In this document: in pieces, positions 1 to 64,000 of the stretch
How the letters are laid out: the number at the start of each line of letters is the position of its first letter
Position numbering within the stretch: position 1 is the first letter of the stretch
Assembly: GCF_030013595.1 (NCBI RefSeq)
Contig: NZ_CP122768.1
DNA: 64,000 bases
Reading direction: 5' to 3' (one strand)
DNA from: Escherichia coli
GTDB taxonomy: Bacteria > Pseudomonadota > Gammaproteobacteria > Enterobacterales > Enterobacteriaceae
Notes under the pieces: model-generated
What the model was told of the DNA's origin: nothing
Seen by the model: only the letters and a program-made list of their open reading frames with translations
Databases searched by the model: none
Made by a program: the position numbers and the translations under genes

Positions 1-837
1 TTCAATACCGTCTGCGCCGAGAGAAATAGAGAAATCGGGGTCATCTTTAACGGCCTGACCATTACTGTAAACGGGCTTTTTAATTCCTGCCGCGTTAGCA
101 ATGTCGAGTGAATAATTGAGGCGCTGAATGTTTGCATCAAGTTGATTTTTCGTTTTAATGCGGTCCTGAGCCAGTTTTTCTTTTTCAAACTGGGTTTTGA
201 TCTCCAGTTTATTACGGACGTTTTCTATCGACTCTTTCACCACCAACGCAGAGATATAATCGATATACCCGCTCAAAACGGTCTGCGCCTCTTCACTGGT
301 TGGCGCGGTAAAACTTAGCGTCCAGGAGGTATACAGTGACGGTTCATCTTTTTTCTTACTGGCATTGTCATCAACCGCTTTCATTTTTTCGCTCAATGCG
401 ACAATTGCGCGATGCAAATCCAGTTCGTCGATTTTCGCCTCTTTTAATTGGTCCATCACATAAGGTGTTGAGCGCAGGTACTCTTCCAGCAAGCTAACTG
501 ACTGAAACTTCTTGATAAACAGGTTAAATGCTTCTGTACGATCAATTTTGATATCCAGATCCAGCACACGAAGCTTAGTGAATGTTTTCTCAAGCGCCTG
601 CCACTGAACAGGTTCTGGAGGCGTGACAACCGCCGCGCTGGTCCATTTTTGCGGCAGGATGAAAGAGATCAGTAAACCTGCGCAGGCAAACGCAAAAACG
701 ACCGCCATGACCGTTTTTTTGGCCCGCCATAAAACTTCAATTAGATTAAGTAAATCAATTTCATTATTACTGGGCGACGCCAGAGGATACTCGGGAAAAT
801 GAGCGTCACTTCCCTGTTTAATATTCAGTGATGACAT
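1..837 (-). CDS. fepE: FepE / Wzz-like polysaccharide co-polymerase (ferric enterobactin transport protein FepE), 3' end outside window
   Basis: Minus-strand reading frame from ATG at 835-837 runs off the window start; translation begins MSSLNIKQGSDAHFPEYPLASP..., recognised as FepE. Not in ORF track because no stop is inside the window. Confidence 0.8.
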   Translation of the reverse strand, partial: MSSLNIKQGSDAHFPEYPLASPSNNEIDLLNLIEVLWRAKKTVMAVVFAFACAGLLISFILPQKWTSAAVVTPPEPVQWQALEKTFTKLRVLDLDIKIDRTEAFNLFIKKFQSVSLLEEYLRSTPYVMDQLKEAKIDELDLHRAIVALSEKMKAVDDNASKKKDEPSLYTSWTLSFTAPTSEEAQTVLSGYIDYISALVVKESIENVRNKLEIKTQFEKEKLAQDRIKTKNQLDANIQRLNYSLDIANAAGIKKPVYSNGQAVKDDPDFSISLGADGIE

Positions 838-1004
838 GGGGTATAACCTGAAAATGAGTCCAATAGGGGGAAATCTCCACGGCGCTCACTTTACCAGTTG
901 GTGAGAATTATCCGAAGCTGAAGTTTGTAAATTCCTTCCACTGAATGCAACATTCACTCTATTTAAGAGAAATATCCACCAAACTTATAAATTAAATAAA
1001 TGAT

Positions 1005-1037
1005 AAACCCATAATTATTTCCTGTAATTATGGGTTT
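1005..1037 (-). terminator. Hairpin downstream of entF (putative intrinsic terminator)
   Basis: Perfect 13-bp inverted repeat aaacccataatta / taattatgggttt with 7-nt loop, followed on the minus strand by a T-rich stretch. Confidence 0.5.
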
Positions 1038-1052
1038 ATCGATAATATTAAT

Positions 1053-4000
1053 TTACCTGTTTAGCGTAGCGCGAATAATCGGCCCAATTTTTTCAAACGC
1101 CCCTGGAGAGATAATATCCACATGCGCACAATCCTGACGATAGATATCCAGCTCCGCAATCCACGGCGACCAGGCGCGTTCGGGACTCATACCTTGCTGA
1201 AGCGTGCGTTCAGCAACAAACAGCGTCGCTTTACCGTCAAACGGTACGCTATGAGCAGTCGTCAGCAGGCGCACAGCATCAGCGTAGTTGCCTTCAATGG
1301 TGGTAAACAACTCCGTTGAAGTACTTCCCTGCTGTGCCGCCAGGAAGGCCTCGCGCTCGCGGTTAATCTCCGCCAGCACTTCCGGATCCAGACCATTAGC
1401 TTCTTTTTCCTGCCAGTTTTGCGTTTCTGGCGGCCAGGTATCCAGCAAGCCAAGAAATGCCACCTGTTCGCCACGGGCACGCAGTCGCGCCGCAATGCCC
1501 TGCGCCAGCGTACCGCCAAGTGAATAACCCAGCAGGTAATATGGGCCGTGCGGTTGTTGTTCAAGTAACGTTGCCAGATGCGCTTCGCAGACTTCATCCA
1601 GATTTGCCGCCGTCTGCATGGGGCCACTGGGGCGCGGCGACTGAATGCCGATAATCGACCATTGTGGATCGAGATAACGCGAGAGCACGCTGAACTGCCA
1701 GGCAAAACCGGAGGCCGGATGGAAACAAAACAGCGTCGGGCCATTACCTTCACGCAACGGCAGAATGGTTTCGAATCCCATGCGCCGGGAGCTGTCTTCT
1801 TCCCCATCAATAATCGTTGCCAGTTTAGCGACGGTTGACGCAACCATCACCTGCCCCGGCGTCACCTGACGGGCAAACTGCCGACTTAACTGCGCTGCCA
1901 GTTTCATTGCCAGTAGTGAATGACCGCCAAGCGCGAAGAAATCAGCATCGGCATCCTGCACGTCACAACCCAGCAACGACGAGAATGCCGCGGCGATAAT
2001 CGTTTCACTGCCCGCTTTCGGCGTACGCCCCGGTGCTTGTGCCTTCAGTTCAGGCAACGGTAAGGCTTTGCGATCCAGCTTGCCGTTGGCGCTAAGCGGC
2101 AACTGCGGAAGTTGCAGCAGAACCACGGGCACCATATGCGGTGGCAATGTTTCGCGCAACTGCGCCTGCAATGCAGTGGTATCCAGCGGCAGGCCTGATT
2201 GCGACACCAGATACCCAACCAACTGACGCGCATCGCCTCCCGTTGCGGCAGCCTGGTTAATGACGCAGGCGTGGGTCACGGCCTGTTCAACGTCCGGCAG
2301 CGCCTGCATCACGCGATCGATTTCGCCCAGTTCGATACGCTGCCCGCGAATTTTTAGCTGATCGTCACTGCGCCCGAGGTACTCCACCGCGCCGTTATCC
2401 AGCCAGCGGGCAACGTCTCCGGTACGGTACATCCGTTCACCAGGGGCAAAAGGATCGGCAATAAAGCGACTGGCGGTCAGATCGGGTCGTCCAAGATACC
2501 CCTGCGCCAGTTGAATACCGGTGAGATAGAGATCACCTGCCACACCCGGCGGCACCGGATGCATCATCGCATCAAGAATACGCAGGCCCGTATTCCACAC
2601 CGGATAACCAATCGGCACACTGCTGCCGCGCACCTGTGCCAGTTCCTCGCCAAAAGCCGGATACCAGCTGACATCTACCGCCGCTTCCGTCGGGCCATAT
2701 AGATTATGCAACGGCACGCTGGTTAACTGTTGCCATTCGCGGCATAAATCAGCGGGTAAGGCCTCACCACTACAGAAAACCTGTTTCAACGTCGCGCAAT
2801 TCTGACGAGCGGTTTGCGGAGTCAGCGGTGCAACAAATGCCGCCAGCATCGACGGCACAAAGTGCGTGGTCGTTACGCCATATTCGGCAAAGAATTGCTG
2901 CATAGCGAGCGGGTCGCGGTGCGCTTCCGGTTCAGCCATCACCAGTTTAGCCCCGGCAATAAACGGCCAGAAAAACTCCCACACCGAGACATCAAAACTG
3001 CACGGCGTTTTTTGGGCAACGATATCATCGCCTGTAAGCGGGTAGTGGTTTTGCATCCAAAGCAAGCGGTTAACGATAGCCGTCTGCCCGACCATTACCC
3101 CTTTTGGTCTGCCGGTGGAACCGGAGGTAAAGATGATATAAGCCGTGTGGTGCGGTTGTGAAAGTTGCAGCGGCGCACTGCCCTGCGGTGTAAGCGGGGC
3201 GTTATAGCAAAGGCTGGTTAAATCTGGAACATCGGCAAAGCGCGGCAGTTGATCGTCGGTGGTGATTAACAGCGACGGACGCGCATCTTCCAGCATCATT
3301 TTCAGGCGATCGTCCGGATAGCCGGTATCCAGCGGTAACCAGGCCGCACCTGTTTCAACAATCGCATGTAGTGCCAGAGTCAAAAAGACCGAGCGCGGTA
3401 GCGCCACCGCCACGCTGTCGCCTGGTTTAACGCCGCGCTCACGCAGCAGATTCGCCAGCGCCACCACCTGCTCGCGCATTTCCCGATAGCTGAACAGATA
3501 ACGCGCATCTGCCAGCGCCGGAGCATCCGGTGTTTTTGCCGCTTGTTCTGCCACCAGCGCGCTCAGCGTGGTTTCTGGAATCTCAACCTGAGTGGCGTTG
3601 ATCTGCGCCAGCTGCACATATTCACCTGGCAGCATAATATCGACATCGCCGCACAACAGCGCCGGATCCGCGGCGAACTGGGCAATCAGCATTTTCAGGC
3701 GTTCAGCATGTTGAATTAACGTTGGCTCATCGTAACGCTGTTTATTGGCGAGGATCTCAATACTCAAATCACCGTGTTCATCCGGGAACAGGGCCAGTTC
3801 AAGGTCATTAACCGGACCGGTTGCCAGGGTATGGGTTTGCGTCTGAACACCAGGAATATCCAGTTGGTAATCAAATACCTTGATATTGAGTACCGGACCG
3901 AACAGCGGTTCCTCTCCTGCCGCTCGCCCGCTGTCACGGACAATTTGTTCGGCATCGTAACGTTGATGGCGGCGCATTTTTTTCAGTTGTGCTGCCAGTC

Positions 4001-4934
4001 GGGTTGCCAGTTCAGGCAGCGTTTCTTGCTCCGCAATATGAATACCCAGCGGCAAAACGTTGAGCACGGGTCCGGTAGCCGTCAGCGCCGCCGAGCCCAG
4101 TCGACGCATAAAGATAAATCCGGCGGCGTAGTCCATGCGATTGCACAATCGCCCCAGCCATAAGGCCGTCAGCGCAAGGGCTAAATCGGTACGCTGCACA
4201 CCTGAAAGTTGCGTAGCCAGCTGGCGGAATTCCCCGTCGGTAAATTCCAGTTTCAGGCGCAAAATATCTGCCGAAGCGCTGCGCCCCGGTAAAGGTGCCG
4301 GAGAAAGTGACGCGGGCGGCGGCAGTTGACGACGCTGTTCCGCCCAGAATGCCGCATCACGCTGCCAGGCTTCGCTTTCGCGGTATTGCTGGTACTCCTC
4401 CACTACATCAGCGAAAGGCGTAAACGGCGAAGCAGGCGTTGGTTCGCCACGCAGCCATGCGCAGTAAATATTGGCGATCTGGCGAGTAATGGCCGGGAAA
4501 CTGAAGCCATCGACCAGCAAATGGTGATAACGCTGATACCAGTACCAGCGGTTATCCGCCACCTGATTGAGCTGATGAAAGACCAGCGGTTTGCCGCTGT
4601 CGGCACGTAGATTTTGCTGTAAATCCGCCTGCATTAATGCCTGCGCAGTACCGTGCGGATCAATGTTGGTTCGCAGGTCGATAATTTCTGGTAGTTCAAA
4701 CGTCAGCGCATCATCGACCCATTGCCAGACTTCGCCGTTATCTTCCGTAAAACGCATCCGCAGCGTATCTGCTTGCGCTAATCCGGCAACCACCGCGCGG
4801 GCCAGTAATGGCGCATCAACCTCTCCGGTTAACTCAACGTAATGCGCCACGCTCCAGGCGGAGGGTAAATCCGACAGTTTTTCTGCCATCCAGATGCCGG
4901 GCTGTGCGGCGACCAATGGTAAATGCTGGCTCAT
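1053..4934 (-). CDS. entF: Enterobactin synthase component F (NRPS: condensation, adenylation, PCP, thioesterase domains)
   Basis: ORF 1053..5072; true start taken at internal ATG 4934 (MSQHLPLVAAQPGIWMAEKL...), giving 1293 aa. AMP-binding motif FTSGSTGRPKGV, PCP motif GGHSL and C-terminal thioesterase-like region are visible. Confidence 0.95.
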   Translation of the reverse strand: MSQHLPLVAAQPGIWMAEKLSDLPSAWSVAHYVELTGEVDAPLLARAVVAGLAQADTLRMRFTEDNGEVWQWVDDALTFELPEIIDLRTNIDPHGTAQALMQADLQQNLRADSGKPLVFHQLNQVADNRWYWYQRYHHLLVDGFSFPAITRQIANIYCAWLRGEPTPASPFTPFADVVEEYQQYRESEAWQRDAAFWAEQRRQLPPPASLSPAPLPGRSASADILRLKLEFTDGEFRQLATQLSGVQRTDLALALTALWLGRLCNRMDYAAGFIFMRRLGSAALTATGPVLNVLPLGIHIAEQETLPELATRLAAQLKKMRRHQRYDAEQIVRDSGRAAGEEPLFGPVLNIKVFDYQLDIPGVQTQTHTLATGPVNDLELALFPDEHGDLSIEILANKQRYDEPTLIQHAERLKMLIAQFAADPALLCGDVDIMLPGEYVQLAQINATQVEIPETTLSALVAEQAAKTPDAPALADARYLFSYREMREQVVALANLLRERGVKPGDSVAVALPRSVFLTLALHAIVETGAAWLPLDTGYPDDRLKMMLEDARPSLLITTDDQLPRFADVPDLTSLCYNAPLTPQGSAPLQLSQPHHTAYIIFTSGSTGRPKGVMVGQTAIVNRLLWMQNHYPLTGDDIVAQKTPCSFDVSVWEFFWPFIAGAKLVMAEPEAHRDPLAMQQFFAEYGVTTTHFVPSMLAAFVAPLTPQTARQNCATLKQVFCSGEALPADLCREWQQLTSVPLHNLYGPTEAAVDVSWYPAFGEELAQVRGSSVPIGYPVWNTGLRILDAMMHPVPPGVAGDLYLTGIQLAQGYLGRPDLTASRFIADPFAPGERMYRTGDVARWLDNGAVEYLGRSDDQLKIRGQRIELGEIDRVMQALPDVEQAVTHACVINQAAATGGDARQLVGYLVSQSGLPLDTTALQAQLRETLPPHMVPVVLLQLPQLPLSANGKLDRKALPLPELKAQAPGRTPKAGSETIIAAAFSSLLGCDVQDADADFFALGGHSLLAMKLAAQLSRQFARQVTPGQVMVASTVAKLATIIDGEEDSSRRMGFETILPLREGNGPTLFCFHPASGFAWQFSVLSRYLDPQWSIIGIQSPRPSGPMQTAANLDEVCEAHLATLLEQQPHGPYYLLGYSLGGTLAQGIAARLRARGEQVAFLGLLDTWPPETQNWQEKEANGLDPEVLAEINREREAFLAAQQGSTSTELFTTIEGNYADAVRLLTTAHSVPFDGKATLFVAERTLQQGMSPERAWSPWIAELDIYRQDCAHVDIISPGAFEKIGPIIRATLNR

Positions 4935-5149
4935 TGCGCCTCCTGCAACTGGGTGAAATTCGACGGTGTCAGAGTACGCCAGTGGGCTTCCAGCCACTGC
5001 TGGCAGGACGCCTGTGACTGCGGCTGACACACAACGTCCCAGCCTGCCGGTAAGGCGCATTGTTGCGGCCACAGACTGAATTGCCCCTGCGCATTGCGCA
5101 AAATGTAAAACGCTCCCTGCGGATCATCGAAGGGATTACTGAATGCCAT
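4931..5149 (-). CDS. ybdZ: MbtH-like protein YbdZ (enterobactin synthesis accessory protein)
   Basis: 72-aa product MAFSNPFDDPQGAFYILRNAQGQFSLWPQQCALPAGWDVV...; stop overlaps entF start (ATGA-type coupling). Confidence 0.9.
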   Translation of the reverse strand: MAFSNPFDDPQGAFYILRNAQGQFSLWPQQCALPAGWDVVCQPQSQASCQQWLEAHWRTLTPSNFTQLQEAQ

Positions 5150-5151
5150 AT

Positions 5152-6354
5152 TCAACTCCTGTCATGGAAAAGTGGTTGCCAGAGGTCGATTAGCCCCTGC
5201 ATCAAGCCACCGCGCCAACAAAGCGCATCATGTCCGCCGTCAACCTGACGCCAGAAAATGGATTCTTTTATAGGGTGTAATTGCGCATACAGCGCCTGAT
5301 TGGCCCGCATGATCATCGGCTCGCGAATACCCGCTTCCAGCACAATGCGCAGACCTTCGGCGCTAACTTCACCAGTTTTTAGCTGTTCAAGTAACACGCC
5401 CTCTTGCTGCCCGCCCCGATGCGGCCACCAGTATGATCCTGACTGGCTTAATACACAGCCAAAGCGTTCAGGCCAGTTTAGTCCGGCATACAGCGCGGAA
5501 AGCCCACCAAAACTCTGCCCGGCGACCACGGTGCGATCGGCGCGATCGCTAAAAGGGGCAATAGCTTTCACCAGGGGTAATAACTCTTGCTGTACTGCCA
5601 GCCAGAAATCCGCATTACACGGCAGTTCGTAAGCGCGGTGCGTGGTGTCGATAGCGTCGATCAACACATACACGGCGGGAGGAAGTTGCCGACGATGGGT
5701 CAACGAAGTCAGCACAGGCCAGACGGGCATACTCTGCGCCCAAAATTCACCATCAAGCAAAACTGCCAGCGGGCGTTCTTCTGCTGTTGCATCGCCGGTG
5801 GTAAAAATCCATACACGGCGTGAATTTTTCAACCGTTCACTTTTCCAGATAATTTCTTTGGCAGGCGTTTCTGGCGCTTGCGGACAATCCCATCCCGGTT
5901 GCAGAGGCGCTTGCGGCATTTCGAGTGCAGAAACAGCGTGCCCTCGCCCGCCTTTCCAGCTTTGTGGATTCAGCGGATCGGCTATCGCCTGGGGTAATAG
6001 TTTTCGCCAGCCTTCACGTAATTCGAGGCGATCGGGGGATGGTGCAGAAAAAATGTCATCGCGTTCGGTGGGAATAAAGCAGTAGCTGCCGCGCCAGTTG
6101 GCATTGAGCTGTGTCGTCCACTGCCAGACGTTGGTGCCTGCAATTCGCTGCATCGACTGGGGCTGGCTGTTCTGATGGTGATCGGTCACACCAGTGATGT
6201 AGACCCATACGCGCTTTATCGTCGAGTATTCTTCAGAACCTTGGGGATCACGCCACCAGAAAGTAACCTCAAACATTTCGTCATTCAGACGCTGCCATTC
6301 CGGGCCATGTTTCGACTGCCACCAGCTCTCACTTCCTACTTTTAACGCCGTCAC
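5152..6354 (-). CDS. fes: Enterochelin (ferric enterobactin) esterase Fes
   Basis: 400-aa ORF MTALKVGSESWWQSKHGPEWQRL..., esterase motif GQSFGG; a shorter internal start is also possible. Confidence 0.9.
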   Translation of the reverse strand: MTALKVGSESWWQSKHGPEWQRLNDEMFEVTFWWRDPQGSEEYSTIKRVWVYITGVTDHHQNSQPQSMQRIAGTNVWQWTTQLNANWRGSYCFIPTERDDIFSAPSPDRLELREGWRKLLPQAIADPLNPQSWKGGRGHAVSALEMPQAPLQPGWDCPQAPETPAKEIIWKSERLKNSRRVWIFTTGDATAEERPLAVLLDGEFWAQSMPVWPVLTSLTHRRQLPPAVYVLIDAIDTTHRAYELPCNADFWLAVQQELLPLVKAIAPFSDRADRTVVAGQSFGGLSALYAGLNWPERFGCVLSQSGSYWWPHRGGQQEGVLLEQLKTGEVSAEGLRIVLEAGIREPMIMRANQALYAQLHPIKESIFWRQVDGGHDALCWRGGLMQGLIDLWQPLFHDRS

Positions 6355-6399
6355 ACCATAACCCCATGTTTACTGTGCAATTTTTCATTGATTGCAGAA

Positions 6400-6440
6400 A
6401 TATATTGATAATATTATTGATAACTATTTGCATTTGCAAT
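6400..6440. promoter_or_regulatory. Fur-box cluster in the divergent fes / fepA promoter region
   Basis: Overlapping GATAAT-type hexamers (attgataatattattgataactatttgcatttgcaat) in the 242-bp intergenic region between divergent iron-regulated genes. Confidence 0.6.
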
Positions 6441-6596
6441 AGCGTAATGGCGCGCCGTGGGAAGCGCGGACATTAATTAACCAACTGCACTGAGTGTCTT
6501 TCAGGATCAAAGGTTTTCGCGGTAGCGGGATGCGTCGTGTTGATGACGACCATGCCCGACAGTTGCAATTCGTGGCAAAAATGCAGGAATAAAACA

Positions 6597-8837
6597 ATGA
6601 ACAAGAAGATTCATTCCCTGGCCTTGTTGGTCAATCTGGGGATTTATGGGGTAGCACAGGCACAAGAGCCAACCGATACTCCTGTTTCACATGACGATAC
6701 CATTGTCGTTACCGCCGCCGAGCAGAACTTGCAGGCGCCTGGCGTTTCGACCATCACCGCAGATGAAATCCGCAAAAACCCGGTTGCCCGCGATGTGTCG
6801 GAGATCATCCGTACCATGCCAGGCGTTAACCTGATCGGTAACTCCACCAGTGGTCAGCGTGGGAATAACCGACAGATTGATATTCGCGGCATGGGTCCGG
6901 AAAACACGCTGATTTTGATTGACGGCAAGCCGGTAAGCAGCCGTAACTCGGTGCGTCAGGGCTGGCGTGGCGAGCGCGATACCCGTGGTGATACCTCCTG
7001 GGTGCCACCTGAAATGATTGAACGTATTGAAGTTCTGCGTGGTCCGGCGGCTGCGCGTTATGGCAACGGCGCGGCGGGCGGCGTGGTTAACATCATTACC
7101 AAAAAAGGCAGTGGTGAGTGGCACGGCTCCTGGGACGCATATTTCAATGCGCCAGAACATAAAGAGGAAGGTGCCACCAAACGCACTAACTTTAGCCTCA
7201 CCGGTCCGCTGGGCGACGAATTCAGCTTTCGCTTGTATGGCAACCTCGACAAAACTCAGGCTGACGCGTGGGATATCAACCAGGGCCATCAGTCCGCGCG
7301 TGCCGGAACCTATGCCACGACGTTACCAGCCGGGCGCGAAGGGGTGATCAATAAAGATATTAACGGCGTGGTGCGCTGGGACTTCGCACCATTGCAATCG
7401 CTGGAACTGGAAGCGGGTTACAGCCGCCAGGGTAACCTGTATGCGGGCGATACCCAGAACACCAACTCTGACGCTTACACTCGCTCGAAATATGGCGATG
7501 AAACCAACCGTCTGTATCGCCAGAACTACTCGCTGACATGGAACGGCGGCTGGGATAACGGCGTGACCACCAGCAACTGGGTGCAGTACGAACATACCCG
7601 TAACTCGCGTATTCCGGAAGGTCTGGCGGGCGGCACAGAAGGGAAATTTAACGAAAAAGCGACACAGGATTTCGTCGATATCGATCTCGATGACGTGATG
7701 CTGCACAGCGAAGTTAACCTGCCGATTGATTTCCTCGTTAACCAGACGCTGACGCTGGGTACGGAGTGGAATCAGCAGCGGATGAAGGACTTGAGTTCCA
7801 ACACCCAGGCGCTCACCGGGACGAATACCGGCGGCGCTATTGATGGCGTGAGTGCGACAGACCGTAGCCCATATTCAAAAGCAGAAATTTTCTCGCTGTT
7901 TGCCGAAAACAATATGGAGCTGACTGACAGCACCATCGTAACGCCGGGGCTGCGTTTCGATCATCACAGCATTGTTGGCAATAACTGGAGTCCGGCTCTA
8001 AACATATCGCAAGGTTTAGGCGATGACTTCACGCTGAAAATGGGCATTGCCCGTGCTTATAAAGCGCCGAGTCTGTACCAGACTAACCCAAACTACATTC
8101 TCTACAGTAAAGGTCAGGGCTGCTATGCCAGCGCGGGCGGCTGCTATCTGCAAGGTAATGATGACCTGAAAGCGGAAACCAGCATCAACAAAGAGATTGG
8201 TCTGGAGTTCAAACGCGACGGCTGGCTGGCGGGCGTCACCTGGTTCCGTAACGATTATCGCAATAAGATTGAAGCGGGCTATGTGGCTGTAGGGCAAAAC
8301 GCAGTCGGCACCGATCTCTATCAGTGGGATAACGTACCGAAAGCGGTGGTTGAAGGTCTGGAAGGATCGTTAAACGTACCGGTTAGCGAAACGGTGATGT
8401 GGACCAATAACATCACTTATATGCTGAAGAGTGAAAACAAAACCACGGGCGACCGTTTGTCGATCATCCCGGAGTATACGTTGAACTCAACGCTGAGCTG
8501 GCAGGCACGGGAAGATTTGTCGATGCAAACGACCTTCACCTGGTACGGCAAGCAGCAGCCGAAGAAGTACAACTATAAAGGTCAGCCAGCGGTTGGACCG
8601 GAAACCAAAGAAATCAGCCCGTACAGCATTGTTGGCCTGAGCGCGACCTGGGATGTAACGAAGAATGTCAGTCTGACCGGCGGCGTGGACAACCTGTTCG
8701 ACAAACGTTTGTGGCGTGCGGGTAATGCCCAGACCACAGGCGATCTGGCAGGAGCCAACTATATCGCCGGTGCCGGGGCATATACCTATAACGAGCCGGG
8801 ACGTACGTGGTATATGAGCATTAATACTCACTTCTGA
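6597..8837 (+). CDS. fepA: TonB-dependent ferric enterobactin outer-membrane receptor FepA
   Basis: ORF 6537..8837; start taken at MNKKIHSLALLVNLGIYGVAQA (signal peptide), 746 aa; TonB box DTIVVTA, C-terminal aromatic residue (F). Confidence 0.95.
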   Translation: MNKKIHSLALLVNLGIYGVAQAQEPTDTPVSHDDTIVVTAAEQNLQAPGVSTITADEIRKNPVARDVSEIIRTMPGVNLIGNSTSGQRGNNRQIDIRGMGPENTLILIDGKPVSSRNSVRQGWRGERDTRGDTSWVPPEMIERIEVLRGPAAARYGNGAAGGVVNIITKKGSGEWHGSWDAYFNAPEHKEEGATKRTNFSLTGPLGDEFSFRLYGNLDKTQADAWDINQGHQSARAGTYATTLPAGREGVINKDINGVVRWDFAPLQSLELEAGYSRQGNLYAGDTQNTNSDAYTRSKYGDETNRLYRQNYSLTWNGGWDNGVTTSNWVQYEHTRNSRIPEGLAGGTEGKFNEKATQDFVDIDLDDVMLHSEVNLPIDFLVNQTLTLGTEWNQQRMKDLSSNTQALTGTNTGGAIDGVSATDRSPYSKAEIFSLFAENNMELTDSTIVTPGLRFDHHSIVGNNWSPALNISQGLGDDFTLKMGIARAYKAPSLYQTNPNYILYSKGQGCYASAGGCYLQGNDDLKAETSINKEIGLEFKRDGWLAGVTWFRNDYRNKIEAGYVAVGQNAVGTDLYQWDNVPKAVVEGLEGSLNVPVSETVMWTNNITYMLKSENKTTGDRLSIIPEYTLNSTLSWQAREDLSMQTTFTWYGKQQPKKYNYKGQPAVGPETKEISPYSIVGLSATWDVTKNVSLTGGVDNLFDKRLWRAGNAQTTGDLAGANYIAGAGAYTYNEPGRTWYMSINTHF

Positions 8838-8876
8838 TGCTAACGTCAGATTGTTGACAAAGTGCGCGTAGTTCAT

Positions 8877-8974
8877 GCCGGATGCGGCGTGAACGCCTTA
8901 TCCGGCCTACAAAAATCTTGCCAATTCAATATATTGCAGGACCACGTAGGCCTGATAAGCGTAGCGCATCAGGC
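8877..8974. repeat. BIME: two inverted REP elements flanking a short spacer
   Basis: gccggatgcggcgtgaacgccttatccggcctac ... gtaggcctgataagcgtagcgcatcaggc; classic REP consensus in opposite orientations between fepA and entD. Confidence 0.7.
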
Positions 8975-9011
8975 AGTTTTGCGTTTGTCATCAGTCTCTA
9001 ATATGGTCGAC

Positions 9012-9632
9012 ATGAAAACTACGCATACCGCCCTCCCCTTTGCCGGAAATACGCTGCATTTTGTTAAGTTCGATCCGGCGAGTTTTCGCGAGCAGGATTT
9101 ACTCTGGCTGCCACACTACGCACAACTGCAACACGCTGGACGTAAACGTAAAACAGAGCATTTAGCTGGACGAATCGCTGCTGTTTATGCCTTGCGGGAA
9201 TATGGCTATAAATATGTGCCCGCTATCGGCGAGCTACGCCAACCTGTGTGGCCTGCGGAGGTATACGGCAGTATTAGCCACTGCGGGACTACGGCATTAG
9301 CCGTGGTATCTCGTCAACCGATTGGCATTGATATCGAAGAGATTTTCTCTGTACAAACCGCAAGAGAATTGACAGACAACATTATTACACCAGCAGAACA
9401 CGAGCGACTCGCAGAATGCGGTTTAACCTTTTCTCTGGCGCTAACACTGGCATTTTCCGCCAAAGAGAGCGCATTTAAGGCAAGCAAGATACAGGCCGCT
9501 CAAGGTTTTCTGGATTATCAGATAATTAGCTGGAATAAACAGCAGATCATCATTCGACTAGAGGATGAGCAGTTTGCTGTGCACTGGCAGATAAAAGAAA
9601 AAATAGTCATAACGCTGTGCCAACACGATTAA
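9012..9632 (+). CDS. entD: 4'-phosphopantetheinyl transferase EntD
   Basis: MKTTHTALPFAGNTLHFVKFDPASF... (ORF 8862..9632; alternative ATG at 9003). PPTase family features; located directly downstream of fepA. Confidence 0.9.
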   Translation: MKTTHTALPFAGNTLHFVKFDPASFREQDLLWLPHYAQLQHAGRKRKTEHLAGRIAAVYALREYGYKYVPAIGELRQPVWPAEVYGSISHCGTTALAVVSRQPIGIDIEEIFSVQTARELTDNIITPAEHERLAECGLTFSLALTLAFSAKESAFKASKIQAAQGFLDYQIISWNKQQIIIRLEDEQFAVHWQIKEKIVITLCQHD

Positions 9633-9742
9633 TTGACAACATCTGGTACGATTCGCCCGCAGCCATTGCTGACCGCGGGCGAAAGTGTAAAACAGGTGCC
9701 TTACCACCCTGACCTGACAACCGGATATGCGGGGATTACTCC

Positions 9743-11080
9743 CATAAGCGCTAACTTAAGGGTTGTGGTATTACGCCTGATATGATTTAACGTGCCGATG
9801 AATTACTCTCACGATAACTGGTCAGCAATTCTGGCCCATATTGGTAAGCCCGAAGAACTGGATACTTCGGCACGTAATGCCGGGGCTCTAACCCGCCGCC
9901 GCGAAATTCGTGATGCTGCAACTCTGCTACGTCTGGGGCTGGCTTACGGCCCCGGGGGGATGTCATTACGTGAAGTCACTGCATGGGCTCAGCTCCATGA
10001 CGTTGCAACATTATCTGACGTGGCTCTCCTGAAGCGGCTGCGGAATGCCGCCGACTGGTTTGGCATACTTGCCGCACAAACACTTGCTGTACGCGCCGCA
10101 GTTACGGGTTGTACAAGCGGAAAGAGATTGCGTCTTGTCGATGGAACAGCAATCAGTGCGCCCGGGGGCGGCAGCGCTGAATGGCGACTACATATGGGAT
10201 ATGATCCTCATACCTGTCAGTTCACTGATTTTGAGCTAACCGACAGCAGAGACGCTGAACGGCTGGACCGATTTGCGCAAACGGCAGACGAGATACGCAT
10301 TGCTGACCGGGGATTCGGTTCGCGTCCCGAATGTATCCGCTCACTTGCTTTTGGAGAAGCTGATTATATCGTCCGGGTTCACTGGCGAGGATTGCGCTGG
10401 TTAACTGCAGAAGGAATGCGCTTTGACATGATGGGTTTTCTGCGCGGGCTGGATTGCGGTAAGAACGGTGAAACCACTGTAATGATAGGCAATTCAGGTA
10501 ATAAAAAAGCCGGAGCTCCCTTTCCGGCACGTCTCATTGCCGTATCACTTCCTCCCGAAAAAGCATTAATCAGTAAAACCCGACTGCTCAGCGAGAATCG
10601 TCGAAAAGGACGAGTAGTTCAGGCGGAAACGCTGGAAGCAGCGGGCCATGTGCTATTGCTAACATCATTACCGGAAGATGAATATTCAGCAGAGCAAGTG
10701 GCTGATTGTTACCGTCTGCGATGGCAAATTGAACTGGCTTTTAAGCGGCTCAAAAGTTTGCTGCACCTGGATGCTTTGCGTGCAAAGGAACCTGAACTCG
10801 CGAAAGCGTGGATATTTGCTAATCTACTCGCCGCATTTTTAATTGACGACATAATCCAGCCATCGCTGGATTTCCCCCCAGAAGTGCCGGATCCGAAAAG
10901 AAGAACTAACTCGTTGTGGAGAATAACAAAAATGGTCATCTGGAGCTTACAGGTGGCCATTCGTGGGACAGTATCCCTGACAGCCTACAAAACGCAATTG
11001 AAGAACGCGAGGCATCGTCTTAACGAGGCACCGAGGCGTCGCATTCTTCAGATGGTTCAACCCTTAAGTTAGCGCTTATG
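9743..11080 (+). mobile_element. IS186 (IS4 family) insertion sequence, 1338 bp
   Basis: Terminal inverted repeats cataagcgctaacttaagggttg (9743-9765) and caacccttaagttagcgcttatg (11058-11080); flanked by direct repeat ggattactcc (9733-9742 and 11081-11090) inside a GGGG..CCCC context. Confidence 0.9.
9960..11072 (+). CDS. insL: IS186 transposase (DDE, IS4 family)
   Basis: ORF 9792..11072 (426 aa); start placed at MSLREVTAWAQ to give the 370-aa InsL form; start is uncertain. Confidence 0.8.
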   Translation: MSLREVTAWAQLHDVATLSDVALLKRLRNAADWFGILAAQTLAVRAAVTGCTSGKRLRLVDGTAISAPGGGSAEWRLHMGYDPHTCQFTDFELTDSRDAERLDRFAQTADEIRIADRGFGSRPECIRSLAFGEADYIVRVHWRGLRWLTAEGMRFDMMGFLRGLDCGKNGETTVMIGNSGNKKAGAPFPARLIAVSLPPEKALISKTRLLSENRRKGRVVQAETLEAAGHVLLLTSLPEDEYSAEQVADCYRLRWQIELAFKRLKSLLHLDALRAKEPELAKAWIFANLLAAFLIDDIIQPSLDFPPEVPDPKRRTNSLWRITKMVIWSLQVAIRGTVSLTAYKTQLKNARHRLNEAPRRRILQMVQPLS

Positions 11081-11101
11081 GGATTACTCCCCGCACAACG
11101 G

Positions 11102-11254
11102 CTACTTCTTCGGTTCGTAAGCGAGAACAGCCTTAAACTCAATATTACGTTCCTTCACCGTAAACTCACACAGCGAGTCTCCGACCAGAAGCGTAAATCC
11201 CAGTACCGTCAAACACAGCACTATGACTGCCACAAGGGCATATTTCGTCAGCAT
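11102..11254 (-). CDS. hokE: Hok-family small membrane toxin (type I toxin-antitoxin)
   Basis: 50-aa product [50 protein letters not shown] embedded in a longer leader ORF (mok-like, 11102..11398). IS186 lies 21 bp downstream. Confidence 0.85.
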
Positions 11255-11680
11255 GTTTATATTGCCTCCATGCGAAGAAGGGACTACCATCCAAATTGTC
11301 TGGTTTGGAGTGGCAGCCCCAGGGTTGATAGAAATATCTCCTGGGGCTTCATCTTTCCAGACCTCAGAGTAAACCTGAAACCGGAAAGCTTCAGGCACCC
11401 GCCGTTATCTTACCCTTCCTCAGCAAAATAGCTGTTTATTTATACAGTGAGTCCTGTTTCGGACTTCTCACTCCTCATTTGATCAACTGAAGCTGAACCC
11501 GTTTTTTTCTGCATGCCTCAATCGTCAAAATTCTTCGCCACCAGCCAGCTCTGCCATAACTTGTCACATTGCAGAAGTAGCCAAACTTCTTCAGTCACAA
11601 TCAGTTCACCATCACCAAAAAAAGAAACATTCCAGAACTTCCGCATCTCGCCCAGTCGCTCCCACTTCTATACTGAATAG

Positions 11681-12823
<1,143 letters not shown>

Positions 12824-12888
12824 GTCGGGAATTGCCTTACAGAAGAATATCCCTGACAATGGTGTTTTAACTTACATTTAACAATGTT

Positions 12889-13137
12889 ATGAAACACCCT
12901 TTAGAAACCTTGACCACCGCAGCAGGCATTTTGCTGATGGCTTTCCTCTCTTGCCTGCTGCTTCCCGCCCCCGCATTGGGGCTGACGCTGGCACAAAAAC
13001 TGGTGACCACGTTCCATCTGATGGATCTTAGCCAGCTTTACACTTTATTGTTTTGTCTGTGGTTTTTAGTGCTGGGCGCTATTGAGTATTTTGTTCTGCG
13101 CTTTATCTGGCGACGCTGGTTCTCGCTGGCGGATTAA
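12889..13137 (+). CDS. ybdJ: Small inner-membrane protein YbdJ
   Basis: 82-aa hydrophobic [34 protein letters not shown]... Confidence 0.8.
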
Positions 13138-13201
13138 ACGTCGATTATCGCCGAACTTCGCGGCATACTTTGCTTATTCTCCTTCGCCTAAAGGAACGTT
13201 T

Positions 13202-13585
13202 ATGGATAAGCAATCACTGCACGAAACGGCGAAACGCCTGGCCCTTGAGTTACCCTTTGTCGAGCTTTGCTGGCCTTTTGGCCCGGAGTTCGATGTTTTT
13301 AAAATTGGCGGCAAGATTTTTATGCTGTCGTCGGAGCTGCGCGGCGTCCCCTTTATCAATCTGAAGTCCGATCCACAAAAATCCCTGCTAAATCAGCAAA
13401 TATACCCAAGCATCAAGCCAGGGTATCACATGAATAAAAAGCACTGGATTTCGGTGTATCCCGGCGAGGAAATCTCCGAAGCGTTACTTCGCGATCTGAT
13501 CAACGATTCGTGGAATCTGGTGGTTGATGGTCTGGCTAAACGCGATCAAAAACGACTGCGTCCTTACTCAACCGTAAATCAATAG
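13202..13585 (+). CDS. ybdF: Uncharacterised protein YbdF
   Basis: ORF 13082..13585; start chosen at [32 protein letters not shown]... Confidence 0.8.
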
Positions 13586-13663
13586 CGCATTTTTCTCGCT
13601 TACCATTTCATCTCGATCCTTGTAATCTGCTGGCACGCAAAATTACTTTCACATGGAGTCTTT

Positions 13664-14317
13664 ATGGATATCATTTCTGTCGCCTTAAAGCGTCATTCCA
13701 CTAAGGCATTTGATGCCAGCAAAAAACTAACCCCGGAACAGGCCGAGCAGATCAAAACTCTCCTGCAATACAGCCCATCCAGCACCAACTCCCAGCCGTG
13801 GCATTTTATTGTTGCCAGCACGGAAGAAGGTAAAGCGCGTGTTGCCAAATCCGCTGCCGGTAATTACGTGTTCAACGAGCGTAAAATGCTTGATGCCTCG
13901 CACGTTGTGGTGTTCTGTGCAAAAACCGCGATGGACGATGCCTGGCTGAAGCTGGTTGTTGACCAGGAAGATGCCGATGGCCGCTTTGCCACGCCGGAAG
14001 CGAAAGCCGCGAACGATAAAGGTCGCAAGTTCTTCGCCGATATGCACCGTAAAGATCTGCATGATGATGCAGAGTGGATGGCAAAACAGGTTTATCTCAA
14101 CGTCGGCAACTTCCTGCTCGGCGTGGCGGCGCTGGGTCTGGACGCGGTACCCATCGAAGGTTTTGACGCCGCAATCCTCGATGCAGAATTTGGTCTGAAA
14201 GAGAAAGGCTACACCAGTCTGGTAGTTGTTCCGGTGGGTCATCACAGCGTTGAAGATTTTAACGCTACGCTGCCGAAATCTCGTCTGCCGCAAAACATCA
14301 CCTTAACCGAAGTGTAA
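13664..14317 (+). CDS. nfsB: Oxygen-insensitive NAD(P)H nitroreductase
   Basis: 217-aa [56 protein letters not shown]... Confidence 0.95.
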
Positions 14318-14376
14318 TTCTCTCTTGCCGGGCATCTGCCCGGCTATTTCCCCTCAGATTCTCCTGATTTGCATAA

Positions 14377-15672
<1,296 letters not shown>

Positions 15673-15673
15673 T

Positions 15674-15712
15674 TAAAAAAACCGCTCTTATCGAATGGAT
15701 GAGAGCGGTTTC
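15674..15712. terminator. Bidirectional intrinsic terminator between mscM and pheP
   Basis: A-run, stem accgctct / agagcggt with loop, then T-rich tail; sits between convergent genes. Confidence 0.65.
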
Positions 15713-15752
15713 GGATGGTTGACATCATTTTGTCGGATACGGCGTGAATGCC

Positions 15753-17129
15753 TTATTTCCGACGCAGCGTTTTAAACGCTACAAACAGGAATACAATCCA
15801 CACTGGCAGCAGAATCGCTGACAAGCGCATATCATCCATCGTGCACATCAGCAGCAAAATCATGCCGAGGAAGGCGATGCAGAGATAGTTGCCGAACGGA
15901 TAGAGCAGCGCCTTAAACTGTGTTTCACGCCCCTGACGACGCATCGCTGCACGAAAACGCAGATGCGCCAGGCAGATCATAATCCAGTTCAACAGCAGCG
16001 TTGCTACCACCAGCGCCATCAGCAGACCAAACGCTTTTTGCGGCAGCAGATAGTTGATTAACACCACCAGCGAAGTGATCGCTCCGGAAAGCATCAGCGA
16101 GTTAATCGGCACACCGCGACGGCTGACGCGAGTCAAAAACTTTGGCGCATTACCCTGCACTGAAAGGCCAAACAGCATCCGACTGTTAGAATAAACCCCG
16201 CTGTTATACACCGATAACGATGCCACCAGAATGACGAAGTTCAGCGCAGAAGCTACCACGTTGCTGTCGAGATTATGGAAAATCATCACAAACGGGCTAC
16301 TGTTGGATTTCACTTCCACCCACGGATAGAGTGCCAGTAAAACCACCAGTGAGCCGATATAAAACAGCAGGATGCGATACACCACCTGATTCACTGCTTT
16401 AGGGATGCTTTTTTCCGGATCGCGCGCTTCAGCGGCAGTAATCCCAATCAACTCCAGACCGCCGAAAGAGAACATAATTACCGCCAGCGACAAAATCAGC
16501 CCATTCCAGCCGGTGGCAAAAAAACCACCGTAGCGCCAGAGGTTGTCGATACTGGCTTTCTCGCCGCCGTGACCAGAAAACAGCAGCCACAGACCAAAGC
16601 CGATCATACCGATGATCGCCAGCACTTTAATCAGCGCAAACCAGAACTCGGTTTCGCCATATAAGCGCACGTTCACCAGGTTAACGGCGTTGATGATAAT
16701 AAAGAAGGCGGCAGCCCAAATCCACGTTGGAACATCCGGGAACCAGTACTGCATATAGATGCCCGCAGCGGTCAACTCTGCCATTCCCACCAGCACGAAC
16801 ATCACCCAGTAGTTCCAGCCAGAGAGGAAGCCCGCAAACGGTCCCCAGTATTTATAGGCAAAGTGGGCAAATGAACCGGATACCGGCTCTTCGACCACCA
16901 TCTCGCCGAGCTGGCGCATAATCAGGAAAGCGATGATCCCAGCGACGCCGTAGCCCAGCAATACAGCCGGACCCGCCATCTGAATCGCCGGGCCAATGCC
17001 AAGAAACAGACCAGTACCAATTGCGCCACCCAGCGCAATCAGTTGAATATGACGGTTATGTAATCCGCGATGAAGCGTCGGCTCTTGATTCGACGCAGTA
17101 TCTTCCGATACGGTTGACGCGTTTTTCAC
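15753..17129 (-). CDS. pheP: Phenylalanine-specific permease (APC family)
   Basis: ORF 15753..17165; start assigned to GTG at 17127-17129 (VKNASTVSEDTASNQEPTLHRGLHNRHIQLIALGGAIGTGLF...). Confidence 0.9.
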   Translation of the reverse strand: MKNASTVSEDTASNQEPTLHRGLHNRHIQLIALGGAIGTGLFLGIGPAIQMAGPAVLLGYGVAGIIAFLIMRQLGEMVVEEPVSGSFAHFAYKYWGPFAGFLSGWNYWVMFVLVGMAELTAAGIYMQYWFPDVPTWIWAAAFFIIINAVNLVNVRLYGETEFWFALIKVLAIIGMIGFGLWLLFSGHGGEKASIDNLWRYGGFFATGWNGLILSLAVIMFSFGGLELIGITAAEARDPEKSIPKAVNQVVYRILLFYIGSLVVLLALYPWVEVKSNSSPFVMIFHNLDSNVVASALNFVILVASLSVYNSGVYSNSRMLFGLSVQGNAPKFLTRVSRRGVPINSLMLSGAITSLVVLINYLLPQKAFGLLMALVVATLLLNWIMICLAHLRFRAAMRRQGRETQFKALLYPFGNYLCIAFLGMILLLMCTMDDMRLSAILLPVWIVFLFVAFKTLRRK

Positions 17130-17230
17130 GCCTTTCCCCTGTGTGTCTTTTTTGTTGAGGGGCACCTTTTAACATTTAGTGCCCATCGTCGCAAGACACA
17201 ATCCACACGGTTAAACCGGGTATCCTGCTT

Positions 17231-20200
17231 TTATTTCCGTACCCGATGTCGGTGCAGCCACATCAGCTTATACGCCGCCGGGATAATAAACAGCGACAGC
17301 AAAGGCGCGGTGATCATGCCGCCAATCATCGGCGCGGCAATCCGGCTCATCACCTCTGAACCTGCTCCCGTTCCCCACAGAATCGGCAGCAGACCAGCGA
17401 TAATCACCGCCACCGTCATCGCTTTCGGGCGCACGCGCAGGACCGCGCCGTGATACAACGCCTCATCCAGCTTCTGCTCGCTGAATGTTTGCGGATTATT
17501 CAACGACGGCTCGGCCTCTATGGCGTGACGTAAATACATCAGCATCACCACGCCAAATTCGGCGGCGACCCCGGCAAGGGCAATAAAACCGGTGCCCGTC
17601 GCCACGGAAAGATGAAAGCCCATCCACCACAGCAACCAGATGCCACCCACCAGCGCAAACGGTACGCTGCTGATAATCAGCAACGCTTCGCCCACCCGAC
17701 GGAACGCCAAATACAACAGCACGAAGATGATCATCAACGTCATCGGCACCATGAGTTTCAGCTTATGGTTGGCGCGTTCCAGTAGCTCGAACTGCCCGGA
17801 GAATGCCACGCTGGTGCCCGGTTTTAACTGTACTTTTTCAGCTATCGCTTTTTGCAGATCGTGAACCACCGACACTATGTCACGATCGCGGGCATCGATA
17901 TAAATCCAGCTCGTCGGGCGCGCATTCTCGGTTTTCAGCATCGACGGTCCGGTAGAGACTTTAACGTCAGCCACGTCTGCCAGGGTGATTTGCTGCTTCA
18001 TCGGCGTCAGAATCGGCAACTGGCGCAGCGCCTGCGGACTATCGCGCCAGCTTTGCGGATAACGCAGATTAATTGGATAACGGGCAATCCCTTCCACCGT
18101 TTCGCCAACCATCGCCCCGCCCACCGCAGATGTCACAAACAATTGCACATCCGCCACCGTCATACCGTAACGCGCGGCTTTTTCACGGTTAATCTCAACG
18201 TTGATATAGCGCCCACCTTCCAGACGCTCGGCAAGCGCAGAAGCTACGCCTGGCACCGTTCGCGCCACTTCTTCAATTTGCTCCGCCATCGCGTCGATAT
18301 CCGCCAGCACAGTGCCGGAAACTTTAATGCCGATGGGGCTTTTAATGCCGGTTGAGAGCATATCGATACGGTTACGAATTGGCGGCACCCACAGATTCGC
18401 CAGCCCCGGCAGACGCACGGTGTTATCCAGTTCCTCAATGATTTTGTCCATCGTCATGCCTGGCCGCCACTGATCTTGTGGCTTAAGCTGGATGGTCGTT
18501 TCTACCATCTCCAGCGGAGCAGAATCGGTGGCGGTTTCCGCTTTCCCGGTTTTGCCAAATACCCGCGCCACTTCAGGTACGCTCATAATCAGCTTGTCGG
18601 TTTTTTGCAGCATACTCGCCGCCTCTGCTGCGGAAATCCCCGGCAGCGTCGATGGCATATACAACAAGTCGCCTTCATTGATCTGCGGTAAAAATTCCCC
18701 GCCAACTTTATTGAGCGGCCAGAGAACCGTCAGCACCGAAAGCGCTGCCACCAGCAGCGTGGTTTTTGGCCAGTGCAGTACTTTCAGCAACAGCGGATGA
18801 TAAGCACGAATCAAAAAGCGATTGAGCGGGTTACTGCTTTCTGGCGGAATTTTGCCACGGATCCAGTAACCCATCAGGATAGGGATCACTATGATCGCCA
18901 GCAGCGCCGCACCCGCCATCGCATACGTTTTGGTGAACGCCAGCGGGCCAAACAGACGCCCTTCCTGCCCTTCCAGGGTGAAGATCGGGATAAACGACAA
19001 CGTGATAATCAGCAGACTGATAAACAACGCCGGACCCACTTCAACAGACGCATCGGTGATCACCTGCCAGCGCGTTTTATTATCCAGCGTGGCGTCAGGA
19101 TGCTGGTGCTGCCACTCTTCCAGCCGTTTATGCGCATTCTCGATCATGACGATAGCGGCATCGACCATCGCCCCGACGGCAATCGCAATGCCGCCCAGCG
19201 ACATAATATTGGCGTTCAGTCCCTGAAATTGCATGACAATAAAAGCAATACACAACCCCAGCGGCAACGAAATAATCGCCACCAGCGCCGAGCGCACATG
19301 CCAGAGAAACAGCGCACAGACTACCGCCACCACAATAAACTCTTCCAGCAACTTGCCGCTGAGGTTGTCGATGGCGCGGTCAATGAGCTGGCTGCGATCG
19401 TATGTTGTAACTATCTCCACGCCTTCCGGCAGACTACTTTTCAGCGTTTCCAGTTTGTCTTTCACGGCGGCGATCACTTCTCGGGCGTTTTTGCCGGAGC
19501 GCAGGATCACCACCCCGCCCGCCACTTCGCCTTCGCCGTTCAGTTCGGCAATGCCCCGGCGCATCTCCGGGCCAATCTGGACCTTCGCAACATCGCGCAG
19601 ATAAACGGGCACGCCATTTTCACTGGCTTTTAAAACGATGTGATTAAAGTCGTCGAGCGTTTGCAGATAGCCGCTGGCGCGCACCATATATTCCGCTTCC
19701 GCCAGTTCGATCGACGAACCGCCCGCTTCCTGGTTTGAAGCATCCAGCGCGCTTTTTACTTCGGCGAGACTGATGCCATATTGCGCCAGGCGCTGAGGAT
19801 CGATAACCACCTGATACTCTTTCACCACACCGCCTACCGACGCCACTTCCGCAACGTCAGGAATGGTTTTCAGCTCATATTTGAGAAACCAGTCCTGCAA
19901 TGAGCGTAAATCGGCAAGATCGTGCTTACCGCTGCGATCCACCAGTGCATATTCATAGATCCAGCCAACACCCGTGGCATCTGGCCCCAGCTCGGCGCTG
20001 ACTCCCGCAGGGAGCTTACCCTGTACCTGGTTGAGGTACTCCAGCACCCGCGAACGCGCCCAGTACGGATCGGTGCCATCTTCGAAAATGACATACACAT
20101 AAGAGTCGCCAAACTGCGAGAAACCGCGCACAGTCTTCGCGCCAGGCACCGACAACATGGTGGTGGTTAGCGGATAAGTCACCTGATTTTCAACGATTTG

Positions 20201-20374
20201 CGGTGCCTGACCGGGATAGCTGGTTTTAATAATCACCTGCACATCGGAGAGATCCGGCAGCGCATCCACTGGCGTGTTAATGATGGTCCAGGTGCCCCAG
20301 ATACTCAGAAACAACGCGCCCATCAGTACCAGAAAACGGTTCGCCACCGAGCGACGAATAATCCATTCAATCAT
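17231..20374 (-). CDS. cusA: RND copper/silver efflux pump, inner-membrane transporter CusA
   Basis: 1047-aa [32 protein letters not shown]... Confidence 0.95.
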
Positions 20375-20385
20375 TGGTTATTCCC

Positions 20386-21609
20386 TCAATGCGCATGGGT
20401 AGCACTTTCAGAGCGAATCCGCTCCAGTGCGCCAGAAATATTGGCTTCGGAATCAATCAGGAACAGGCCGCTGGAAACCACCTTTTCACCTTCCGCCAGA
20501 CCAGAGCGTAACGCGGTGACGCCTTGCGATGCCTGGAAAACGGCAACGCGTTTCGGTACAAAGCGCCCGTCGGCATCAACGGTAATCACCCGCTGTTCGC
20601 TGCCGGTATCAATCAGCGCTTGTGACGGAATGAGCAGCATCGGTTCGCTGGCGGTGTTGAGTTGCAACCAGGCGTTCATTCCCGGCTTTAGCGCCTCGTC
20701 GGTGTTGTCGACTTCCAGGCGCAACTGCAGCGTGCGGGTCGCGGCATCCACGCCAGGTAGTAGCGTCCATTTGCGAATGGTGAGTGTTTTATCCGGTCGC
20801 GCCGGAACGGTGAGCGTAAACTGCGAGGCATCTTTCACCAGCCAGGCGATGGACTCCGGGATCGCAGCAGTGACCCACACCGGATCCATACCCTGAATTT
20901 TCGCTACCACGTTATCTTTGGCGATATTCATTCCCGCGCGCAGATCAAACGCGGTGATCACGCCATCAATGGGTGCTTTGAGCGTAAAGCGAGTCTGGAT
21001 TTTTTGCGTGGCAATCAGGCGGCGAATATCCGCCTCCGGCATTCCCGCCAGTCGCAGTCGCTCAAGAATGCCTTCAGTCTGGGTCGCCGTACCGCCGGTT
21101 TCGCGCAGCAGTAAATACTCACTCTGCGCTTCCACCCAGTCAGGAATGGTCAGGTCGAGAAGCGGCGCGCCCTTTTGTACTTTATCGCCCACGGTAAGCG
21201 GATACACCTTGTCGATAAACCCGGCGGCGCGGGCCTGCACAATGGCATACTGATACTCGTTGTAACTGACATTCGCCGGGAAACTCTGGGAAAAAGTCAG
21301 CGGCCCGCGCGTGACGGTAGCCGTTTTCACCCCCAGATTCTGCGTCTGAGTCGGGTCAATGCGCACACCAGACGCAGAACTCTCTTCATCGGCATATTTC
21401 GGCACCAGATCCATATCCATAAACGGCGATTTACCTGGTTTATCGAACCGCGTATTGGGATACATCGGGTCGTACCAGAATAATATTTTACGTTCTGCGG
21501 TCGACGTTTTTTCTGCGGGCGGTTCCGCCTTTGCAAACCAGGTAAAACCTGCCGCAGAAATAATACCGCCCGCGATCATGCTGCCGATAATAAGCGCGAT
21601 TTTTTTCAT
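20386..21609 (-). CDS. cusB: Copper/silver efflux membrane fusion protein CusB
   Basis: 407-aa ORF MKKIALIIGSMIAGGIISAAGFTWFAKAEPP... Confidence 0.95.
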   Translation of the reverse strand: MKKIALIIGSMIAGGIISAAGFTWFAKAEPPAEKTSTAERKILFWYDPMYPNTRFDKPGKSPFMDMDLVPKYADEESSASGVRIDPTQTQNLGVKTATVTRGPLTFSQSFPANVSYNEYQYAIVQARAAGFIDKVYPLTVGDKVQKGAPLLDLTIPDWVEAQSEYLLLRETGGTATQTEGILERLRLAGMPEADIRRLIATQKIQTRFTLKAPIDGVITAFDLRAGMNIAKDNVVAKIQGMDPVWVTAAIPESIAWLVKDASQFTLTVPARPDKTLTIRKWTLLPGVDAATRTLQLRLEVDNTDEALKPGMNAWLQLNTASEPMLLIPSQALIDTGSEQRVITVDADGRFVPKRVAVFQASQGVTALRSGLAEGEKVVSSGLFLIDSEANISGALERIRSESATHAH

Positions 21610-21624
21610 CTCATTAAACCTGGG

Positions 21625-21957
21625 TTACTGGCTGACTTTAATATCCTGTAATAAAGAAAGGTTGCCCTGCTGGACAAAATTAAACGCCACTTTGTCGCCG
21701 GTTTTAATTTCACTCATTTTCGTCTGCGGGGTGATGGTAAAGCGCATGGTCATCTCCGGCCAGTTCACGGCTGCAATCGGATCGTGATGGATGGTGATTT
21801 TTTTGCTTTCCAGATCAACACCTTTTACCACGCCAGTGGCGCTAATAACCTGTTGTTGTGCTTCGCTCATGGTTTCATGATGATGTTCGTTAGCCTGGGC
21901 ATTAAAGCCAATAACGGTAAACAGACTAAACATTGCGACTTGCAGTGCTTTTTTCAT
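21625..21957 (-). CDS. cusF: Periplasmic copper/silver chaperone CusF
   Basis: 110-aa ORF with signal peptide MKKALQVAMFSLFTVIGFNAQANEHHHETMSEAQ... Confidence 0.95.
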   Translation of the reverse strand: MKKALQVAMFSLFTVIGFNAQANEHHHETMSEAQQQVISATGVVKGVDLESKKITIHHDPIAAVNWPEMTMRFTITPQTKMSEIKTGDKVAFNFVQQGNLSLLQDIKVSQ

Positions 21958-21980
21958 TTATTCTCTCCTGGAGTTAAAAA

Positions 21981-23363
21981 TTATTGCTGCCAACCGCCCC
22001 CTAAGGCGGTATATAAAGAAATTTCGTTAACCTGACGGGCATAATTCAGGTCAAGTAAAGTTTGTCGGGTTGCAAATAAAGAACGCTCAGCATCCAGCAC
22101 TTCCAGATAGCTTACTGCGCCGTGCTGATATAATGCCCGCGCCCGTTGCAGGGTAATTTGCAGCGACGCCAGATAACGCTGCTGGGCGCTGATTTGATCG
22201 TTCAGGCTTTGACGTAATGCCAGCGCATCTGCCACTTCTTTAAAGGCGTTCTGGATTTTCTGTTCATAATTCACCACCGACTGCTGCTGGCGAATTTCGG
22301 CGATATCCAGATTGGCCTGGTTACGTTCGGCATTAAAAATGGGGATCTCAATTTTGGGTATAAAATTCCACATCCCGCTGCTGGCGTTAAATAATGACGA
22401 CAGATCGCTGCTGGCGGTTGATATTCCGCTGGTCAGGCTGATAGACGGGAAAAATGCCGCGCGTGCAGCACCAATATTGGCATTAGCCGCCATTAACGCA
22501 TGTTCAGCTTCCATAATATCCGGGCGCTGCAATAAGATTTGCGACGACAAGCCCGCCGGTAATTTAACGCTTTGCAGGCTGTCGCTGTTTACTGTCTGCG
22601 CTTGCGGCAGCTTGCCGTAGCTTCCCAATAACAGTTGCAATGCATTATTCGCCTGCGCCAGTTCCCCCTGACGTTTAGCGATGTCGCTACGGGTACTTTC
22701 AATCACCCCGCGAGCCTGTTCCAGCGCCAGAACATTACTGCTACCTGTCAACAGTTGTTTTTCAACAAACGCATATGACTGCTGATAATTACGCAGCGTT
22801 TCTTCGGCTATTTGTAATTGTGCATAAGCCAGTTGCTGATTGAAATAGCTTTGTGCGACATTAGAAACCAGCAGAATATGCACCGCGCGCTGGGCTTCCT
22901 CAGTGGCTAAATAATTTTGGCGCTCGGCTTCGCTCATGTTCTTTAAGCGACCGAAAAAATCGAGATCAAAGCTGGCGTTAAGGCCAGTCGAGAACTCCCG
23001 CGTCGAGGCTGAATCGCCTTTAAGATTGCCGCTCCAGCTGCCGCTGCCCTCGCCATTGAGCTGTGGGTAGCGGTCGGCATCGGTCAGACGATATTGCGCC
23101 CGCGCTTCCTGCACTTTCAGCGTCGCCATGCGCAAATCCCGGTTATTCACCAGCGCCTCGCTAATCAGCGTCTTCACCTGATTATCAACAAAAAAGGTGC
23201 GCCAGCCCGCGTTCTGGTAGTTATCTGCTGCGTTAACCAGGCCGTTCTGGTTGAGTGAGAACTGCTGCGGCACGGGCATTGCCGGGCGCTGATAATCCGG
23301 TGCCAGTGAACAACCGGTTAGCGCAAGGGCCACACAAAATGGCAGAAGTTTACAAGGAGACAT
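21981..23363 (-). CDS. cusC: Outer-membrane efflux channel CusC (lipoprotein)
   Basis: 460-aa ORF MSPCKLLPFCVALALTGCSLAPDYQRP... (lipobox LTGC). Confidence 0.95.
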   Translation of the reverse strand: MSPCKLLPFCVALALTGCSLAPDYQRPAMPVPQQFSLNQNGLVNAADNYQNAGWRTFFVDNQVKTLISEALVNNRDLRMATLKVQEARAQYRLTDADRYPQLNGEGSGSWSGNLKGDSASTREFSTGLNASFDLDFFGRLKNMSEAERQNYLATEEAQRAVHILLVSNVAQSYFNQQLAYAQLQIAEETLRNYQQSYAFVEKQLLTGSSNVLALEQARGVIESTRSDIAKRQGELAQANNALQLLLGSYGKLPQAQTVNSDSLQSVKLPAGLSSQILLQRPDIMEAEHALMAANANIGAARAAFFPSISLTSGISTASSDLSSLFNASSGMWNFIPKIEIPIFNAERNQANLDIAEIRQQQSVVNYEQKIQNAFKEVADALALRQSLNDQISAQQRYLASLQITLQRARALYQHGAVSYLEVLDAERSLFATRQTLLDLNYARQVNEISLYTALGGGWQQ

Positions 23364-23432
23364 AGGCTCATAATTTCTGGTGATTTTATGCCGCCAACTT
23401 TACTCGCCAGGCTCTGATTTTCCGGTGACAGG

Positions 23433-23454
23433 AAAATGACAAAATTGTCATTTT
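23433..23454. promoter_or_regulatory. CusR box (perfect palindrome) in the cusC / cusR divergent promoter
   Basis: aaaatgacaaaattgtcatttt, a 22-bp sequence whose two halves are exact reverse complements, between divergent cusC and cusR. Confidence 0.75.
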
Positions 23455-23519
23455 GCCAATAAGCGATTGCCATCTGATCCCGCTACTCTAGAATTGCCCG
23501 GGCAACATGCGGAGGAAAT

Positions 23520-34468: not shown

Positions 34469-35953
34469 ATGCGAAAAATAATTACTCATTTCAAAGTTGT
34501 TTTAACGTTACTTCTACCAGTAACCGTATCTGCCCAGCAGATACAGTGGCAATCCTGTATGGCCAGTCAATTCAACCACTGGTTTGGTGAGGAAAAACCG
34601 TCTCCTGACTTACTATGTGGTTATTTGTCTGTTCCATTAAAATATACAGACACAGGCGGAGATGCTTCTTATGAAAAAAAATCACAAGTCAAACTAGCGT
34701 TGACAAAATTGCCGGCAAAAAGCAAGCATAAAGGAAGTATCCTGATAATAAGTGGTGGTCCCGGGTTACCAGGCATAAATCCTTATATTAACTTTGACTG
34801 GCCAGTCACAAATCTTCGTGAGTCATGGGATATTATTGGATTTGATCCTCGAGGCGTCGGACAGTCCACTCCGACAATAAACTGCCGGCAATCAGATACA
34901 GAGACTCAGGAAAACATAACCGAAAAGCAACAAGTATTAAATAAAATTAATGCCTGTATCCATAATACCGGAGCCGAAGTCATTCGCCATATCGGCTCTA
35001 ACGAGGCTGTATACGATATTGATCGTATTAGGCAAGCCTTGGGGGATAAACAACTGACAGCCGTGGCGTATTCGTATGGAACTCAAATTGCAGCCTTATA
35101 TGCAGAACGTTTTCCCTACAACGTAAGATCTATCGTTCTTGATGGAGTCGTCGATATCGATGACCTGGAGGACAACTTCACATGGCAACTCAAACAGGCA
35201 CAGAGTTATCAGGAAACGTTTGATCGCTTTGCATCCTGGTGTGCGCGTACAAAAAGTTGCCCGCTTTCTTCAGACAGAGATAAGGCAATAACTCACTTCC
35301 ATGAGCTATTATCAAAATTACATCACAAACCTTTATTAGACAGTAAGGGAGAAAATATATCTTCAGGTGAACTCATATCATTAACAACAGACCTTCTGCT
35401 ATGGCGTTCATCATGGCCAACCCTTGCAACTGCCATACGCCAGTTCTCTCAGGGGATTGTCAGTAATGAAATTGAAACTGCGCTCAGTGCTCCGATAGCC
35501 TCAGAAGAGTCAAGCGATGCTTCGGGGGTAATCCTCTGTGTAGATCAGGGGGATGAGCAATTAACACCAGAAGAGCGAAAATCCCGAAAAGACGCTCTTG
35601 CGAATGCCTTCCCGGCTATTAACTTTGACAATGGACGTTCCGATTCACCTGATTTTTGTGAATTATGGCCAATACATAGCGACCTGAACAAAACTCGCCT
35701 GAAAAATACTGTTCTGCCCTCTGGTTTACTGTTTGTAGCACACAAATACGACCCAACAACGCCCTGGATTAATGCCCGTAAGATGGCAGAGAAATTTTCC
35801 AGCCCGTTACTAACAATAAATGGTGATGGGCATACATTAGCTCTCACCGGAGTTAATTTATGTGTAGATAAAGCAGTTGTACATCACCTGATCACTCCAC
35901 AAAAAATAGAAAATATATACTGCCCAGGAAATTCTGAAGCAGAAATACAATAA
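34469..35953 (+). CDS. Secreted alpha/beta-hydrolase, S33 (tripeptidyl-aminopeptidase-like) family; prophage cargo
   Basis: 494-aa ORF with N-terminal signal peptide (MRKIITHFKVVLTLLLPVTVSA), nucleophile elbow AYSYGT, AT-rich codon usage. Family call is from motifs only. Confidence 0.6.
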   Translation: MRKIITHFKVVLTLLLPVTVSAQQIQWQSCMASQFNHWFGEEKPSPDLLCGYLSVPLKYTDTGGDASYEKKSQVKLALTKLPAKSKHKGSILIISGGPGLPGINPYINFDWPVTNLRESWDIIGFDPRGVGQSTPTINCRQSDTETQENITEKQQVLNKINACIHNTGAEVIRHIGSNEAVYDIDRIRQALGDKQLTAVAYSYGTQIAALYAERFPYNVRSIVLDGVVDIDDLEDNFTWQLKQAQSYQETFDRFASWCARTKSCPLSSDRDKAITHFHELLSKLHHKPLLDSKGENISSGELISLTTDLLLWRSSWPTLATAIRQFSQGIVSNEIETALSAPIASEESSDASGVILCVDQGDEQLTPEERKSRKDALANAFPAINFDNGRSDSPDFCELWPIHSDLNKTRLKNTVLPSGLLFVAHKYDPTTPWINARKMAEKFSSPLLTINGDGHTLALTGVNLCVDKAVVHHLITPQKIENIYCPGNSEAEIQ

Positions 35954-35975
35954 TTTCAAAATATTCCGCTATTTG

Positions 35976-36020
35976 CTCCCAATGCAAAACATATATTGCA
36001 TTGGGAGCATATTCATATTT
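35976..36020 (+). terminator. Intrinsic terminator after the hydrolase gene
   Basis: Inverted repeat ctcccaatgca / tgcattgggag with 10-nt loop, followed by catattcatattttt. Confidence 0.6.
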
Positions 36021-36136
36021 TTGTTATTCTTGTATGAAATCGTCTCATGTACACGGTCCTTTTTTCGCCGAAAACTGATATTACTTTAATCAAAAGTTGA
36101 CGTGCCAGATTCGAAGTAAATTTATAAAATATCAAA

Positions 36137-36442
36137 TCAATATACATTTTGCACCTTCGAGATAGTAATGGCTGTTACTGTAACATGGGTTACAAACAGC
36201 TTCATACCCAGAGCTACTGATGTATCAACACGATTCAACAATACCCGATATTTATTCCATGCCTCCAGCAACGATCTTTCTTCCTCCGTTGCGATTTCCA
36301 GATCTACAGCATCCTGCAGTGGCGCAATATACTCACTGAATTCCTGGATGTAGAACTGTGTGGTGACGGTCTTCCAGCCATTCGGCTCCTGCTGTATCGA
36401 AGCATACCAGGCTATTTCAATATCGCTATGCTGCGGCAGCAT
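36137..36442 (-). pseudogene. tfaX: Tail fibre assembly protein fragment (Tfa C-terminal region fused to unrelated sequence)
   Basis: 101-aa ORF; residues ...[39 protein letters not shown] match the C-terminal conserved block of the full Tfa at 37222..37806; the rest does not. Confidence 0.6.
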
Positions 36443-36498
36443 TTAACCCCTTGTAATTCATCGCCATAATTGATTTAATTCACAAATAAAACTATAAC

Positions 36499-37167
36499 AT
36501 GGTGAAATTAATGAAAAAAAACACAGATGATGGGGCTAAAATTTACACACCACTTACCCTAAAGCTTTATGACTGGTGGGTTTTGGGAGTATCAAATCGG
36601 CTTGCATGGGGATGTCCTACAAAGGAACACCTTCTTCCACACTTTCTGGAACATTTAGGTAACAACCATCTGGATATTGGTGTTGGAACTGGGTTTTACC
36701 TTACTCACGTACCTGAGAGTAGTCTGATATCTTTAATGGATTTGAACGAAGCTAGCCTGAACGCGGCATCTACAAGGGCTGGGGAATCAAAAATTAAACA
36801 TAAAATTAGCCATGATGTTTTTGAACCTTATCCCGCGGCGTTACATGGTCAATTTGATTCCATTTCCATGTTTTACCTTCTTCACTGCCTGCCTGGAAAT
36901 ATATCTACAAAAAGCTGTGTAATACGCAATGCGGCGCAGGCCTTAACTGACGATGGAACTCTATACGGAGCCACAATTCTTGGCGATGGAGTTGTGCACA
37001 ATAGCTTCGGTCAAAAACTGATGCGCATTTACAATCAGAAAGGCATCTTTTCAAACACAAAAGATTCCGAAGAAGGCTTAACACATATACTCTCAGAGCA
37101 TTTCGAGAATGTTAAAACCAAGGTTCAAGGTACTGTAGTAATGTTTTCCGCTTCAGGGAAAAAATAG
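36499..37167 (+). CDS. ybcY: Class I SAM-dependent methyltransferase (YbcY-like prophage cargo)
   Basis: 222-aa ORF with motif DIGVGTGF (SAM-binding motif I); encoded opposite to the flanking tail-fibre genes; start codon uncertain. Confidence 0.65.
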   Translation: MVKLMKKNTDDGAKIYTPLTLKLYDWWVLGVSNRLAWGCPTKEHLLPHFLEHLGNNHLDIGVGTGFYLTHVPESSLISLMDLNEASLNAASTRAGESKIKHKISHDVFEPYPAALHGQFDSISMFYLLHCLPGNISTKSCVIRNAAQALTDDGTLYGATILGDGVVHNSFGQKLMRIYNQKGIFSNTKDSEEGLTHILSEHFENVKTKVQGTVVMFSASGKK

Positions 37168-37221
37168 CATCCAACCGCAGCACGTTCTTGCTTAAGACGT
37201 GCTGCGGCATAATCCCAATGA

Positions 37222-37806
37222 TTACTCCCTGACAGGGTTCGTAGGCCACTCAATATCAGGTGCAGTTGATGTATCAACACGGTTCAGCAACACCCGATAC
37301 TTTTTCCAGGCTTCCAGCAACGAGGTTTCTCCCTCCGTTGCGATTTCCAGATCTGCAGCATCCTGAAGTGGCGCAATATGCTCACTGGCTACCTGCATCA
37401 GGCTGTTTTTTGTTTCTTCCGCCTCCCGGATCCGGAACAGTTTTTCTGCTTCTGCATCTTTCACCCAGGTTGTGCCGTTCCACTTCTGAAACTCCCCTTC
37501 CGGGGATAACCAGGTGACATTTTCCGGTAATGAGCCGAGTTCAGAAATAAATAACGCGTCGCCGGAAGCCACGTCATAGACGGTTTTACCCCGATGGTCT
37601 TCAACGAGATGCCACGATGCCTCATCACTGTTGAAAACAGCCACAAAGCCAGCCGGAATATCTGGCGGTGCAATATCGGTACTGTTTGCTGGCAGACCTG
37701 TATGAGGCGGAATATATGCGTCACCTTCACCAATAAATTCATTAGTTCCGGCCAGCAGATTATAAATTTTTATGGTCCGTGGTTGTTCACTCATTCTGAA
37801 TGCCAT
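37222..37806 (-). CDS. tfa: Tail fibre assembly protein (lambda Tfa-like)
   Basis: 194-aa [42 protein letters not shown]... with C-terminal conserved block; start overlaps stf stop. Confidence 0.9.
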
Positions 37807-40800
37807 TATGCAAGCCTCACAATATAGTTAAATGCGATGTTTTTGACGGTGTTTTCCGCGTTACCAGCAGCGTTAACGGTGATGGTGTGTCCATGTGAGC
37901 CAATCGCAACCGAGTGCGTATGAGCACCAATACCGACAGTATGTGCGTGTGCACCTGCGCTTGCAGCAGTGCCGGACAGTGAGTGGGTATGTGCGCCAGC
38001 AGATGATGTTGCATAGTTTTGATTATGCACAACAGACAATCTTGTTGATGCACTACCAGCACCGGAGTTAGCACTAGCCGTGTTCACGTTGGCTAGTGAG
38101 TGTGTGTGTGCTCCAGCCGAGTTTGTAGAGCCGCTCACACTGTGTGTATGTGCCCCGGTGTTATTCGTAGATTTAGTGCCGTAATCAAACGACGATGTGG
38201 TTTTCGTACCCAAATCCGTACTTGATGCGCTGGCGCTGTGGGTGTGCGATTTAATGCCGTCCTGTTCCTGAGACAATACGGCACGACCACTGGCGGGCTT
38301 GCCCTTAATCGTCCAGCCACGCATATCAGGGATCACGCCTGACGGATAAGCAACTGCAAGTTTCGGGTATGCAGATTTGTCAAAAGTCTGCCCCTGCATC
38401 AGGGCATAACCAGACGGAACGGTATCTGATGGCCACGGAATTGGTGCGCCAACTGGGTAGCTTTCTGGTGGAAGATTTTTCGAGGTATAAACTTCTGCCC
38501 AGCCTTCCTCAAAACCATAGCCATCTCTTGAGGAACGGTAGAACAGACCTCCATTTCTGTAATGCGCCTTCATCTGCAGGGTCCGGCAACTTCCGACTCC
38601 GGTATAGAAGTTAACCAGAATATAGCTGTCGCCAGAGCGGGTGACATTGTAAGCGCCTGATTCGGCATTCCAGGGAACGCCACCATCCGCATCGGCATAT
38701 GTATCCGTTGCCCTTCTGGCAAAAGCAGCCACATGCGCGGCGGTTAAAGTAATATCTTTTGAACCATCAAACTCAACCCCAGAAACCAGTCTTGGCGTTT
38801 GCAGCTTTGTTGCTGTCAATGCGTTACCGTTCAGACTTGCAGACAGTTTGGTTCCAATAACCAGTTCGCCGGTTGCGTTATCAATAGCAAACGGTCTTAA
38901 TGTATTCCAGCCACCATAAACATCACCTTGATTGGTAAGCAGCAGGTAAGTTTTAGCGCCATCATTACGCCATAATGCCCCATACTCCCCACCTATCATT
39001 CGAATCTGATTACCACCACGCGCTACAATTTCGTCTGTGGCAAAAAGTTTTTTGCACGACAAGTTATCGTTAACGATTAACGAATGGGACTCATAAAAAC
39101 CACGCCCACTCTTAAAATCAAGGATAACGTCCGCCGCGATACATTCAGTCGCTGGAATTGTTGCCCCAAACTTATAGGTCGTATCATTAACAACGAGATC
39201 AGCACCAGGTGCGGATATTGACAGGCCATCTTCGATAAACGCAAAAACAGGGAAAGCAGCGCCATCAACATAGAACACAGAGCGCAAATCATCGCCCTTA
39301 TTACTCATCATTATTGAGTGGATGGCTCGTTCATTGTTTTGATATTGCCAGAACATTCCATAAGCATAACGCCCCCTGTCAGTCCAGCCACCAGGCATAA
39401 CAAATCCGTTAAACTCGCAGTTATTCATCGGATCGCCTGCGGTTCGCGTTGCCGTGGTGATAATGACCCTTGATGCCAGTTCGCTTACTGAGCCAGCAGA
39501 ACGCATAACAACAACAGGGTAATATTTTCCAGATGTTGCACCTGCAGGAGCGTTAACCCGCACATAACGCATACCACGCTTATCAGCAAAGTCTGTTTTA
39601 CTGACCGCGTTAATGTTGTTCAGGAAGCGTCCCTTATCGGGTATATCAGCGCCGTTCTGGTCTTTCTGCAGACGTTTCTCTGCATTGTCATAGGCTGATT
39701 TTACTGACTTTGGCGTTGCCGCCAGCGTTTCAGACGTACTGTTGGTCGCACTGCTGAGCTGTACTATCCCCTTTTTCGTCGTACTTGCATCCTCAAGCGC
39801 CACGGCGGATGCAATATCCTCTGCCCGTTTAGCTGCTGTCTCGGCGCGCGTTGCCGCGGATTCCGCCGTACTTTTGCTCTGTGCTGCCGCTGTCGCACTG
39901 CCAGCAGCCTCTGTCGCCTTCGTGGATGCCGTCGTGGCGCTGCCCTTCGCTGCTGACGCCTGTCTGGTCGCCTCATCTTTTGAAGCAGACGCAGATGATG
40001 CCGATGACGCCGCCGAACTGGCGGACGATGCCGCTGCCGTTTTTGAGGATTCTGCGCTGGTTTCCGACGCTTTCGCGTTCGTTTCGGATGTCTTCGCTGC
40101 GGATGCAGACCTCGCTGCTGCGCTGGCCTGTTCAGCGGCTTCGCCAGCCTTCGTTGTGGCTGTTGAAGCGGACAATGCAGCGCTTTCTGCCGATTTTCCG
40201 GCGGCGGTGGCACTGGCTGAGGCCTGCCCGGCACTTGTTGACGCTGCACTGGCAGACGACGCAGCCGCTGTTTTTGAGCCTGCCGCAGCTGAGGCGCTCT
40301 GTCCCGCTGCCGTTTCAGAAGACCTGGCGTTCGTCTCGGACGTTTTTGCCGCCTTCGCGGAATTTCCTGCCGCCGTTGCCGAGGAAGCTGCACTACTGGC
40401 GCTCGAGGCTGCGCTCGTTTCTGATGATTTTGCAGCCTCTTTTGAGGCCGCCGCATCCCGGGCCGAGGTCGCAGCTTCTGATGCCTTCGTGGTCGCGGTG
40501 GATGCAGATGTGGCTGCTGATTGTTGTGACGCTGAAGCATTCGTTTCTGACGTTTTCGCCGCACCGGCACTGGTGGCCGCCGCGCTTTTTGAGGACTCTG
40601 CAGCGGCAGCACTTTTTGATGCTTCAGTGGCCTTTGTTGATGCCGTTCCTGCGCTGGAAGACGCTGACTGAGCCGACGAAGCGGCCTGTCCGGCTGACGT
40701 GCTGGCTGCGCGTGCTGAGCCTGCAGCATCAGTCGCATGGGTTGCCGCCTCACGGGCAGATGTGCCGGCATCGCCGGCTGACTTCTTCGCGGCTGCCGTG

Positions 40801-41168
40801 TTCTGTGCCACCACGGACGCGTTACGCGCCACCTCTTCCACCATCAGCTCAAAACGGCGCAGTGCCTCCGGACGGGCATCATCCTCCGTCATGGCACCGA
40901 GAAAATCATTCAGCGTACCGGGTCGGGAATCTTCATACACTGTGATAGTCCCGGCATGTGACGGCGGGAATCCTTCCACCAACAGAATAACGCTGTACTG
41001 ACCGTACTCAACGTCCATACTGTAACGCCCGGCTTCATCCGGATTTTCTGAGGCCAGCGTGTTCACCACCACCGTGGTGCTGTTACGTTTTGCTTTCAGC
41101 TGGATTGTGCAGTTCTGTACCGGTTTTCCTGTGCCGTCTTTCAGTACACCTGAAATCTTTACTGCCAT
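37806..41168 (-). CDS. stf: Side tail fibre protein (lambda Stf-like), with long Ala/Ser-rich region and C-terminal HxH repeats
   Basis: ORF 37806..41174; begins (MNM)[31 protein letters not shown]...; about 480 aa of A/S/T-rich low complexity; C-terminus has repeated GAHTHS motifs. Confidence 0.9.
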
Positions 41169-41232
41169 ATTCACCCCACAAAAAAGCCCGCCTGAACCGG
41201 CGGGCTGTCATAACACTGTGTTACCTGGCTAA

Positions 41233-41832
41233 TCAGAATTTATAACCGACACCCACGATGAACCCGTCAGTGCGCCAGTCACCGCTGCCGGAGCCTTCAT
41301 AAGCGACGTCAACGGCCACGGATTCGGTCGGGTTAAACTGCACGCCAGCTCCCCACGCCAGAGACGTGTTGCTGTGGCGACCGTCATCACTTCCGGTCAG
41401 CACATCGTGCGTTTTCCCCTTGTTGTCAGTTACGCGGATATAATCTCCGGAGAAAGTCGACACACGGCTGTAAGCCATACCCGCCATCGCATACGCGCTG
41501 AACCATTCATTCACGCGCACAGACGGCCCCGCCATCACGCTGAACCAGCGGTTACGCACGGAATCTTCATGCCAGCGGGTATCGCTGTAATGCGTTTTTT
41601 GCTCATCTTCAGCGTTGGTATAACTGAATGACGTAATCAGCCCCAGCGTGTCCGTAAACTCATAACGGTATTTCACGTTAATCCCGTTCAGATTATCGCT
41701 GCCGGGAGCGTTCGTACGGGCATGAAGATACCCTGCGCTCAGTGTGGCCTGCTGCTCAGACGCCCATGCAGGCGCACCGGATACGGCCAGACAGATGGCT
41801 GCGGACAAAATGGCTGCACAAACTTTACGCAT
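41233..41832 (-). CDS. lom: Lom outer-membrane protein (Ail/Lom family; prophage moron)
   Basis: 199-aa ORF with signal peptide MRKVCAAILSAAICLAVSGAPAWA and beta-barrel-like C-terminus ending GYKF. Confidence 0.9.
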   Translation of the reverse strand: MRKVCAAILSAAICLAVSGAPAWASEQQATLSAGYLHARTNAPGSDNLNGINVKYRYEFTDTLGLITSFSYTNAEDEQKTHYSDTRWHEDSVRNRWFSVMAGPSVRVNEWFSAYAMAGMAYSRVSTFSGDYIRVTDNKGKTHDVLTGSDDGRHSNTSLAWGAGVQFNPTESVAVDVAYEGSGSGDWRTDGFIVGVGYKF

Positions 41833-41899
41833 AATTACCTCTCGCTTTTCTGCAATAAAAAAGGCGCCATTTCTGGCGCCCGTATATGGGTTATAAAAT

Positions 41900-44800
41900 T
41901 CAGCTGATACTGATGCCTGCGGTGGCTTTCTTCATCACCACAACCAGCAAATCGCTGATACTTGCTGTGGGATACCAGTTATTTACCAGCCATGCTGACA
42001 CCGAAAACTCCAGTGTCATGTGACCGTGACCGGCAGGCATATCAATAACACCACTGTAAATCAGCGTATTATCCAGCGCGGTACGGTTATAAATTTCAGC
42101 ACCGTTTTTCCGTACTATCAGACGGCATGAGGAGTAAATATCAGTATGCTCTTTCTCATGTTTAGCGCCGCTGAATGCCACCGCCGGAATAACAATCTGC
42201 CGGTCAAACGGCTGATCGTCATAAACCCTGACGGTGATGGTCCCTGATGGCCACCGTTCCGGTGCACGGGAGTCCCGGGGGAAAGCTTTGCCCACTGTTT
42301 TAACGAGATCGCCTTCAATCTGGTTCGCGGACAGTTTTCCCAGAACCCGACAGTTCTCGTTAATCGTGACGTTGTTGAGCGTCCCGGAGTTCGCATTCAC
42401 GTTACCGCTGATATCGGCATTTTTCGCCGTCAGCCGCCCGTCCGGTGTCAGGGAAAATGCCGGTGGATTTCCGCCGCTGGTAATGGTGGGAGCCGTCAGG
42501 CGTTTCAGGAACACGTCGTTCATGAATATCTGATCGCCCTGACCAACAAACATCGGCTTTGTGTTGCCATTCGCAGGATTAATCATCGCAATCCGGTCAG
42601 CAGCCAGAAGCACCTGACTCTGCATACCTGCTGGCGTATTCTCAATACCGGCTCCGATACCCGCAATATAAAGGCGTCCGTCCTTCATCTGCTGCAGTTT
42701 CACGGCCCACATGCTGTTCAGGTTATTATTTGTATCAACCTGAACTTTCTGTATCTGCTGGATTGCCGCGCTCTGATTTTCCAGTTTCTTATTGACGGTC
42801 TGTGTGATTTCATTGCTGACATCCGTAATGGACGTCCTGATTTCAGCCAGGTCAGGCGCAAGCTGATCGTTATCAATCTGCGTCCACAGCTCCTGAGCCA
42901 GATGGGTTTTCCCTATCTCGCCTTTGAAAAAATCCAGATAGCCGGATGCGTCATCACTCGGCTGACCGACAGCCTCCACGAATGCCGATTTGCCAACAGT
43001 GTTCACACTGCGAACGTAAAAATAATAATCATGGCCCGGCTTAATATTGATACTGGCAGCTATCCAGTACAGCGCCGTACCAAGATAGCGCGCTGTGGTT
43101 TCAACCTGCCTGATATCCGCAATCCGCTTTTCCGAGAACCAGAACTCAAACTGTACCGTCGGATCATAAACGGCAAGATGCGGCGTGGCGGTTATCTGAA
43201 AATAGCCCGGCGTCAGCTCAATCCGCGACGGTGCTGCCGGTGCGGCAATCCGGAACGATACCGATGCCGGATCGCCCTGCTGTCCCCACGCATTTACCGC
43301 CCGGACTGTCAGCCTGTAGTTCCCCAGCGCCAGCTGCCTGAAGCGGTATGTGGTTTCCGTCGTCCGGGCCGTGCTGACCAGCCGCTCACTGCCGTCATCG
43401 GCGGCCACGGTCAGGCGAAGCATAAAGCTCACACCCTTCACCACCTTCGGCGTGTCCCAGCGCGCCAGCACCTGATACTCCCCACTGTCTGCGGTGACTT
43501 CTGCGGTCAGGTGCTGCACCGCTGGCGGCGTGACACCATTCACCGTGCCGCTCTGGTCGCCGTCAAAGTGCGCCCCGTTATCCACGATGGCTTCTTTCTC
43601 CGGTACATGCTGCACGGCAGTGATGGCATACGTGCCGTCATCGTTCTCACGGATACTCACACAGCGGAACAGGCGCTGGCGCAACGTCGGCAGCTTCAGC
43701 CCCCACACGCTGTATTCTGCAACGCCGTCAGGAACACGGCTCACTTTCACCTTCACACCGTCGGTGACGGACTGAACCTCCACGCTGACCGGATTGCCAC
43801 TTCCGTCAACCAGGCTTATCAGCGTGGTACCGGAGGATGGCAGCGTGATTTCACGGTCGAGCGTCAGCGTCCGGGTCTGGCTGTTCACCGCCAGCACGCG
43901 CCCGCCGGTGCTGATACCGGCATAGTCATCATCGCAGATTTCAATGACATCGCCCGGCACATGGCGAAGCCCTTCTGCGCCCACGCTGAAATCCACGGTC
44001 TGCGTTTCCAGCAGTTCCGTTTTAATCAGCCACAGCCCGGCGCGGTGTGCCTGCCCCCGGCTGGTACAGCCAAAGGCATCCATCTTCGTAACATTACGAC
44101 CGTAACGGGCAATGGCCTGCGTATCTTCAACAAGCTCTGTCGCCGTCTCCCAGCCGTTATCCGGGTCAATCCAGTTCACCTCAACGGCATTATGGCGGTC
44201 CTTCAGGGCGCTGAAGCTGTAGCGGAACGGCGCGCCATCATCCGGCATCACCACATTACTGCGGTTATAGGTCCACACCTTATCCGACGGTCGGTCCTGC
44301 ACGAACGTCAGCGTCTGCCCGTTCCATACCGGCATACAGCGCATCGCCGAGCAGAAATCGCTGAGCACATCCCACGCCTTACGTTGTGTGGTCAGCCAGG
44401 CATTACAGGTGATGCGCGGCTCCGTGCCGCCAAAACCGTCCGGCACCGACTGGTCGCAGTACTGGCCGATGACATACAGCGCCCATTTATCCACATCTGC
44501 CGCACCAAGACGTTTCCCCATGCCGTAGCGCGGATGGGTCAGCATATCCCACAGACACCAGGCCATGTTGTTGCTGTATGCTGGCTTAAACGTTCCATCC
44601 CAGATACCGCTGTATTGCCGCGTCTGCGGGTTATAGTTCGACGGCACCTGCAGAATGCGCCCGCGCAGATGATAATTACGGCTCACCTGCTGGCTGCCGA
44701 ACTGCTCCGAGTCCACCTGCACGCCGACCAGTGCCGTGTTCGGGTAGCACTGTTTCACATCTATAATTTCGGTGTATGACGACCAGAGCGTTTTGTTCTG

Positions 44801-45379
44801 CAGCTGGTCTGTGGTGCTGTCCGGCGTCATCCTGCGCATCCGGATACTGAACGGGCGCGGCGGCAGGTTATCCACCACCACCGAGGCCAGATACTGCGAG
44901 GTGGTTTTGCCCTTAATGGTGATGTCTTTTTCCGTCACCCAGCCACCGTTACGTTGTATCTGAACCAGCAGGCGGACTTCCGATGGATTCCTGTCACCCT
45001 TTGAGGTGGTTTCCACCAGTGCCTGCACACCGAAGGTAAAGCGCAGTCGGTCGATGTTTGCCGACGTGATGGCGCGGGTGATCGGCGTGTCGTATTTCAC
45101 TTCCGTACCCAGCACCGTCTCGGAGCCGGAGGATTCAAATCCCTCCGGCGGAGTCTGCTCCTGCTCACCAGCCCGGAACACCACCGTGACACCGGCGATG
45201 TTGGTATTCCCCTCACTGTCCAGCACCGGCGTACTGTTCAGCAGCACGCTTTTTAATCCATCCACCGGACCTTCAATCGGCCCTTCACTGATGGCATCAA
45301 TCACACTCAGCAACTGCGTGGATTTCAGGTTGTCCTTCGCTTCGCGCGGGGTATGCCCCTTACTGCTGCCTTTACCCAT
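41900..45379 (-). CDS. J: Tail tip / host-specificity protein J (central tail fibre)
   Basis: 1159-aa [50 protein letters not shown]... Confidence 0.95.
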
Positions 45380-45439
45380 TCGTCACGCTCCATAAACGAC
45401 AAAACCGCCCGCAGGCGGTTTCACATAAAACATTTTTCA

Positions 45440-46111
45440 TCAGCGACCAATCACCACAACCTGACCACCATCACCTTCATCTGCTGTGCTGATCTCCTGA
45501 GATACCACCCGCGACCCCACACGCATTTCACCGTACAGAACGGGCAGGACATTGCCCTGGGCAACCATATTATCCAGTGAAGAAAAATAGGTGTTCTGTT
45601 TGCCGTTATCCGTTGTCTGTGTGCGGGGGGTTTTGGGTTTAGGGGCCAGCATCTGCGCCACACCACCGAGCACCATACTGGCACCGAGAGAAAACAGGAT
45701 ACCGGTCATACCACCGGCCCCAATGGCTGCCCCCCATGCTGCAAGGGTGGCTCCGGCAGTAAAGAATGATCCGGCAATGGCGGCAGCCCCCAGAACAATC
45801 TGGAATACGCCCCCTGACTTGGCCCCGGCGACTCTGGGAACAATATGAATCACAGCGCCGTCAGGCAGAGTCTCATGTAACTGCGCCGTTAACCCGGACG
45901 TGCTGACGTCCCGCCCGGCAATCCGTACCTGATACCAGCCGTCGCTCAGTTTCTGACGAAACGCCGGGAGCTGTGTGGCCAGTGCGCGGATGGCTTCAGC
46001 CCCCGTTTTCACACGAAGGTCGATGCGGCGGCCAAATCGTTGCAAATCCCCGTAAAGGCAGATGCGTGCCATTCCCGGTGACGCCAGAGGGAGTGTGTGC
46101 GTCGCTGCCAT
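45440..46111 (-). CDS. I: Tail assembly protein I
   Basis: 223-aa ORF MAATHTLPLASPGMARICLYGDLQRFGRRIDLRVKTGAEAIRALATQL...; overlaps the 3' end of K by about 100 nt in another frame. Confidence 0.9.
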   Translation of the reverse strand: MAATHTLPLASPGMARICLYGDLQRFGRRIDLRVKTGAEAIRALATQLPAFRQKLSDGWYQVRIAGRDVSTSGLTAQLHETLPDGAVIHIVPRVAGAKSGGVFQIVLGAAAIAGSFFTAGATLAAWGAAIGAGGMTGILFSLGASMVLGGVAQMLAPKPKTPRTQTTDNGKQNTYFSSLDNMVAQGNVLPVLYGEMRVGSRVVSQEISTADEGDGGQVVVIGR

Positions 46112-46752
46112 TTGTCGGTGTACCTCTCTCGTTTGCTCAGTTGTTCAGGAATATGGTGCAGCAGCTCGCTGTCACCACAGTAAATGGCGGCATGATTCGG
46201 CACCGATGAACCAAAACAGCACAGCAGCACATCGCCCGGCTGCGCCGCTGACAACGGCACCTGATACAGCCCTGTGGCCTCCAGATTATCCAGATAGAGA
46301 TTCTGACCGTTACGCCACCAGTCATCCTCGCGATGAAAATCCGGCATCTCAATCCCCGCCAGATGGTAAGCATCCCGGAACAGCGTGTAACAGTCCGTCA
46401 CCCCGTGCTCAAAGCGCCGCCCGGTGAGATGCGGCACACAGCGGAACTTGTGAATCGCCCCCCGGCAGACCAGCCACCACGGCAAATCACTCTGCACCTG
46501 CAGCCGCCGGTCAGCCTCACTCAGCCAGGGCAGACCACCGGGATGACTGTGGACCAGTGCCACAATCTCACCCTGCATCTCTGCCTGCAGCCAGTCCTCC
46601 GGAGCCATCCGGAAATAATCCTCCGGCTCACCGGAAATATTCACGCAGGGAAAATATCTTTCCCCCTCCGGCGCTCTCACCACGAAGCCGCACGACTCCG
46701 CTGGCGCACATCGCCGGGCGTGCGCCAGAATCGCTGATTCTGTCTCTGTCAT
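46009..46752 (-). CDS. K: Tail tip assembly protein K (MPN/JAMM plus NlpC/P60-like)
   Basis: ORF 46009..46794; start placed at MTETESAILAHARRCAPAESCGFVV...; contains JAMM-like motif HSHPGGLPWLSEAD. A shorter form starting at MAPEDWLQ (46608) would give the 199-aa length I recall for lambda K. Confidence 0.8.
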   Translation of the reverse strand: MTETESAILAHARRCAPAESCGFVVRAPEGERYFPCVNISGEPEDYFRMAPEDWLQAEMQGEIVALVHSHPGGLPWLSEADRRLQVQSDLPWWLVCRGAIHKFRCVPHLTGRRFEHGVTDCYTLFRDAYHLAGIEMPDFHREDDWWRNGQNLYLDNLEATGLYQVPLSAAQPGDVLLCCFGSSVPNHAAIYCGDSELLHHIPEQLSKRERYTDKWQRRTHSLWRHREWHASAFTGICNDLAAASTFV

Positions 46753-46756
46753 GGGA

Positions 46757-47455
46757 TTACTGCGAAAGTTTGTTAATGGAAAGGAAGCCGCCAAAGTTGC
46801 CGACGTTATTGCGAAACTTACAGCCGCTCAGGCATTTGCTGCATTTATCCTTCGTGATATCGGACGTCGGCTGGTCATATTCATCCGCGACTGCCGGACC
46901 GTGATAACCGCACTCATCACCGCGATAGGTCCAGGTGCAGGTGTTGGCCAGCATGATACGTCCCGGAAAAACAGCGCCATCCGTTTCCGTCGGCGTGGAC
47001 AGTACAAAGGAGGCACTCACCGCGCTCAGTTCGCTGCACTGCTCGATGCGCCAGCGGCTGATCACCTCCTGCTCCGGATCGGCGTCACTGTTTCCGTTGA
47101 CGAAGTTCACCGCATCCAGAAAACGGGCGTAAACCTTACGCCGGACCACCGTTCCGCCGACCAGACTCTGCAGATCTTCCGCCATCCCGGTGACCATACC
47201 GTACAGGTTAGAAACCGTCAGCGTGGGGCGCGTACTGGTGCCTTTGCCATTCAGTTCAAAACCACTCCCCTGAATGGGATACGGCTGATACTGTCGCCCC
47301 TGCCAGGTGACCGGCACACCTTTTTCGTTCTGCTCATTACAGAAAAAATAACGTTCTCCACCGACCTCTGTCAGGTCGATTTCCCAGAGCACCACGCTGG
47401 CCGACTGCTCCGCACGGGTGCATTCATTCAGTGTTTCCTGCCGGATATCCTGCAT
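46757..47455 (-). CDS. L: Tail tip protein L
   Basis: 232-aa ORF MQDIRQETLNECTRAEQSASVVLWEIDLTEVGGERYFFCNEQNEKG...; Cys cluster near C-terminus. Confidence 0.95.
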   Translation of the reverse strand: MQDIRQETLNECTRAEQSASVVLWEIDLTEVGGERYFFCNEQNEKGVPVTWQGRQYQPYPIQGSGFELNGKGTSTRPTLTVSNLYGMVTGMAEDLQSLVGGTVVRRKVYARFLDAVNFVNGNSDADPEQEVISRWRIEQCSELSAVSASFVLSTPTETDGAVFPGRIMLANTCTWTYRGDECGYHGPAVADEYDQPTSDITKDKCSKCLSGCKFRNNVGNFGGFLSINKLSQ

Positions 47456-47784
47456 CAGTTCACCACCTGTTCAAACTCTGCGCTGAACTCAACACGCAGC
47501 ATACTGACCCGCGACGACCATTTTGCGCAGGTCACCTTTATCTGCCGCCACTCATAAGGCGGCGTCCACAGAAAGGCTTTCCAGCCCCCGTGCTCTTCCA
47601 GAAACGACTCCAGTACCGTGGCCTCCTCACGGGGGACAGAAAGCGTCACGCTGTACGTTTTCAGGTTGGCATTCAGCCCGGCAGGCGCTCGCTGGGAATA
47701 GCCATCACCAAAGCGCACCTTTCTTACAGAAGGGGCCGAAGCCACATCCATACCGGGTTTCACTTTCCAGCGGAAGGTTTTCAT
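47455..47784 (-). CDS. M: Tail tip protein M
   Basis: 109-aa ORF MKTFRWKVKPGMDVASAPSVRKVRFGDGYSQRAPAGLNANLKTYSV... Confidence 0.95.
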   Translation of the reverse strand: MKTFRWKVKPGMDVASAPSVRKVRFGDGYSQRAPAGLNANLKTYSVTLSVPREEATVLESFLEEHGGWKAFLWTPPYEWRQIKVTCAKWSSRVSMLRVEFSAEFEQVVN

Positions 47785-50342
47785 CGTCCACCTCCGGAGA
47801 ACAGTCCACCATCACGCATCTGTGTCTGAATTTCATCACGGGCACCCTTGCGGGCCATGTCATACACCGCCTTCAGAGCAGCCGGACCTATCTGCCCGTT
47901 CGTGCCGTCGTTGTTAATCACCACATGGTTATTCTGCTCAAACGTCCCGGACGCCTGCGACCGGCTGTCAGCCAGACTGCCCGGTGTACCGACATAACCA
48001 CCGGTGGCATAGCCGCGCATCAGCCGGTAGAGATTCCCCACGCCAATCCGGCTGGTTGCCTCCTTTGTGAAGACAAATTCACCACGGTGAACAATCCCCG
48101 CTGGCTCATATTTGCCGCCGGTTCCCGTAAATCCTCCGGTTGCAAAATGGAATTTCGCCGCAGCGGCCTGAATGGCTGTACCGCCTGACGCGGATGCGCC
48201 GCCACCAACAGCCCCGCCAATAGCGCTGCCGATACTCCCGACAATCCCCACCATTGCCTGCTTAAGCAGAATTTCTGTCATCATGGACAGCACGGAACGG
48301 GTGAAGCTGCGCCAGTTCTGCTCACTGCCGGTCAGCATCGCCGCCATATTCTGTGCAATACCATCAAAGGTCTGCGTGGCTGCACTTTTTACCTGCGACA
48401 TACTGTCCGTGGCGCTCTCTTCCCACTCACTCCAGCCGGACTTCAGGCCTGCCATCCAGCTCCCGCGAAGCTGGTCTTCAGCCGCCCAGGTCTTTTTCTG
48501 CTCTGACATGACGTTATTCAGCGCCAGCGGATTATCGCCATACTGTTCCTTCAGGCGCTGTTCCGTGGCTTCCCGTTCTGCCTGCCGGTCAGTCAGCCCC
48601 CGGCTTTTCGCATCAATGGCGGCCCGTTTTGCCCGTTGCTGCTGTGCGAATTTATCCGCCTGCTGCGCCAGCGCGTTCAGGCGCTCCTGATACGTAACCT
48701 TGTCGCCAAGTGCAGCCAGCTGGAGTTTGTACTCCAGCGTCTCATCTTTATGCGCCAGCAGGGATTTCTCCTGTGCAGACAGCTGGCGACGTTGCGCCGC
48801 CTCCTCCAGTACCGCGAACTGACTCTCCGCCTTCCACAAATCCCGGCGCTGCTGGCTGATTTTCTCATTTGCTCCGGCATGCTTCTCCAGCGTCCGGAGT
48901 TCAGCCTGAAGCGTCAGCAGGGCAGCATGAGCACTGTCTTCCTGACGATCGCCCGCAGACACCTTCACGCCGGACTGTTTCGGCTTTTTCAGCGTCGCTT
49001 CATAGTCCTTTTTCGCCGCCGCCATCAGCGTGTTGTAATCTGCCTGCAGAATTTTCCCGTCCTTCAGTGCCTTGTTCAGTTCTTCCTGACGGGCGGTATA
49101 TTTCTCCAGCGGCGTCTGCAGCCGTTCGTAAGCTTTCTGCGCCTCTTCGGTATATTTCAGCCGTGACGCTTCAGTATCGCTCTGCTGCTGCGCATTTTTG
49201 TCCTGTTGACTCTGCTGTTCAGCCTTCTTTCTCGCGGCTTCAAGCGCAAGACGGGCCTTTTCACGATCATCCCAGTAACGCGCCCGCGCTTCATCGTTAA
49301 CAAAATAATCATCCTTGCGCAGACTCCAGATGTCGTCCGCTTTCTTAAACGCAGCCTCTGCCTTAATCAGCATCTCCTGAGCGGTATCAGGACGACCAAT
49401 ATCCAGCACCGCATCCCACATGGATTTGAATGCCCGCGCTGTCCTGTCTGCCCAGGTCTCCAGCGTACCCATGTTCTCTTTCAGGCGGCGGGTCTGGTCA
49501 TCAAACCCTTTCGTCGCGGCCTCGTTCGCCGCCTGCAATGCCCCGGCTTCATCGCCGGAACGCTGCAACTGAGCAACATACGCAATCTGCTCCGCCGTCA
49601 CGTTATGGAACTGGCGTGCCATCGCTGTCAGCCCTGACGTCGGGTCTGTGGTCAGCTTCCCGAAGGCTTCAGCGACCTTGTCCACCTCCACGCCGGATGC
49701 AGAGGAGAAACGCGCCACACTCTGGCTGATGGATGCAATCTGAGCCTCACCGCTTACTCCCGCCTTAACCAGTGCGCTGAGTGACTCGCTGGTCTGGTTA
49801 AACGTCAGCCCTGCCGCCTGCCCGGCTCTGGACAGGACCAGCATACGATCTGCCGTCAGACCCGACTGATTGCCGGAAAGGACCAGCGTTTTGTTGAAAT
49901 CGGACAGGGTTGAGTTGCCCTGATACCAGGCATACGCCAGCGCACCGGTCGCCACCGCCAGCGAGGTGGCCCCGACCATCGGCAGGGTGATCGCACCGGC
50001 AAGCCCCCTGAACATGGGGATCATCCCGCCGAAGGAGTCCTTCACCTGACCACCCTGTTGCAGCAGGATCAGCCACGGACTTTGCCCGCCTGCAAGCTGC
50101 GTGGCCACGTCGGTGAACTGCGCAGGCAGCATACGCATGGCAGCTTTATACTGCCCGACGGAAATCCCCGCTTTCTGTGCAGCCAGCGCCTGTCGGCTCA
50201 GCGACTGTTCAACGACTGCCGCTGTTTTTTTCGCATCACTTTCCGTACCGGAAAAATGACGCCTGACTCTGGCCATCTGCTCGTCAAATCTGGCCGCATC
50301 CAGACTTAAATCAACGACCAGATCGCCTACCGGTTCAGCCAT
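47781..50342 (-). CDS. H: Tail tape measure protein H
   Basis: 853-aa ORF MAEPVGDLVVDLSLDAARFDEQMARVRRHFSG...; long coiled-coil-like central region. Confidence 0.95.
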   Translation of the reverse strand: MAEPVGDLVVDLSLDAARFDEQMARVRRHFSGTESDAKKTAAVVEQSLSRQALAAQKAGISVGQYKAAMRMLPAQFTDVATQLAGGQSPWLILLQQGGQVKDSFGGMIPMFRGLAGAITLPMVGATSLAVATGALAYAWYQGNSTLSDFNKTLVLSGNQSGLTADRMLVLSRAGQAAGLTFNQTSESLSALVKAGVSGEAQIASISQSVARFSSASGVEVDKVAEAFGKLTTDPTSGLTAMARQFHNVTAEQIAYVAQLQRSGDEAGALQAANEAATKGFDDQTRRLKENMGTLETWADRTARAFKSMWDAVLDIGRPDTAQEMLIKAEAAFKKADDIWSLRKDDYFVNDEARARYWDDREKARLALEAARKKAEQQSQQDKNAQQQSDTEASRLKYTEEAQKAYERLQTPLEKYTARQEELNKALKDGKILQADYNTLMAAAKKDYEATLKKPKQSGVKVSAGDRQEDSAHAALLTLQAELRTLEKHAGANEKISQQRRDLWKAESQFAVLEEAAQRRQLSAQEKSLLAHKDETLEYKLQLAALGDKVTYQERLNALAQQADKFAQQQRAKRAAIDAKSRGLTDRQAEREATEQRLKEQYGDNPLALNNVMSEQKKTWAAEDQLRGSWMAGLKSGWSEWEESATDSMSQVKSAATQTFDGIAQNMAAMLTGSEQNWRSFTRSVLSMMTEILLKQAMVGIVGSIGSAIGGAVGGGASASGGTAIQAAAAKFHFATGGFTGTGGKYEPAGIVHRGEFVFTKEATSRIGVGNLYRLMRGYATGGYVGTPGSLADSRSQASGTFEQNNHVVINNDGTNGQIGPAALKAVYDMARKGARDEIQTQMRDGGLFSGGGR

Positions 50343-51173
50343 ACCGGACTCCTCCTGCGATCCCTTCTGATACTGTCATCAGCATTACGTCATCCTCCGT
50401 CATGTCCGCCACATCCGGGGAAACGGGGATAACTTCATTCACGTCCGGGCCAAAGCGGACGCCTCCGGCAAGCCCTGCCGCTTTCTGCATCAGCACATCA
50501 TCTTCAGGCTCTTCGTCAGCCTCACGCCGGTTCAGCAGACTGAAATCCAGCGGATGCATATCCGGATCGCTGAAAAACAGGCTGAGCACGGTGTACGTCA
50601 GCCCGGAAAAGTGCATATCCAGCAGAACATCATGAAAATAATGGGTACTGTAAAAGCGGTGCCAGTCGGCATACTCCGTGGATGACATCCCGGCAAGCAT
50701 GGCACGCCAGTCGGGTCGCCCCATCTCGCGCGCCAGTTTCAGGGCAAAGCTCAGCTCACCGTCGAACACTTTCCCGCAGAAACAGGCTCTGCAGGCCCGG
50801 CGTCCTCTGCCTGTTCAGGGGCATCATTCACCACAAACTCATACATACCGGACAGCCGGTACACCACGTTTTCAGCATGAGAAATTGCCTCTGTGGGCCA
50901 GGTGGTAAGCACTTCCTGCTCAATCTGTTTAACGGCTTCATTCATGGAAGGCTGCTTTGTCTTCTGCGGATGGTTATGCCACAGGGACATAGCCACCACA
51001 AAAGCACCGGTTCTGATGGCGTCTTCCACAGTAAACTTCCGGTTGCTGTCTGACTCCGCCTGTTCTGCCTGCCGTTTCATCAGGGCGAGATGCTCAATAC
51101 GCTGCAGGGCTGACAGTTCAGAAAGCGTGACGGTCACGCCGTTATGTTCAAATGATTCGGTTTTCAGGAACAT
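50335..51173 (-). CDS. T: Tail assembly chaperone G-T fusion, made by programmed -1 ribosomal frameshift at 50769-50775
   Basis: The -1 frame ORF 50335..50769 continues from the G frame at a GGGAAAG slippery heptamer located at the end of G. Confidence 0.85.
50751..51173 (-). CDS. G: Tail assembly chaperone G
   Basis: 140-aa ORF MFLKTESFEHNGVTVTLSELSALQRIEHLALMKRQAEQ... Confidence 0.9.
   Translation of the reverse strand: MFLKTESFEHNGVTVTLSELSALQRIEHLALMKRQAEQAESDSNRKFTVEDAIRTGAFVVAMSLWHNHPQKTKQPSMNEAVKQIEQEVLTTWPTEAISHAENVVYRLSGMYEFVVNDAPEQAEDAGPAEPVSAGKCSTVS
50769..50775 (-). other. Programmed -1 frameshift slippery heptamer G_GGA_AAG
   Basis: Plus-strand ctttccc is the reverse complement of GGGAAAG; GGA and AAG are zero-frame codons of G, and the -1 frame matches the T ORF. 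Confidence 0.85.
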
Positions 51174-51188
51174 CGCTGACTCTCCGGA

Positions 51189-51929
51189 TTAACTGTCGGT
51201 GACAGTGATTTCTGCAACCGCAGCAAGTTCACCATTACCGGATACAACCGGAATGTTGACCTTACCTGCAGCAACGCCTTTCACGGTGATGGTCATACCA
51301 CTGACCGACACGGTGGCTTTTGTTTTATCCGCAGACACCGCACGAAAGCTCTTGTCGGTTACGCCCTCCGGCTGGAAGGCCACGGTCAGCGTGGTGCTCT
51401 GCCCTTTCACCACCGAGGTGCTGGCAGGCGTCACGGTCATGCCGGTTGCCGCTGTTACCGTGCTGCGATCTTCTGCCATCGACGGACGTCCCACATTGGT
51501 GACTTTCACCGTGCGGGTGATCACTTCCTTCGCCGTCACCGCCTTACCGATACTGCTGACCCAGCCACGGAACACATCGACCGTGCCGTTCGGGAAGCGG
51601 ATTTTATAGGCACGGGTATCGCCTTCATTAAACCACGCCAGCAGCGCCTGCTGCCCCTGCTCTCCGGGCATCCACGCCAGCGTGAAGCTGGTATCTCCGG
51701 CAGATTTCTGCCCCTGCCCGGTCGCAGTCCAGTCTGCATCTTCATCATCGAGATAGCTGTCGTCATAGGACTCAGCGGTCAGTTCGCCGGGCGTCAGGTC
51801 TTTAACTTTTGCCAGACGCGACCAGTCAACGTCTGAAAGCGGATTCGCATAAGGGTCACCGCTCCCCTTATAAACCCACAGGGTGGTCCCGGCACCTTTC
51901 ACCGGCATTACAGGATTTGGTACAGGCAT
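51189..51929 (-). CDS. V: Major tail protein V
   Basis: ORF 51189..51959; start taken at [33 protein letters not shown]... (246 aa); C-terminal Ig-like region. Confidence 0.9.
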
Positions 51930-51936
51930 AGCGTCC

Positions 51937-52332
51937 TCACATTTCATAGGTAATGACATAAGTCAGATCGGCTGAACTCCACAGGCCCGCATCATCGTCG
52001 CGCCGGTAGTCATAGCCGCTGGCCACCATACTGGTGATCAAATCTGACAGTGCCGGGATATCGCTCATCACCGGATAAATCCGGGACTCCATCCACGCAT
52101 CCAGCTCTGAATCCGGCACCTGAGCAGGCAGGAAAACTTCGATATGCAGCTCCGCCTGCCAGGTATCGCTGTCCAGCTCTTCGCCCGTGTATTCAGCGCC
52201 GGTGAGATAAACGGCAACTGCCGGAAAATCCGCCTCATCAAAAACAGCGGGGCGACCATCAAAAAACGTCGCCCCGGTGTCATGCTTCTCCAGTGCATCC
52301 AGTACGGCTGCACGGAGTTCAGTATGTTTCAT
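51937..52332 (-). CDS. U: Tail terminator protein U
   Basis: 131-aa [55 protein letters not shown]... Confidence 0.95.
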
Positions 52333-52907
52333 CGCTTTATTACCATCCTCAGTTGATGCTGCAGCGCATAGCCCAGCTCTTTCGGAAGACGTTCACGCCG
52401 TATCCGCTCAATATTTTGTTTAAACGCCGTGGTCAGCGGCACCGCCATCGGGATTTTCACCACATCAATGGGGTAACGGTTTTTCCCGGCCACACGCTGC
52501 ATGACATGCCACCGGCCATTTTTCAGTTGCTGAATAAACGCGCCGGGAATACGACGGTTTCCCACCACAAGCACGCTGCCGCCACCTTTCAGGGCTGAAC
52601 GCTGCCCCTTTTTACGACGCCTGCGTCGGGACAGGACAATCCGCGCGTTACCCAGCTTTATTACGGGCAAATCCCCCCGGTTAACCTTGATTCTGGCCTG
52701 CGGATTTTTGACCGTGGCCCTTTTCAGCCTGGCCCTTTCCTTTACCAGTTTCCGGCGTACCTTTGTCTCACGGGCAACCTGTGACGCCGACTGCGATATC
52801 GCGGATGAAGCAACGCGGTTAATGGCCATTGCGGCGGCACCGGGCACCGCCGTTCTGCTGATACGGCTGAGGTTTTCAACGGCCTGCTCAAGACCTTTTA
52901 TGGCCAT
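52329..52907 (-). CDS. Z: Tail completion protein Z
   Basis: 192-aa ORF MAIKGLEQAVENLSRISRTAVPGAAAMAINRVASSAISQ... Confidence 0.95.
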   Translation of the reverse strand: MAIKGLEQAVENLSRISRTAVPGAAAMAINRVASSAISQSASQVARETKVRRKLVKERARLKRATVKNPQARIKVNRGDLPVIKLGNARIVLSRRRRRKKGQRSALKGGGSVLVVGNRRIPGAFIQQLKNGRWHVMQRVAGKNRYPIDVVKIPMAVPLTTAFKQNIERIRRERLPKELGYALQHQLRMVIKR

Positions 52908-52918
52908 ACATCCCCCTT

Positions 52919-53272
52919 TCAGCGGCGACGGTTAACGGCAGGCGGTACGCCCCGCCCAAGCCAGAGATGACAGCTTCCGCCATCATCCGGCGAAATCCGG
53001 TCCACCCAGAAGTTTTCCTCGCCGATGGTCAGTGTGTCTCCACGCCGCAGCTGCCGCACATCATCAGTCCGGACAAACAGGGACGGGCTGGAGCCTTCAA
53101 CGCGCACCCCCTGTCCGGCATAGCTGATATTTTCAGGGTCATCAAAAACACCACGTATCACAGCACCGGACAGCTCACCGGATGTCATGGTGGCTGACGT
53201 TCCCATGTACCCGCGTATCGTTTCATCGGCGCGGGCAATGGCAGCATCGAACAGGTTATCGGAATCAGCCAC
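52919..53272 (-). CDS. FII: Head-tail connector protein FII
   Basis: 117-aa ORF MADSDNLFDAAIARADETIRGYMGTSATMTSGELSGAVIRGVFDDPENI... Confidence 0.95.
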   Translation of the reverse strand: MADSDNLFDAAIARADETIRGYMGTSATMTSGELSGAVIRGVFDDPENISYAGQGVRVEGSSPSLFVRTDDVRQLRRGDTLTIGEENFWVDRISPDDGGSCHLWLGRGVPPAVNRRR

Positions 53273-53283
53273 AGCGCCTCCCG

Positions 53284-53679
53284 TTATTGCATTCTGGCCA
53301 GGCCATGTTCTGTCATTTCGGCTGCCACACCGGCAGAGACACGAAACGCCGTTCCCGGCAGCACAAATGCCACAGGCTCATCCCGCGTGGCGTGAAGTGC
53401 ATCAGTATGCAGCGTCACCAGTGCCACGACCGTGACCAGAGCAGCCGTATCAATCACGGTATCCGGCTGCGCTGATACCACCTCATTTTCATGCCCGGTC
53501 AGCGCATTTTCCGGGCTGACAGATGTGTCCTGACCGGCAGCGTCATCCGTGTCATCAAGCTCCTCTTCCAGCTCTGCCACACGGAGTGCCAGTTCTTCTT
53601 TCGTCCCCGTCAGGCTGACATCACGGTTCAGTTGCTCACCCAGCACCTGAAGACGGGCAATCAGTTCATCTTTCGTCAT
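53284..53679 (-). CDS. FI: DNA-packaging protein FI
   Basis: ORF 53284..53718; start taken at MTKDELIARLQVLGEQLNRDVSLTGTKEELALRVAELEEELDD... Confidence 0.9.
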   Translation of the reverse strand: MTKDELIARLQVLGEQLNRDVSLTGTKEELALRVAELEEELDDTDDAAGQDTSVSPENALTGHENEVVSAQPDTVIDTAALVTVVALVTLHTDALHATRDEPVAFVLPGTAFRVSAGVAAEMTEHGLARMQ

Positions 53680-53720
53680 GGACTCCTCCACAGAGAGAAA
53701 ATGGCCCCGAAGGGCCATGA

Positions 53721-54746
53721 TTACGCCAGTTGTACGGACACGAACGCATCAGGGTCAGCCAGCAGCATCAGCGGTGCTGACTGAATCATGGTGAACTCAC
53801 GCGCCGGATCGCCGGTGGTCACCCAGTTTTTCGGGTAGCGGGCAGAGGCGTTAATACCTTCGCGCTGTGCGTCCGCATCCTGAATGCAGCCATAGGTGCG
53901 CAGACCGCGTGCCTGAGTGTTCCCCAGCACCATCGTGTTGTCCGGAAGGAAGTTCTTTTTGACGTCGTTTTCCACATACTGTCCGGAATACACGACGATC
54001 GCCGTATCGCCATACATCCCCTTATAGGACACCGCTTCGCCCAGGTCTTTTACCGCTGTCTCCAGCTCGGAATTAGAGCCGCGACGGGTATCCAGCTTCT
54101 CCCTGACGGCTTTGAAGGAACGGAACAGCGCCCAGCCTTTCGGATCAAACACGATGATATTCACCACACCGCTGGCGTTCAGCGCGTAGGCTTCGATATC
54201 GTCGGTCGGGTCATACGTGGACTTGTCACGCTTGCTCCACTCCGTACCGCCGGACTGCGTGATGTTGTTCGCCACACTGCGGCCCATATCCACTTCAACC
54301 GGATCGAAGGCTTCACCGGTCATGGTGTATTTGCCCTTAAGCACGGCAGAAACTGCCTGCATCTCTTCGACCTGAGCAATGGCCAGCTCTTCGTCTCGCA
54401 TGTTCTGCAGGATGATGCGACGGCGGCGGTAAGCCGGGTCCGCCAGATTCTGTGGATCTTCATCCGGCAGGCGACGCAGGGTCATCTGCGGATTCACCTC
54501 ATGCTTGGGTTTGACATATCCCGGTGTAAATTCAGAGGTGGAGCCGCCACGGGAGCGGATAACCTCACCGGAAACAATCGGCGAAACGTACAGCGCCATG
54601 TTTACCAGTCCCGGAATTTGTGAGAGATAGACTTTCTCCGTGGTGAAGGGATAGCTCTCACGGAAAAAGAGACGCAGAAACAGCGGATCAAACTTAAATT
54701 TCTTCTCATTTGCCGCCAGCAGCTGGGCGGTTGTGTACATCGACAT
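53721..54746 (-). CDS. E: Major capsid protein E
   Basis: ORF 53721..54773; start taken at MSMYTTAQLLAANEKKFKFDPLFLRLFFRESYPFTTEKVYL... (341 aa). Confidence 0.95.
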   Translation of the reverse strand: MSMYTTAQLLAANEKKFKFDPLFLRLFFRESYPFTTEKVYLSQIPGLVNMALYVSPIVSGEVIRSRGGSTSEFTPGYVKPKHEVNPQMTLRRLPDEDPQNLADPAYRRRRIILQNMRDEELAIAQVEEMQAVSAVLKGKYTMTGEAFDPVEVDMGRSVANNITQSGGTEWSKRDKSTYDPTDDIEAYALNASGVVNIIVFDPKGWALFRSFKAVREKLDTRRGSNSELETAVKDLGEAVSYKGMYGDTAIVVYSGQYVENDVKKNFLPDNTMVLGNTQARGLRTYGCIQDADAQREGINASARYPKNWVTTGDPAREFTMIQSAPLMLLADPDAFVSVQLA

Positions 54747-54801
54747 AAAAAAATCCCGTAAAAAAAGCCGCACAGGCGGCCTTTAGTGATGAAGGGTAAG
54801 G

Positions 54802-55134
54802 TTAAACGATGCTGATTGCCGTTCCGGCAAACGCGGTCCGTTTTTTCGTCTCGTCGATGGCAGCCTCCGGCCAGAGCACATCCTCATAACGGAACGTGCC
54901 GGACTTGTAGTACGTCAGCGTGGTGCTGGTCTGGTCAGCATCAACCGCCAGAATGCCAACGGCAGCACCGTCGGTGGTGCCATCCCACGCAACCAGCTTA
55001 CGGGTGGAGGTATCCAGCATCAGCGGGGTCATTGCAGGCGCTTTCGCACTCAATCCGCCGGGCGCGGTTGCCGTATGTGCCGGGTCACTGTTGCCCAGCG
55101 GCTGGTAATGGGTAAAGGTTTCTTTGCTCGTCAT
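54802..55134 (-). CDS. D: Head decoration protein D
   Basis: ORF 54802..55140; start taken at [41 protein letters not shown]... (110 aa). Confidence 0.95.
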
Positions 55135-55143
55135 AAACATCCC

Positions 55144-55749
55144 TTACACTGGTGTGTTCAGCAAATCGTTAACGGCATCAGATGCCGGGTTACCTGCAGC
55201 CAGCGGTGCCGGTGCCCCCTGCATCAGACGATCCAGCGCAGTGTCACTGCGCGCCTGTGCACTCTGTGGTGCAGCTGCCAGAATGCGGCGGGCCGTTTCC
55301 ACGGTCATACCGGGGGTTTCGGCCAGCACGCGTGCCTGTTCTTCACGTCCGTGAGCCTCCTCACAGTTGAGGATCCCCATAATGCGACTGTTTTCTGCCG
55401 CAACCGCTGCGGTGATCTGCGCGTTTACGTCCGGCTGCGCCGCGCTGGCGTTCTCGCCCTCCGTCGCTTGCACCACGCCAGTAACGTCAGCCTGCGAAGC
55501 AGTGGCTGAAACAGTTGTTGATTGAGTCTCTTTGGTCATTCGCCCTCCTGAGAGACGGGATTTACGTGCATCCAGTGCATCACGCATGACGGTGATCGCA
55601 TCGGTACTGTTAACAAGTTCATCAGCCAGTCCGGCATCAATGGCCTCCTGACCGCTGTACACTGCAGCCTCGGTATCCAGCACAGCCTGCACAGACAGGC
55701 CGGTATATGCCGACACCTTCTGTGCAAACATCCGGCGGGTTGCATCCAT
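55144..55749 (-). CDS. Nu3: Capsid scaffolding protein Nu3 (in-frame internal start within C)
   Basis: Internal ATG giving MDATRRMFAQKVSAYTGLSVQAVLDTEAAVYSG... in the C reading frame, 201 aa, matching lambda-type nested C/Nu3 organisation. Start position is by analogy. Confidence 0.6.
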   Translation of the reverse strand: MDATRRMFAQKVSAYTGLSVQAVLDTEAAVYSGQEAIDAGLADELVNSTDAITVMRDALDARKSRLSGGRMTKETQSTTVSATASQADVTGVVQATEGENASAAQPDVNAQITAAVAAENSRIMGILNCEEAHGREEQARVLAETPGMTVETARRILAAAPQSAQARSDTALDRLMQGAPAPLAAGNPASDAVNDLLNTPV

Positions 55750-56443
55750 CCGGGACTGCAGTGTTTCCCGGACATCATCCGGTAGATGGCTGTAGGGGTT
55801 GCCATCCACCTTATGGCTGCCGCTGTAAATCAGCGTGATTTCCACGCCCTGTTTCTCCAGCGCAGCGCCGTAATTACTGTGAGCCATCATGACGCCGATG
55901 GAGCCTGTCCGGGCGGTCTGCGTGACCAGACGCCGGGAGGCGGCACTGGCAAGCAGCTGACCTGCGCTGCAGTTCATGTCATTGGCCAGCGCCCATACCG
56001 GCTTTATGTCACGCACACGGGCGATGATGTCAGCGCAGTCAAATGCCCCCGCCACCATTCCGCCTGGCGTATCCATATCGAGCAGAATGCCGTCCACCAT
56101 CGGGTCACTGGCAGCCTGTTGCAGACGGGCGATAATGCCGTTGTAACCGGTCATTCCCGAATACGGCTGCAGCGCCCGCGTCCGACTGACCAGCGTACCG
56201 GACACCGGCAGCACGGCGATGCCGTTCATGACCTGATAACTGCGGGCCTGTCGTGGTCCGTCATCATCACCGGATAACGCCAGCGCCGCGGGTGCCTCTC
56301 CGGCAGTCAGGCTGTCGCCGGATACTGCATCCGTCAGGCGGCTGATCCCAAGCTGGCCTGCAAGCGCACAAAAGAAAACCCGCGCATAGGCGGGTTCAAG
56401 CATCAGCGGCTCATTAAAAGCCATGCTGGCAATATGCGGGAGA

Positions 56444-56463
<20 letters not shown>
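55144..56463 (-). CDS. C: Capsid assembly protease C (ClpP/SppA-like serine protease)
   Basis: ORF 55144..56598; product begins (V)TAELRNLPHIASMAFNEPLMLEPAYARVFFCALAGQ... with GTG at 56461-56463 as the only plausible start at the conserved N-terminus; overlaps B 3' end. Confidence 0.9.
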
Positions 56464-60144
<3,681 letters not shown>

Positions 60145-60170
<26 letters not shown>

Positions 60171-60690
60171 TCAGCAACCCCGGTATCAGTTCATCCAGCG
60201 CGGCTGCTTTGTTCATGGCTTTGATGATATCCCGTTTCAGGAAATCAACATGTCGGTTTTCCAGTTCCGGAAAACGCCGCTGCACCGACAGGGGGATCCC
60301 GTCGAGAATACTGGCAATTTCACCTGCGATCCGCGACAGCACGAAAGTACAGAATGCGGTTTCCACCACTTCAGCGGAGTCTCTGGCATTCTTCAGTTCC
60401 TGTGCGTCGGCCTGCGCACGCGTAAGTCGATGGCGTTCGTACTCAATAGTCCCTGGCTGGAGATCTGTCTCGCTGGCCTGCCGCAGTTCTTCAACTTCCC
60501 GGCGCAGCTTTTCGTTCTCAATTTCAGCATCCCTTTCGGCATACCATTTTATAACGGCGGCAGAGTCATAAAGCACCTCATTACCCTTGCCACCGCCTCG
60601 CAGAACGGGCATTCCCTGTTCCTGCCAGTTCTGAATGGTACGGATACTCGCACCGAAAATGTCAGCCAGCTGCTTTTTGTTGACTTCCAT
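60145..60690 (-). CDS. Nu1: Terminase small subunit Nu1
   Basis: 181-aa ORF MEVNKKQLADIFGASIRTIQNWQEQGMPVLRGGGKGNEVLYDSAAVIKWYAERD... with N-terminal HTH; overlaps A start. Confidence 0.95.
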
Positions 60691-60855
60691 TGTTCATTCC
60701 ACGGACAAAAACAGAGAAAGGAAACGACAAAGGCCAAAAAGCCCGTTTTCAGCACCTGTCGTTTCCTTTCTTTTCAGGGGGTATTTTAAATAAAAACATT
60801 AAGTTACGACGAAGAAGAACGGAAACACCTTAAACCGGAAAATTTTCATAAATAG

Positions 60856-60896
60856 CGAAAACCCGCGAGGTCGCCGCCCCGTAACCTGTCGGATCG
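60856..60896 (-). other. cos site (cosN with adjacent cosB side toward Nu1)
   Basis: Plus strand gcgaaaacccgcgaggtcgccgccccgtaacctgtcggatc is the reverse complement of the lambda cohesive-end region; aggtcgccgccc (60868-60879) corresponds to the 12-nt cohesive end GGGCGGCGACCT. Confidence 0.85.
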
Positions 60897-61078
60897 CCGG
60901 AAAGGACCCGCAAAATGATAATAATTATCATCTACATGTCACAACGTGCATCTACGCCATCAAACCACGTCAAATAATCAATTATGACGCAGGTATCGTA
61001 TTAATTGATCCGCATCAACTTAACGTAAAAACAACTTCAGACAATACAAATCAGCGACACTGAATACGGGGCAACCTC

Positions 61079-61273
61079 ATGTCAACGAAGAACAGAACCC
61101 GCAGAACAACAACCCGCAACATCCGCTTTCCTAACCAAATGATTGAACAAATTAACATCGCTCTTGATCAAAAAGGGTCCGGGAATTTCTCAGCCTGGGT
61201 CATTGAAGCCTGCCGTCGGAGGCTAACGTCAGAAAAGAGAGCATATACATCAATTAAAAGTGATGAAGAATGA
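61079..61273 (+). CDS. ylcI: Small prophage protein (YlcI-like, DUF3950)
   Basis: 64-aa ORF MSTKNRTRRTTTRNIRFPNQMIEQINIALDQKGSGNFSAWVIEACRRRLTSEKRAYTSIKSDEE. Confidence 0.7.
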   Translation: MSTKNRTRRTTTRNIRFPNQMIEQINIALDQKGSGNFSAWVIEACRRRLTSEKRAYTSIKSDEE

Positions 61274-61437
61274 ACATCCCGCGTTCTTCCCTCCGAACAG
61301 GACGATATTGTAAATTCACTTAATTACGAGGGCATTGCAGTAATTGAGTTGCAGTTTTACCACTTTCCTGACAGTGACAGACTGCGTGTTGGCTCTGTCA
61401 CAGGTTAAGTAGTTTGAATGATTAGCAGTTATGGTGA

Positions 61438-61644
61438 TCAGTCAACCACCAGGGAATAATCCTTCATATTATTATCGTGCTTCACCAACGCTGCCTCAAT
61501 TGCCCTGAATGCTTCCAGAGACACCTTATGTTCTATACATGCAATTACAACATCAGGGTAACTCATAGAAATGGTGCTATTAAGCATATTTTTTACACGA
61601 ATCAGATCCACGGAGGGATCATCAGCAGATTGTTCTTTATTCAT
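61438..61644 (-). CDS. ybcW: Small prophage protein (YbcW-like)
   Basis: 68-aa [71 protein letters not shown]. Confidence 0.65.
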
Positions 61645-61806
61645 TTTGTCGCTCCATGCGCTTGCTCTTCATCTAGCGGTTAAAATATTACTTCAAATCT
61701 TTCTGTATGAAGATTTGAGCACGTTGGCCTTACATACATCTGTCGGTTGTATTTCCCTCCAGAATGCCAGCAGGACCGCACTTTGTTACACAACCAATAC
61801 TATTAA

Positions 61807-62340
61807 TTGAAAACATTCCTAATATTTGACATAAATCATCAACAAAACACAAAGAGGTCAGACCAGATTGAAACGATAAAAACGATAATGCAAACTACGC
61901 GCCCTCGTATCACATGGAAGGTTTTACCAATGGCTCAGGTTGCCATTTTTAAAGAAATATTCGATCAAGTGCGAAAAGATTTAAACTGTGAATTGTTTTA
62001 TTCTGAACTAAAACGTCACAATGTCTCACATTATATTTACTATCTAGCCACAGATAATATTCACATTGTGTTAGAAAACGATAACACTGTGTTAATAAAA
62101 GGACTTAAAAAGGTTGTAAATGTTAAATTCTCAAGAAATACGCATCTTATAGAAACGTCCTTTGATAGGTTGAAATCAAGAGAAATCACATTTCAGCAAT
62201 ACAGGGAAAATCTTGCTAAAGCAGGAGTTTTCCGATGGGTTACAAATATCCACGAACATAAAAGATATTACTATACCTTTGATAATTCATTACTATTTAC
62301 TGAGAGCATTCAGAACACTACACAAATCTTTCCACGCTAA
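61807..62340 (+). CDS. ybcV: Prophage protein (YbcV-like, DUF1398)
   Basis: 177-aa ORF; conserved part begins [33 protein letters not shown]..., so the true start may be internal at about 61888. Confidence 0.65.
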
Positions 62341-62630
62341 ATCATAACGTCCGGTTTCTTCCGTGTCAGCACCGGGGCGTTGGCATAATGCAATACGTGT
62401 ACGCGCTAAACCCTGTGTGCATCGTTTTTAATTATTCCCGGACACTCCCGCAGAGAAGTTCCCCGTCAGGGCTGTGGACATAGTTAATCCGGGAATACAA
62501 TGACGATTCATCGCACCTGACATACATTAATAAATATTAACAATATGAAATTTCAACTCATTGTTTAGGGTTTGTTTAATTTTCTACACATACGATTCTG
62601 CGAACTTCAAAAAGCATCGGGAATAACACC

Positions 62631-62924
62631 ATGAAAAAAATGCTACTCGCTACTGCGCTGGCCCTGCTTATTACAGGATGTGCTCAACAGACGTTTACTG
62701 TTCAAAACAAACAGACAGCAGTAGCACCAAAGGAAACCATCACCCATCATTTCTTCGTTTCTGGAATTGGGCAGAAGAAAACTGTCGATGCAGCCAAAAT
62801 TTGTGGCGGCGCAGAAAATGTTGTTAAAACAGAAACCCAGCAAACATTCGTAAATGGATTGCTCGGTTTTATTACTTTAGGCATTTATACTCCGCTGGAA
62901 GCGCGTGTGTATTGCTCAAAATAA
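62631..62924 (+). CDS. bor: Bor lipoprotein (serum-resistance moron)
   Basis: 97-aa ORF MKKMLLATALALLITGCAQQTFTVQNKQTAVAPKETITHHFFVSGIGQKKTVD... with lipobox ITGC; opposite orientation to the lysis genes. Confidence 0.9.
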   Translation: MKKMLLATALALLITGCAQQTFTVQNKQTAVAPKETITHHFFVSGIGQKKTVDAAKICGGAENVVKTETQQTFVNGLLGFITLGIYTPLEARVYCSK

Positions 62925-62955
62925 TTGCATGAGTTGCCCATCGATATGGTCAGCT

Positions 62956-63417
62956 CTATCTGCACTGCTCATTAATATACTTCTGGGTTCCTTCCAGTTG
63001 TTTTTGCATAGTGATCAGCCTCTCTCTGAGGGTGAAATAATCCCGTTCAGCGGTGTCTGCCAGTCGGGGGGAGGCTGCATTATCCACGCCGGAGGCCGTG
63101 GTGGCTTCACGCACTGACTGACAGACTGCTTTGATGTGCAACCGACGACGACCAGCGGCAACATCATCACGCAGAGCATCATTTTCAGCTTTCGCATCAG
63201 CTAACTCCTTCGTGTATTTTGCATCGAGCGCAGCAACATCACGCTGACGCATCTGCATGTCAGTAATTGCCGCGTTCGCTAGCTTCAGTTCTCTGGCATT
63301 TTTGTCGCGCTGGGCTTTGTAGGCGATTGCGTTATCACGGTAATGATTGACCGCCCATGACAGGCTGACGATGATGCAGATAATCAGAGCGGATATAATC
63401 GCGGTTACTCTGCTCAC
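62956..63417 (-). CDS. Rz: Spanin, inner-membrane subunit Rz
   Basis: ORF 62956..63429; product (V)[43 protein letters not shown]...; start most likely GTG at 63415-63417, immediately after the R stop. Confidence 0.85.
63015..63197 (-). CDS. Rz1: Spanin, outer-membrane lipoprotein subunit Rz1 (embedded in Rz in the +1 frame)
   Basis: 60-aa [63 protein letters not shown] with lipobox VVGC and Pro-rich segment, wholly inside Rz. Confidence 0.85.
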
Positions 63418-63911
63418 TGTTGCCCCCACAAACAGACTTCACGCTCAATCTCACGACGAGTCATCAGGCCTTTCCATTGCTTACCGCCAGCGTATGTCCA
63501 GCGACGCAGCTGATCACATGCGCCTTTGATATCGCCCTGGTTTATTTTGCGAAGAAGCGTCGATGTTCTAAAATTGCCAGCACCCACATTGTAAACGAAT
63601 GAGTAAAGAGCGCCGCGCGTTGTTTCCGGTATATCGACTTTGATATACGGGTTAATTTGTCTGGCGACAGTGGCAAGGTCTTTATTCAAGAGTGCTTTGC
63701 ATTCTGCTTTGGTATACGTTTTACCGAGCATGATGTCTTTTCCGGTGTGTCCGTGACATACAGTCCATACACCAACAATATCTTTGTATGGTATGTAGCT
63801 GACACCTTCCAGACCATCGTTACCACTTGGGCCAGTGATTAACACTGATGCTATAGCAATTGCTCCGCCACCAATAGCAGCAGCAACGGCTTTTCGTAAT
63901 GATGGAGGCAT
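63414..63911 (-). CDS. R: SAR endolysin (phage 21 R-type, T4-lysozyme fold)
   Basis: 165-aa [62 protein letters not shown]...; N-terminal Gly/Ala-rich hydrophobic SAR segment; not the lambda transglycosylase type. Confidence 0.9.
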
Positions 63912-64000
63912 TATTCACCTCTCGCAGCCTTGCGCTTATCTTCTTTAATCTTGAAATAAAGGTTTGTCAGGTACGTCAGCAGGCCAAATACCAGGCTACC
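63911..64000 (-). CDS. S: Holin (phage 21 S-type pinholin), C-terminal part only; 5' end outside window
   Basis: Minus-strand frame reads ...[29 protein letters not shown] then TAA, which overlaps the R start codon by one base. Confidence 0.7.

Follow-up and report, generated by a model that had tools for sequence, protein, structure and literature searches.

The genes fes and fepA stand back to back in the enterobactin locus of Escherichia coli, and the DNA between their start codons carries overlapping GATAAT-like repeats. We asked whether these repeats form a Fur operator that closes both divergent transcripts at once, or whether they are simply the AT-rich signals of the promoters themselves, and how far the transcript on the fes side extends. 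A reading made from the letters alone (the sequence-only reading) had proposed a Fur-box cluster together with a fes-ybdZ-entF-fepE operon joined by translational coupling. The window is the whole 64-kb stretch of E. coli DNA that was analysed, and the genes around the repeats are arranged as follows.

6355-6596 (242 bp): fes/fepA intergenic region, between the fes GTG (6354-6352, minus strand) and the fepA ATG (6597)
5152-6354, minus strand: fes coding sequence, enterobactin esterase, 400 aa, GTG start (ORF list and RefSeq annotation)
4931-5149, minus strand: ybdZ coding sequence, enterobactin biosynthesis protein YbdZ, 72 aa
1053-4934, minus strand: entF coding sequence, enterobactin non-ribosomal peptide synthetase, 1293 aa
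6597-8837, plus strand: fepA coding sequence, ferric enterobactin outer-membrane receptor, 746 aa (ORF list and RefSeq annotation)

The next gene after fepA is entD, and the enterobactin locus as a whole is inverted in the window relative to K-12. The names fes, ybdZ, entF, fepA and entD were confirmed in RefSeq, both for K-12 and for an identical E. coli record. A 2.1-kb query across the locus found matches in 5,414 of 5,426 complete E. coli genomes; among the matches listed, all carried the annotations fes, fepA, ybdZ and entF. The intergenic region aligned without gaps to K-12 MG1655 612495-612736, with 241 of 242 bases identical. The sole substitution (A at window position 6493, C in K-12) falls at -104 in the fepA leader, outside the operator. 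Because the intergenic DNA differs at this one base, experimental results from K-12 transfer directly to the window. The Fur protection, the Fur- and iron-dependent expression, the position of the fepA 5' end (-146) and the structure of its leader, all described below, come from the K-12 literature.

The feature is the known bidirectional, Fur-controlled fepA-fes region. It matches the K-12 control region (Pettis et al. 1988; Hunt et al. 1994; Escolar et al. 1998; Chen et al. 2007) in locus, genes, footprint position, promoters and junctions, and differs from it by the substitution at 6493 and by its flanking coding sequence, whose divergence from most E. coli genomes is about 1.4%. The base equivalent to 6493 is a C in E. 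whittamii and in Escherichia sp. MOD1-EC7003. Positions 4800-6900 were 100% identical to only two E. coli genomes, both pig-derived, with the other 5,412 at 98.6% or less. At full length, the window was not collinear with its best-matching record (NZ_CM149870.1), and the offset had grown to about 866 bp by position 60881.

The left edge of the intergenic region depends on where fes begins. The Shine-Dalgarno sequence of fes reads as an ACCCC block on the plus strand that is largely conserved across genera (core CCC/CTC), the first 26 Fes residues (6274-6354) are conserved as protein in other genera, and in most of them the homology reaches back to the first residue of the 400-aa form. We therefore consider the GTG start and the 400-aa form supported, since the block is conserved and homology begins at residue 1. 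The -149 distance to fes given by Chen et al. 2007 (PMC2189734) agrees with a shorter form, used earlier, that begins at Met27 (6276). The leader that results is as follows.

6355-6404, minus strand: putative fes 5' untranslated region of about 50 nt, with Shine-Dalgarno GGGG at 6365-6362

The predicted fold of this fes leader was unremarkable. Two mini-ORFs within it (ATG at 6367 and 6359) were rejected because their ATG codons are not conserved across genera.

On the minus strand, fes is followed by two very tight gene junctions.

5147-5154, minus strand: fes/ybdZ junction, with the fes TGA at 5154-5152, then AT, then the ybdZ ATG at 5149-5147, leaving a 2-nt gap
4931-4934, minus strand: ybdZ/entF ATGA overlap, with the ybdZ TGA at 4933-4931 and the entF ATG at 4934-4932

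The sequence-only reading had described both the 2-nt gap and the ATGA overlap correctly, although they lie about 1.2-1.4 kb outside the coordinates it gave (6355-6596). The geometry of the junctions makes translational coupling of fes, ybdZ and entF plausible. However, the sequence does not demand coupling because ybdZ and entF are each preceded by a strong Shine-Dalgarno sequence (AGGAG at 7 nt from the ybdZ ATG and GGAGG at 6 nt from the entF ATG). The same tight junctions could reflect genome compaction and nothing else, with ybdZ and entF translated independently from these ribosome-binding sites. The ATGA overlap, moreover, is not universal among relatives: it is kept in Escherichia and Kosakonia, replaced by a 2-3 nt gap in Franconibacter, and absent in Pseudescherichia, Escherichia sp. 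ESNIH1 and Siccibacter. Against independent translation, tight spacing is found in most of the Enterobacteriaceae examined (the Siccibacter ybdZ/entF spacing not being counted), and we judge it a possible but somewhat unlikely explanation. The sequence GACAGGAGT precedes the ybdZ ATG in all 10 Enterobacteriaceae loci where ybdZ was found; Brenneria differs. As an MbtH-like partner, YbdZ binds EntF; matched amounts of the two proteins would therefore make sense, and coupling would suit a 1:1 complex. Pettis and McIntosh are said to have reported coupled fes-entF expression in 1987.

Whether the operon also includes fepE is less clear. The name fes-ybdZ-entF-fepE that the sequence-only reading used is a published one (PMC10763504), and fes, ybdZ and entF fit it well. 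We regard the membership of fepE as less certain because of a palindrome and promoter-like sites in front of it, Fur-like matches at or near its start, and its lack of a listing in the Fur-1 iModulon. The entF-fepE gap (838-1052, 215 bp) contains an AT-rich palindrome with a 16-bp stem at 1002-1040 on the minus strand, 13 nt after the entF stop, whose arms GATAAACCCATAATTAC...GTAATTATGGGTTTATC are followed by the T-rich tail ATTTATTT. Two minus-strand promoter-like sites overlap the palindrome, and one more falls within entF, close to its end. These elements may attenuate read-through into fepE or may mark a separate fepE promoter. The second-best Fur-matrix match in the window (17.7 bits, 750-768, identical in K-12 at 618323) lies about 70 nt inside fepE, and K-12 has a 12.7-bit match at the entF stop. 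The Fur-1 iModulon includes fepA, fes, ybdZ, entF and entD, and fepE is absent from its gene list (PMC10164565).

We then turned to the repeats between fes and fepA. Two copies of TATTGATAA lie 12 bp from each other, at 6403-6411 and 6415-6423; a tandem pair of TTTGCA lies at 6427-6438, and an imperfect palindrome runs across 6393-6432. Matches to the 19-bp Fur box overlap in a regular register.

6395-6437: Fur operator, five overlapping 19-bp Fur-box matches in a 6-bp register, starting at 6395, 6401, 6407, 6413 and 6419

When compared with the consensus GATAATGATAATCATTATC, single 19-mers were moderate: the best, at 6419, agreed at 13 of 19 positions, and 22 other positions in the window did equally well or better. 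We also built a palindromic 19-bp log-odds matrix from 11 DNase-footprinted K-12 operators (fepD-entS, fepB, entC, fur, tonB, cir, sodA, fecA, fecI and the two sites of fhuF; Chen et al. 2007, Table 3), leaving fepA-fes out of the training. Recognizable Fur-box-like sites were present in the training regions, and the conversion of the footprint coordinates is supported because every footprint fell in the expected intergenic region. The sequence-only reading had named a Fur position weight matrix as the check on its proposal, which the lack of any significant score in the region would have refuted; the region passed this check. The sites at 6419, 6413, 6407, 6401 and 6395 scored 14.1, 12.5, 7.2, 7.0 and 3.9 bits and ranked 4, 5, 30, 33 and 120 among 63,982 positions, while the 6-bp-phased sum of the five (44.7 bits) ranked first of 63,958 in the 64-kb window. 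Among 2,000 first-order Markov sequences of 242 bp with the region's own composition, none reached the observed phased sum, one reached the summed positive score and 21 reached the score of the single best site. Because the counts are far lower for the array than for a single site, the Fur signal is the cluster and not any one box. This agrees with the published picture of Fur operators as groups of sites that overlap, most of them at 6-bp spacing (Chen et al. 2007, PMC2189734). The single 19-mers are not strong consensus matches, and the case rests on the array together with a published footprint.

6399-6446: Fur DNase I footprint at fepA-fes, mapped from K-12 NC_000913.2 611868-611915

Table 3 of Chen et al. 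2007 (PMC2189734) lists these coordinates for the footprint that Hunt et al. 1994 obtained. They were carried from NC_000913.2 to NC_000913.3 with a shift of +777, which was fixed by the -172 distance to fepA given by Chen et al. 2007. The window is identical to K-12 across the whole footprinted site. Chen et al. 2007 (PMC2189734) described four overlapping Fur sites here, the strongest (18.7 bits) at 611889, or about 6425 in the window, and a more recent diagram shows five overlapping Fur sites along with one promoter for fes and two in tandem for fepA, whose transcripts are marked as minor and major (PMC10763504). The title of Escolar et al. 1998 refers to coordinated repression of the fepA and fes promoters in vitro. 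Fur ChIP-seq combined with expression data places fepA-entD in the direct regulon (PMC4676285), and ChIP-exo combined with expression data in nine E. coli strains identifies the fep and ent genes as core Fur targets (PMC10164565).

If the cluster is an operator, it should be read against the promoters on either side. Promoter and start-site positions were reconstructed from secondary sources, and we infer the exact hexamers as follows.

6411-6439, minus strand: probable fes promoter, -35 TTGCAA (6439-6434), 17-nt spacer, -10 TAATAT (6416-6411)
6388-6417, plus strand: upstream fepA promoter, -35 TTGATT (6388-6393), 18-nt spacer, -10 TATTAT (6412-6417)
6417-6445, plus strand: downstream fepA promoter, -35 TTGATA (6417-6422), 17-nt spacer, -10 TAGCGT (6440-6445)

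The putative fes hexamers score 8 of 12, under the threshold of the scanning tool, and both lie in a block that is invariant across genera. The upstream fepA promoter was the sole match when we scanned 6200-6750, a number of hits no higher than in shuffled sequence. Its -10 element occupies the same base pairs as the fes -10. For the downstream fepA promoter, a substitution that creates TAGAGT in the -10 element of one fepA promoter raises fepA expression by 3-4 log2 (PMC10763504); TAGCGT at 6440-6445 is the only hexamer here that fits this mutant, and 5 nt separate it from the mapped 5' end downstream, at 6451. Transcription probably starts near 6404 for fes and near 6424 for the upstream fepA promoter, in agreement with the 19 bp that separate the published fes and fepA starts (PMC4469952). 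The two sources on the fepA transcripts (PMC11979758 and PMC10763504) differ on which one is major. The Fur array covers the fes -35 and -10 hexamers as well as fepA -10 and -35 hexamers.

This overlap raises the alternative that the GATAAT-like repeats are nothing more than AT-rich elements belonging to two overlapping sigma-70 promoters (-10 hexamers and UP-like DNA), with an incidental likeness to Fur boxes. The Fur consensus is itself AT-rich and similar to -10 hexamers, the single-site matches are moderate, with about 1% of composition-matched nulls reaching the best single score, and the same base pairs act as -10 and -35 elements. However, no other cluster in the 64 kb scores as high as the 6-bp-phased array and no null reached it, the array coincides with the published Fur DNase I footprint on identical sequence, and Fur ChIP and regulon data include the flanking genes. 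Promoter and operator roles are also not exclusive, and their overlap is the mechanism. We therefore find an incidental likeness highly improbable. The AT-rich core at 6395-6446 is almost certainly a single Fur operator shared by the divergent fes-ybdZ-entF(-fepE) and fepA-entD units. The sequence-only reading thus held for its main proposals: the Fur-box cluster in the divergent promoter is present as five phased matrix sites within the published footprint, the overlapping repeats lie where it had put them (about 6400-6440, inside the footprint at 6399-6446), and iron-dependent Fur repression of both divergent transcripts is borne out by the ChIP-seq, ChIP-exo and expression literature on K-12 and nine strains.

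The sequence features, their significance and their conservation were observed directly in this analysis. For conservation, we translated the TonB-box peptide of FepA (DDTIVVTAA) back into a degenerate DNA pattern and searched a collection of species-representative genomes with it, which returned 34 loci, 19 of them in Enterobacterales. The divergent fes/fepA arrangement was present in 17 of these 19; the two exceptions were an E. albertii locus that ends before fes and Brenneria, whose FepA N-terminus is too diverged for alignment. Every divergent fes/fepA locus contained a Fur cluster, 52-68 nt from the fes start and 115-228 nt from the fepA ATG. An alignment of 15 intergenic regions revealed two conserved blocks, an operator/promoter core (6407-6446) and then GCGCGC-YGTGGGAA-GCGCG (6450-6468). 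Across seven genera (Escherichia, Pseudescherichia, Enterobacter, Phytobacter, Kosakonia, Franconibacter and Siccibacter) the operator block hardly varies and stays at a fixed distance from fes, while the remaining intergenic DNA diverges. Brenneria has a similar Fur cluster, ending in CATTTGCAATA, and the GC hairpin is absent there.

The second conserved block lies at the start of the fepA leader, which makes up more than half of the intergenic region and went unmentioned in the sequence-only reading.

6451-6596, plus strand: fepA 5' untranslated region, 146 nt, on which several small RNAs are documented to act
6451-6468, plus strand: stem-loop I, a 5-bp stem (CGCGC/GCGCG) with the 8-nt loop CGTGGGAA, at the extreme 5' end of the fepA mRNA

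Primer extension placed the predominant fepA 5' end at -146, which corresponds to window position 6451 (PMC11979758). The leader has been probed chemically, confirming the 5-bp stem of stem-loop I, and the small RNAs ArrS, RseX and SdsR need stem-loop II-b (PMC11979758). The window leader is the same as this hub of small-RNA control (PMC11979758 and the OmrA/OmrB studies cited there), with no structural difference. A scan of 4800-7000 against Rfam at E ≤ 1 returned no family. The minimum free energy fold of the leader (-146 to +45) was no better than that of shuffled sequences (z = 0.13) and did not reproduce the probed stem-loop I.

Stem-loop I was the only part of the leader conserved across the seven genera; the other parts, including the II-a/b/c region used by ArrS, RseX and SdsR, were not alignable outside Escherichia. 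The 4-bp GCGC core of its stem is invariant and the loop reads YGTGGGAA in 13 of 15 sequences. Covariation was minimal: the outer pair shows one compensatory change (C-G to U-A in Kosakonia arachidis) and is broken in four sequences, and the inner four pairs never vary. We rejected the possibility that stem-loop I is a dispersed repeat, as it is present in a single copy per E. coli genome. An upstream ORF in the fepA leader (6530-6592, 20 codons, MRRVDDDHARQLQFVAKMQE) was likewise rejected as a conserved element because this segment is deleted or unalignable outside Escherichia. It ends 4 nt before the fepA ATG, overlaps the fepA Shine-Dalgarno sequence and has no clear ribosome-binding site.

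Truncation of stem-loop I caused no significant change in a reporter, and most of the small RNAs tested still act when it is removed; control by RprA was lost in a -120 construct and regained in shorter constructs (PMC11979758). Because truncation left expression and most small-RNA control intact, the cross-genus conservation of stem-loop I is unexplained by the published data. We suggest, as a rather doubtful proposal, that stem-loop I and its DNA have a role beyond those assigned so far. The hairpin may shield the 5' end of native fepA mRNA from decay. Alternatively, since 6451-6468 sits at about -47 to -64 of the putative fes promoter, a role at the DNA level is possible, and the block may be a site for the "other regulatory component" suspected by Hunt et al. 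1994.

This block also bears on the idea that H-NS, Fnr, CRP or another factor is the main regulator at fes/fepA and Fur a secondary one. That idea draws on the conserved stem-loop I DNA (6451-6468), which has no assigned role, and gains from mutations outside the promoter determinants that, in the 1994 work of Hunt and colleagues, reportedly lowered fes and fepA and suggested other components, but it is hardly credible given that loss of repression in fur mutants, like dependence on iron, has been documented in nine strains and that such factors would supplement Fur control, not substitute for it. Inspection of 6440-6480 by eye for a CRP or Fnr consensus found nothing convincing.

With Fur as the main regulator acting through one shared operator, the region would operate as follows. 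When iron is plentiful, Fe2+-Fur dimers would occupy about five overlapping sites at 6-bp spacing. The array they form would overlie the -10 bases common to fes and fepA (6411-6417), the -35 of fes at 6434-6439, both elements of the downstream fepA promoter (6417-6445) and the probable start sites, so that RNA polymerase would be shut out of the three promoters together. Under iron scarcity, Fur would depart and transcription would proceed in both directions. Toward fes, with ybdZ beginning 2 nt past the fes stop and the entF start lying within the ybdZ stop, three proteins would be encoded on one message and their translation would probably be linked by the tight junctions. Toward fepA, the 146-nt leader would contribute small-RNA control.

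Like fepB-entC and fepD-entS, the other two-way promoters under Fur control in the ent cluster, whose operators were part of the matrix training set, fes/fepA is a pair of divergent iron-regulated operons with overlapping Fur sites clustered at 6-bp spacing. Unlike fepB-entC, which has two separate protected regions, one per promoter, fes/fepA has one compact operator in which -10 elements share base pairs. It is a textbook case of a single metal-sensing repressor closing two divergent operons through a single compact operator, one that governs the uptake and release of the enterobactin siderophore and so matters for iron acquisition and virulence. Its confirmation here brings no new biology, though it demonstrates that a real regulatory site can be recognized from sequence alone. 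The by-products are a Fur matrix that has been tested and a small alignment across genera, which together mark the constrained parts of the region.

The same matrix gave its best match in the window elsewhere, at 60911-60935 (22.6 bits, CAAAATGATAATAATTATC), with an overlapping 15.3-bit site. This predicted site is intergenic and lies about 220 bp upstream of nohD (60145-60690, minus strand) in a lambdoid prophage.

Follow-up and report, generated by a model that had tools for sequence, protein, structure and literature searches.

The stretch of Escherichia coli DNA analysed here (64 kb, hereafter the window) carries an IS186 copy at 9743-11080, behind the hokE toxin gene, with its transposase gene on the + strand and convergent with hokE. 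Sequence reading and a repeat finder gave the same anatomy. The terminal inverted repeats are 23 bp long, perfect and begin with CAT, as in IS186; the left one, CATAAGCGCTAACTTAAGGGTTG, lies at 9743-9765 and the right one, its exact reverse complement, at 11058-11080 (both given on the + strand). An earlier note on this DNA had placed 1338 bp between perfect inverted repeats; length and perfection hold, and only "between" is loose, as the repeats are counted in the 1338 bp. The element is flanked by a 10-bp target-site duplication, GGATTACTCC (9733-9742 and 11081-11090), and the two copies are identical on direct reading and stand in a GGGG..CCCC context, as had been claimed. Because the direct repeat runs on into the terminal C/G of the element, the flanking identity in fact measures 12 nt (GGGATTACTCCC, 9732-9743 and 11080-11091); counted from the canonical ends the duplication has 10 bp, and up to 12 bp is possible. 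The chance that a perfect 10-bp repeat abuts both IS186 ends is about 4^-10. From the end of the element to the hokE stop codon we measured 21 bp (11081-11101), the distance given before, and the proposed identity was borne out by a single difference in 1339 positions to K-12 IS186A and likewise to IS186B. By the same boundaries, IS186A, IS186B and the copy of strain CH4796 are 1339 bp long; the window copy has one C fewer than the run of seven (C7) in the K-12 copies, leaving a C6 run at 10874-10879.

The transposase ORF (9798-11072, + strand) encodes 424 amino acids, with the DDE/YREK core and a C-terminal extension in one frame. It matched Pfam DDE_Tnp_1 (93 bits, cut-off 23) and NCBIfam transpos_IS4_1 (132.7, cut-off 115), and its best structural match was Tn5 transposase (1MUH, E = 3e-9). 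The Y-2-R-3-E-6-K motif YRLRWQIELAFKRLK is seen in the translation and, at 13 of 15 columns, is almost invariant in the alignment. Compared with C7, the C6 run fuses a 370-aa transposase to a 54-aa longer C-terminus: in the window copy a single ORF of 424 aa results, whereas in the common C7 copies part of the protein is encoded in frame 0 and the rest in frame +1. The candidate recoding site lies at 10872-10883 (+ strand) and reads TTC CCC CCA GAA in the window and TTC CCC CCC AGA in K-12, where the remainder continues in the +1 frame. An AlphaFold model of the extension had moderate confidence (pLDDT 60-83). Equating the extension with the Tn5 dimerisation helix was not supported, the Foldseek match giving no aligned Tn5 residues.

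On the opposite strand, hokE (11102-11254) is intact and encodes 50 amino acids matching Pfam HOK_GEF (34 bits, cut-off 22); NCBIfam Hok models match it too, with scores below their cut-offs. The peptide shares 49 of 50 residues with K-12 HokE, the exception being residue 8 (V in the window, A in K-12). From the ORF list and the sequence, a candidate mokE frame can be drawn at 11102-11290 (- strand); it would extend hokE N-terminally in the same frame from an ATG at 11290, by analogy with K-12 mokC/hokC, which have a common frame and stop codon. The hokE mRNA leader (11246-11400, - strand), which includes tac, the mok start region and the target of Sok, was recognized by Rfam RF01794 on the hokE sense strand, with the full model covered and a score of 83.7 bits (gathering score 59). 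The antisense sok gene that the earlier note had proposed to look for is present at 11297-11356 on the + strand, with 57 of its 60 positions identical to the annotated sokE of K-12. A candidate sokE promoter found by eye (TTGCCT-17-TACCAT, 11262-11290) agrees at 8 of 12 positions and is sub-threshold; a consensus scan of 9500-11750 returned no promoter-like site, and hence none for hokE or sokE. The locus resembles hok/sok of plasmid R1 in its Hok/Gef toxin, Rfam-matching leader, antisense sok gene and overlapping mok-like frame, as well as in the predicted pairing of the 5' and 3' ends and the hairpin after the stop codon. It differs in being chromosomal and in the removal of its 3' module by the IS. 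Taken as a whole, these features are best explained as a hokE/sokE type I toxin-antitoxin system into which IS186, a cut-and-paste element of the IS4 family, has inserted, a reading that we regard as very probable.

The target has the form G4-N6-C4 (empty site GGGGATTACTCCCC), and SaiSree et al. reportedly gave the IS186 target consensus in 2001 as (G)>=4 N3-6 (C)>=4. In strain HCP5S3_I2, which is 99.96-99.98% identical to the window over about 20 kb of flank, the site is empty (GCGGGGATTACTCCCCGC). Rejoining the window flanks gives cGGGGATTACTCCCCg, exactly this empty site, and the flank alignments overlap by 12 bases; the comparison with a strain lacking the insertion, suggested at the outset, thus agrees to the base. 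In K-12 hokE with IS186B (annotated in MG1655 as b4415/b0582), the base pair of insertion, the 10-bp duplication and the hokE and sokE genes are all as in the window, and the element is identical but for one base. However, the IS186B transposase is co-directional with hokE while BLAST against the K-12 locus places the window element in the opposite, convergent orientation; the flanking haplotypes differ by 3-3.5% (flanks 96.5-97.1% identical), and the transposase run is C7 in K-12 and C6 in the window. At the paralogous K-12 hokC (gef), elsewhere on the chromosome and adjoining dnaJ and nhaA, IS186A sits in the homologous post-stop hairpin (GGGGAGUGAUCCCC, versus GGGGAGUAAUCCCC at hokE), and as in the window there is a 10-bp duplication, a convergent orientation and a displaced fbi element. 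The K-12 annotation includes the insertion behind hokE, and its effect on the 3' end of hok mRNA was proposed decades ago, so both are already known; the arrangement in the window matches that described earlier for K-12 hokE and hokC.

We then counted site occupancy in 5426 complete E. coli genomes. About 2896 had an empty site, 839 carried IS186 in the window orientation and 1756 in the K-12 orientation; the three classes sum to 5491 because some genomes were counted twice, some of them with duplicated hokE loci. About 48% of complete genomes therefore carry IS186 at the same base pair. The earlier note had remarked that hok loci of laboratory E. coli are commonly inactivated by IS elements. 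Two papers (PMC7232551; PMC3562002) do report this for K-12, citing Pedersen & Gerdes 1999, but at hokE the insertion is by no means confined to laboratory strains, as the census frequency makes plain. No IS-bearing complete genome was more than 99.5% identical to the window over a 1851-nt junction query, nearly all differences falling in its 513 nt of flank.

By sequence comparison, the opposite orientation and the near-identical strain with an empty site mark the window insertion as an event separate from that of K-12. It would be recent, private to its lineage and independent of the K-12 event at the same base pair. Independent insertions at one base pair make the hokE post-stop hairpin a recurrent IS186 hot spot, used in either orientation, which is a real but ordinary and already known property of the site. 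[quoted passage not shown] The two sites differ in that insertion at lon is selected via loss of Lon, while no selected phenotype is known for hokE.

A single ancestral event shared with K-12, inherited or recombined in and then inverted in place, would account for the common base pair and 10-bp duplication, and the inverted repeats together with the near-palindromic target do form 38-nt arms that are 95% complementary; in principle, inversion in situ across the 23-38-bp inverted ends could produce both orientations without separate insertions. We consider this very unlikely, since flank identity reaches only 96.5-97.1% with K-12, against 98.4% with a strain of the same orientation and 99.97% with the empty-site strain, and since de novo entry of IS186 at one site both ways is documented (PMC3045373). 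Identity by descent with K-12 was rejected. The empty site of this sister strain, HCP5S3_I2, could in principle be secondary, through precise excision, which PMC3861542 reports for IS186 at another site. An IS placed by assembly error, for example through a collapsed repeat, has nothing specific in its favour beyond IS copies being a common source of misassembly. With both junctions exact, the duplication perfect, the natural empty site recovered to the base from the rejoined flanks and the same structure in 839 other genomes, we rejected it as extremely unlikely. On the preferred reading, the window represents a fresh independent insertion for which an almost isogenic empty-site strain serves as natural control.

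We reconstructed the hokE transcript from the empty-site allele and folded it, so that the pairings described here are predicted. In both the minimum-free-energy and the centroid fold (z = -7.7), nt 1-8, the tac end, pair with 9694-9701 on the - strand, the predicted fold-back inhibition (fbi) element AGGCACCU. The same fold gives a hairpin at the target and a terminal hairpin at 9652-9683 (- strand), an inverted repeat between entD and hokE with a 14-bp stem, which is probably a shared terminator and now lies 1.35 kb from hokE. The insertion point falls within the reconstructed transcript, in line with the earlier suggestion that the IS could alter the 3' end of the hokE mRNA. The earlier note had named a transcript that normally ends before this point as what would speak against its suggestion; in silico, the segment paired to the 5' end is 45-50 nt beyond it. 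An equivalent tac-fbi pairing appears in an IS-free reconstruction of K-12 hokC, with compensating base changes, making two paralogues in all. In the window, the two partners are separated by IS186.

The GGGG-N6-CCCC target forms the apex of a 10-bp hairpin behind hokE, the 5' arm and loop of which are now held by the right copy of the duplication together with 11091-11097, and the 3' arm by the left copy. We propose that IS186 entered the apex of this GC-rich hairpin, UGUGCGGGGA-GUAA-UCCCCGCAUA, which begins 7 nt past the hokE stop codon and has the G4-N6-C4 shape preferred by the element, and that staggered cuts would have led to duplication of the 10 bp. While hokE, its leader and sokE are intact, the predicted fbi element and the terminal hairpin have been moved 1348 bp downstream. 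The hokE transcript would now continue into IS186 at its right end, as antisense to the transposase gene, and the mRNA would lose the closed, end-paired form, translationally inert and stable, that constitutes the reservoir in hok-family mRNAs. As fbi and the terminal hairpin are displaced, the hokE locus is expected to be disabled for killing of the post-segregational type, as described for K-12 hokE and hokC. For gef/hokC, PMC3562002 likewise gives the view that the downstream IS186 disrupts fbi and that the mRNA ends in the IS. In a terminator scan of the hokE strand inside the element, the only terminator-like site was at 10528-10509, approximately 575 nt past the stop codon, which disagrees with the roughly 200 nt reported for gef in a second-hand account. 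Toxin-antitoxin surveys often take an annotated hokE CDS as an intact system; here, the 3' regulatory module has been moved away from it.

The insertion may also be functionally neutral, chromosomal hok loci being already inert and the frequency reflecting only the preference of IS186 for its hairpin target. As IS-free chromosomal hokA, hokB and hokC are reported to lack post-segregational killing (a secondary source, bioRxiv 10.1101/2025.08.07.668861), the insertion may remove little function, and the hokE site is a textbook G4-N6-C4 target; the 64 kb contain just a single further G4-N3-6-C4 site, where 3.2 would be expected. However, the same preprint describes the HokE peptide as toxic when expressed; the hokE ORF, leader and sokE are intact in IS-bearing and IS-free genomes alike; and the complementarity of tac and fbi is kept in two paralogues, which suggests that the full-length RNA matters where no IS is present. 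We lean away from neutrality, while granting it a substantial share of plausibility.

The C6 run raises a further matter, the reading frame of the transposase in IS186 and its relatives. Among 56 relatives, counted by locus, the C-terminal extension lies in the +1 frame in 44, in frame in 12 and in the -1 frame in none, and 19 of 25 clusters at 60% identity are purely +1. Differences within the extension fall at codon positions 1/2/3 in numbers of 391/320/514, a coding substitution pattern. At the junction, 43 of the 44 +1 loci have a pyrimidine run ending in CCC. The base after CCC is U in all +1 loci with the run except the IS186-type locus (L009), which has A; one locus is degenerate (L073, CCC CTC TGA). 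The next codon is UGA at 13 loci, with three more reaching CCC_UGA four codons on, UGG at 11, UCN at eight, and UGY and UAY at four each, while IS186 itself has CCC_AGA, in which AGA is an Arg codon that E. coli seldom uses. In-frame relatives show non-slippery CCT CCT, CCT CCG and similar sequences at the junction. The conserved +1 extension behind a CCC-CCC-U/A motif suggests that the IS186 clade uses programmed +1 recoding.

Stated in full, IS186 and a broad IS4-family clade spanning several phyla may make a transposase of about 424 aa via a conserved programmed +1 frameshift at a Pro-Pro site, CCC-CCC-U (often CCC_UGA); we offer this tentatively, as a little short of an even chance. The annotated 370-aa InsL would then be the unshifted product, without the two-helix C-terminal module, and the C6 copy of the window a naturally fused allele needing no frameshift. 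Transcriptional slippage would yield the same trans-frame protein as a ribosomal frameshift. The site resembles known cases of programmed +1 frameshifting (prfB CUU_UGA, pheL CCC_UGA and Listeria phage tsh, reviewed in PMC5009743) in having a P-site Pro CCC followed by U, with the stop UGA often as the next codon. As with the transposases made by frameshifting in IS1 and IS3, the full-length transposase would be the shifted product, and fused alleles occur naturally. Known IS frameshifts, however, are mostly -1, use A-rich sites and join a DNA-binding to a catalytic part, whereas in the IS186 clade frame 0 already encodes the whole catalytic DDE core and the shift would add no more than a two-helix C-terminal tail. 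One review defines the IS4 family by the absence of a frameshift (PMC2266710). In the searchable literature, a scope that leaves aside subscription journals and ISfinder notes, we came upon no account of IS186 recoding; the GeneTack DDE_Tnp_1 clusters are A/T-rich and probably represent other elements.

Against recoding stands a plainer account, in which C6 results from a homopolymer sequencing error, the transposase is complete as the 370-aa InsL and what follows in the +1 frame is a relic. C7 is indeed the commoner allele, with about 2564 best-match records against 146 for C6, a rough ratio only, obtained with a 60-nt query whose C6 allele census took in 2163 genomes, fewer than carry IS186 at hokE, and is limited in sensitivity. 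Resequenced MG1655 (H72) has one C6 copy, PGAP and similar pipelines mark fused C6 copies as frameshifted pseudogenes, and K-12 C7 copies transpose readily according to PMC3045373 and PMC3861542. An error would nevertheless leave the exact 424-aa protein on 130 contigs, some assembled from public read sets, to be accounted for. A relic fits poorly with the +1 extension of 44 of 56 relatives, recognizable at as little as about 32% identity, absent from the -1 frame and always preceded by the conserved CCC-CCC/UCC-CCC-U motif, with the coding substitution pattern and with the alignment of the extension to relatives of 425-442 aa whose C-termini are in frame. On these sequence comparisons the +1 frame as a relic appears poorly supported, and we judge this account as a whole unlikely.

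If recoding is confirmed, a classical K-12 element and a clade of a family held to have no frameshift would use +1 recoding, and the limit on IS186 transposition would have to be rethought in terms of tRNA-Pro, EF-P, a rare-codon tRNA or a release factor. IS186 copies per genome in the C6 records listed look no different from the overall median, so we make no claim about activity; the fused allele could be hyperactive, which would fit a recent arrival at hokE. Hundreds of database entries would, on confirmation, prove mis-annotated, as truncated proteins or as pseudogenes.

The window covers the E. coli enterobactin neighbourhood, where entF, fes, fepA (6537-8837) and entD, which ends at 9632, are followed by an insertion sequence, then minus-strand hokE, ybdK (11705-12823) and the cus genes. 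The insertion sequence occupies 9743-11080, and both direct reading and a repeat finder confirmed a length of 1338 bp, perfect terminal inverted repeats included: the left end, CATAAGCGCTAACTTAAGGGTTG at 9743, recurs as its exact reverse complement at the right end, at 11080. Identical copies of the direct repeat GGATTACTCC flank the element at 9733-9742 and 11081-11090, in agreement with the intact 10-bp target duplication described in the earlier note. The repeat finder returned 12 identical bases (GGGATTACTCCC, spacing 1348) rather than 10, since the element's own terminal C and G prolong the repeat; by the canonical ends the target duplication is 10 bp, and it may be up to 12 bp. The stop codon of hokE, at 11102, is 21 bp from the element end at 11080, as had been noted. 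The element is indeed IS186, being one base apart from K-12 IS186A and IS186B: a run of seven C in the K-12 copies (C7) is six C in the window (C6), at 10874-10879. The encoded protein scored above the cut-offs of Pfam DDE_Tnp_1 and the NCBIfam IS4-family model and carries the YREK signature, and the best solved-structure match of its AlphaFold model (mean pLDDT 85) was Tn5 transposase.

IS186 at hokE was already known from K-12. In MG1655, IS186B sits at this very base pair and has an identical duplication but the reverse orientation, its transposase gene being co-directional with hokE, whereas the two are convergent in the window. Flank identity to the window was 96.5-97.1% for K-12 MG1655 and 98.4% for CH4796, which carries a C7 IS186 in the same orientation as the window. 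It reached 99.96-99.98% over about 20 kb for HCP5S3_I2 (pig faeces, UK), an insertion-free strain of the kind that the earlier note proposed for comparison, in which the two flank alignments share precisely the bases of the duplication. The flanking haplotype of the window was found in no IS-bearing genome among the complete E. coli genomes searched. The opposite orientation and these flank comparisons indicate that the window insertion is a different event from the K-12 one, most simply a recent insertion confined to the lineage of the window.

The hokE gene (11254..11102, minus strand) encodes 50 aa with a Pfam HOK_GEF match, one residue apart from K-12 HokE. A match to Rfam RF01794 (83.7 bits) at 11400..11246 lies on the hokE strand and therefore marks the hok mRNA leader, not an antisense RNA. 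The antisense antitoxin gene that the earlier note suggested looking for was found at 11297-11356 (plus strand), identical at 57 of 60 positions to the annotated K-12 sokE. Further, a candidate mok-like in-frame extension of hokE starts with an ATG at 11290 (minus strand), analogous to the annotated mokC/hokC pair. Given the leader match, the sokE match and the near-identical HokE, the toxin gene, its leader and the antitoxin gene are all intact. RF01794, named 'sok antitoxin', matches the sense-strand hokE leader through the hokE start codon, not the antisense Sok RNA, and a match to it is therefore a sign of a hok leader. RefSeq places a 'frameshifted hypothetical protein' pseudogene opposite the hokE leader in two retrieved loci (L002 4626-4893 and L003 10426-10693), corresponding to about 11223-11490 (plus strand) of the window and overlapping sokE; it probably reflects mis-annotation of a non-coding RNA region.

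The uninterrupted hokE transcript was taken from the almost identical empty-site strain, a natural allele. Its predicted fold (-179.5 kcal/mol; z = -7.7 against shuffled sequences) includes a 10-bp hairpin, UGUGCGGGGA-GUAA-UCCCCGCAUA, beginning 7 nt after the hokE stop codon, a pairing of the first eight nt of the transcript (GGGUGCCU) with AGGCACCU (window 9694-9701), about 45 nt beyond the insertion point, and a strong terminal hairpin (window 9652-9683). We take this to be the tac-fbi end-pairing architecture of hok of plasmid R1, in which tac is the mRNA 5' end and fbi the 3' fold-back inhibition element. The IS186 insertion point is the apex of the predicted post-stop hairpin, whose 5' arm and loop stay with the hokE body, while the predicted fbi element and terminal hairpin are moved 1348 bp away. 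When the hokE RNA was cut at the IS junction, its 5' end was predicted to fold locally instead. The K-12 hokC transcript was reconstructed with IS186A taken out and folded likewise. The target of IS186A is the homologous hairpin, GGGGAGUGAUCCCC, and the 5' end, GGGUGCUUGAGG, is predicted to pair past the insertion point, with base changes that compensate those in hokE. Both folds support a model in which IS186 separates tac from fbi in hokE, as in K-12 hokC, and lend weight to the earlier suggestion that the insertion could alter the 3' end of the hokE mRNA. Second-hand reports agree: IS186 downstream of gef/hokC is described as disrupting fbi, with the mRNA ending within the IS (PMC3562002), and K-12 hok loci as inactivated by IS elements (PMC7232551), a point also made for laboratory E. 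coli in the earlier note. According to a preprint, IS-free chromosomal hokA, hokB and hokC gave no post-segregational killing (bioRxiv 10.1101/2025.08.07.668861), and the functional loss due to the IS at hokE may therefore be small.

Three constructed queries (empty site, window orientation and K-12 orientation) were searched against 5426 complete E. coli genomes at ≥80% contiguous coverage. The site was empty in 2896 genomes and held IS186 in the window orientation in 839 and in the K-12 orientation in 1756, so that approximately 48% carry IS186 in the hokE hairpin in either orientation. The three classes sum to slightly more than the genomes searched, probably because some genomes have duplicated hokE units, including two database matches (H22, NZ_CP156706.1; H23, NZ_CM129851.1) in which IS186 and hokE are each present twice, in tandem, at the locus; a duplicated hokE is also described for strain NRG857c (PMC7232551). 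At the lon promoter, IS186 is known to re-enter one position, facing either way (PMC3045373), and it is capable of precise excision (PMC3861542). The hokE hairpin acts as a hot spot comparable to the lon-promoter site, and the K-12 paralogue hokC has IS186 at the homologous position. Besides the hot spot, selection on hokE may contribute to the frequency. The observation in the earlier note is confirmed and its interpretation supported, with modest additions: an independent hit, the other orientation, a population frequency and the recognition that IS186 targets the hairpin following the stop codon in the hok mRNA. One other G4-N3-6-C4 sequence, the IS186 target shape, occurs in the 64-kb window (GGGGTATGCCCC, 45348-45359) and is unoccupied; about 3.2 matches are expected by chance.

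The missing C shifts the transposase frame. K-12 InsL has 370 aa and ends ...LDFPPRSAGSEKKN, whereas the window ORF continues ...LDFPPEVPDPKRRTNSLWRITKMVIWSLQVAIRG...NEAPRRRILQMVQPLS to 424 aa and stops 8 bp before the element end. Distant IS4-family transposases of 425-442 aa have C-termini to which this C-terminal extension aligns (41-43% identity, 96-98% coverage), and the motifs SLWR, VAIxG and EPPRRR are common to both. The closer alphaproteobacterial relatives (61-71% identity, 364-368 aa as annotated) stop at, or a few codons from, the same Pro-Pro site, and in their DNA the homologous extension runs on in the +1 frame (e.g., TCT CCC CCC TGA G.. in Labrenzia and GGC CCC TGA A.. in Amaricoccus). 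We then scanned relatives with one genome per species, obtaining 79 loci, and searched all three forward frames with an extension profile. The profile detected the extension in 56 of these loci: it lies in the +1 frame of the catalytic core in 44, in the frame of the core in 12 and in the -1 frame in none. Clustering at 60% identity gave 25 clusters, of which 19 held only +1 loci, 3 only in-frame loci and 3 both kinds. Among the hosts of the relatives are Alphaproteobacteria, Bacillota, Verrucomicrobiota, Planctomycetota and Armatimonadota. Within the extension, nucleotide differences at codon positions 1, 2 and 3 numbered 391, 320 and 514, indicating a coding pattern. On these grounds we regard the extension as real, not noise. 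AlphaFold predicts two helices in it (373-389 and 394-408) with moderate confidence; a role in multimerisation, as with Tn5, is only a guess.

In 43 of 44 loci, the +1 junction consists of a run of pyrimidines that ends in CCC (motif CCC-CCC/UCC-CCC). The base after it is U in all but L009, the IS186-type locus, which has A; the L073 copy is degenerate. The next zero-frame codon is UGA in 13 loci, 3 more reach CCC_UGA four codons on, and the remainder have UGG, UGY, UAY or UCN. In relatives whose extension is in frame, the Pro codons are non-slippery (e.g., CCT CCT). IS186 and the E. albertii copy read CCC CCC AGA, AGA being a rare Arg codon in E. coli. The conserved +1 extension and the CCC junction suggest programmed +1 recoding in the IS186 clade: peptidyl-tRNA-Pro would slip from CCC to CCU (CCA in IS186), and the product would be exactly the protein that the C6 copy of the window encodes directly. 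CCC_UGA is an established +1 shift-prone site (PMC5009743). Transcriptional slippage, with one C lost from the mRNA, would give the same protein, but some loci have C runs of only three or four, and the U after the run is conserved, which leads us to favour a ribosomal mechanism.

The C6 run of the window may itself be a homopolymer error; C7 is much the more frequent allele. Public data contain the exact 424-aa protein on 130 contigs. RefSeq/PGAP labels C6 IS186 copies 'frameshifted' pseudogenes, though they encode 424 aa in a single frame (e.g., L088 558-1667 on a plasmid of O104:H4 FDAARGOS_349 and L089 557-1667 in strain 14EC017). A review of the IS4 family gives the absence of frameshift as a family hallmark (PMC2266710), and no description of IS186 recoding was found in the searchable literature, large recoding surveys or a recoding review, though one may exist beyond the searchable literature. 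If programmed recoding is real, fusion might make the C6 copy more active, and its recent arrival at hokE would accord with this.

Several diverged, partly degraded IS186-like copies (74-83% identity) occur in Candidatus Erwinia dacicola (L012, L013, L015 and L073), with differing junctions: TCC CCC TGA, CCC CTC TGA and a C7 variant that is in frame. They resemble a family of elements in decay within the reduced genome of an insect symbiont. Elsewhere in the window, Rfam gave gathering-level matches to two candidate sRNA families, ES036 between fepA and entD (8912-8953, plus strand, 42.2 bits) and IS009 (37265-37463, minus strand, 225.7 bits).

Follow-up and report, generated by a model that had tools for sequence, protein, structure and literature searches.

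The cus locus and its intergenic spacer

The stretch of Escherichia coli DNA analysed here, 64 kb in length and referred to below as the window, carries the chromosomal cus locus. In the RefSeq annotation the gene order is ybdG, pheP, cusA, cusB, cusF and cusC on the minus strand, followed by cusR, cusS, nfrB, nfrA and ybcH on the plus strand. Positions 23364-23519 are exactly the spacer between cusC and cusR, which is 156 bp long according to the list of open reading frames, and the RefSeq layout agrees. The coordinates of the genes and of the features discussed in this paper, together with the protein family matches of the gene products, are collected in Table 1.

A 301-bp query across the spacer finds many E. 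coli chromosomes at 100% identity, with the annotation cusC on one side and cusR on the other, and it detects the locus in 5335 of 5426 complete genomes of the species. The regulator of the E. coli genomes examined is the protein WP_000770953.1.

Table 1. Genes, regulatory elements and predicted promoters of the cus locus, in window coordinates.
Feature	Coordinates	Strand	Description
cusCFBA operon	17231-23363	-	ORFs, RefSeq annotation, NCBIfam
cusA	17231-20374	-	cusCFBA operon
cusB	20386-21609	-	cusCFBA operon
cusF	21625-21957	-	cusCFBA operon; product matches NCBIfam NF007348, 205.5 bits (cut-off 143)
cusC	21981-23363	-	460-aa ORF; product matches NCBIfam NF007347, 898 bits (cut-off 598)
Predicted cusC -10	23397-23402	-	TAAAGT, from cross-locus column conservation; start placed at about 23389-23391
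H0	23414-23418	.	possible fourth block, CTGAT (family CTGnC), 11-12 bp further toward cusC; weaker call
Pho-box-like direct repeat	23424-23441	-	TGTCAT-TTTC-CTGTCACC; combines H1 with the left arm of the CusR box; published PhoB ChIP-seq motif
H1	23426-23430	.	third half-site, TGACA; forms a direct repeat with the TGACA of the left arm at 11 bp, cusC side
CusR box	23433-23454	.	hyphenated inverted repeat AAAATGACAA-AA-TTGTCATTTT; identical to published consensus
H2	23437-23441		core half-site TGACA, left arm of CusR box
H3	23447-23451		core half-site TGTCA, right arm of CusR box
Predicted cusR promoter	23467-23494	+	TTGCCA (23467-23472), 16-nt spacer, TAGAAT (23489-23494); 10 of 12 consensus positions
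cusRS operon	23520-25635	+	ORFs, RefSeq annotation, NCBIfam
cusR	23520-24203	+	227-aa ORF; product matches NCBIfam NF007346 (equivalog), 507.9 bits (cut-off 420), and TIGR01387 (heavy-metal response regulator subfamily), 323.9 bits (cut-off 279.2)
cusS	24193-25635	+	cusRS operon; product matches NCBIfam NF007345, 979 bits (cut-off 423)

Elsewhere in the window, nfrB (plus strand), the gene for the phage N4 adsorption protein (a glycosyltransferase activated by c-di-GMP), has an in-frame TGA at 26535-26537 where a reference genome has TTA (Leu). The single change, T>G at 26536, breaks this gene of 745 aa into two ORFs, of 250 aa and 485 aa. None of the best full-length matches listed, from 5040 complete E. 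coli genomes, is identical to the window over the 60 nt around the TGA, and the TGA is thus a nonsense mutation, rare or confined to this strain, or else an error of sequencing. Three regions match Rfam families at the gathering score and are unrelated to the CusR box: the sok antitoxin RNA (11246-11400, minus strand, 83.7 bits), the sRNA ES036/CssrF (8912-8953, plus strand, 42.2 bits) and IS009 (37265-37463, minus strand, 225.7 bits).

A hyphenated inverted repeat midway between cusC and cusR

The 22-mer at 23433-23454 of the spacer is AAAATGACAAAATTGTCATTTT; a direct read-out of exactly these positions gives aaaatgacaaaattgtcatttt, and the surrounding letters of the window are ...ccggtgacaggAAAATGACAAAATTGTCATTTTgccaataag.... 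A repeat finder resolves the 22-mer into two arms of 10 nt each (23433-23442 and 23445-23454), which are 100% complementary and separated by a gap of 2 nt. The first-pass annotation had called this element a perfect 22-bp palindrome. The two exact arms bear that description out, but the central AA (23443-23444) is unpaired, so that 20 of the 22 positions are palindromic. Since the central AA is not self-complementary, the element is a hyphenated 10+2+10 inverted repeat and no strict palindrome of 22 bp. Its placement midway between cusC and cusR, as the same annotation had it, is accurate: the centre of the repeat (23443.5) lies 2 bp from the centre of the spacer (23441.5).

Repeats of this quality are rare. 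Across the 64-kb window there is just one perfect inverted repeat with arms of at least 10 nt and a spacer of at most 6 nt, against an expectation of 0.35 per 64 kb under dinucleotide-preserving shuffles, and an equivalent repeat appeared in 11 of 5000 shuffled versions of the 156-bp spacer. The consensus AAAATGACAANNTTGTCATTTT fits 23433-23454 with 0 mismatches; when up to 3 mismatches are allowed it occurs once in the window, compared with 0.02 occurrences expected. A 30-mer that includes the box has a median of 1 location per E. coli genome; for the uniqueness of the bare 22-mer in the genome as a whole we rely on the ChIP-chip literature.

Identity of the repeat as the CusR box

The published CusR box of E. 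coli is given, in the portion of the literature on which we draw, as AAAATGACAAnnTTGTCATTTT, sited between cusRS and cusC(F)BA, with Yamamoto and Ishihama (2005) and Munson et al. (2000) cited as its sources. All 20 positions specified by the K-12 box are the same in the window, and nothing inside the box differs. As in K-12, the site is flanked by cusRS and cusCFBA, which diverge from it, and the regulator protein is the same. Just outside the box, position 23432 is an A in K-12 and in strain M3, and a G in the window.

What is known of binding and induction at this site comes from several published studies. At 2 mM copper, ChIP-chip found one sole CusR peak in the entire genome, namely at the cusC-cusR spacer, and copper induced a cusR-lacZ fusion only when cusRS was present. 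Genomic SELEX placed both CusR and HprR on the same spacer, and a genomic SELEX report describes unphosphorylated CusR as binding at the cus spacer only, an interaction presented as repression, which goes beyond a simple activator model. With 2 mM copper, a mutational information footprint of the cusC promoter revealed an activator site; in the same mutational-scanning study, CusR was not among the proteins that DNA-affinity mass spectrometry recovered from a copper-grown lysate. A PcusC-gfp reporter is silent without CusRS, and the plasmid gene pcoE is under CusR control by way of TGACAAnnTTGTCAT. According to the accepted model, activated CusR on the box turns both operons on.

We conclude, with a probability of about 95%, that the repeat at 23433-23454 is the CusR box belonging to the chromosomal cus locus of E. 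coli, where the evidence of binding and expression is that of the literature. The function first proposed for the repeat, a response-regulator site for copper/silver induction of both operons, is supported by the exact match to the published box, by ChIP-chip and SELEX, by the CusRS-dependent induction reported in the literature, and by the comparison with family motifs described in the next section. The box is already known; it is a textbook operator, and its confirmation in this window brings nothing new. The main periplasmic copper/silver efflux system of E. coli is controlled from this box, which is also in use in metal biosensors, and mutation of cusS, in the CusS-CusR pathway that acts through the box, is a frequent route to silver resistance.

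What our analysis adds is limited to two points: the element is longer than the palindrome on the cusC side, and HprR and PhoB share its DNA. The operator does not end with the palindrome, since it has further conserved half-sites towards cusC, and the box DNA serves HprR and PhoB as well as CusR.

Conservation of the box across relatives and within E. coli

The comparison with other boxes of the CusR/CopR family, which the first-pass annotation had named as a check, came out in favour of its reading: the core is shared across relatives, sil, silE and hprR/hiuH. We searched 80 loci with CusR relatives, taken from among the matches listed on one-genome-per-species contigs; this sample is arbitrary but adequate for a family-wide test of the motif, and Citrobacter werkmanii is the one enterobacterial orthologue in it among the matches listed. 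The motif AT[G/T]ACA[A/T]NN[A/T]TGT[A/C]AT was sought within 400 nt upstream of each regulator gene. A core with at most 2 mismatches was present in 27 of the 40 relatives with usable upstream DNA (loci L002-L042, 51-98% identity to CusR, among the matches listed), and one more distant locus, L068, has such a core as well. In control coding DNA of equal length, no core with at most 2 mismatches was found in 79 loci, the best having 3 mismatches. Most cores are located 50-122 nt before the start codon of the regulator gene, and the core of the window, ATGACAAAATTGTCAT, which has 0 mismatches to the family core and lies upstream of a TIGR01387-type regulator gene, is 84 nt from the ATG of cusR.

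The family core is also present in the spacer of sil, as ATAATGACAATGTTGTCATTTT at 86 nt from silR, in the hiuH-hprR spacer, as CATTACAATTTTGTAATG, and upstream of silE, as ATGACAAAGATGTCAT. When the cus spacers of C. werkmanii and the window are aligned, conservation extends from about 23422 through the predicted cusR promoter, while the cusC-proximal part has diverged; the box of C. werkmanii departs from that of the window at one position, 23446, with C in place of T.

Of 5426 complete E. coli genomes, 5157 contain the whole box within an exact match of 28 nt or more, and the variants sampled lie mostly just outside the box, at 23432 and 23459. Both positions are common polymorphisms of the species (loci L084 and L086); at the latter the window has A and strain UTAK-1 has C. 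Some difference from the window within 23410-23469 is seen in about 37% of genomes, and about 180 genomes have the locus without the exact 28-nt stretch over the box. In E. coli LR-29-1 (L085), a C>T change at the equivalent of 23440 converts TGACA into TGATA and breaks a core half-site position.

An extended element on the cusC side

We aligned 20 independent sites that had been selected on the palindrome only. On the flank that faces away from the regulator gene, in columns -11 to -7, this alignment contains a cTGAC block, with C in 12, T in 16, G in 13, A in 17 and C in 18 of the 20 sites; its counterpart in the window is the third half-site, H1. The same half-site is kept in the cus spacer of C. 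werkmanii and in sil, appears as TTACA in hprR/hiuH, and is mirrored upstream of silE. Farther out, in columns -22 to -18, lies a CTGnC block (C in 17, T in 11 and G in 12 sites, then C at -18 in 18 of 20). The corresponding H0 of the window agrees with this block in its C, T and G, which is three of the four conserved letters, and has a T where 18 of the 20 sites have C. The letters CTCTG are kept in C. werkmanii and in sil. By contrast with these conserved blocks, the regulator-facing flank of the 20 aligned sites holds nothing comparable.

Still farther along the same side, in columns -39 to -34, a -10-like hexamer of the form nAnnnT (read on the opposite strand) is found in 19 of 24 sites and is one base off in two more. 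The TAAAGT of the window occupies these very columns, and so stands at the same distance from the repeat as in the 19 family sites. At 17 of the 20 sites, an ORF of 100 aa or more starts divergently within 300 nt on the target side. Judged by this alignment, the conserved element reaches beyond the palindrome toward cusC.

The box upstream of silE (positions 8466-8491 of locus L082, on plasmid pGD31-F1928) has an extra TGTCA 11 bp away, on the silE side, which mirrors the cusC-side layout; this arrangement fits an extra half-site as the marker of the activated direction. We had at one point regarded H1 as a possibly new observation and dropped that claim, as the half-site is already described for LciR, for P. 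putida CopR and in the PhoB motif.

The leader and promoter region of cusC also contains a direct repeat of 20 nt with 80% identity, 23364-23383 and 23409-23428 (AGGCTCATAATTTCTGGTGA and AGGCTCTGATTTTCCGGTGA), the two copies being 45 bp apart. Repeats of about 20 nt in two copies often arise by chance, and this one is probably such a case. Its second copy (23409-23428) contains the H0 and H1 blocks.

Predicted promoters on either side of the box

A consensus promoter scan of the spacer finds no full sigma-70 promoter and no -35 match on the cusC side, and so the -10 of cusC was placed by cross-locus conservation. For example, ACTTTA, which is this -10 on the other strand, is kept in C. werkmanii and in sil although the flanks diverge. 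A promoter without a recognisable -35 is what one would expect if cusC depends on an activator. Relative to the cusC start predicted in this way, the centre of the box would lie at about -53, H1 at about -40 to -36, and H0 at about -28 to -24.

On the opposite side, the predicted promoter of cusR is nearly the same in C. werkmanii, which has TTGCTA and TAGAAT. The centre of the box is predicted to lie about 57 nt upstream of the start of cusR. A near-consensus promoter with the box at about -57 fits basal expression of cusR plus a moderate boost.

Other regulators on the same DNA and alternative explanations

The regulators HprR and PhoB have both been placed on this DNA. A genomic SELEX study reports that HprR recognises the same sequence as CusR, with a different affinity. 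In K-12, a ChIP-seq study of PhoB gives its motif at cusR/cusC as TGTCATTTTTCTGTCACC and finds cusC to be positively regulated by PhoB, with expression more than 2-fold lower in a phoB deletion; an earlier study had reported a PhoB ChIP-chip peak in the cus spacer together with a gel shift (EMSA). The minus strand of 23424-23441 in the window is TGTCATTTTCCTGTCACC, and it differs from the K-12 PhoB motif at one base, 23432, inside the 4-bp spacer of the motif. Since the two are otherwise identical, PhoB would use the left arm and H1 as a direct repeat, whereas CusR and HprR would use the inverted pair. Regulators of the OmpR/PhoB family are usually found on direct repeats, in contrast to the inverted repeat at the CusR box.

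The Pho box consensus is CTGTCAT-A(AT)A(TA)-CTGT(CA)A(CT). On its minus strand the window has two TGTCA units 11 bp apart, in the arrangement TGTCAT-TTTC-CTGTCAC(C); the motif overlaps one arm of the palindrome only, and its spacer is less A/T-rich in the window strain. A canonical Pho box stands about 10 bp upstream of the -10 and replaces the -35. The motif in the window ends 21 bp from the predicted -10 (23402 versus 23424), about one helical turn further than that, and the canonical position, insofar as it is reckoned from the predicted -10, is taken at cusC by the blocks at 23426-23430 and 23414-23418.

One alternative is that the repeat is mainly a site for PhoB (phosphate starvation) or for HprR (H2O2/HOCl), with copper control by CusR being secondary. 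The ChIP-seq and ChIP-chip peaks of PhoB, the gel shift, the lower expression of cusC in a phoB deletion and the closeness of the minus-strand TGTCAT-TTTC-CTGTCAC to the Pho box consensus all speak for such a reading, as does the fact that the strongest HprR peak in genomic SELEX is the cusC-cusR spacer. However, the box is conserved beside regulator genes of the CusR/CopR family in many bacteria, whatever PhoB does, and copper induction is strictly CusRS-dependent in the literature. The PhoB motif comprises only the left arm and 23426-23430, and thus leaves the conserved right arm unexplained, and the enrichment of PhoB at cus in ChIP is low (3, versus 14-20 for phoE and phoA). We consider a primarily PhoB or HprR site very unlikely; PhoB and HprR add inputs to the box and do not replace CusR.

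The remaining two alternatives dispense with a protein altogether. If the repeat were an RNA or DNA hairpin, such as a terminator or attenuator between the operons, one would point to its capacity to fold on either strand (about -10.9 kcal/mol, z-score -3.0 to -3.6 versus shuffles) and to the UUUU that follows the hairpin on the plus strand. Its stem, however, is A/U-rich with two G-C pairs only, and the related loci conserve the letters of the half-sites, beyond mere pairing, while the central spacer varies. The spacer gave no terminator-like sites in a terminator scan and no RNA families in Rfam. Moreover, the repeat is upstream of both predicted starts and so should not be transcribed. An intrinsic terminator was rejected on these grounds, namely the lack of a G+C-rich stem, the lack of a scan match and the position upstream of both predicted starts, and we regard a hairpin of any kind as extremely improbable. 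The notion of a functionless palindrome that arose by chance draws on the A+T richness of the spacer and on nothing more. It is at odds with the scarcity of equivalent repeats among shuffled spacers and with the presence of a sole one in 64 kb, and it is refuted by the conservation of the box in more than 5100 E. coli genomes, in C. werkmanii, in sil and, as the core motif, across the family; its likelihood is negligible.

A proposed mode of action

The literature supplies the first steps of the mechanism that we propose for the CusR box. Periplasmic Cu(I) or Ag(I) activates the kinase CusS, which then phosphorylates CusR, a regulator of the OmpR/PhoB family; CusR on the TGACA/TGTCA half-sites in turn activates the promoters of cusCFBA and cusRS, the latter amounting to positive autoregulation. 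The subsequent steps are suggested by the layout of the spacer. The cusC promoter would combine a weak -10 (TAAAGT) with no -35, and H1 and H0, in 11-bp phase, would occupy the stretch from the palindrome to the -10. The two blocks probably bring additional CusR subunits to the -35 region, where these would contact RNA polymerase at PcusC, and thereby probably give a palindrome that is itself bidirectional a strong output toward cusC. On the cusR side, where the core promoter is near consensus and the box lies at about -57, CusR may provide a boost only.

Taken one step further, these observations suggest an integrated picture, which we advance tentatively and regard as possible rather than probable. 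Four half-sites arrayed on one face over about 48 bp, 23414-23451 (about -61 to -24 of PcusC), may together form the functional unit. Three paralogous regulators would read different pairs of them: for CusR and HprR this would be the inverted pair, for PhoB the direct pair formed by 23426-23430 and 23437-23441. In such an array the cusC-side blocks would set direction and strength, and alleles such as 23432 G/A and 23440 C>T might tune the copper, oxidant and phosphate inputs between lineages. The ingredients of this array have each been published separately; the integrated logic and the effects of the alleles are our proposal.

Comparison with known systems

Close relatives of the cus arrangement are found on plasmids. 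The SilR box of the sil spacer, GGTGACAGGATAATGACAATGTTGTCATTTT, has the same arms, an extra TGACA 11 bp away, and ACTTTA at the same distance. We read this spacer directly; a BLAST search of the cus spacer against plasmids matched sil via the coding part of silC only. The boxes of sil and silE differ from that of the window in the central dinucleotide, which is TG or AG rather than AA, and at the outer arm positions (ATAATG), with 9 of 10 arm pairs kept. In contrast to cus, sil and silE/pcoE are plasmid-borne and belong to other regulators and operons.

The box between hiuH and hprR, CATTACAAAATTGTAATG, which is reported to be bound by both CusR and HprR, has the same architecture. Its arms are 7-8 nt long and enclose a centre of 2 nt; a further TTACA lies 11 bp off, toward the target gene, and the columns of the -10-like hexamer are the same. 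It differs from cus in its half-sites (TTACA/TGTAA versus TGACA/TGTCA), in its shorter arms and in its primary signal, which is H2O2/HOCl.

In Pseudomonas, the palindrome of CusR, CopR and CzcR is printed as ATTCATnnATGTAAT, with CTGACAn5GTAAT as the CopR consensus and TGACA-N4-TGTCA as a further form, and it too is a hyphenated palindrome in the spacer between a divergent regulator and its target. The palindrome is common to several paralogous regulators, and its mutation abolishes activation; the footprints of P. putida CopR cover 27-47 bp and several TGACA-like half-sites. The letters of the half-sites and the partners in cross-talk differ from those of E. coli cus.

An extended element has also been dissected in Legionella pneumophila. 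The LciR element consists of a 7-bp inverted repeat, ATTACAAnnTTGTAAT, and two short conserved blocks that stand, precisely spaced, between this repeat and the -10 of the target (Linsky et al. 2020, PMC6989116). Mutation of each of its four parts abolished copper induction or nearly did so, and E. coli CusRS is able to drive the Legionella LciR promoter (PMC6989116). LciR is without autoregulation, whereas cusR of E. coli is induced by copper, and its target is a secreted effector gene as opposed to an efflux pump. The same study describes this layout for homologues as well, CusR included, and proposes that the short blocks steer activation to the target gene and away from the regulator gene (PMC6989116). 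The window has the same layout, with H0 as an imperfect match to the second block, and H1 corresponds to one of the "two shorter conserved sequences" of LciR.

Follow-up and report, generated by a model that had tools for sequence, protein, structure and literature searches.

The gene directly downstream of ompT in the window (the whole 64-kb stretch of Escherichia coli DNA analysed here) probably codes for a soluble serine hydrolase of the TAP/Hip1 group of family S33, exported through Sec and held by disulfides, and stands second in a mobile omptin cassette of 2.8 kb. What is new here is the fixed pairing of omptin and hydrolase; the hydrolase gene itself is already annotated. The first-pass annotation had left room for a common, already characterised core gene. 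The gene is indeed common, as an annotated accessory gene of 23% of complete E. coli genomes, but we found no functional study of the ECs1662/Z1930 hydrolase in the literature. There, a cdt-flanking ORF with sequence similarity to ECs1662 is mentioned (PMC4606577), and one ompT paper apparently names the downstream gene 'ymcE' (PMC6854850). On the whole, the ompT literature examined describes three ompT contexts and leaves the downstream hydrolase gene unrecognised. The features of the locus are collected in Table 1.

Table 1. Features of the ompT-hydrolase locus, in coordinates of the window
Feature	Position	Strand	Details
Attachment-site repeat marking the prophage end	32860..32909	.	50-bp copy of the argU tRNA-Arg 3' end; 98% match to the tRNA-Arg region of L005
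Omptin-hydrolase cassette, 2.83 kb	33211..36037	+	ompT upstream region, ompT, hairpin, hydrolase, terminator; limits by blastn
ompT, omptin outer-membrane protease, 317 aa	33329..34282	+	ORF; RefSeq annotation of 100% identical locus
GC-rich hairpin, then AAUUUGUUUA; probable, possibly leaky, ompT terminator	34302..34330	+	-18.5 kcal/mol, z = -3.3
K-12 swap segment (hydrolase and its terminator; appY segment instead)	34333..36212	+	blastn break points, annotations
Hydrolase gene	34469..35953	+	ATG start, 494-aa precursor; Z1930 / ECs_1662 / WP_001226370.1
Sec (signal peptidase I) signal peptide	34469..34534	+	residues 1-22; predicted cleavage between VSA and QQ
Ser202 codon, nucleophile (A-Y-S-Y-G-T elbow)	35072..35074	+	invariant in alignment A1, nearly so in A2; aligns with Hip1 Ser228
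Asp428 codon, triad acid (DPTTP)	35750..35752	+	invariant in alignments A1 and A2; aligns with Hip1 HDPATP motif, Asp463
His455 codon, triad base (GDGHT)	35831..35833	+	invariant in A1, nearly so in A2; aligns with Hip1 GTQHT motif, His490
Intrinsic terminator of the hydrolase gene	35974..36009	+	perfect 14-bp stem, 8-nt loop, T-rich tail; z = -6.1

Family, export and reality of the hydrolase

The first reading of the ORF, as a secreted S33-type alpha/beta hydrolase with an SYGT nucleophile elbow (residues 202-205), is borne out by profile search, homology and catalytic residues together. Pfam assigns PF00561 (Abhydrolase_1; E=8e-32) to residues 91-460 and PF08386 (Abhydrolase_4/TAP-like; E=6e-14) to residues 386-479, M. 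tuberculosis Hip1 matches residues 21-475 with E=5e-51, and the triad Ser202/Asp428/His455 is, judged from the alignments, intact, all three residues being invariant in 19 relatives from E. coli to Mycobacterium. In Foldseek the AF2 model of the hydrolase (pLDDT 91.5) has Hip1 on top (TM 0.77-0.81), and all top matches are alpha/beta hydrolases. On the basis of the TAP-like C-terminal domain, the Hip1 homology, the triad and the TM scores, the hydrolase is a member of the TAP/Hip1 group of peptidase family S33. No family in NCBIfam names it. The prolyl aminopeptidase equivalog TIGR01249 is rejected at 35.8 bits against a curated cut-off of 259.75; this enzyme (S33.001; PDB 1qtr) shares the alpha/beta hydrolase core and an alignable nucleophile region, but only about 95 residues align, with TM 0.35-0.56, and it is about 180 residues shorter than the hydrolase. 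Prolyl aminopeptidase is cytoplasmic and is not known to have the disulfides.

Among the known relatives, Hip1 (Rv2224c, CaeA; PDB 5ugq, 7sfm) is homologous over the full length, 26-28% identical when aligned structurally by Foldseek, and has in common with the hydrolase the fold with a helical lid, the Ser-Asp-His triad, the Y-S-Y-G-T elbow and the D-P-x-T-P motif. Nine of its cysteines align pairwise with those of the hydrolase, and the tenth is family-invariant. Since ten cysteines are conserved among the 19 relatives and Hip1, with triad S228/D463/H490, has 5 predicted disulfides (PMC4022732), the hydrolase too is likely to be disulfide-bonded. Both proteins are exported to the cell envelope, by prediction in the case of E. 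coli. However, Hip1 is a mycobacterial protein associated with the cell envelope, with GroEL2 as a known substrate (PMC4022732), whereas the E. coli enzyme carries a simple signal for signal peptidase I, behaves in proteomics as soluble and of low Mr, and is borne by phages and plasmids beside an omptin. The Streptomyces lividans enzymes Tap/TPP A, SlpD/TPP B and SlpE/TPP C (MEROPS S33.002 group), compared at the level of domains and family, also carry PF08386 and PF00561 and are serine peptidases found outside the cell or in its envelope. Two of them, SlpD and SlpE, are lipoproteins. In the classification of S33, the tripeptidyl peptidases and Hip1 fall into one cluster (PMC11878206); TPP B and C differ from the hydrolase as mycelium-associated proteases (PMC4022732).

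The signal peptide is as clear as had been claimed: it reads MRKIITHFKVVLTLLLPVTVSA followed by QQ, with an n-region charge of +3, an h-region mean hydropathy of 2.5 and the cleavage motif VSA. Its architecture, with (T/A)VSA before (Q/R), is common to all seven diverged cassettes (7/7). No lipobox and no further hydrophobic segments are detected in the 494-aa sequence, and a periplasmic location is suggested. A lipoprotein is rejected for want of a lipobox, and the extra Cys of the F-type signal peptide does not match L-[ASTVI]-[GAS]-C.

This is a real gene and not a chance ORF because its dN/dS is about 0.13 (0.13-0.14 in five comparisons with diverged cassette copies) and its protein has been detected by mass spectrometry in EHEC 86-24 (PMC3210124, Tables S2 and S7); a pseudogene is excluded on the same two grounds. 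By sequence comparison, both the hydrolase and the omptin gene are under purifying selection. In EHEC 86-24 the hydrolase was found in 11/11 low-Mr replicates and 0 times in the high-Mr size-exclusion (SEC) fraction, and was classed as 'PP or Ex'; OmpT was about 2- to 40-fold higher, depending on the sample (PMC3210124). At entry to stationary phase, the transcripts of ECs1662 and ompT both drop more than 4-fold (PMC2241611).

The omptin-hydrolase pair on prophages and plasmids

The locus lies at a prophage terminus, as the first-pass annotation had placed it. The argU tRNA 3'-end copy stands on one side of the pair and the tail-fibre genes of a lambdoid prophage, from about 37.2 kb, on the other; ARAGORN predicts no tRNA genes anywhere in the window. 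ompT is on the same strand as the 494-aa ORF, 186 bp upstream of it, and its product has D83, D85, D210 and H212 (mature-protein numbering), which we take to be the omptin catalytic positions. The AT-rich codon usage reported at first is also seen, the hydrolase gene having GC 0.424 and GC3 0.352 against 0.55-0.60 in the phage structural region; GC3 is 0.46-0.48 in tfa and stf. By its position at the prophage end, its deviating composition, its own terminator and its presence in 11 phages, the hydrolase gene is a prophage cargo gene (moron). The appY gene, expected in K-12 at this position, is indeed found there, the hydrolase segment being swapped for it, and UPEC-type genomes miss 34440-36412 instead; these break points come from blastn against L002 and L005.

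In a survey of which genomes carry the gene next to ompT, the hydrolase is contiguous with ompT in 1220 of the 1225 genomes having the full gene. An omptin lies immediately upstream in F, in 156 PLSDB plasmids, in ColV-like plasmids, in L006, L007, L014 and L024, and in 11 sequenced temperate phages that carry the cassette at an identity of at least 99%. For relatives with at least 75% identity, all eight contexts examined (prophages, temperate phages, the F ompP locus and ColV-like plasmids) have the omptin directly upstream, but at about 50% identity no omptin adjoins the gene in any of six relatives. The blastn limits of the cassette are identical against the ColV-like plasmids L004 and L012 (92% identity), and in Sakai Sp8 the left limit differs little (33216). 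The pair stays intact over about 25-30% amino-acid divergence, whether it is carried by phages, by F-type or ColV-like plasmids or in other plasmid contexts flanked by IS elements, and the omptin and hydrolase identities correlate in seven cassettes with r=0.92. Read from these comparisons, omptin and hydrolase form a conserved, co-diverging two-gene mobile cassette. The converse does not hold: the hydrolase is present in 1220 of 3107 ompT-positive genomes and missing in about 60%. OmpT therefore does not require coupling to the hydrolase, as the K-12 and UPEC-type loci without it also show.

As a separate observation, a genome-contig search with the hydrolase protein returned only three short contigs, 99-100% identical, which are E. 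coli DNA binned into Collinsella, Lachnospiraceae and Haemophilus MAGs.

The F-plasmid gene downstream of ompP (WP_072145210.1, 'alpha/beta hydrolase') is an equally uncharacterised counterpart. Its protein is 76% identical and agrees with the hydrolase in signal-peptide architecture, triad, cysteines, position after an omptin and intergenic hairpin. The differences are that it is plasmid-borne, that its partner OmpP is 71% identical to OmpT, that the gap to ompP measures 104 bp, or 92 bp if the start is placed upstream as in L006, and that a good Shine-Dalgarno stands at its start.

The hydrolase gene has its own terminator hairpin, as claimed, folding at -24.3 kcal/mol with none of 200 shuffles as stable. 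The hairpin between the two genes is followed by a moderate U-tract. It is conserved in the F-type and L007-type cassettes, and also in K-12, whose similarity to the window extends as far as 34332; in the F-type cassette it lies about 60 nt from the hydrolase start codon (about 50 nt with the L006 start). A scan for sigma-70 promoters between ompT and the hydrolase gives no consensus-like site, and hand inspection gives weak candidates only.

Activity of the hydrolase and its relation to OmpT

According to the explanation we favour, signal peptidase I would cut after residue 22 and leave a mature 52-kDa protein in the periplasm, where Ser202, activated by His455 and Asp428, would attack a peptide or ester carbonyl under a helical lid (residues ~230-410), the likeliest substrates being peptides or exposed protein termini. 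The cassette is cargo of lambdoid prophages at the argU tRNA gene, as in the window, of the Sakai lambda-like prophage Sp8, and of F-type and ColV-like plasmids. Transcripts that read through the ompT hairpin may account for part of the hydrolase's expression, and the enzyme might cooperate with OmpT in an envelope-proteolysis module, as the first-pass annotation proposed, for example in trimming peptide fragments that enter the periplasm.

As for the substrate, an alpha/beta hydrolase triad alone does not fix it, and the protein could be a periplasmic or secreted carboxylesterase, lipase or lactonase on lipids, acylated envelope components or small-molecule esters. Actually, Hip1 cleaves p-nitrophenyl (pNP)-butyrate and was first described as a carboxylesterase (PMC4022732), it is deposited as 'Carboxylesterase A', and RAST-type annotations in phage records give 'putative lactone hydrolase'. 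The latter label is however automatic annotation only, the Pfam C-terminal domain is TAP-like, and the characterised close family members named in the cited literature, Streptomyces TPP A/B/C and Hip1, are all peptidases (PMC4022732, PMC11878206), so that an esterase in place of a peptidase is unlikely; by analogy, peptidase activity may be expected. A defence role, in which the prophage or plasmid cargo would serve an anti-phage or superinfection-exclusion function, is suggested by the PADLOC model PDLC01094 ('C3a206, TAP-like protein'), which matches the hydrolase at 3e-55, and by the typical cargo slot adjoining the tail-fibre genes. Yet the name and description of this model give no defence mechanism, an exported disulfide-bonded enzyme would be an unusual place for phage defence, and no defence-like gene occurs elsewhere in the cassette or among its neighbours, which makes the role very improbable. 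Non-peptidases belong to the family as well: the next-best structural matches are TnmK1/TnmK2 (enediyne natural product tiancimycin in the PDB titles; TM 0.75-0.81, sequence match E=3e-18), after which a non-hydrolytic alpha/beta-fold enzyme might be imagined; but Hip1 is much closer (E=5e-51), the full Ser-Asp-His triad is conserved, biosynthetic genes are absent nearby and the hydrolase is predicted to be exported, and we give this idea hardly any credence.

That omptin and hydrolase are adjacent through joint inheritance alone, acting independently in a pairing without functional meaning, has in our judgement a little less than an even chance of being right. The conserved hairpin with its U-rich tail between the genes, the ompT-positive genomes lacking the hydrolase, K-12 included, the 0/6 omptin neighbours at about 50% identity and the differing predicted compartments (OmpT at the cell surface, hydrolase periplasmic) are in its favour, and simple joint inheritance of adjacent genes can yield co-divergence. 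On the other hand, the pair has stayed intact despite its amino-acid divergence and through transfers between phage and plasmid contexts, both genes are under purifying selection, close relatives almost never occur without an omptin (1220/1225 genomes; 8/8 contexts), and no consensus-like promoter was found in the intergenic region. A stronger form of cooperation, which we regard as rather unlikely, would have the two enzymes destroy peptides jointly, in two compartments, as a coupled cassette disseminated by lambdoid phages and F-type/ColV-like plasmids: the omptin at the surface would cleave cationic host-defence peptides or colicins, leaving whatever crosses the outer membrane, fragments or intact peptides, to be degraded by the Hip1-like peptidase in the periplasm.

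Meaning for omptins and the TAP/Hip1 group

Research on OmpT, OmpP and related omptins treats them as factors of EHEC, UPEC, APEC and livestock-adapted E. coli that degrade antimicrobial peptides; in protein production they are, in practice, a nuisance. If omptin and hydrolase are functionally unrelated, our finding shrinks to the routine annotation of a prophage cargo gene. Omptin research gains a concrete second gene, that of an expressed and exported Hip1-like hydrolase lying beside the omptin on every close replicon examined, the laboratory F plasmid included, and through it the TAP/Hip1 enzymes, still poorly understood as a group, can be studied in a tractable Gram-negative model. Should the coupled cassette prove true, a homologue of a virulence protease from tuberculosis would help EHEC in peptide resistance and gut colonisation.

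The hydrolase gene and its family

The hydrolase gene (Z1930/ECs_1662) lies directly 3' of ompT in a lambdoid prophage, and an identical locus (100%) is found in E. coli 2012EL-2448, where RefSeq names the product 'alpha/beta hydrolase' (WP_001226370.1). The first-pass annotation had described a 494-aa ORF on the strand of ompT with a clear signal peptide, an SYGT nucleophile elbow, its own terminator hairpin and AT-rich codons unlike those of the phage structural genes, and our analysis confirms this description throughout, including the coordinates and length. The N-terminus, MRKIITHFKVVLTLLLPVTVSA before the cleavage site and QQ after it, combines a charge of +3 with a hydrophobic core and VSA as the cleavage motif; it lacks a lipobox, and no second hydrophobic span occurs in the mature chain. 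SYGT occupies residues 202-205, and the gene has a GC content of 0.424 (GC3 0.352) against 0.55-0.60 in the phage structural region.

Features around the hydrolase gene in the window and the corresponding pair on the F plasmid
Feature	Replicon	Coordinates	Strand	Remark
nfrA	window	27988-30981	+	upstream neighbour
ybcH	window	30982-31872	+	upstream neighbour
envY	window	32055-32816	+	upstream neighbour
argU (tRNA-Arg) 3'-end copy	window	32860-32909		50 bp, marks prophage end
ompT	window	33329-34282	+	upstream neighbour of hydrolase
GC-rich hairpin, then AAUUUGUUUA	window	34302-34330	+	-18.5 kcal/mol, z = -3.3
hydrolase ORF	window	34469-35953	+	ATG start, 494 aa
hydrolase terminator	window	35974-36009	+	perfect 14-bp stem, T-rich tail, z = -6.1
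tail-fibre-assembly (tfa) remnant	window	36137-36442	-	downstream neighbour
class I SAM methyltransferase	window	36499-37167	+	intact, between tfa remnant and full tfa
tfa, full	window	37222-37806	-	downstream
tail fibre	window	37806-41174	-	1122 aa, lambdoid tail and head genes beyond
ompP	F plasmid (NC_002483.1)	32322-33269		directly upstream of hydrolase gene
'alpha/beta hydrolase'	F plasmid (NC_002483.1)	33374-34861		76% identical to window protein

Further downstream, the methyltransferase has a pseudogene, ybcY, as its K-12 counterpart and a very weak PADLOC match (mad2, E=0.0033). The tail-fibre protein contains long Ala/Ser-rich repeats and GAHTHS-type His-rich repeats, whose composition produces spurious 300-360-aa ORFs in other frames (39742-40945), a local GC of 0.615 and an AT skew of -0.278.

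Pfam assigns residues 91-460 to Abhydrolase_1 (8e-32) and residues 386-479 to the TAP-like domain Abhydrolase_4 (6e-14); no family among the NCBIfam profiles names the protein, and the prolyl aminopeptidase equivalog is rejected (35.8 bits against a cut-off of 259.75). Of the proteins with a solved structure, M. tuberculosis Hip1 (Rv2224c), deposited also as Carboxylesterase A, matches best (E 5e-51, residues 21-475). An AlphaFold2 prediction drawing on 69 relatives reaches a mean pLDDT of 91.5 and a pTM of 0.91, and Foldseek places Hip1 structures at the top (TM 0.74-0.81), with TnmK1/TnmK2 next and prolyl aminopeptidases far behind. Nineteen aligned sequences, with E. coli at one end of the range and Mycobacterium and Nocardia at the other, share S202, D428 and H455 without exception, and all ten cysteines (30, 50, 139, 163, 258, 264, 357, 397, 465, 485) are invariant or nearly so; these residues are the counterparts of the triad S228/D463/H490 and the five predicted disulfides of Hip1 (PMC4022732). 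In addition, a classification of S33 into three clusters puts the tripeptidyl peptidases (S33.002) and Hip1 in one (PMC11878206). Because of these results, the earlier 'S33-type' reading is correct, and the tripeptidyl aminopeptidase (TAP)/Hip1 group is more exact. The PHROGs entry is phrog_20134, function unknown, whose profile begins at residue 31 (residues 1-30 are 34469-34558), so many phage annotations probably begin at Met31 without the signal peptide, which may conceal the exported nature of the hydrolase.

Compared with diverged copies (dS 0.16 to 1.1), the hydrolase has dN/dS of 0.13-0.14, and the neighbouring omptin 0.06-0.20. Size-exclusion proteomics of EHEC 86-24 lists the protein as 'periplasmic or extracellular' and in 0 of 11 high-Mr and 11 of 11 low-Mr replicates (Kruskal-Wallis p = 1.3e-6), with OmpT (Z1931) exceeding it about 2- to 40-fold in all samples tabulated alongside (PMC3210124 Tables S2 and S7). 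For Sakai, a microarray time course shows changes of -2.53 log2 for ECs1662 and -2.72 log2 for ompT at stationary-phase entry, both in expression cluster 1 (PMC2241611), which is weak evidence for co-regulation because this cluster is large and growth-related.

Prophage setting and distribution in E. coli

Across the whole window ARAGORN finds no tRNA gene, which means that both the integrase end and the intact tRNA must be located past position 64000; together with the argU copy, this absence puts the cassette within the prophage, at its end. In O157:H7 Sakai (L003, 5590-11332) the ompT-hydrolase pair ends prophage Sp8 beside IS629, a ypjA pseudogene and minCDE, unlike the window not adjacent to envY-ybcH-nfrA, and ISEc8 is inserted 266 bp past the hydrolase stop. 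The 2.8-kb unit is complete in eleven sequenced temperate phages at at least 99% identity, for example Turner, 2G7b, ev243, PhiR49_1 and PhiR26_1.

Overall, 1249 of 5426 complete E. coli genomes have the hydrolase gene (1225 covering at least 80% of the query), including O157:H7 Sakai and EDL933, O26:H11, O111:H8 and APEC O78. Almost all copies adjoin ompT: the survey of ompT neighbours proposed in the first-pass annotation gives 1220 genomes covering at least 80% of the ompT+hydrolase query among 3107 with any ompT match, about 39% of the ompT-positive genomes carrying the hydrolase. Short contigs 99-100% identical to the gene also occur in MAGs named Collinsella sp., Lachnospiraceae bacterium and Haemophilus parainfluenzae (L019, L020, L021); wrong binning of E. 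coli or phage DNA is the most likely cause.

Three arrangements are seen. The window has ompT, hydrolase, tfa remnant and methyltransferase. In K-12, the match to the window ends at 34332, shortly after the ompT hairpin, and picks up again at 36213, a 1.5-kb appY segment standing in place of the 1.9-kb hydrolase segment, which bears out the earlier remark that K-12 has appY here. In the UPEC type, similarity runs to 34439 and again from 36413; hydrolase and tfa remnant are missing while the first 107 nt of the region upstream of the hydrolase are kept, and from these borders it looks like a deletion of the window arrangement. Both the K-12 and the UPEC states look derived. The UPEC-type locus (L005, 5343-7185) lacks envY upstream of ompT as well as the downstream hydrolase. 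Three ompT contexts were described by Desloges et al. 2019, with the UPEC type tied to low ompT expression and a gene '186 bp downstream of ompT' in one isolate called ymcE (PMC6854850); since this spacing equals that of the window, 'ymcE' is probably the hydrolase, misnamed.

The cassette on plasmids

The full ompP-hydrolase unit of the F plasmid is present on 156 PLSDB plasmids. ColV-like plasmids resemble the window over exactly 33211-36037, with an omptin 90-93% identical to OmpT and then a hydrolase 95% identical, bordered by cvi or IS91 on one side and IS3-iroN on the other. On two of them (L012 3176-6485, L004 8001-14822) the cassette is flanked by the salmochelin iro cluster and, at its other end, by cvi, the immunity gene for colicin V, or by IS91. 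Their omptin is nearer to OmpT than ArlC, with a reported 74% identity (PMC10088187). Four diverged hydrolases (P0003/L007 79%, P0002/L014 82%, P0005/L024 77%, P0006/L006 76%) each follow a 315-aa omptin in IS-rich, plasmid-like contexts. All cassette hydrolases retain the signal peptide, cleaved between (T/A)VSA and (Q/R), the triad motifs and ten mature-chain cysteines, and across seven cassettes the omptin and hydrolase pairwise identities correlate with r = 0.92 (21 pairs, non-independent). Relatives of 48-54% identity also lie on mobile DNA, but none of the six (from Salmonella, a plasmid of Serratia, S. entomophila, Budvicia, Pantoea and a single metagenomic contig) has an omptin as neighbour. 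The omptin-hydrolase pair is therefore older than the OmpT/OmpP split and has moved as a unit, and the entire Gram-negative branch of the family looks like mobile cargo. Five loci at about 50% identity (L009, L013, L017, L022, L023; Salmonella, Serratia, Pantoea), with no omptin nearby, have IS elements or Tn3, resolvase, plasmid toxin-antitoxin, fimbrial or protease genes as neighbours.

Between the two genes, the hairpin after ompT was overlooked by a simple terminator scan because of a bulge. F-type and L007-type cassettes retain it, with U-tracts of varying quality. No consensus-like sigma-70 promoter is found between this hairpin and the hydrolase start; in F-type cassettes about 60 nt separate the two (about 50 nt if counted to the upstream start that L006 uses), and the start codon has a good Shine-Dalgarno sequence. 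Read-through of a leaky ompT/ompP terminator may supply part of the hydrolase expression, which a protein level below that of OmpT would fit.

Possible role of the pair

Established for the hydrolase are its fold, its catalytic triad, the export signal, purifying selection, protein expression and the linkage with an omptin. The 52-kDa protein (pI 5.5) would be exported by Sec, cleaved by signal peptidase I and form five disulfides in the periplasm, and by the example of Hip1, whose substrates include Ala-Pro-Ala-pNA, Gly-Pro-Leu-pNA, azocasein and GroEL2 (PMC4022732), it is probably a serine peptidase whose substrates would be peptides or exposed termini. It is unlikely to be an esterase or lactonase instead, to which Hip1 cleavage of pNP-butyrate and automatic annotations reading 'lactone hydrolase' would point. 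A role in defence, whose only pointer is a match to the PADLOC model PDLC01094, is very improbable, and a non-hydrolytic enzyme like TnmK, for which its rank next to Hip1 in Foldseek speaks, is hardly credible beside the invariant triad.

Pure hitch-hiking of the hydrolase and omptin genes has a chance only somewhat short of even. The envelope-proteolysis module of the first-pass annotation stands as linkage, in the form of the conserved cassette; its functional side is not yet supported. OmpT cuts at the outer surface, so that the two enzymes, if they cooperate, would act one after the other in different compartments, and since OmpT works in K-12 without the hydrolase, the coupling, if real, would be accessory.

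The first-pass annotation had allowed for a common, already characterised core gene; we find an accessory one in under a quarter of the genomes, and no paper characterising the protein was found in the literature. A GWAS tying ompP to cattle leaves the neighbour gene unmentioned (PMC10088187). The hydrolase is thus a real, expressed accessory gene, annotated already and unstudied. As a conserved cassette that even the F plasmid carries, the omptin-hydrolase pair is a useful observation and apparently undescribed so far, and its hydrolase extends the known TAP/Hip1 S33 group with a Gram-negative, phage- and plasmid-borne member.

Follow-up and report, generated by a model that had tools for sequence, protein, structure and literature searches.

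The closest described arrangement to the locus analysed here lies in the cryptic prophage DLP12 of Escherichia coli K-12, where the order tfaD-ybcY(pseudo)-tfaX-appY-ompT-envY is annotated. In that strain, tfaD has lost its 5' part and is joined to a remnant of a terminase, the annotation lists ybcY as a pseudogene, tfaX ends in a stop at codon 62, and appY follows as the next cargo gene. RefSeq likewise has a class I methyltransferase next to a tfa pseudogene annotated as partial, so the arrangement is already known and carries little weight as a discovery. On ybcY and tfaX, the literature yielded lists at genome scale, one promoter-SELEX entry and a promoter-island study of appY, and no functional work. 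Other systems resemble parts of the locus: lambda carries cargo directly downstream of stf-tfa in its b region, the Rac/Qin-type order is stfR-tfaR-pinR-ynaE, and the Mu G/Gin, P1 C/Cin and e14 P/Pin switches place two tfa-family sequences downstream of one tail-fibre gene. According to the summary of North et al. 2019 in PMC9608196, Tfa proteins combine a conserved C-terminal domain, responsible for trimerisation, with a variable N-terminal domain that binds the fibre.

The locus studied here belongs to a stretch of 64,000 nucleotides of E. coli DNA (hereafter, the window). The region is the right-end cargo ('b-region' or moron) end of a lambda-like prophage in the DLP12 position, adjoining ompT and envY, and it contains an intact tail-fibre chaperone gene, an apparently host-derived methyltransferase passenger and a decaying, chimeric chaperone fragment from an old recombination. 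We consider it highly probable that the whole is to be read in this way, as a prophage cargo end with a passenger cassette, the 3' remnant of an older tfa and a chimeric short ORF. The three ORFs of the preliminary description were all recovered: 36137-36442 (minus strand, 101 aa), 36499-37167 (plus strand, 222 aa) and 37222-37806 (minus strand, 194 aa). The features are as follows, with the evidence for each in parentheses.

36137..36442, minus strand: whole short ORF 'tfaX', 101 aa, chimeric, decaying (PHROG, relatives, PGAP)
36137..36212, minus strand: 3' tail of the short ORF, codons 78-101 (VALGMKLF...), unrelated to tfa, hydrolase-linked flank DNA (alignment of relatives)
36213..36349, minus strand: tfa 3' remnant, codons ~31-77, second copy of the conserved block, itself mosaic (repeat search, Pfam)
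36356..36442, minus strand: first 29 codons of the short ORF, phrog_3893-family N-terminus, not tfa-derived (homology to Citrobacter L015)
36443..36510, plus strand: conserved upstream region of the methyltransferase, 26% G+C (conservation, K-12 promoter match)
36511..37167, plus strand: class I SAM-dependent methyltransferase, ybcY family, 218 aa (Pfam, PHROG, AF2, Foldseek)
37175..37207, no strand assigned: 11-bp G+C-rich hairpin between the convergent methyltransferase and tfa (RNA fold)
37222..37806, minus strand: tfa, tail-fibre assembly gene of the lambda orf-194 type, 194 aa (Pfam, PHROG, nucleotide identity)
37267..37398, minus strand: conserved C-terminal block of tfa (IAPLQDA...NRVDTS), reference copy of the direct repeat (repeat search)

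The intact tfa lies directly downstream of the side tail fibre gene stf (37806-41174) on the same strand, its start overlapping the stf stop at 37806, and the stf-tfa operon ends at 37222. Its product matches the Pfam profile Caudo_TAP (PF02413) with 149.1 bits (gathering cutoff 22.1) over positions 1-130 of 131, which covers the two-domain Tfa architecture, and phrog_105 ('tail fiber assembly') with an E-value of 7e-99; its DNA is 94% identical to tfa of lambda/HK630. This architecture is absent from the short ORF, which reaches 65.1 bits against the same profile and cutoff over positions 75-121 only, with an N-terminus of the phrog_3893 family. Nor is the short ORF directly behind stf, as tfa and an opposite-strand gene lie in between. 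The G+C content is 53.5% in stf, 49% in tfa and 41% in the methyltransferase.

A C-terminal block shared by the two tfa-like ORFs in the same orientation had been noted in the preliminary description, and pairwise nucleotide alignment bears this out. Positions 36218-36349 and 37267-37398 form a direct repeat of 132 nt with 87% identity and a spacing of 1049 nt (blastn E ~1e-40), far beyond chance, and 38 of 51 residues are identical at the protein level (E 1e-22); outside the 132-nt block, the long and short copies have nothing in common. The reference copy falls inside a match to the Rfam family RF02111 'IS009' (37265-37463; 225.7 bits, above the 117-bit gathering threshold), and the short copy matches the same family at 36216-36419 with 108.4 bits, below that threshold. 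The block could be explained by a tandem duplication of the resident tfa, as the title of the preliminary description has it, with later insertion of the methyltransferase between the copies and decay of the distal one, and the direct orientation, spacing and significance of the repeat agree with such an event. However, the short copy is 85–88% identical to every lambda-type tfa, including those of lambda, ev099, PhiR42_1 and other, unrelated lambdoid phages, so its identity to the neighbour is no higher than to the rest. The shared DNA is limited to the family-conserved domain, and the short ORF owes its N-terminus to the phrog_3893 family and its tail to flank DNA linked to the hydrolase. 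In 2G7b the same short copy adjoins tail-fibre modules of a quite different kind, and in Kati and Turner it follows pin. A tandem duplication is thus already largely refuted and, in our view, very improbable. The comparison of sequences points instead to a family-wide conserved C-terminal domain of Tfa proteins, not a local tandem duplicate. A deletion by recombination of the direct repeats should leave a junction of window 35990-36290 with 37340-37640; a search of 5426 E. coli genomes found none with at least 80% of this junction, so present-day recombination of the pair finds no support.

The mapped joints support the earlier suggestion that the short copy is a recombination remnant, a partial 3' piece of tfa; the short ORF as a whole does not stand as a tfa gene, given that its N-terminus belongs to an unrelated phage family, phrog_3893, that travels with the methyltransferase. 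'tfaX' is accordingly a chimeric ORF of three sources rather than a shortened tfa. A Citrobacter sequence (L015) matches 36356-37179 at 91.8% identity without the tfa block, and its 80-aa ORF (4699-4941) has the same N-terminus as the short ORF, a different C-terminus and a phrog_3893 match with an E-value of 8e-38. Full-length genes of this family, about 80 aa in size, are carried by the phages HK225, mEp390 and phiES15 and by Klebsiella/Erwinia phages. The middle part is itself mosaic, as the K-12 type and the window show no differences from 36389 down to ~36264 and then 14 in ~50 nt. The 36137-36212 tail is present in Turner, PhiR29_1 and 2G7b, all with a hydrolase, which in the window is a 494-aa secreted-type alpha/beta hydrolase beside the short ORF; it is absent in K-12, Kati and PhiR68_2, where appY is found instead and the normal tfa 3' end is kept.

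Comparison of relatives indicates that the short ORF was disrupted independently several times: by a stop at W62 in K-12, Kati and PhiR68_2, by a further stop at Q33 in Kati and by a 7-bp deletion, seen directly, in 2G7b, while PhiR49_1 gives a two-piece tblastn match. In the PGAP/RefSeq annotation it is a pseudogene, labelled 'tail fiber assembly protein, incomplete, missing N-terminus'. As it lacks the fibre-binding N-terminal domain, the 101-aa ORF is most likely a non-functional pseudogene. Alternatively, its product might be a small protein with a function, such as a Tfa mimic reduced to the C-terminal domain that forms mixed oligomers with the Tfa of the resident or a superinfecting phage. 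In the window, Turner, ev243, PhiR26_1, PhiR29_1 and PhiR30_1, the ORF is uninterrupted and has a Shine-Dalgarno-like motif, AAGGGG. Its 3' tail varies while the remainder is conserved, and it forms a PHROG family of its own, phrog_2341 (positions 1-87 of 88). RNA polymerase binds the divergent spacer in K-12, and given this sigma-70 binding peak, a small chimeric protein may be expressed. Yet the repeated disruptions, the missing domain and the pseudogene annotation argue against a function, which we regard as unlikely. A low dN/dS relative to the K-12 type (0.02–0.04) was considered as a sign of selection and rejected, since all the differences cluster in the ~50-nt recombination tract at the 3' end of the block.

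The gene between the copies had been described as an opposite-strand SAM-dependent methyltransferase, and this identification holds. Translation probably starts at the ATG at 36511 (218 aa) rather than at the in-frame ATG further upstream, at 36499 (222 aa), and the alignment with phrog_2132 (E 8e-157) begins at residue 5 of the longer form. The product passes the Pfam cutoffs of Methyltransf_12 (37.6 bits, cutoff 30), Methyltransf_23 (28.8, cutoff 27) and Methyltransf_25 (27.7, cutoff 27). Both SAM-binding motifs are present: D55, G57, G59, T60 and G61 of motif I (DIGVGTG) and the post-I acidic residue D77 (MDLN) are invariant in 37 homologues. The AF2 model (pLDDT 90.1, pTM 0.87) predicts an alpha/beta methyltransferase fold, and Foldseek retrieved more than 1400 PDB methyltransferase chains at E<=1e-3, headed by PmtA (8ys9), JHAMT (7ec0), PfPMT (3uj7) and SgvM (8rpr) with TM-scores of 0.55–0.69. 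The best neighbours in sequence and structure share 13–21% identity and act on different small-molecule or lipid substrates. Single-sequence and profile searches of the PDB gave weak matches to JHAMT and UbiG, and no NCBIfam model came near its cutoff; the profile searches thus confirm a class I SAM-dependent family whose substrate class is not assignable from Pfam, NCBIfam or PDB. No family of DNA N6, N4 or C5 methyltransferases was found among the matches in these three databases, and the enzyme is presumably of the small-molecule or lipid type, not a DNA methylase. Membership in a defence system was considered and rejected, the sole PADLOC match being mad2 (E 0.003, 14 bits).

The flanks of the methyltransferase gene are distinctive. 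The upstream region 36443-36510, conserved in five genomic contexts and four genera, contains a candidate promoter, TTGATT-17-TATAAC, at 36470-36498 and an AGGTGA Shine-Dalgarno sequence at 36500-36505. Its two hexamers agree with those of the ybcY promoter given for the ybcY<>tfaX RpoD-SELEX peak of K-12, where H-NS binding is also listed (PMC3946193); a generic promoter scan showed no enrichment. On the other side, the hairpin at 37175-37207 has a folding energy of -23.9 kcal/mol (z -5.6), has no clear U-tract and is likely a terminator. We infer promoter and terminator function for these flanks, and the methyltransferase would be expressed from the prophage.

The methyltransferase is found in 3831 of 5426 complete E. 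coli genomes, and 1128 of the 5426 hold at least 80% of the 1.9-kb region, which also occurs in the isolated phages PhiR29_1, PhiR26_1, 2G7b, ev243, Turner and Kati. Homologues with 56–84% identity are stand-alone chromosomal genes in other Enterobacterales, and for this reason the gene appears to be a host-derived moron. No phage genes were found among the called neighbours of the chromosomal homologues in Enterobacter, Yersinia, Erwinia, Klebsiella, Testudinibacter and E. coli, and these homologues share only the stretch from about 36442/49 to 37138/80 with the window. As looked for in a moron, the gene is present in some and absent from other related phages, and its G+C content deviates. 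Its capture, proposed in the preliminary description, stands in so far as it is a captured foreign gene; capture at this locus does not, the arrangement being old and widespread, as seen in K-12 DLP12 and the 1128 genomes above. An association with a hydrolase or esterase was considered as well, as one lies nearby in the window and in the Enterobacter, Erwinia, E. coli (L019) and Yersinia contexts. None was found in the Klebsiella, Enterobacteriaceae (L024), Testudinibacter, Citrobacter and Salmonella contexts, and the association was rejected as unreliable because it is missing in these five and the hydrolases belong to unrelated families.

Breakpoints were mapped by blastn and direct alignment. 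Lambda/HK630 matches cover only tfa-stf, whereas the cassette is present in Kati, Turner, 2G7b and others. In Ayreon, the body of the methyltransferase is deleted and 36472 is joined to 37132, and the blastn homology of 2G7b ends at 37341, inside the tfa block. In Kati, Turner and PhiR68_2, homology stops exactly where the hairpin does, at 37207, and 1.76 kb with pin and ynaE follow; the hairpin is thus likely a mosaic boundary as well.

Invertible tail-fibre switches are common in this gene neighbourhood, and the second tfa could in principle be an alternative chaperone left by a host-range switch of the Mu G, P1 C or e14 P type. This background agrees with such a relic, and so does the PinQ/PinR-type serine invertase gene located between tfa and the methyltransferase in Kati, Turner and PhiR68_2. 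In those pin phages, though, both pin and the methyltransferase stand between tfa and the short copy, placing the latter outside any segment that could invert, there is no inverted tfa copy, and no relative was found with an inverted stf'/tfa' pair at this position. Within the window, the search for an invertase or crossover sites was negative: tblastn with Kati Pin over the whole window gave a best E-value of 0.14, the only inverted repeat in 33000-42000 is a 26-nt pair with 77% identity located 6.3 kb apart, none flanking the segment, and the hix/gix-like core AAACCNNGGTTT was found 5 times against 2.1 expected, a chance level. The second copy is direct, not inverted, and no alternative stf C-terminus lies beside it. 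The preliminary argument that same-orientation copies speak against an invertible switch is therefore well founded, and we consider a switch relic very unlikely.

From the observed anatomy, breakpoints, distribution, predicted fold class and decay of the short ORF, we infer the following order of events for the mosaic cargo end. A self-contained cassette, consisting of the methyltransferase, its own conserved promoter and Shine-Dalgarno region, the strong hairpin and 29 phrog_3893 codons, would have come to lie downstream of tfa, abutting the 3' remnant of a different, older tfa gene. Of that gene, nothing but the conserved C-terminal trimerisation domain is left. No other part of the tail-fibre modules is as well conserved from phage to phage, and homologous crossovers would have fallen there repeatedly. 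Such exchanges may have stacked or swapped cargo behind the tail-fibre genes: the methyltransferase may be there or have lost its body, pin-ynaE may be there or missing, and either the hydrolase or appY comes next. The 101-aa 'short tfa' would then be a fortuitous in-frame fusion across two recombination joints.

A further, joint proposal, that the ybcY-family methyltransferase is a genuine lysogenic-conversion gene and the Tfa C-terminal block a portable homology 'dock', is possible and at this stage rather doubtful. Under it, a chromosomal enterobacterial gene may have been taken up by lambdoid phages and carried with almost no change into about 70% of E. coli genomes, and the block may serve as a dock for stacking and swapping cargo behind tail-fibre genes. 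As a less likely addition, the chimeric TfaX product could interfere with Tfa trimerisation. The locus offers a worked example of mosaic phage genomes, in which crossovers in a conserved chaperone domain leave fragments and cargo accumulates after them.

Among the known systems, the Mu, P1 and e14 switches differ in that the copies in the window are direct and accompanied by no crossover sites, invertase or alternative fibre C-terminus. The candidate sRNA IS009 matches the sense strand of the tfa 3' region and of the short copy, but the match lies inside an intact protein-coding gene and is read here as a sequence match alone. Lambda resembles the window in its tfa DNA and in carrying cargo directly downstream of tfa; it lacks the methyltransferase and the second tfa fragment, since its match covers only tfa and the stf end. 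The Rac/Qin-type phages Kati, Turner and PhiR68_2 have a tfa with 95% identity and the same methyltransferase and short ORF downstream, but their pin-ynaE segment separates tfa from the hairpin, where the window has 36 bp and no invertase. K-12 DLP12 shares gene order and orientation with the window, 97% nucleotide identity over window 36213-37660, 99.5% in the methyltransferase, and the same short-ORF N-terminus. Relative to K-12, the window has tfa and the methyltransferase intact, a short ORF of 101 codons with a different 3' tail, and a hydrolase in place of appY.

The window consists of E. coli chromosome with a lambda-like (lambdoid) prophage, whose cargo end is most likely the region considered here. 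Its three central ORFs lie at the positions and on the strands given in the preliminary description. Read along the plus strand, the order is as follows, with more tail and head genes beyond the last entry:

32055, envY
33329-34282, plus strand, ompT
34469-35953, plus strand, alpha/beta hydrolase of 494 aa
36137-36442, minus strand, short ORF of 101 aa ('tfaX')
36499-37167, plus strand, methyltransferase of the ybcY family, 222 aa, or 218 aa from a second ATG at 36511
37222-37806, minus strand, tfa, 194 aa, its start overlapping the stop of stf
stf, side tail fibre gene, 1122 aa
41233, lom
41900, J

The two minus-strand ORFs share a block (36218-36349 and 37267-37398) that was described as near-identical, C-terminal and in the same orientation; pairwise comparison indeed gave a direct repeat of 132 nt with 87% identity and a spacing of 1049 nt, while outside it the ORFs have no common sequence. 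At the protein level, 38 of 51 residues are identical (E 1e-22), and 9 of the 17 nucleotide differences fall in third codon positions. Both ORFs match Pfam Caudo_TAP, the long one over profile positions 1-130 of 131 and the short one only over 75-121. In Tfa proteins, a variable N-terminal domain binds the fibre and a conserved C-terminal helical domain mediates trimerisation (North et al. 2019, via PMC9608196). The block is this conserved domain and is therefore the sole stretch hereabouts sufficiently alike between phages for recombination. A local tandem duplication of tfa, as the preliminary description had it, would also produce direct copies, but it is contradicted by their identity, which is no higher than that to the tfa of lambda, ev099 or PhiR42_1 (85-88%), and by the foreign flanks of the short copy. 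What stands of that interpretation is a recombination remnant with a captured gene.

The Rfam family RF02111 'IS009', a candidate sRNA, has a full-length, sense-strand match in the 3' coding part of tfa (37265-37463, minus strand, 225.7 bits) and scores 108.4 bits, just under the threshold of 117, against the short copy (36216-36419, minus strand). The family seems to have been modelled on tfa coding sequence or its remnants, and its status as an RNA gene therefore looks doubtful. In the adjacent stf, the Ala/Ser/Thr-rich region at 39700-40950 contains periodic repeat families of 21-29 nt, and several frames of both strands are open there for more than 300 codons; such extra ORFs are artefacts of repeat composition.

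On sequence comparison, the short ORF is assembled from three pieces of differing origin:

36356-36442, minus strand, codons 1-29, phrog_3893-type N-terminus
36213-36349, minus strand, codons ~31-77, tfa remnant
36137-36212, minus strand, codons 78-101, unrelated to tfa

None of the full-length tfa genes in the phage collection has the N-terminal piece. In a contig of Citrobacter freundii (L015), window positions 36356-37179 have a counterpart with 91.8% identity and the tfa block is absent; the DNA matching 36356-36442 there begins an 80-aa ORF whose C-terminal two-thirds are wholly different from the short ORF, and which is a full-length phrog_3893 member (E 8e-38). Proteins of this family have about 80 aa, and their genes lie in the post-tail region of HK225, mEp390, HK140, phiES15 and phages of Klebsiella, Erwinia and Pantoea. 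The DNA of the third piece occurs only in relatives with the hydrolase, whereas the appY carriers K-12, Kati and PhiR68_2 retain a normal tfa 3' end in its place.

The same comparisons show that the short ORF is decaying. Codon 62 is a stop in K-12, Kati and PhiR68_2, with an additional stop at codon 33 in Kati; in 2G7b the block lacks 7 bp, and the two-piece protein match of this phage recurs in PhiR49_1. A functional TfaX mini-protein, for which one could adduce that several phages keep the ORF intact, with an SD-like motif, and that RNA polymerase binds the spacer, is unlikely because of this repeated inactivation. The low dN/dS relative to the K-12 type (0.02-0.04) was considered as a sign of selection and rejected: the K-12-type and window copies show no differences from 36389 down to ~36264, then 14 in about 50 positions, and no relation past 36213. 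Here two tfa alleles, each having evolved as coding sequence, have crossed over within the block.

Homology between the window and related phages breaks recurrently at a few sites. Two lie within the tfa block, at 37341 (2G7b) and at ~36264 between K-12-type and window-type short copies, and the choice between hydrolase and appY starts at 36213. In phages Kati, Turner and PhiR68_2 the break is at 37207, the end of a hairpin, and a 1.76-kb segment with ynaE or a ynaE-like gene and a PinQ/PinR-type serine invertase (L011 6053-6643, L012 6315-6905 and L013 5002-5592, respectively) sits exactly between the hairpin and the tfa 3' end. No inverted tail-fibre segment is evident near these invertases. 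Phage Ayreon (L014 4002-4350) has lost the methyltransferase body, 36472 being joined to 37132 with both flanks kept; it has a tfa 3' stump directly after stf and no intact tfa annotated. Many lambdoid phages carry unannotated block fragments just after the tail genes. The junction expected from recombination between the two repeats was found in none of 5426 E. coli genomes.

A decayed invertible switch was also considered, and the pin genes of these relatives show that the neighbourhood hosts such systems. Yet the window contains neither an invertase nor inverted repeats, its hix-like cores are at chance level and its tfa copies are direct, in agreement with the earlier argument against a simple switch; moreover, in the pin-bearing relatives the short copy sits past both pin and the methyltransferase.

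The opposite-strand ORF between the copies was correctly recognized as a SAM-dependent methyltransferase: it exceeds the gathering scores of Methyltransf_12, _23, _25 and _11, and motif I (DIGVGTG) and the acidic post-I residue are invariant among 37 homologues. The second ATG is where the PHROG and homologue alignments start. Its AlphaFold2 model (pLDDT 90) predicts a standard class I fold, the nearest solved structures (13-21% identity) being small-molecule or lipid methyltransferases: bacterial phosphatidylethanolamine N-methyltransferase, juvenile-hormone acid methyltransferase, phosphoethanolamine methyltransferase and SgvM, an alpha-keto-acid C-methyltransferase. Profile searches found no link to DNA methylases or known defence systems. 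Stand-alone homologues with 56-84% protein identity occur in Enterobacter, Yersinia, Erwinia, Klebsiella, Testudinibacter and another E. coli locus, with no recognizable phage genes among their called neighbours, and nucleotide homology to these loci extends roughly from 36442/36449 to 37138/37180. The gene has a G+C content of 41% and the DNA upstream of it 26%, compared with 49% in tfa and 53.5% in stf.

Upstream of the start codon of the methyltransferase, some 60 nt (within 36443-36510) are kept in five contexts from four genera, including a putative promoter (TTGATT-17-TATAAC) and an AGGTGA Shine-Dalgarno motif, from which the gene may be expressed. SELEX data for the RpoD holoenzyme (PMC3946193) give the same hexamers for ybcY of K-12, at a peak in the ybcY<>tfaX spacer that is marked as bound by H-NS too. 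Within 36443-36510 (L004, L015, L017 and L019), TTGATTTAATT[C/A]AC is invariant among the sequences from E. coli, Citrobacter, Salmonella and Enterobacter. With a DNA identity of only 69-92% in the coding regions, this upstream conservation hints at a conserved regulatory site. Downstream, the G+C-rich hairpin at 37175-37207 (11 bp, -23.9 kcal/mol, z -5.6) is a candidate terminator. In the C. freundii contig (4307-5996), the 90%-identical methyltransferase has the phrog_3893 gene with a UmuD-like peptidase ORF on one side and dinI on the other, which suggests insertion into a common phage 'SOS-moron' cluster. An association between methyltransferase and esterase was rejected, as it is seen in about half of ten contexts and the hydrolase families are unrelated.

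We infer the following order of events. A methyltransferase of host origin, bringing its own expression signals, would have been gained as a moron beside a gene of the phrog_3893 family. Recombination events, some of them homologous (within the conserved Tfa domain) and some illegitimate, would then have left this cassette with an intact stf-tfa module on one side and the 3' stump of an older tfa on the other, and the cargo further downstream would have been exchanged later. The short ORF of 101 aa would be an accidental in-frame fusion over two joints, devoid of the fibre-binding domain.

Other E. coli chromosomes contain the 1.9-kb region at 100% identity, 1128 of 5426 complete genomes have at least 80% of it, and it occurs in the isolated temperate phages PhiR29_1, PhiR26_1, PhiR30_1, 2G7b, ev243, Turner and Kati, whose genomes likewise include ompT and the hydrolase or appY. 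The methyltransferase alone, at 95% identity or more, is present in 3831 of the 5426, and one genome may have as many as four copies. In PhiR29_1, 2G7b, Kati, Turner and PhiR68_2 (L001, L002 and L011-L013), ompT lies between the integrase/attachment region and the methyltransferase-tfa cargo and is therefore phage-borne cargo, not a fixed chromosomal gene. The hydrolase, carried by 2G7b, ev243, Turner and PhiR29_1, has Abhydrolase_1 and TAP-like Abhydrolase_4 domains and a hydrophobic signal-like N-terminal segment, and matches PADLOC PDLC01094 'C3a206 TAP-like protein' over almost the full length (E 3e-55). Two Rfam matches above the gathering score lie in chromosomal DNA of the window, one to the sok antitoxin RNA of a hok/sok-type locus (11246-11400, minus strand) and one to the ES036 (CssrF) sRNA (8912-8953, plus strand).

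E. coli genomes very commonly have this arrangement, and annotations of it already exist for K-12 and in RefSeq, whose pipeline labels the short ORF 'tail fiber assembly protein, incomplete, missing N-terminus'. No functional studies of ybcY or tfaX were found in the literature, and the remaining interest lies in the substrate and role of this widespread prophage methyltransferase. The K-12 cryptic prophage DLP12 has the same order, tfaD, ybcY (a pseudogene), tfaX, appY and ompT, with envY just beyond the prophage; it is 97% identical to the window across 36213-37660, and appY sits where the window has the 494-aa hydrolase.

Follow-up and report, generated by a model that had tools for sequence, protein, structure and literature searches.

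The window, a 64,000-nt stretch of Escherichia coli DNA, carries what is, with a probability of about 0.95, an intact stfR-type side tail fibre gene of a lambda-like prophage, the product of which would form a modular fibre. In the proposed architecture, three chains would make up one fibre, the N-terminal domain (aa 3–96) would dock it as part of the tail collar, and residues 118–460 would form a parallel alpha-helical coiled coil of 49 heptads, a thin rod of approximately 51 nm that would set the reach of the fibre. The middle part would be built of modules resembling Mu gpS and T4 gp34, and the C-terminal 219 aa would fold, with the help of Tfa, into a collar and six-stranded needle of the gp37 type. 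In this needle, the seven HxH motifs of each chain would provide six histidines per site and hold seven axial metal ions (iron in T4), and the far-end loop between the third and fourth HxH motifs, an allele-specific hypervariable part, would contact the receptor. This architecture is based on homology with Ur-lambda Stf and T4 gp37, from which we infer a trimeric fibre that binds metal, depends on a chaperone and contacts the receptor. At the same time, the gene itself is an ordinary, very common and already known side tail fibre gene of E. coli prophages: published work covers the gene and its family as well as the architecture of the lambda fibre and the structure of the T4 tip, and the exact protein is present in databases. 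The coordinates of the features are collected in Table 1.

Table 1 Features of the stf region in the window; amino acid numbers of domains refer to the 1122-aa ORF
Feature	Coordinates (nt)	Strand	Remarks
J	41900-45379	-	
lom	41233-41832	-	
stf (stfR-type) side tail fibre gene	37806..41168	-	Stop TAA at 37806-37808; ATG 41168
tfa, tail fibre assembly chaperone	37222..37806	-	Pfam Caudo_TAP, E = 9.6e-44
N-terminal collar domain (aa 3-96)	40887..41168	-	Predicted to dock the fibre on the tail
Ala/Ser/Thr-rich shaft (aa 118-460, ~343 aa)	39795..40823	-	49 unbroken heptads
Imperfect 9-nt x 2.8 repeat (GCG TCA TCG / GCA TCA TCT / GCG TCT ...)	39988..40012	-	Encodes SAS-SAS-AS; TRF score 36
Post-coil segment (aa 443-523), phage Mu tail fibre protein S-like	39606..39848	-	PDB 5yvq, 8ju3
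T4 gp34-type trimerisation domain (aa 665-764)	38883..39182	-	Pfam PF21446 Gp34_trimer, E = 7.4e-27
C-terminal receptor-binding module (aa 904-1122)	37809..38465	-	T4 gp37 tip homologue: collar domain and needle
Seven HxH motifs (SHTHS, AHTHS x4, AHAHT, SHGHT)	37887..38246	-	Putative ligands of seven axial metal ions (iron)
Hypervariable distal loop, HxH 3 to HxH 4 (aa 1026-1058)	38001..38099	-	Putative receptor-contacting tip
Spurious ORF envelope	39742..41001	both	39742-40671 (+), 39851-40945 (+), 39764-40771 (-), 40699-41001 (+)

The stf ORF is real, and its product is 1120 aa long when counted from the ATG and 1122 aa when begun at a GTG, as in the ORF listing (37806..41174). The likely start is the ATG, which is preceded by GGGGTGA at a distance of 5 nt. 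RefSeq places the start of a 99.4%-identical stfR, the best genome match of the locus, at the equivalent position, and the 1120-aa product is exactly the NCBI sequence WP_282870021.1, which belongs to a 90%-identity cluster of 15,543 sequences. Since the RefSeq start and the exact NCBI product agree, the extent of 37806–41168 given for the gene in a preliminary description of this DNA is right. Full-length DNA matches at 96–99% identity are annotated as stfR followed by tfaR or tfaQ, and stf-related DNA is present in 5173 of the 5426 complete E. coli genomes. The product matches phrog_295, “tail fiber protein” (E = 8e-240), and contains the Pfam domains phage_tail_N, Gp34_trimer, Collar and Phage_fiber. 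The genes are arranged in the lambda-type order J-lom-stf-tfa, all on the minus strand, and the same order is found in the RefSeq and lambda annotations; the start of tfa overlaps the stop of stf in the sequence TAATG, exactly as in lambda. The tfa product matches the PHROG “tail fiber assembly” (E = 6.6e-99) and is 94% identical to lambda orf-194/Tfa; the chaperone is of the lambda type, whereas that of T4 is gp38. The earlier identification as a side tail fibre is thus supported by the phage_tail_N domain, the match to the lambda collar structure 9e7m, the gene order, the Tfa identity and the RefSeq name stfR; no evidence against it was found.

The nearest well-known relative is StfR of strain K-12, the Rac-type “prophage side tail fiber protein homolog” (NP_415890.2), which has the same length (1120 aa) and architecture as the window protein and differs from it in nothing of substance; its RefSeq family is “prophage tail fiber N-terminal domain-containing protein”. 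The prophage in the window lies next to ompT/envY/nfrA and has intact J and lom genes upstream of stf. On the K-12 map, stfR is located at the Rac site, and the window copy is thus located elsewhere.

Another reading of the locus sees stf as a remnant decaying within a cryptic prophage, without current function and kept only through recent acquisition. It draws on an in-frame TAG (nt 58842–58844) in the large terminase gene of the same prophage, because of which this prophage may never produce virions that carry the fibre, on a Tfa fragment located nearby, and on the many E. coli genomes with only partial stf copies. We nevertheless regard this reading as rather unlikely, since the ORF is full length and does not differ in length from the main cluster (15,543 sequences), none of the 14 putative metal-binding histidines has been lost, and the substitutions are mostly synonymous: comparison with a 95.9%-identical allele revealed 103 synonymous and 30 non-synonymous codon differences in the stf frame. 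Moreover, such genes in defective prophages constitute a recombination reservoir for infecting phages (PMC3945230). An intact side tail fibre gene is therefore the preferred reading, and its domains are considered below from the N-terminus, followed by the tip and then the shaft.

Pfam phage_tail_N (PF08400) covers aa 3–136 with E = 9.5e-72 (239.8 bits; cutoff, 26.6), and the lambda tail fibre protein collar (PDB 9e7m) matches aa 3–96 with E = 2e-51; the collar domain of lambda Stf (774 aa) is almost identical to that of window Stf. In Ur-lambda, residues 1–91 of twelve Stf chains form the collar at the gpV/gpM junction, where the homotrimeric Stf is attached as four fibres per virion (PMC12617516). 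By homology, window Stf would also be a homotrimer present in four fibres.

Downstream of the coil, the structures of Mu protein S (PDB 5yvq and 8ju3) match best over residues 443–523, with whole-protein E values of 4e-28 to 4e-38. The gp34-type domain also matches PDB 4uxe and 5nxf (T4 gp34) with E about 1e-11, and it sits in a middle part of approximately 240 aa that is present in window Stf and largely absent from the 774-aa lambda Stf.

The C-terminal module is the part that window Stf shares with T4 gp37, the relationship being confined to the last 219 aa, whereas the rest of the protein is lambda-, Mu- and gp34-like. The gp37 tip structure 2XGF (chain residues 27–242) aligns with aa 904–1122 at E = 2.1e-88, with 154 of the 219 aligned positions identical (70%), and Pfam Collar (PF07484) matches aa 909–956. 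The collar domain, the needle, the seven HxH pairs and a C-terminal 11-residue sequence of the T4 tip are all conserved. The preliminary description had counted at least five HxH motifs at nt ~37870–38200, which was essentially right, the actual number being seven within nt 37887–38246 (aa 977, 1009, 1023, 1062, 1076, 1085 and 1094 of the 1122-aa ORF). Shuffling of the C-terminal 222 aa yielded a mean of 0.94 HxH motifs, and seven were reached in none of 20,000 shuffles. All 14 histidines align in register with the iron ligands of T4 gp37 (H883/885, 915/917, 929/931, 966/968, 980/982, 989/991 and 998/1000), which upholds the earlier view of these motifs as metal sites of the gp37 type. Seven irons are coordinated by such histidines in the gp37 needle (PMC6957217), and the seven motifs of window Stf are consequently putative metal-binding sites as well. 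Seven HxH motifs are also found in 46 of 56 distinct homologue C-termini. The lambda Stf C-terminal module is 72% identical to that of window Stf; it carries eight HxH motifs instead of seven and a longer and different distal loop. An AF2 monomer model of aa 901–1120, built with a 13-sequence alignment, had a mean pLDDT of 49.7 and a pTM of 0.18; it contains one long beta-hairpin (E107–129, E148–170) turning at the variable loop and, at this confidence, neither supports nor contradicts the tip fold, for which the sequence identity to the 2XGF chain is used as evidence.

The distal loop is the most changeable part of the tip. It is only 15% identical to its T4 counterpart (residues 932–964), whereas the flanking scaffold segments are 82% and 77% identical, and among homologues with an overall identity of more than 90% the loop sequence is wholly different and about 29 to 50 aa long. 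In T4, residues 933–949, equivalent to the loop, are essential for function (PMC6957217), and lambda Stf binds OmpC (PMC12617516). Because the window loop is so different from those of both T4 and lambda, neither the OmpC/LPS specificity of T4 nor the OmpC specificity of lambda can be transferred to it.

The Ala/Ser/Thr-rich stretch, which the preliminary description correctly placed at nt ~39700–40800, is shorter than the ~480 aa given there: 1100 nt encode ~367 aa, and the regular part comprises 343 aa. Windows of 30 residues with at least 60% A+S+T extend from aa 119 to aa 466 (nt 39777–40820), with a composition of 38% A, 25% S and 12% T. Far from being plain low-complexity sequence without features, the stretch is a strictly periodic series of heptads with the consensus S-A-[T/S]-x-A-x-[T/S] (S-A-x-x-A-x-x) and alanine in the two core positions. 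Of the 49 heptads, 35 have Ala at position 2 and 47 have it at position 5, where the other two have Val. A single register runs through all 49 windows without a phase break; autocorrelation peaks at lag 7 and all of its multiples up to 119 (z = 7–10), and Ala has power at periods 3.5 and 7. On this basis, the shaft is a predicted alpha-helical coiled coil about 51 nm long.

This prediction is in agreement with the structural models. The shaft is homologous to residues 102–393 of lambda Stf, which the study of Ur-lambda by cryo-EM/cryo-ET and AlphaFold3 modelling assigned to a proximal coiled coil within a fibre of three chains (PMC12617516). An AF2 monomer model of the window shaft is nearly all helix at a moderate mean pLDDT of 65 and folds back at a low-confidence break (model residues 293–302), which is taken as a monomer artefact expected of one chain out of a trimer; the Ur-lambda authors reported that AlphaFold3 misfolded the whole protein in a comparable way (PMC12617516). 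No specific account of tail fibres with alanine-rich heptads was found in a search of the literature. Like the window shaft, trimeric coiled coils with an alanine core (“alanine-zipper”), such as the Ala-rich part of the E. coli lipoprotein Lpp-56, have Ala at both heptad core positions. Lpp has a few such heptads and the window shaft has 49 consecutive ones, the likeness described here being one of heptad pattern.

The lambda shaft is of the same heptad type and is collinear with the window shaft between shared border sequence blocks; the window shaft is longer by exactly 15 heptads (105 aa). A recent internal duplication was considered as the source of these additional heptads and rejected, the best protein diagonal being 25 identical residues out of 35 at lag 112 and the best DNA diagonal just 61% over 105 nt. 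More generally, the shaft ranges from 17 to 64 heptads among homologues, mostly with whole-heptad differences. Of 19 diverse representatives, 18 (17 to 49 heptads) had a length difference divisible by 7 aa, and one allele has a 64-heptad shaft. Very close homologues show many indels that are not multiples of 7 (−12, −3, ±1, +3, +4, +40), so that whole-heptad steps are a trend of the deeper comparison and by no means obligatory.

The region had also been described as prone to in-frame expansion or contraction. It is indeed not invariant in length across homologues, and over evolutionary time the description stands; it finds no backing in the DNA itself, where the repeats are degenerate and provide no structure prone to slippage. 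A hypermutable repeat of the contingency type, in which replication slippage frequently changes the length, nevertheless has two observations in its favour. The imperfect 9-nt repeat coincides exactly with a 3-aa deletion in 10 of the 25 close-homologue clusters of different shaft length, and further small indels are scattered among close homologues. Slippage-like variation was seen just at this repeat. At the same time, the TRF and repeat searches revealed no strong tandem array and no head-to-tail high-identity DNA repeats in the gene: TRF detected two weak arrays only (9 nt × 2.8 with 81% matches and 21 nt × 2.2 with 74%), the longest exact direct repeat in 1 kb of shaft DNA is 12 nt, and the dispersed repeats are 60–81% identical, the stronger copies being spaced by multiples of 21 nt. 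The 61% identity of the best 105-nt diagonal points the same way, and the shaft has the same length as the query in 96 of 121 close homologues and a different one in 25. So, such a contingency repeat is improbable. The reading preferred here is that the shaft length evolves mainly by whole heptads, with recombination between fibre alleles as the probable main cause of length change and replication slippage in a minor role; recombination between lambda stf-tfa and Rac stfR has been shown experimentally (PMC3945230).

Alleles with near-identical collar and border sequences have 17, 18, 20, 33, 34, 45, 48, 49, 50 or 64 Ala-core heptads, which corresponds to roughly 18 to 66 nm, and the register is kept in nearly all of them. 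It may tentatively be suggested that the shaft is a heptad-quantised ruler, so that fibre reach would be selected and tunable, e.g., matched to the depth of the host's O-antigen or capsule layer, and exchanged, separately from the receptor-binding loop, through recombination in register. The data bearing on this speculative idea cover the length classes and the preserved register. For phage engineering, the modular layout of collar, shaft varying mostly by whole heptads, conserved and putatively metal-binding needle, and hypervariable loop of ~29–50 aa is a convenient template.

A low-complexity linker that is intrinsically disordered, instead of a structured shaft, is a very improbable reading of the Ala/Ser/Thr-rich stretch. 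Its composition (38% A, 25% S, 12% T) and the only moderate AF2 confidence would fit such a linker, and K-12 StfR, with 23 low-complexity regions in one protein, has been reported to be extremely unusual in this respect (PMC12695832). A disordered linker, however, would have no reason to keep a strict 7-residue register across 343 aa with Ala fixed in 35 and 47 of 49 heptads, and homologues retain this register despite large changes in length. Moreover, AF2 predicts helix throughout the shaft, and in lambda the corresponding part was modelled as a rod-like coiled coil in agreement with the side fibre in cryo-ET (PMC12617516). The stretch that is flagged as low complexity is accordingly best annotated as a regular structural rod, as the predicted coiled coil implies.

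The long spurious ORFs noticed earlier in several frames on both strands do exist, with lengths of 309 aa (+), 364 aa (+), 335 aa (−, in another frame) and 100 aa (+) over the Ala/Ser/Thr-rich region. Stop codons across nt 39795–40820 number 25, 1 and 1 in the plus frames and 0, 0 and 8 in the minus frames, i.e., four of the six frames contain none or one; this openness is a by-product of the runs of GCN, TCN and ACN codons. It is hardly credible that at least one of the three longest ORFs (309, 335 and 364 aa) represents a genuine gene overlapping stf: despite their length, the full or almost full openness of one frame per strand, and an analogous antisense “orf206b” once annotated within orf-401 of lambda, the openness follows directly from the codon content, the products are extremely biased (R/Q/P-rich or A/D/V/F-rich), 28 of the 45 allelic substitutions in the coil fall at position 3 of the stf codons, and the current RefSeq annotation of a near-identical locus contains no such gene. 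The ORFs of more than 300 aa in other frames of nt 39742–41001 should not be called genes in annotation, and the names “short-chain fatty acid transporter” and “tape measure protein” given to some family members are wrong.

The side tail fibre gene stf, of the stfR type, lies in one long ORF, 37806..41174 (-), of 1122 aa when counted from its GTG; residues are numbered on this ORF unless the 1120-aa protein is named. An ATG at 41168, 6 bases downstream of the GTG and preceded by GGGGTGA, is equivalent to the RefSeq start of a 99.4%-identical stfR, and the 1120-aa product is an exact match to NCBI WP_282870021.1; therefore, the coordinates 37806-41168 of the preliminary description were correct. 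The 90%-identity cluster of this protein holds 15,543 sequences, and stf-related DNA was found in 5173 of 5426 complete E. coli genomes, with at least 80% of the gene covered at one place in 1230 of them, and also in lambda-like phages. Every tested feature of the lambda Stf/StfR family and of the gp37-type tip was present. The preliminary finding is correct in essence, the gene being ordinary, already known and offering nothing new in kind. In NCBI, many family members carry the name “short-chain fatty acid transporter”, and fragments that of “phage tail tape measure protein”; both names have evidently spread by misannotation, for which the compositional bias of the Ala/Ser-rich region is probably responsible.

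The shaft, i.e., the regular part of the Ala/Ser/Thr-rich stretch, covers aa 118-460 (nt 39795-40823 (-)). Windows with at least 60% of these residues span aa 119-466 (nt 39777-40820), which contain 38% Ala, 25% Ser and 12% Thr and where the GC content rises to 0.60-0.64. The nucleotide range initially proposed for this region was right, but it encodes approximately 367 aa, with a regular part of 343 aa, and not “about 480 aa”. Residue-identity autocorrelation peaked at lag 7 and at all multiples of 7 up to 119 (z = 7-10), with z ≤ 2.5 at all other lags in the shaft, and Ala Fourier power was found at periods 3.5 and 7. The stretch is divided into 49 heptads with the consensus S-A-[T/S]-x-A-x-[T/S], where position 2 is Ala in 35 and position 5 is Ala in 47 and Val in the remaining two; no register shift was found across these heptads. 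Small residues at alternating 3/4 spacing form the a/d core of an alpha-helical coiled coil, and the Ala/Ser-rich region is, as predicted from its sequence, such a heptad structure. The AF2 single-chain model of aa 97-525 was helical nearly throughout (mean pLDDT 65), with one low-confidence fold-back that is regarded as a monomer artefact. An alpha-helical rod rises by about 0.15 nm per residue, and on this basis the 343-aa shaft would form a rod of roughly 51 nm.

With regard to low-complexity regions, StfR of K-12 was already described as an extreme case (PMC12695832). According to cryo-EM, cryo-ET and AlphaFold3 modelling, Ur-lambda Stf comprises collar residues 1-91, a linker, a proximal coiled coil (102-393), a hinge and a distal domain that terminates in a receptor-binding domain of the gp37 type, and its side fibres, four per virion, are trimers that bind OmpC (PMC12617516). 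Lambda Stf is collinear with the protein studied here through the collar and shaft; with two conserved border motifs taken as limits, its shaft falls short of the present one by exactly 105 aa (15 heptads).

In a deep comparison of 19 representatives of 50%-identity clusters retaining both motifs, the border-to-border distances were 135, 142, 151, 156, 247, 254 or 359 aa, and the difference from the query was a multiple of 7 in 18 of them. Counted by distinct length, this holds for five of the six values other than that of the query, so no more than about six of the events are independent. Of 120 close homologues compared, 96 had the shaft length of the query, and the others differed by -28, -7, +7 or +105 aa, but also by -12, -3, ±1, +3, +4 or +40 aa. 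Length invariance was thus not observed, the whole-heptad alleles ranging from 17 to 64 heptads in a single register, and the alleles with other indels carrying one register shift each. The commonest small variant, a 3-aa deletion (10 clusters), was located exactly at an imperfect 9-nt repeat.

TRF detected only 9-nt × 2.8 and 21-nt × 2.2 arrays in the gene. Dispersed DNA repeats in the shaft were 60-81% identical, with stronger copies at multiples of 21 nt; exact repeats did not exceed 12 nt, and identity along the best 105-nt diagonal was 61%. Since the heptads are degenerate at the DNA level, they do not make up a slippage-prone array; a “contingency repeat” reading is unlikely, as high-identity tandem repeats, its defining DNA feature, are absent. 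The claim that the region is prone to in-frame expansion or contraction holds as an evolutionary pattern and, locally, at the one short repeat, but not in the sense of such an array. In-register recombination between alleles is more likely to be the main mechanism of length change; experiments have shown lambda stf-tfa to recombine with Rac stfR (PMC3945230). The only pattern of mild interest is the mostly heptad-quantised shaft length over a nearly four-fold range; it makes a “ruler” interpretation tempting but is no demonstration of it.

The long spurious ORFs expected on both strands were indeed found: the plus strand carries one of 309 aa and one of 364 aa, and a minus frame other than that of stf one of 335 aa. 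The six frames of nt 39795-40820 contain 25, 1, 1 and 0, 0, 8 stop codons, a pattern that results from the run of GCN/TCN/ACN codons. Compared with a 95.9%-identical allele without indels, 28 of the 45 differences in the coil fell at stf codon position 3, and the whole gene showed 103 synonymous and 30 non-synonymous codon changes; therefore, stf is the coding frame. The antisense “orf206b” (2004-2624 (-), record 20147-20767) of the 1982 lambda record (J02459), located inside orf-401, the 5' part of stf, is the same kind of stop-free artefact as the ORFs at 39742-41001 of the window.

Features of the fibre protein and of its genomic surroundings
Feature	Position	Strand	Basis or remark
Mu tail fibre protein S-like segments	aa 443-523 and 814-909		
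T4 gp34-type trimerisation domain	aa 665-764		
Imperfect 9-nt repeat, 3-aa deletion site	39988-40012	-	TRF and homologue comparison
J-like tip protein, 1159 aa	41900-45379	-	
Terminator-like hairpin, J/lom gap	41862-41881	-	
Ail/Lom outer-membrane protein (lom)	41233-41832	-	
Terminator-like hairpin, lom/stf gap	41185-41206	-	
Tail fibre assembly protein (tfa), 194 aa	37222-37806	-	94% identity to lambda Tfa

Lambda Stf (774 aa) is without most of the middle part of this protein. Between the first Mu gpS-like segment and the gp34-type domain, aa 524-664 (39183-39605 (-), approximately 140 aa) gave no Pfam or PDB sequence match; they overlap the “unknown function” family PHROG 36614, whose match covers aa 456-610 in the numbering of the 1120-aa protein. 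The protein combines lambda, Mu/P2 and T-even modules in the mosaic that is classical for tail fibres, as covered by the literature on tail-fibre exchange that PMC3945230 cites.

At the C-terminus, where at least five HxH motifs had been noticed, seven are present (nt 37887-38246), against a mean of 0.94 in shuffled versions of the last 222 aa, none of 20,000 shuffles reaching seven. Their assignment to the T4 gp37 type was supported by a match of aa 904-1122 to the gp37 tip crystal structure 2XGF (E = 2.1e-88), with 154 of 219 aligned positions identical and all 14 HxH histidines aligned with gp37 H883/885, 915/917, 929/931, 966/968, 980/982, 989/991 and 998/1000. The gp37 needle holds seven iron atoms along its length, one site receiving H929 from three chains, and function depends on the histidines that bind iron as well as on residues 933-949 of the tip (PMC6957217). 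Compared with T4, the module is 82% identical ahead of HxH 3 and 77% identical from HxH 4 on, but only 15% identical in the loop of 33 residues that separates these two motifs. In homologues with an overall identity above 90%, this loop has entirely different sequences of about 29 to 50 aa in a nearly invariant scaffold; thus, it is the allele-specific element, which presumably contacts the receptor. Seven HxH motifs were retained in 46 of 56 distinct C-termini. When modelled by AF2 as a monomer, this module gave a prediction of too low confidence for use (pLDDT 49.7); this is to be expected if a single chain is taken out of an intertwined trimer.

Upstream of J-lom-stf-tfa lie lambda-type tape measure, major head, portal and terminase genes, and the prophage in the best-matching genome adjoins ompT, envY and nfrA. 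The stf stop codon and the tfa ATG overlap by one base (TAATG). GC-rich hairpins followed by T-runs on either side of lom fit a separately regulated insert (“moron”) in the tail operon. The large terminase gene (lambda gpA-like, 58245-60170 (-)) carries a single in-frame TAG at 58842-58844 (...LLRVD*AINKTY...), which splits it into 442-aa and 185-aa ORFs that match PHROG 15 one after the other. The TAG may render the prophage packaging-defective; alternatively, it may stem from a sequencing error or be an amber codon that can be suppressed. Additionally, the C-terminal fragment of a second tail fibre assembly protein (36137-36349 (-); 46 aa, 80% identity to Tfa 137-182) is separated from tfa by a 222-aa class I SAM-dependent methyltransferase ORF (36499-37167 (+)), and the two look like the remnant of an earlier fibre-module exchange and cargo, respectively, at the prophage end.

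Follow-up and report, generated by a model that had tools for sequence, protein, structure and literature searches.

The closest described systems to the J protein analysed here are A8 and 1A2, two lambda gpJ chimeras in which the C-termini of natural E. coli phage gpJ variants were fused to lambda gpJ so that OmpC replaces LamB as the receptor (Brödel et al., Nature 2024, 632:877, PMC11338833). According to the source data of that study, delivery to wild-type MG1655, which carries LamB and the K-12 OmpC, reached 97.7% with lambda-WT, 95.7% with A8 and 5.2% with 1A2, and in MG1655 lamB ompC supplied with K-12 OmpC the corresponding values were 1.9%, 95.2% and 2% (PMC11338833); A8 accepts K-12 OmpC, whereas 1A2 does not. 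Among 23 OmpC alleles provided in the lamB ompC background, 20 allowed 1A2 to deliver to 76-99% of cells, G17 (EDL933) included, while delivery was 2% or less with alleles G1 (K-12), G2 and G40, and wild-type lambda J gave 2-3% or less in this background (PMC11338833). Since its delivery varies by OmpC allele in lamB ompC cells, 1A2 entry is OmpC-allele dependent, independent of LamB and not rescued by OmpF. In the source data of Extended Data Fig. 2 of the same paper, panel C (OmpC-EDL933) repeats the A8 and 1A2 values of panel B (OmpC-MG1655), with different Lambda-WT values; this duplication is at odds with Fig. 1b and with what the paper says, and it probably arose by copying and pasting in the source file, so that the support for the EDL933-OmpC result comes from Fig. 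1b and Extended Data Figs 1 and 8. Structures are available as well, PDB 9wca being the closed state of A8 gpJ, and 9wcb, entitled 'Open state of A8 gpJ 713 central tail fiber with OmpC G17 from E. coli EDL933', showing A8 bound to OmpC.

Other J types have been described to varying depth. For lambda, four receptor-contact loops are known in the receptor-binding domain (RBD), and binding to LamB is accompanied by a rearrangement of the fibre, including refolding of a shaft segment (PMC11101478). Phage 21 natively uses LamB, and one J mutation adds OmpC (PMC11336670). The J protein of phage 434 belongs to the same domain family and binds OmpC. Against this background we compared the J gene of a lambdoid prophage in the window, by which we mean the whole 64,000-nt stretch of E. 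coli DNA that was analysed. It encodes an intact lambda-family J whose distal end is a recombinational mosaic.

An intact J gene with a mosaic distal end

The J gene is a single ATG-to-TGA frame of 1159 aa with no internal stops, and a Pfam scan recovered the complete lambda gpJ architecture, all six families (PF13550, PF24801, PF24421, PF24489, PF09327 and PF12421) scoring far above their cut-offs (Table 1). As in a lambda-type gpJ/TipJ, the hub, two FNIII/Ig domains, a tail-tip fibre domain and a C-terminal Ig-like RBD are present in one protein. The gene sits in a tail module of lambda order, H-M-L-K-I-J-lom-stf-tfa, as judged from the ORF order, the Pfam content of the neighbours and the way RefSeq annotates an E. 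coli locus that is 97% identical. The neighbouring ORFs, from H (tape measure), M, L, K and I to lom, stf and tfa, are all full length, with strong Pfam matches in those that were scanned (I, L, lom, stf and tfa); in a close E. coli relative, RefSeq places the label 'Ail/Lom family' at the lom position. In the annotations of phages 21 and 434, a terminator occupies the position that the hairpin has 3' of window J. The side tail fibre Stf is a second host-recognition component of the same tail as J.

Table 1. Features of the J gene and its neighbours, with positions in the window and residues (aa) or nucleotides (nt) of J
Feature	Position	Strand	Part of J	Basis or remark
J gene (central tail fibre / tip attachment protein; gpJ/TipJ)	41900..45379	-	whole	intact, 1159 aa; ORF list and translation
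FNIII-A_GpJ			aa 86-207	Pfam
Phage-tail_3			aa 330-498	Pfam
Ig_J			aa 610-714	Pfam
Ig_J_second			aa 716-818	Pfam
Replaced alpha-helical-shaft segment	~42620..42979	-		27 aa longer than lambda's; common to phage 21 and PPompW
Phage_Tail_Tip PF09327, central straight fibre (beta-prism)	42380..42766	-	aa 872-1000	E 9e-31; largely lambda-like
Counterpart of the foreign segment in the 1A2 gpJ chimera	41903..42403	-	aa ~993-1159	frameshift-tolerant alignment to 1A2 DNA
Non-lambda specificity block	41900..42379	-	nt 3001-3480	52-60% identical to lambda, 58-73% to phage 21, 97-99% to PPompW_EH1992
Ig_GpJ_C PF12421, the RBD by Pfam	41903..42295	-	aa 1029-1159	E 2.4e-37
Terminator-like hairpin	41862..41881	-		directly after the J stop codon; consensus scan and sequence
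lom (Ail/Lom outer-membrane protein)	41233..41832	-		PF06316, E 1e-125; follows J, as it does in lambda
Side tail fibre Stf, 1122 aa	37806..41174	-		Pfam phage_tail_N, Gp34_trimer, Collar; stfR in a relative
Tail fibre assembly protein Tfa	37222..37806	-		PF02413, E 1e-43

Compared with the lambda reference (NC_001416, locus L001), window J is 83% identical overall (BLASTP). Residues 1-800 are 92-100% identical per 40-aa bin and about 98% in all, in agreement with the initial annotation, which had described the N-terminal and central parts as lambda-like. In bins of the same size, identity falls to 10-55% over residues 801-920, returns to 78-95% over residues 921-1000, and is 31-50% over residues 1001-1159. 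The RBD (aa ~1010-1159) is 42% identical to that of lambda over 150 aa, and its loop segments differ from those of the LamB-type sequence (lambda J aa 982-1132) and carry indels, so the suspicion that the distal end does not resemble the LamB-binding sequence was correct and the C-terminal domain is far from essentially identical to that of lambda. The extent of the specificity segment, which had been put at roughly 250 residues, was overestimated, although the distal divergence itself is real: the final 250 aa are 57% identical to lambda J, the strongly diverged part covers only about 150-160 residues, and the flagged interval opens with ~90 residues of conserved central fibre. A second replaced block, in the alpha-helical shaft (a domain name taken from PMC11101478), lies just upstream of that interval.

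These blocks were also compared by nucleotide identity in 120-nt bins of J against lambda, phage 21 and PPompW_EH1992. Over nucleotides 1-2400 identity to lambda is 90-99%; over nucleotides 2401-2760 it is 27-62%, but 91-94% with phage 21 and 87-98% with PPompW. Identity to PPompW_EH1992 J is 87-99% over nucleotides 2161-3480, with 97-99% in the RBD bins. The J protein of phage 21, at 1160 aa, is of the same length class, and its gene is about 87-99% identical to window J over nucleotides 1-3000, shaft included, before identity drops to 58-73% from nucleotide 3001 to the end. The extra length of the shaft appears in the BLASTP alignment as a 27-residue gap in lambda at aa ~836-862 of window J. 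When J was searched against phage genomes with megablast, many lambda-like phages matched nucleotides 1-3100 and then stopped, and full-length matches were found in a smaller phage set (PhiR55_1, vB_EcoS-640R1, PhiR46_1 and others). Window J combines a hub and two FNIII/Ig domains of lambda type with a phage 21/PPompW-type shaft and a 1A2/PPompW-type RBD, and so adds a further case of module swapping in the distal part of J.

The receptor-binding domain and its relatives

A phmmer search of PDB sequences with window J returned gpJ chains only; 'A8 gpJ 713' (9wca/9wcb) ranked first with E 1e-105, ahead of lambda J with 3e-84. The final 180 aa were modelled with AlphaFold at a mean pLDDT of 74, with values of 78-96 across most of the RBD core, and the model's top four matches among PDB structures (9wca, 9wcb, 8xck and 8xcj; E 1e-16 to 1e-18) were all gpJ RBDs. 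An alignment of six RBD types (window, PPompW, A8, phage 21, 434 and lambda) contained 52 invariant framework columns. The RBD retains the lambda gpJ fold, as the Pfam Ig_GpJ_C match, the identity of the top four structural matches and the invariant framework all indicate. Window J and lambda J (PDB 8xcj/8xck) have both whole-protein architecture and RBD fold in common, and presumably the trigger mechanism too; lambda J differs in its receptor (LamB), in the sequence of its RBD and in having the shorter shaft.

The differences and indels among the six RBD types cluster in four segments, located after FPR, around [12 protein letters not shown], around NRTALDNT and around [11 protein letters not shown]. 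These four segments plausibly correspond to the lambda receptor-contact loops L1-L4, a correspondence drawn from the clustering of indels and variation, the lambda loops being shown in figures rather than by residue number in the papers used.

The comparison with other J tips, which the initial annotation had proposed for HK97, N15, phi80 and 434, separated near relatives from distant ones. The RBD of A8, which represents a J type found in Stx1a phages, has the same fold and the same receptor protein (OmpC) and is the best PDB match in sequence and fold, but it is 59% identical to that of window J and carries indels in two loops, and the two sequences are not of one type. Phage 21 J is 73% identical over a 180-residue alignment and 64.5% over the RBD alone. 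The J protein of 434 is ~50% identical over the final 180 aa, with different loops. BLASTP detected no significant similarity between the window RBD and the J proteins of HK97, N15 and phi80 (E 0.39 or higher), and the RBD therefore resembles neither the FhuA-type tips of phi80 and N15 nor the HK97 tip at its C-terminus. The J protein of Gifsy-1 (OmpC/OmpX/BtuB) was set aside, its C-terminus being only 18% identical to that of lambda.

Much closer matches were found to PPompW and to 1A2. The window RBD is identical at 149/150 positions (99.3%) to that of J from PPompW_EH1992 (LC567832), a prophage of the O157 type. The 1A2 DNA, taken from the supplement of PMC11338833, is a recoded sequence in machine-read PDF text with indels, and it was compared with window J by frameshift-tolerant protein-to-DNA alignment, which left 13 codons not comparable; in this machine-read text, 198 of the 205 readable codons specify the same residue. 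Of the seven mismatches, three fall in the part that comes from lambda, three (V/F, R/C and F/L) stand beside text-recognition damage and could be real differences, and one is clean. This last, the sole clear difference in the foreign segment, is S1157 in window J against T in 1A2 and PPompW: PPompW J ends in 'GITIS', as does 1A2, and window J, A8 and phage 21 end in 'GISIS'. Plain tblastn and blastn searches of window J against the 1A2 text gave 46-70% identity, values that are misleading and were discarded, the text indels shifting the frame and the segment being recoded. The initial annotation had suggested a non-lambda specificity, and this is now supported by the RBD being a separate, already characterised type. 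Window J is essentially identical to 1A2 and PPompW in its RBD and has the same Ig_GpJ_C fold. Elsewhere the three proteins differ: the PPompW hub is 60-88% identical to the lambda-like hub of window J, and 1A2 carries the lambda shaft and prism in place of the longer phage 21/PPompW-type shaft.

Receptor assignment and proposed mechanism

The receptor of window J is very probably OmpC rather than LamB, recognised in an allele-dependent manner such that EDL933-like and most natural alleles would be accepted and K-12 OmpC would not. We base this assignment on the near-identity of the RBD to those of 1A2 and PPompW and not on its 50-65% similarity to other types, which is not enough to read a receptor, because phage 21 at 64.5% uses LamB and 434 at ~50% uses OmpC. 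A receptor assignment from similarity to phage 21 or A8 alone was likewise rejected, since at 60-65% identity receptors differ (LamB vs OmpC). The OmpC-dependent, LamB-independent entry is literature on 1A2, and window J would be expected to behave in the same way. Two points nevertheless speak against OmpC: the shaft of window J differs from that of 1A2 and is longer, which could affect triggering, and few changes flip the receptor within the J family, as in phage 21, where a single J mutation suffices to gain OmpC (PMC11336670). The ompC allele of the host genome lies outside the window.

That the RBD still uses LamB despite its divergence, as lambda and wild-type phage 21 do, appears to us very improbable. 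Phage 21, with an RBD 64.5% identical and with the shaft and prism in common with window J, does have LamB as its native receptor, and fold and framework residues are common to the lambda and window RBDs; yet the near-identical 1A2 works in lamB-deleted cells given a suitable OmpC, and it fails in wild-type MG1655, whose LamB suffices for 98% delivery by wild-type lambda particles. A different porin as receptor, or a wider or dual range such as OmpC plus OmpF, brought about by the shaft context or S1157, also seems improbable. Such a range would fit the gain of OmpF or OmpC by lambda and phage 21 J after few mutations and their conformational heterogeneity (PMC11336670), as well as the shaft segment, which is unlike that of the tested 1A2 chimera. 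However, with three OmpC alleles 1A2 delivered to 2% or less of OmpF+ cells, so OmpF is not used by a 1A2-type RBD, and S1157, lying in a C-terminal 'GISIS' tail that A8 and phage 21 also have, is unlikely to set specificity. There is a slim chance that the particular mosaic of window J (lambda hub, phage 21-type long shaft, 1A2-type RBD with S1157) might differ from 1A2 in receptor range, for example by a shifted set of accepted OmpC alleles or a second porin; shaft type and RBD would then co-determine triggering.

With OmpC as the preferred receptor, entry can be pictured by analogy with lambda. The bottom loops of the RBD trimer would enter the trimeric porin from its extracellular side, OmpC binding would spread the trimer, and the change would pass through prism and shaft until the tail tip opens. 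Fibre opening on OmpC is also implied by the existence of both open and closed A8 structures (9wcb, 9wca), and we infer that window J is triggered as lambda J is. The 1122-aa Stf would probably contribute a reversible adsorption step of its own, like the Stf of Ur-lambda (PMC11338833).

Phage host records offer a further comparison. PhiR55_1, PhiR46_1 and PhiR47_1 (records PV340565-PV340577), which carry the window RBD type, have E. coli C or ECOR13 as recorded hosts and not K-12; K-12 MG1655 is the recorded host of several PhiR phages whose J tips are of other kinds, and other J types occur on ECOR13 and E. coli C as well. These records fit, weakly, a K-12 OmpC that is non-permissive for this type. 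Literature searches returned no receptor data for the PhiR* or mEp phages carrying it, and a 2026 receptor-prediction preprint was uninformative here, as it concerns Drexlerviridae gpJ and excluded lambda J from its alignments.

For a prophage such as this one, the sequence would allow the receptor to be predicted as OmpC instead of LamB, with the K-12 form of OmpC probably excluded. Such a prediction is of use in picking indicator strains and in considering how host range and superinfection play out across E. coli lineages, and a near-identical copy of the RBD is already in use as an OmpC-targeting delivery module.

Prevalence and genomic surroundings

Prevalence was assessed in complete E. 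coli genomes with the 431 nt coding for the RBD (41900-42330) as query, at a coverage of at least 80%. RBD-coding DNA was present in 3349/5426 genomes (about 62%), with a median of 2 copies and a maximum of 10 per genome, and the best copy was at least 95% identical in 2323 records. Copies of this type are annotated as 'phage attachment tail tip protein J', and within the phage collection PPompW prophages and many Stx1a/Stx2a-converting phages carry the type. The window RBD type is the commonest J tip in E. coli prophages, and its specificity type is already known, being widespread, annotated, and characterised at the family level by experiment and structure.

The lambdoid prophage (~36100-64000) adjoins ompT/envY/ybcH/nfrAB/cus, which corresponds to the K-12 DLP12 position, and its tail module is complete here. 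J could be an inert relic of a defective prophage that forms no infectious particle, a reading compatible with OmpC as the specificity and one that we regard as unlikely, if less so than the receptor alternatives above. It would agree with the location of the prophage at the DLP12 end of the chromosome, a site that in K-12 holds a defective prophage, and with the number of RBD copies per E. coli genome, many of which are presumably in decayed prophages. The state of the genes points the other way, J being full length without stops and H, M, L, K, I, lom, stf and tfa being full length too, in that part of the prophage that falls within the window.

Several minor observations concern the flanks of the tail module. 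The prophage end carries a ybcY-like methyltransferase gene (36499-37167) and a tfaX-like tail-fibre-assembly remnant (36137-36442). The stf gene, on the minus strand, is compositionally mosaic, with a GC content of 0.60-0.63 at 39750-40999 and of 0.44-0.49 around 38750-39500, a pattern that suggests exchanged distal modules. Outside the prophage, the nfrB homologue (25785-28022, plus strand) contains an in-frame stop at codon 251 (RRAVTAL*ADGDG), which divides it into ORF pieces of 250 aa and 485 aa in the same frame, and it is probably a pseudogene; nfrB is needed for infection by phage N4. The neighbouring nfrA (27988-30981) looks intact.
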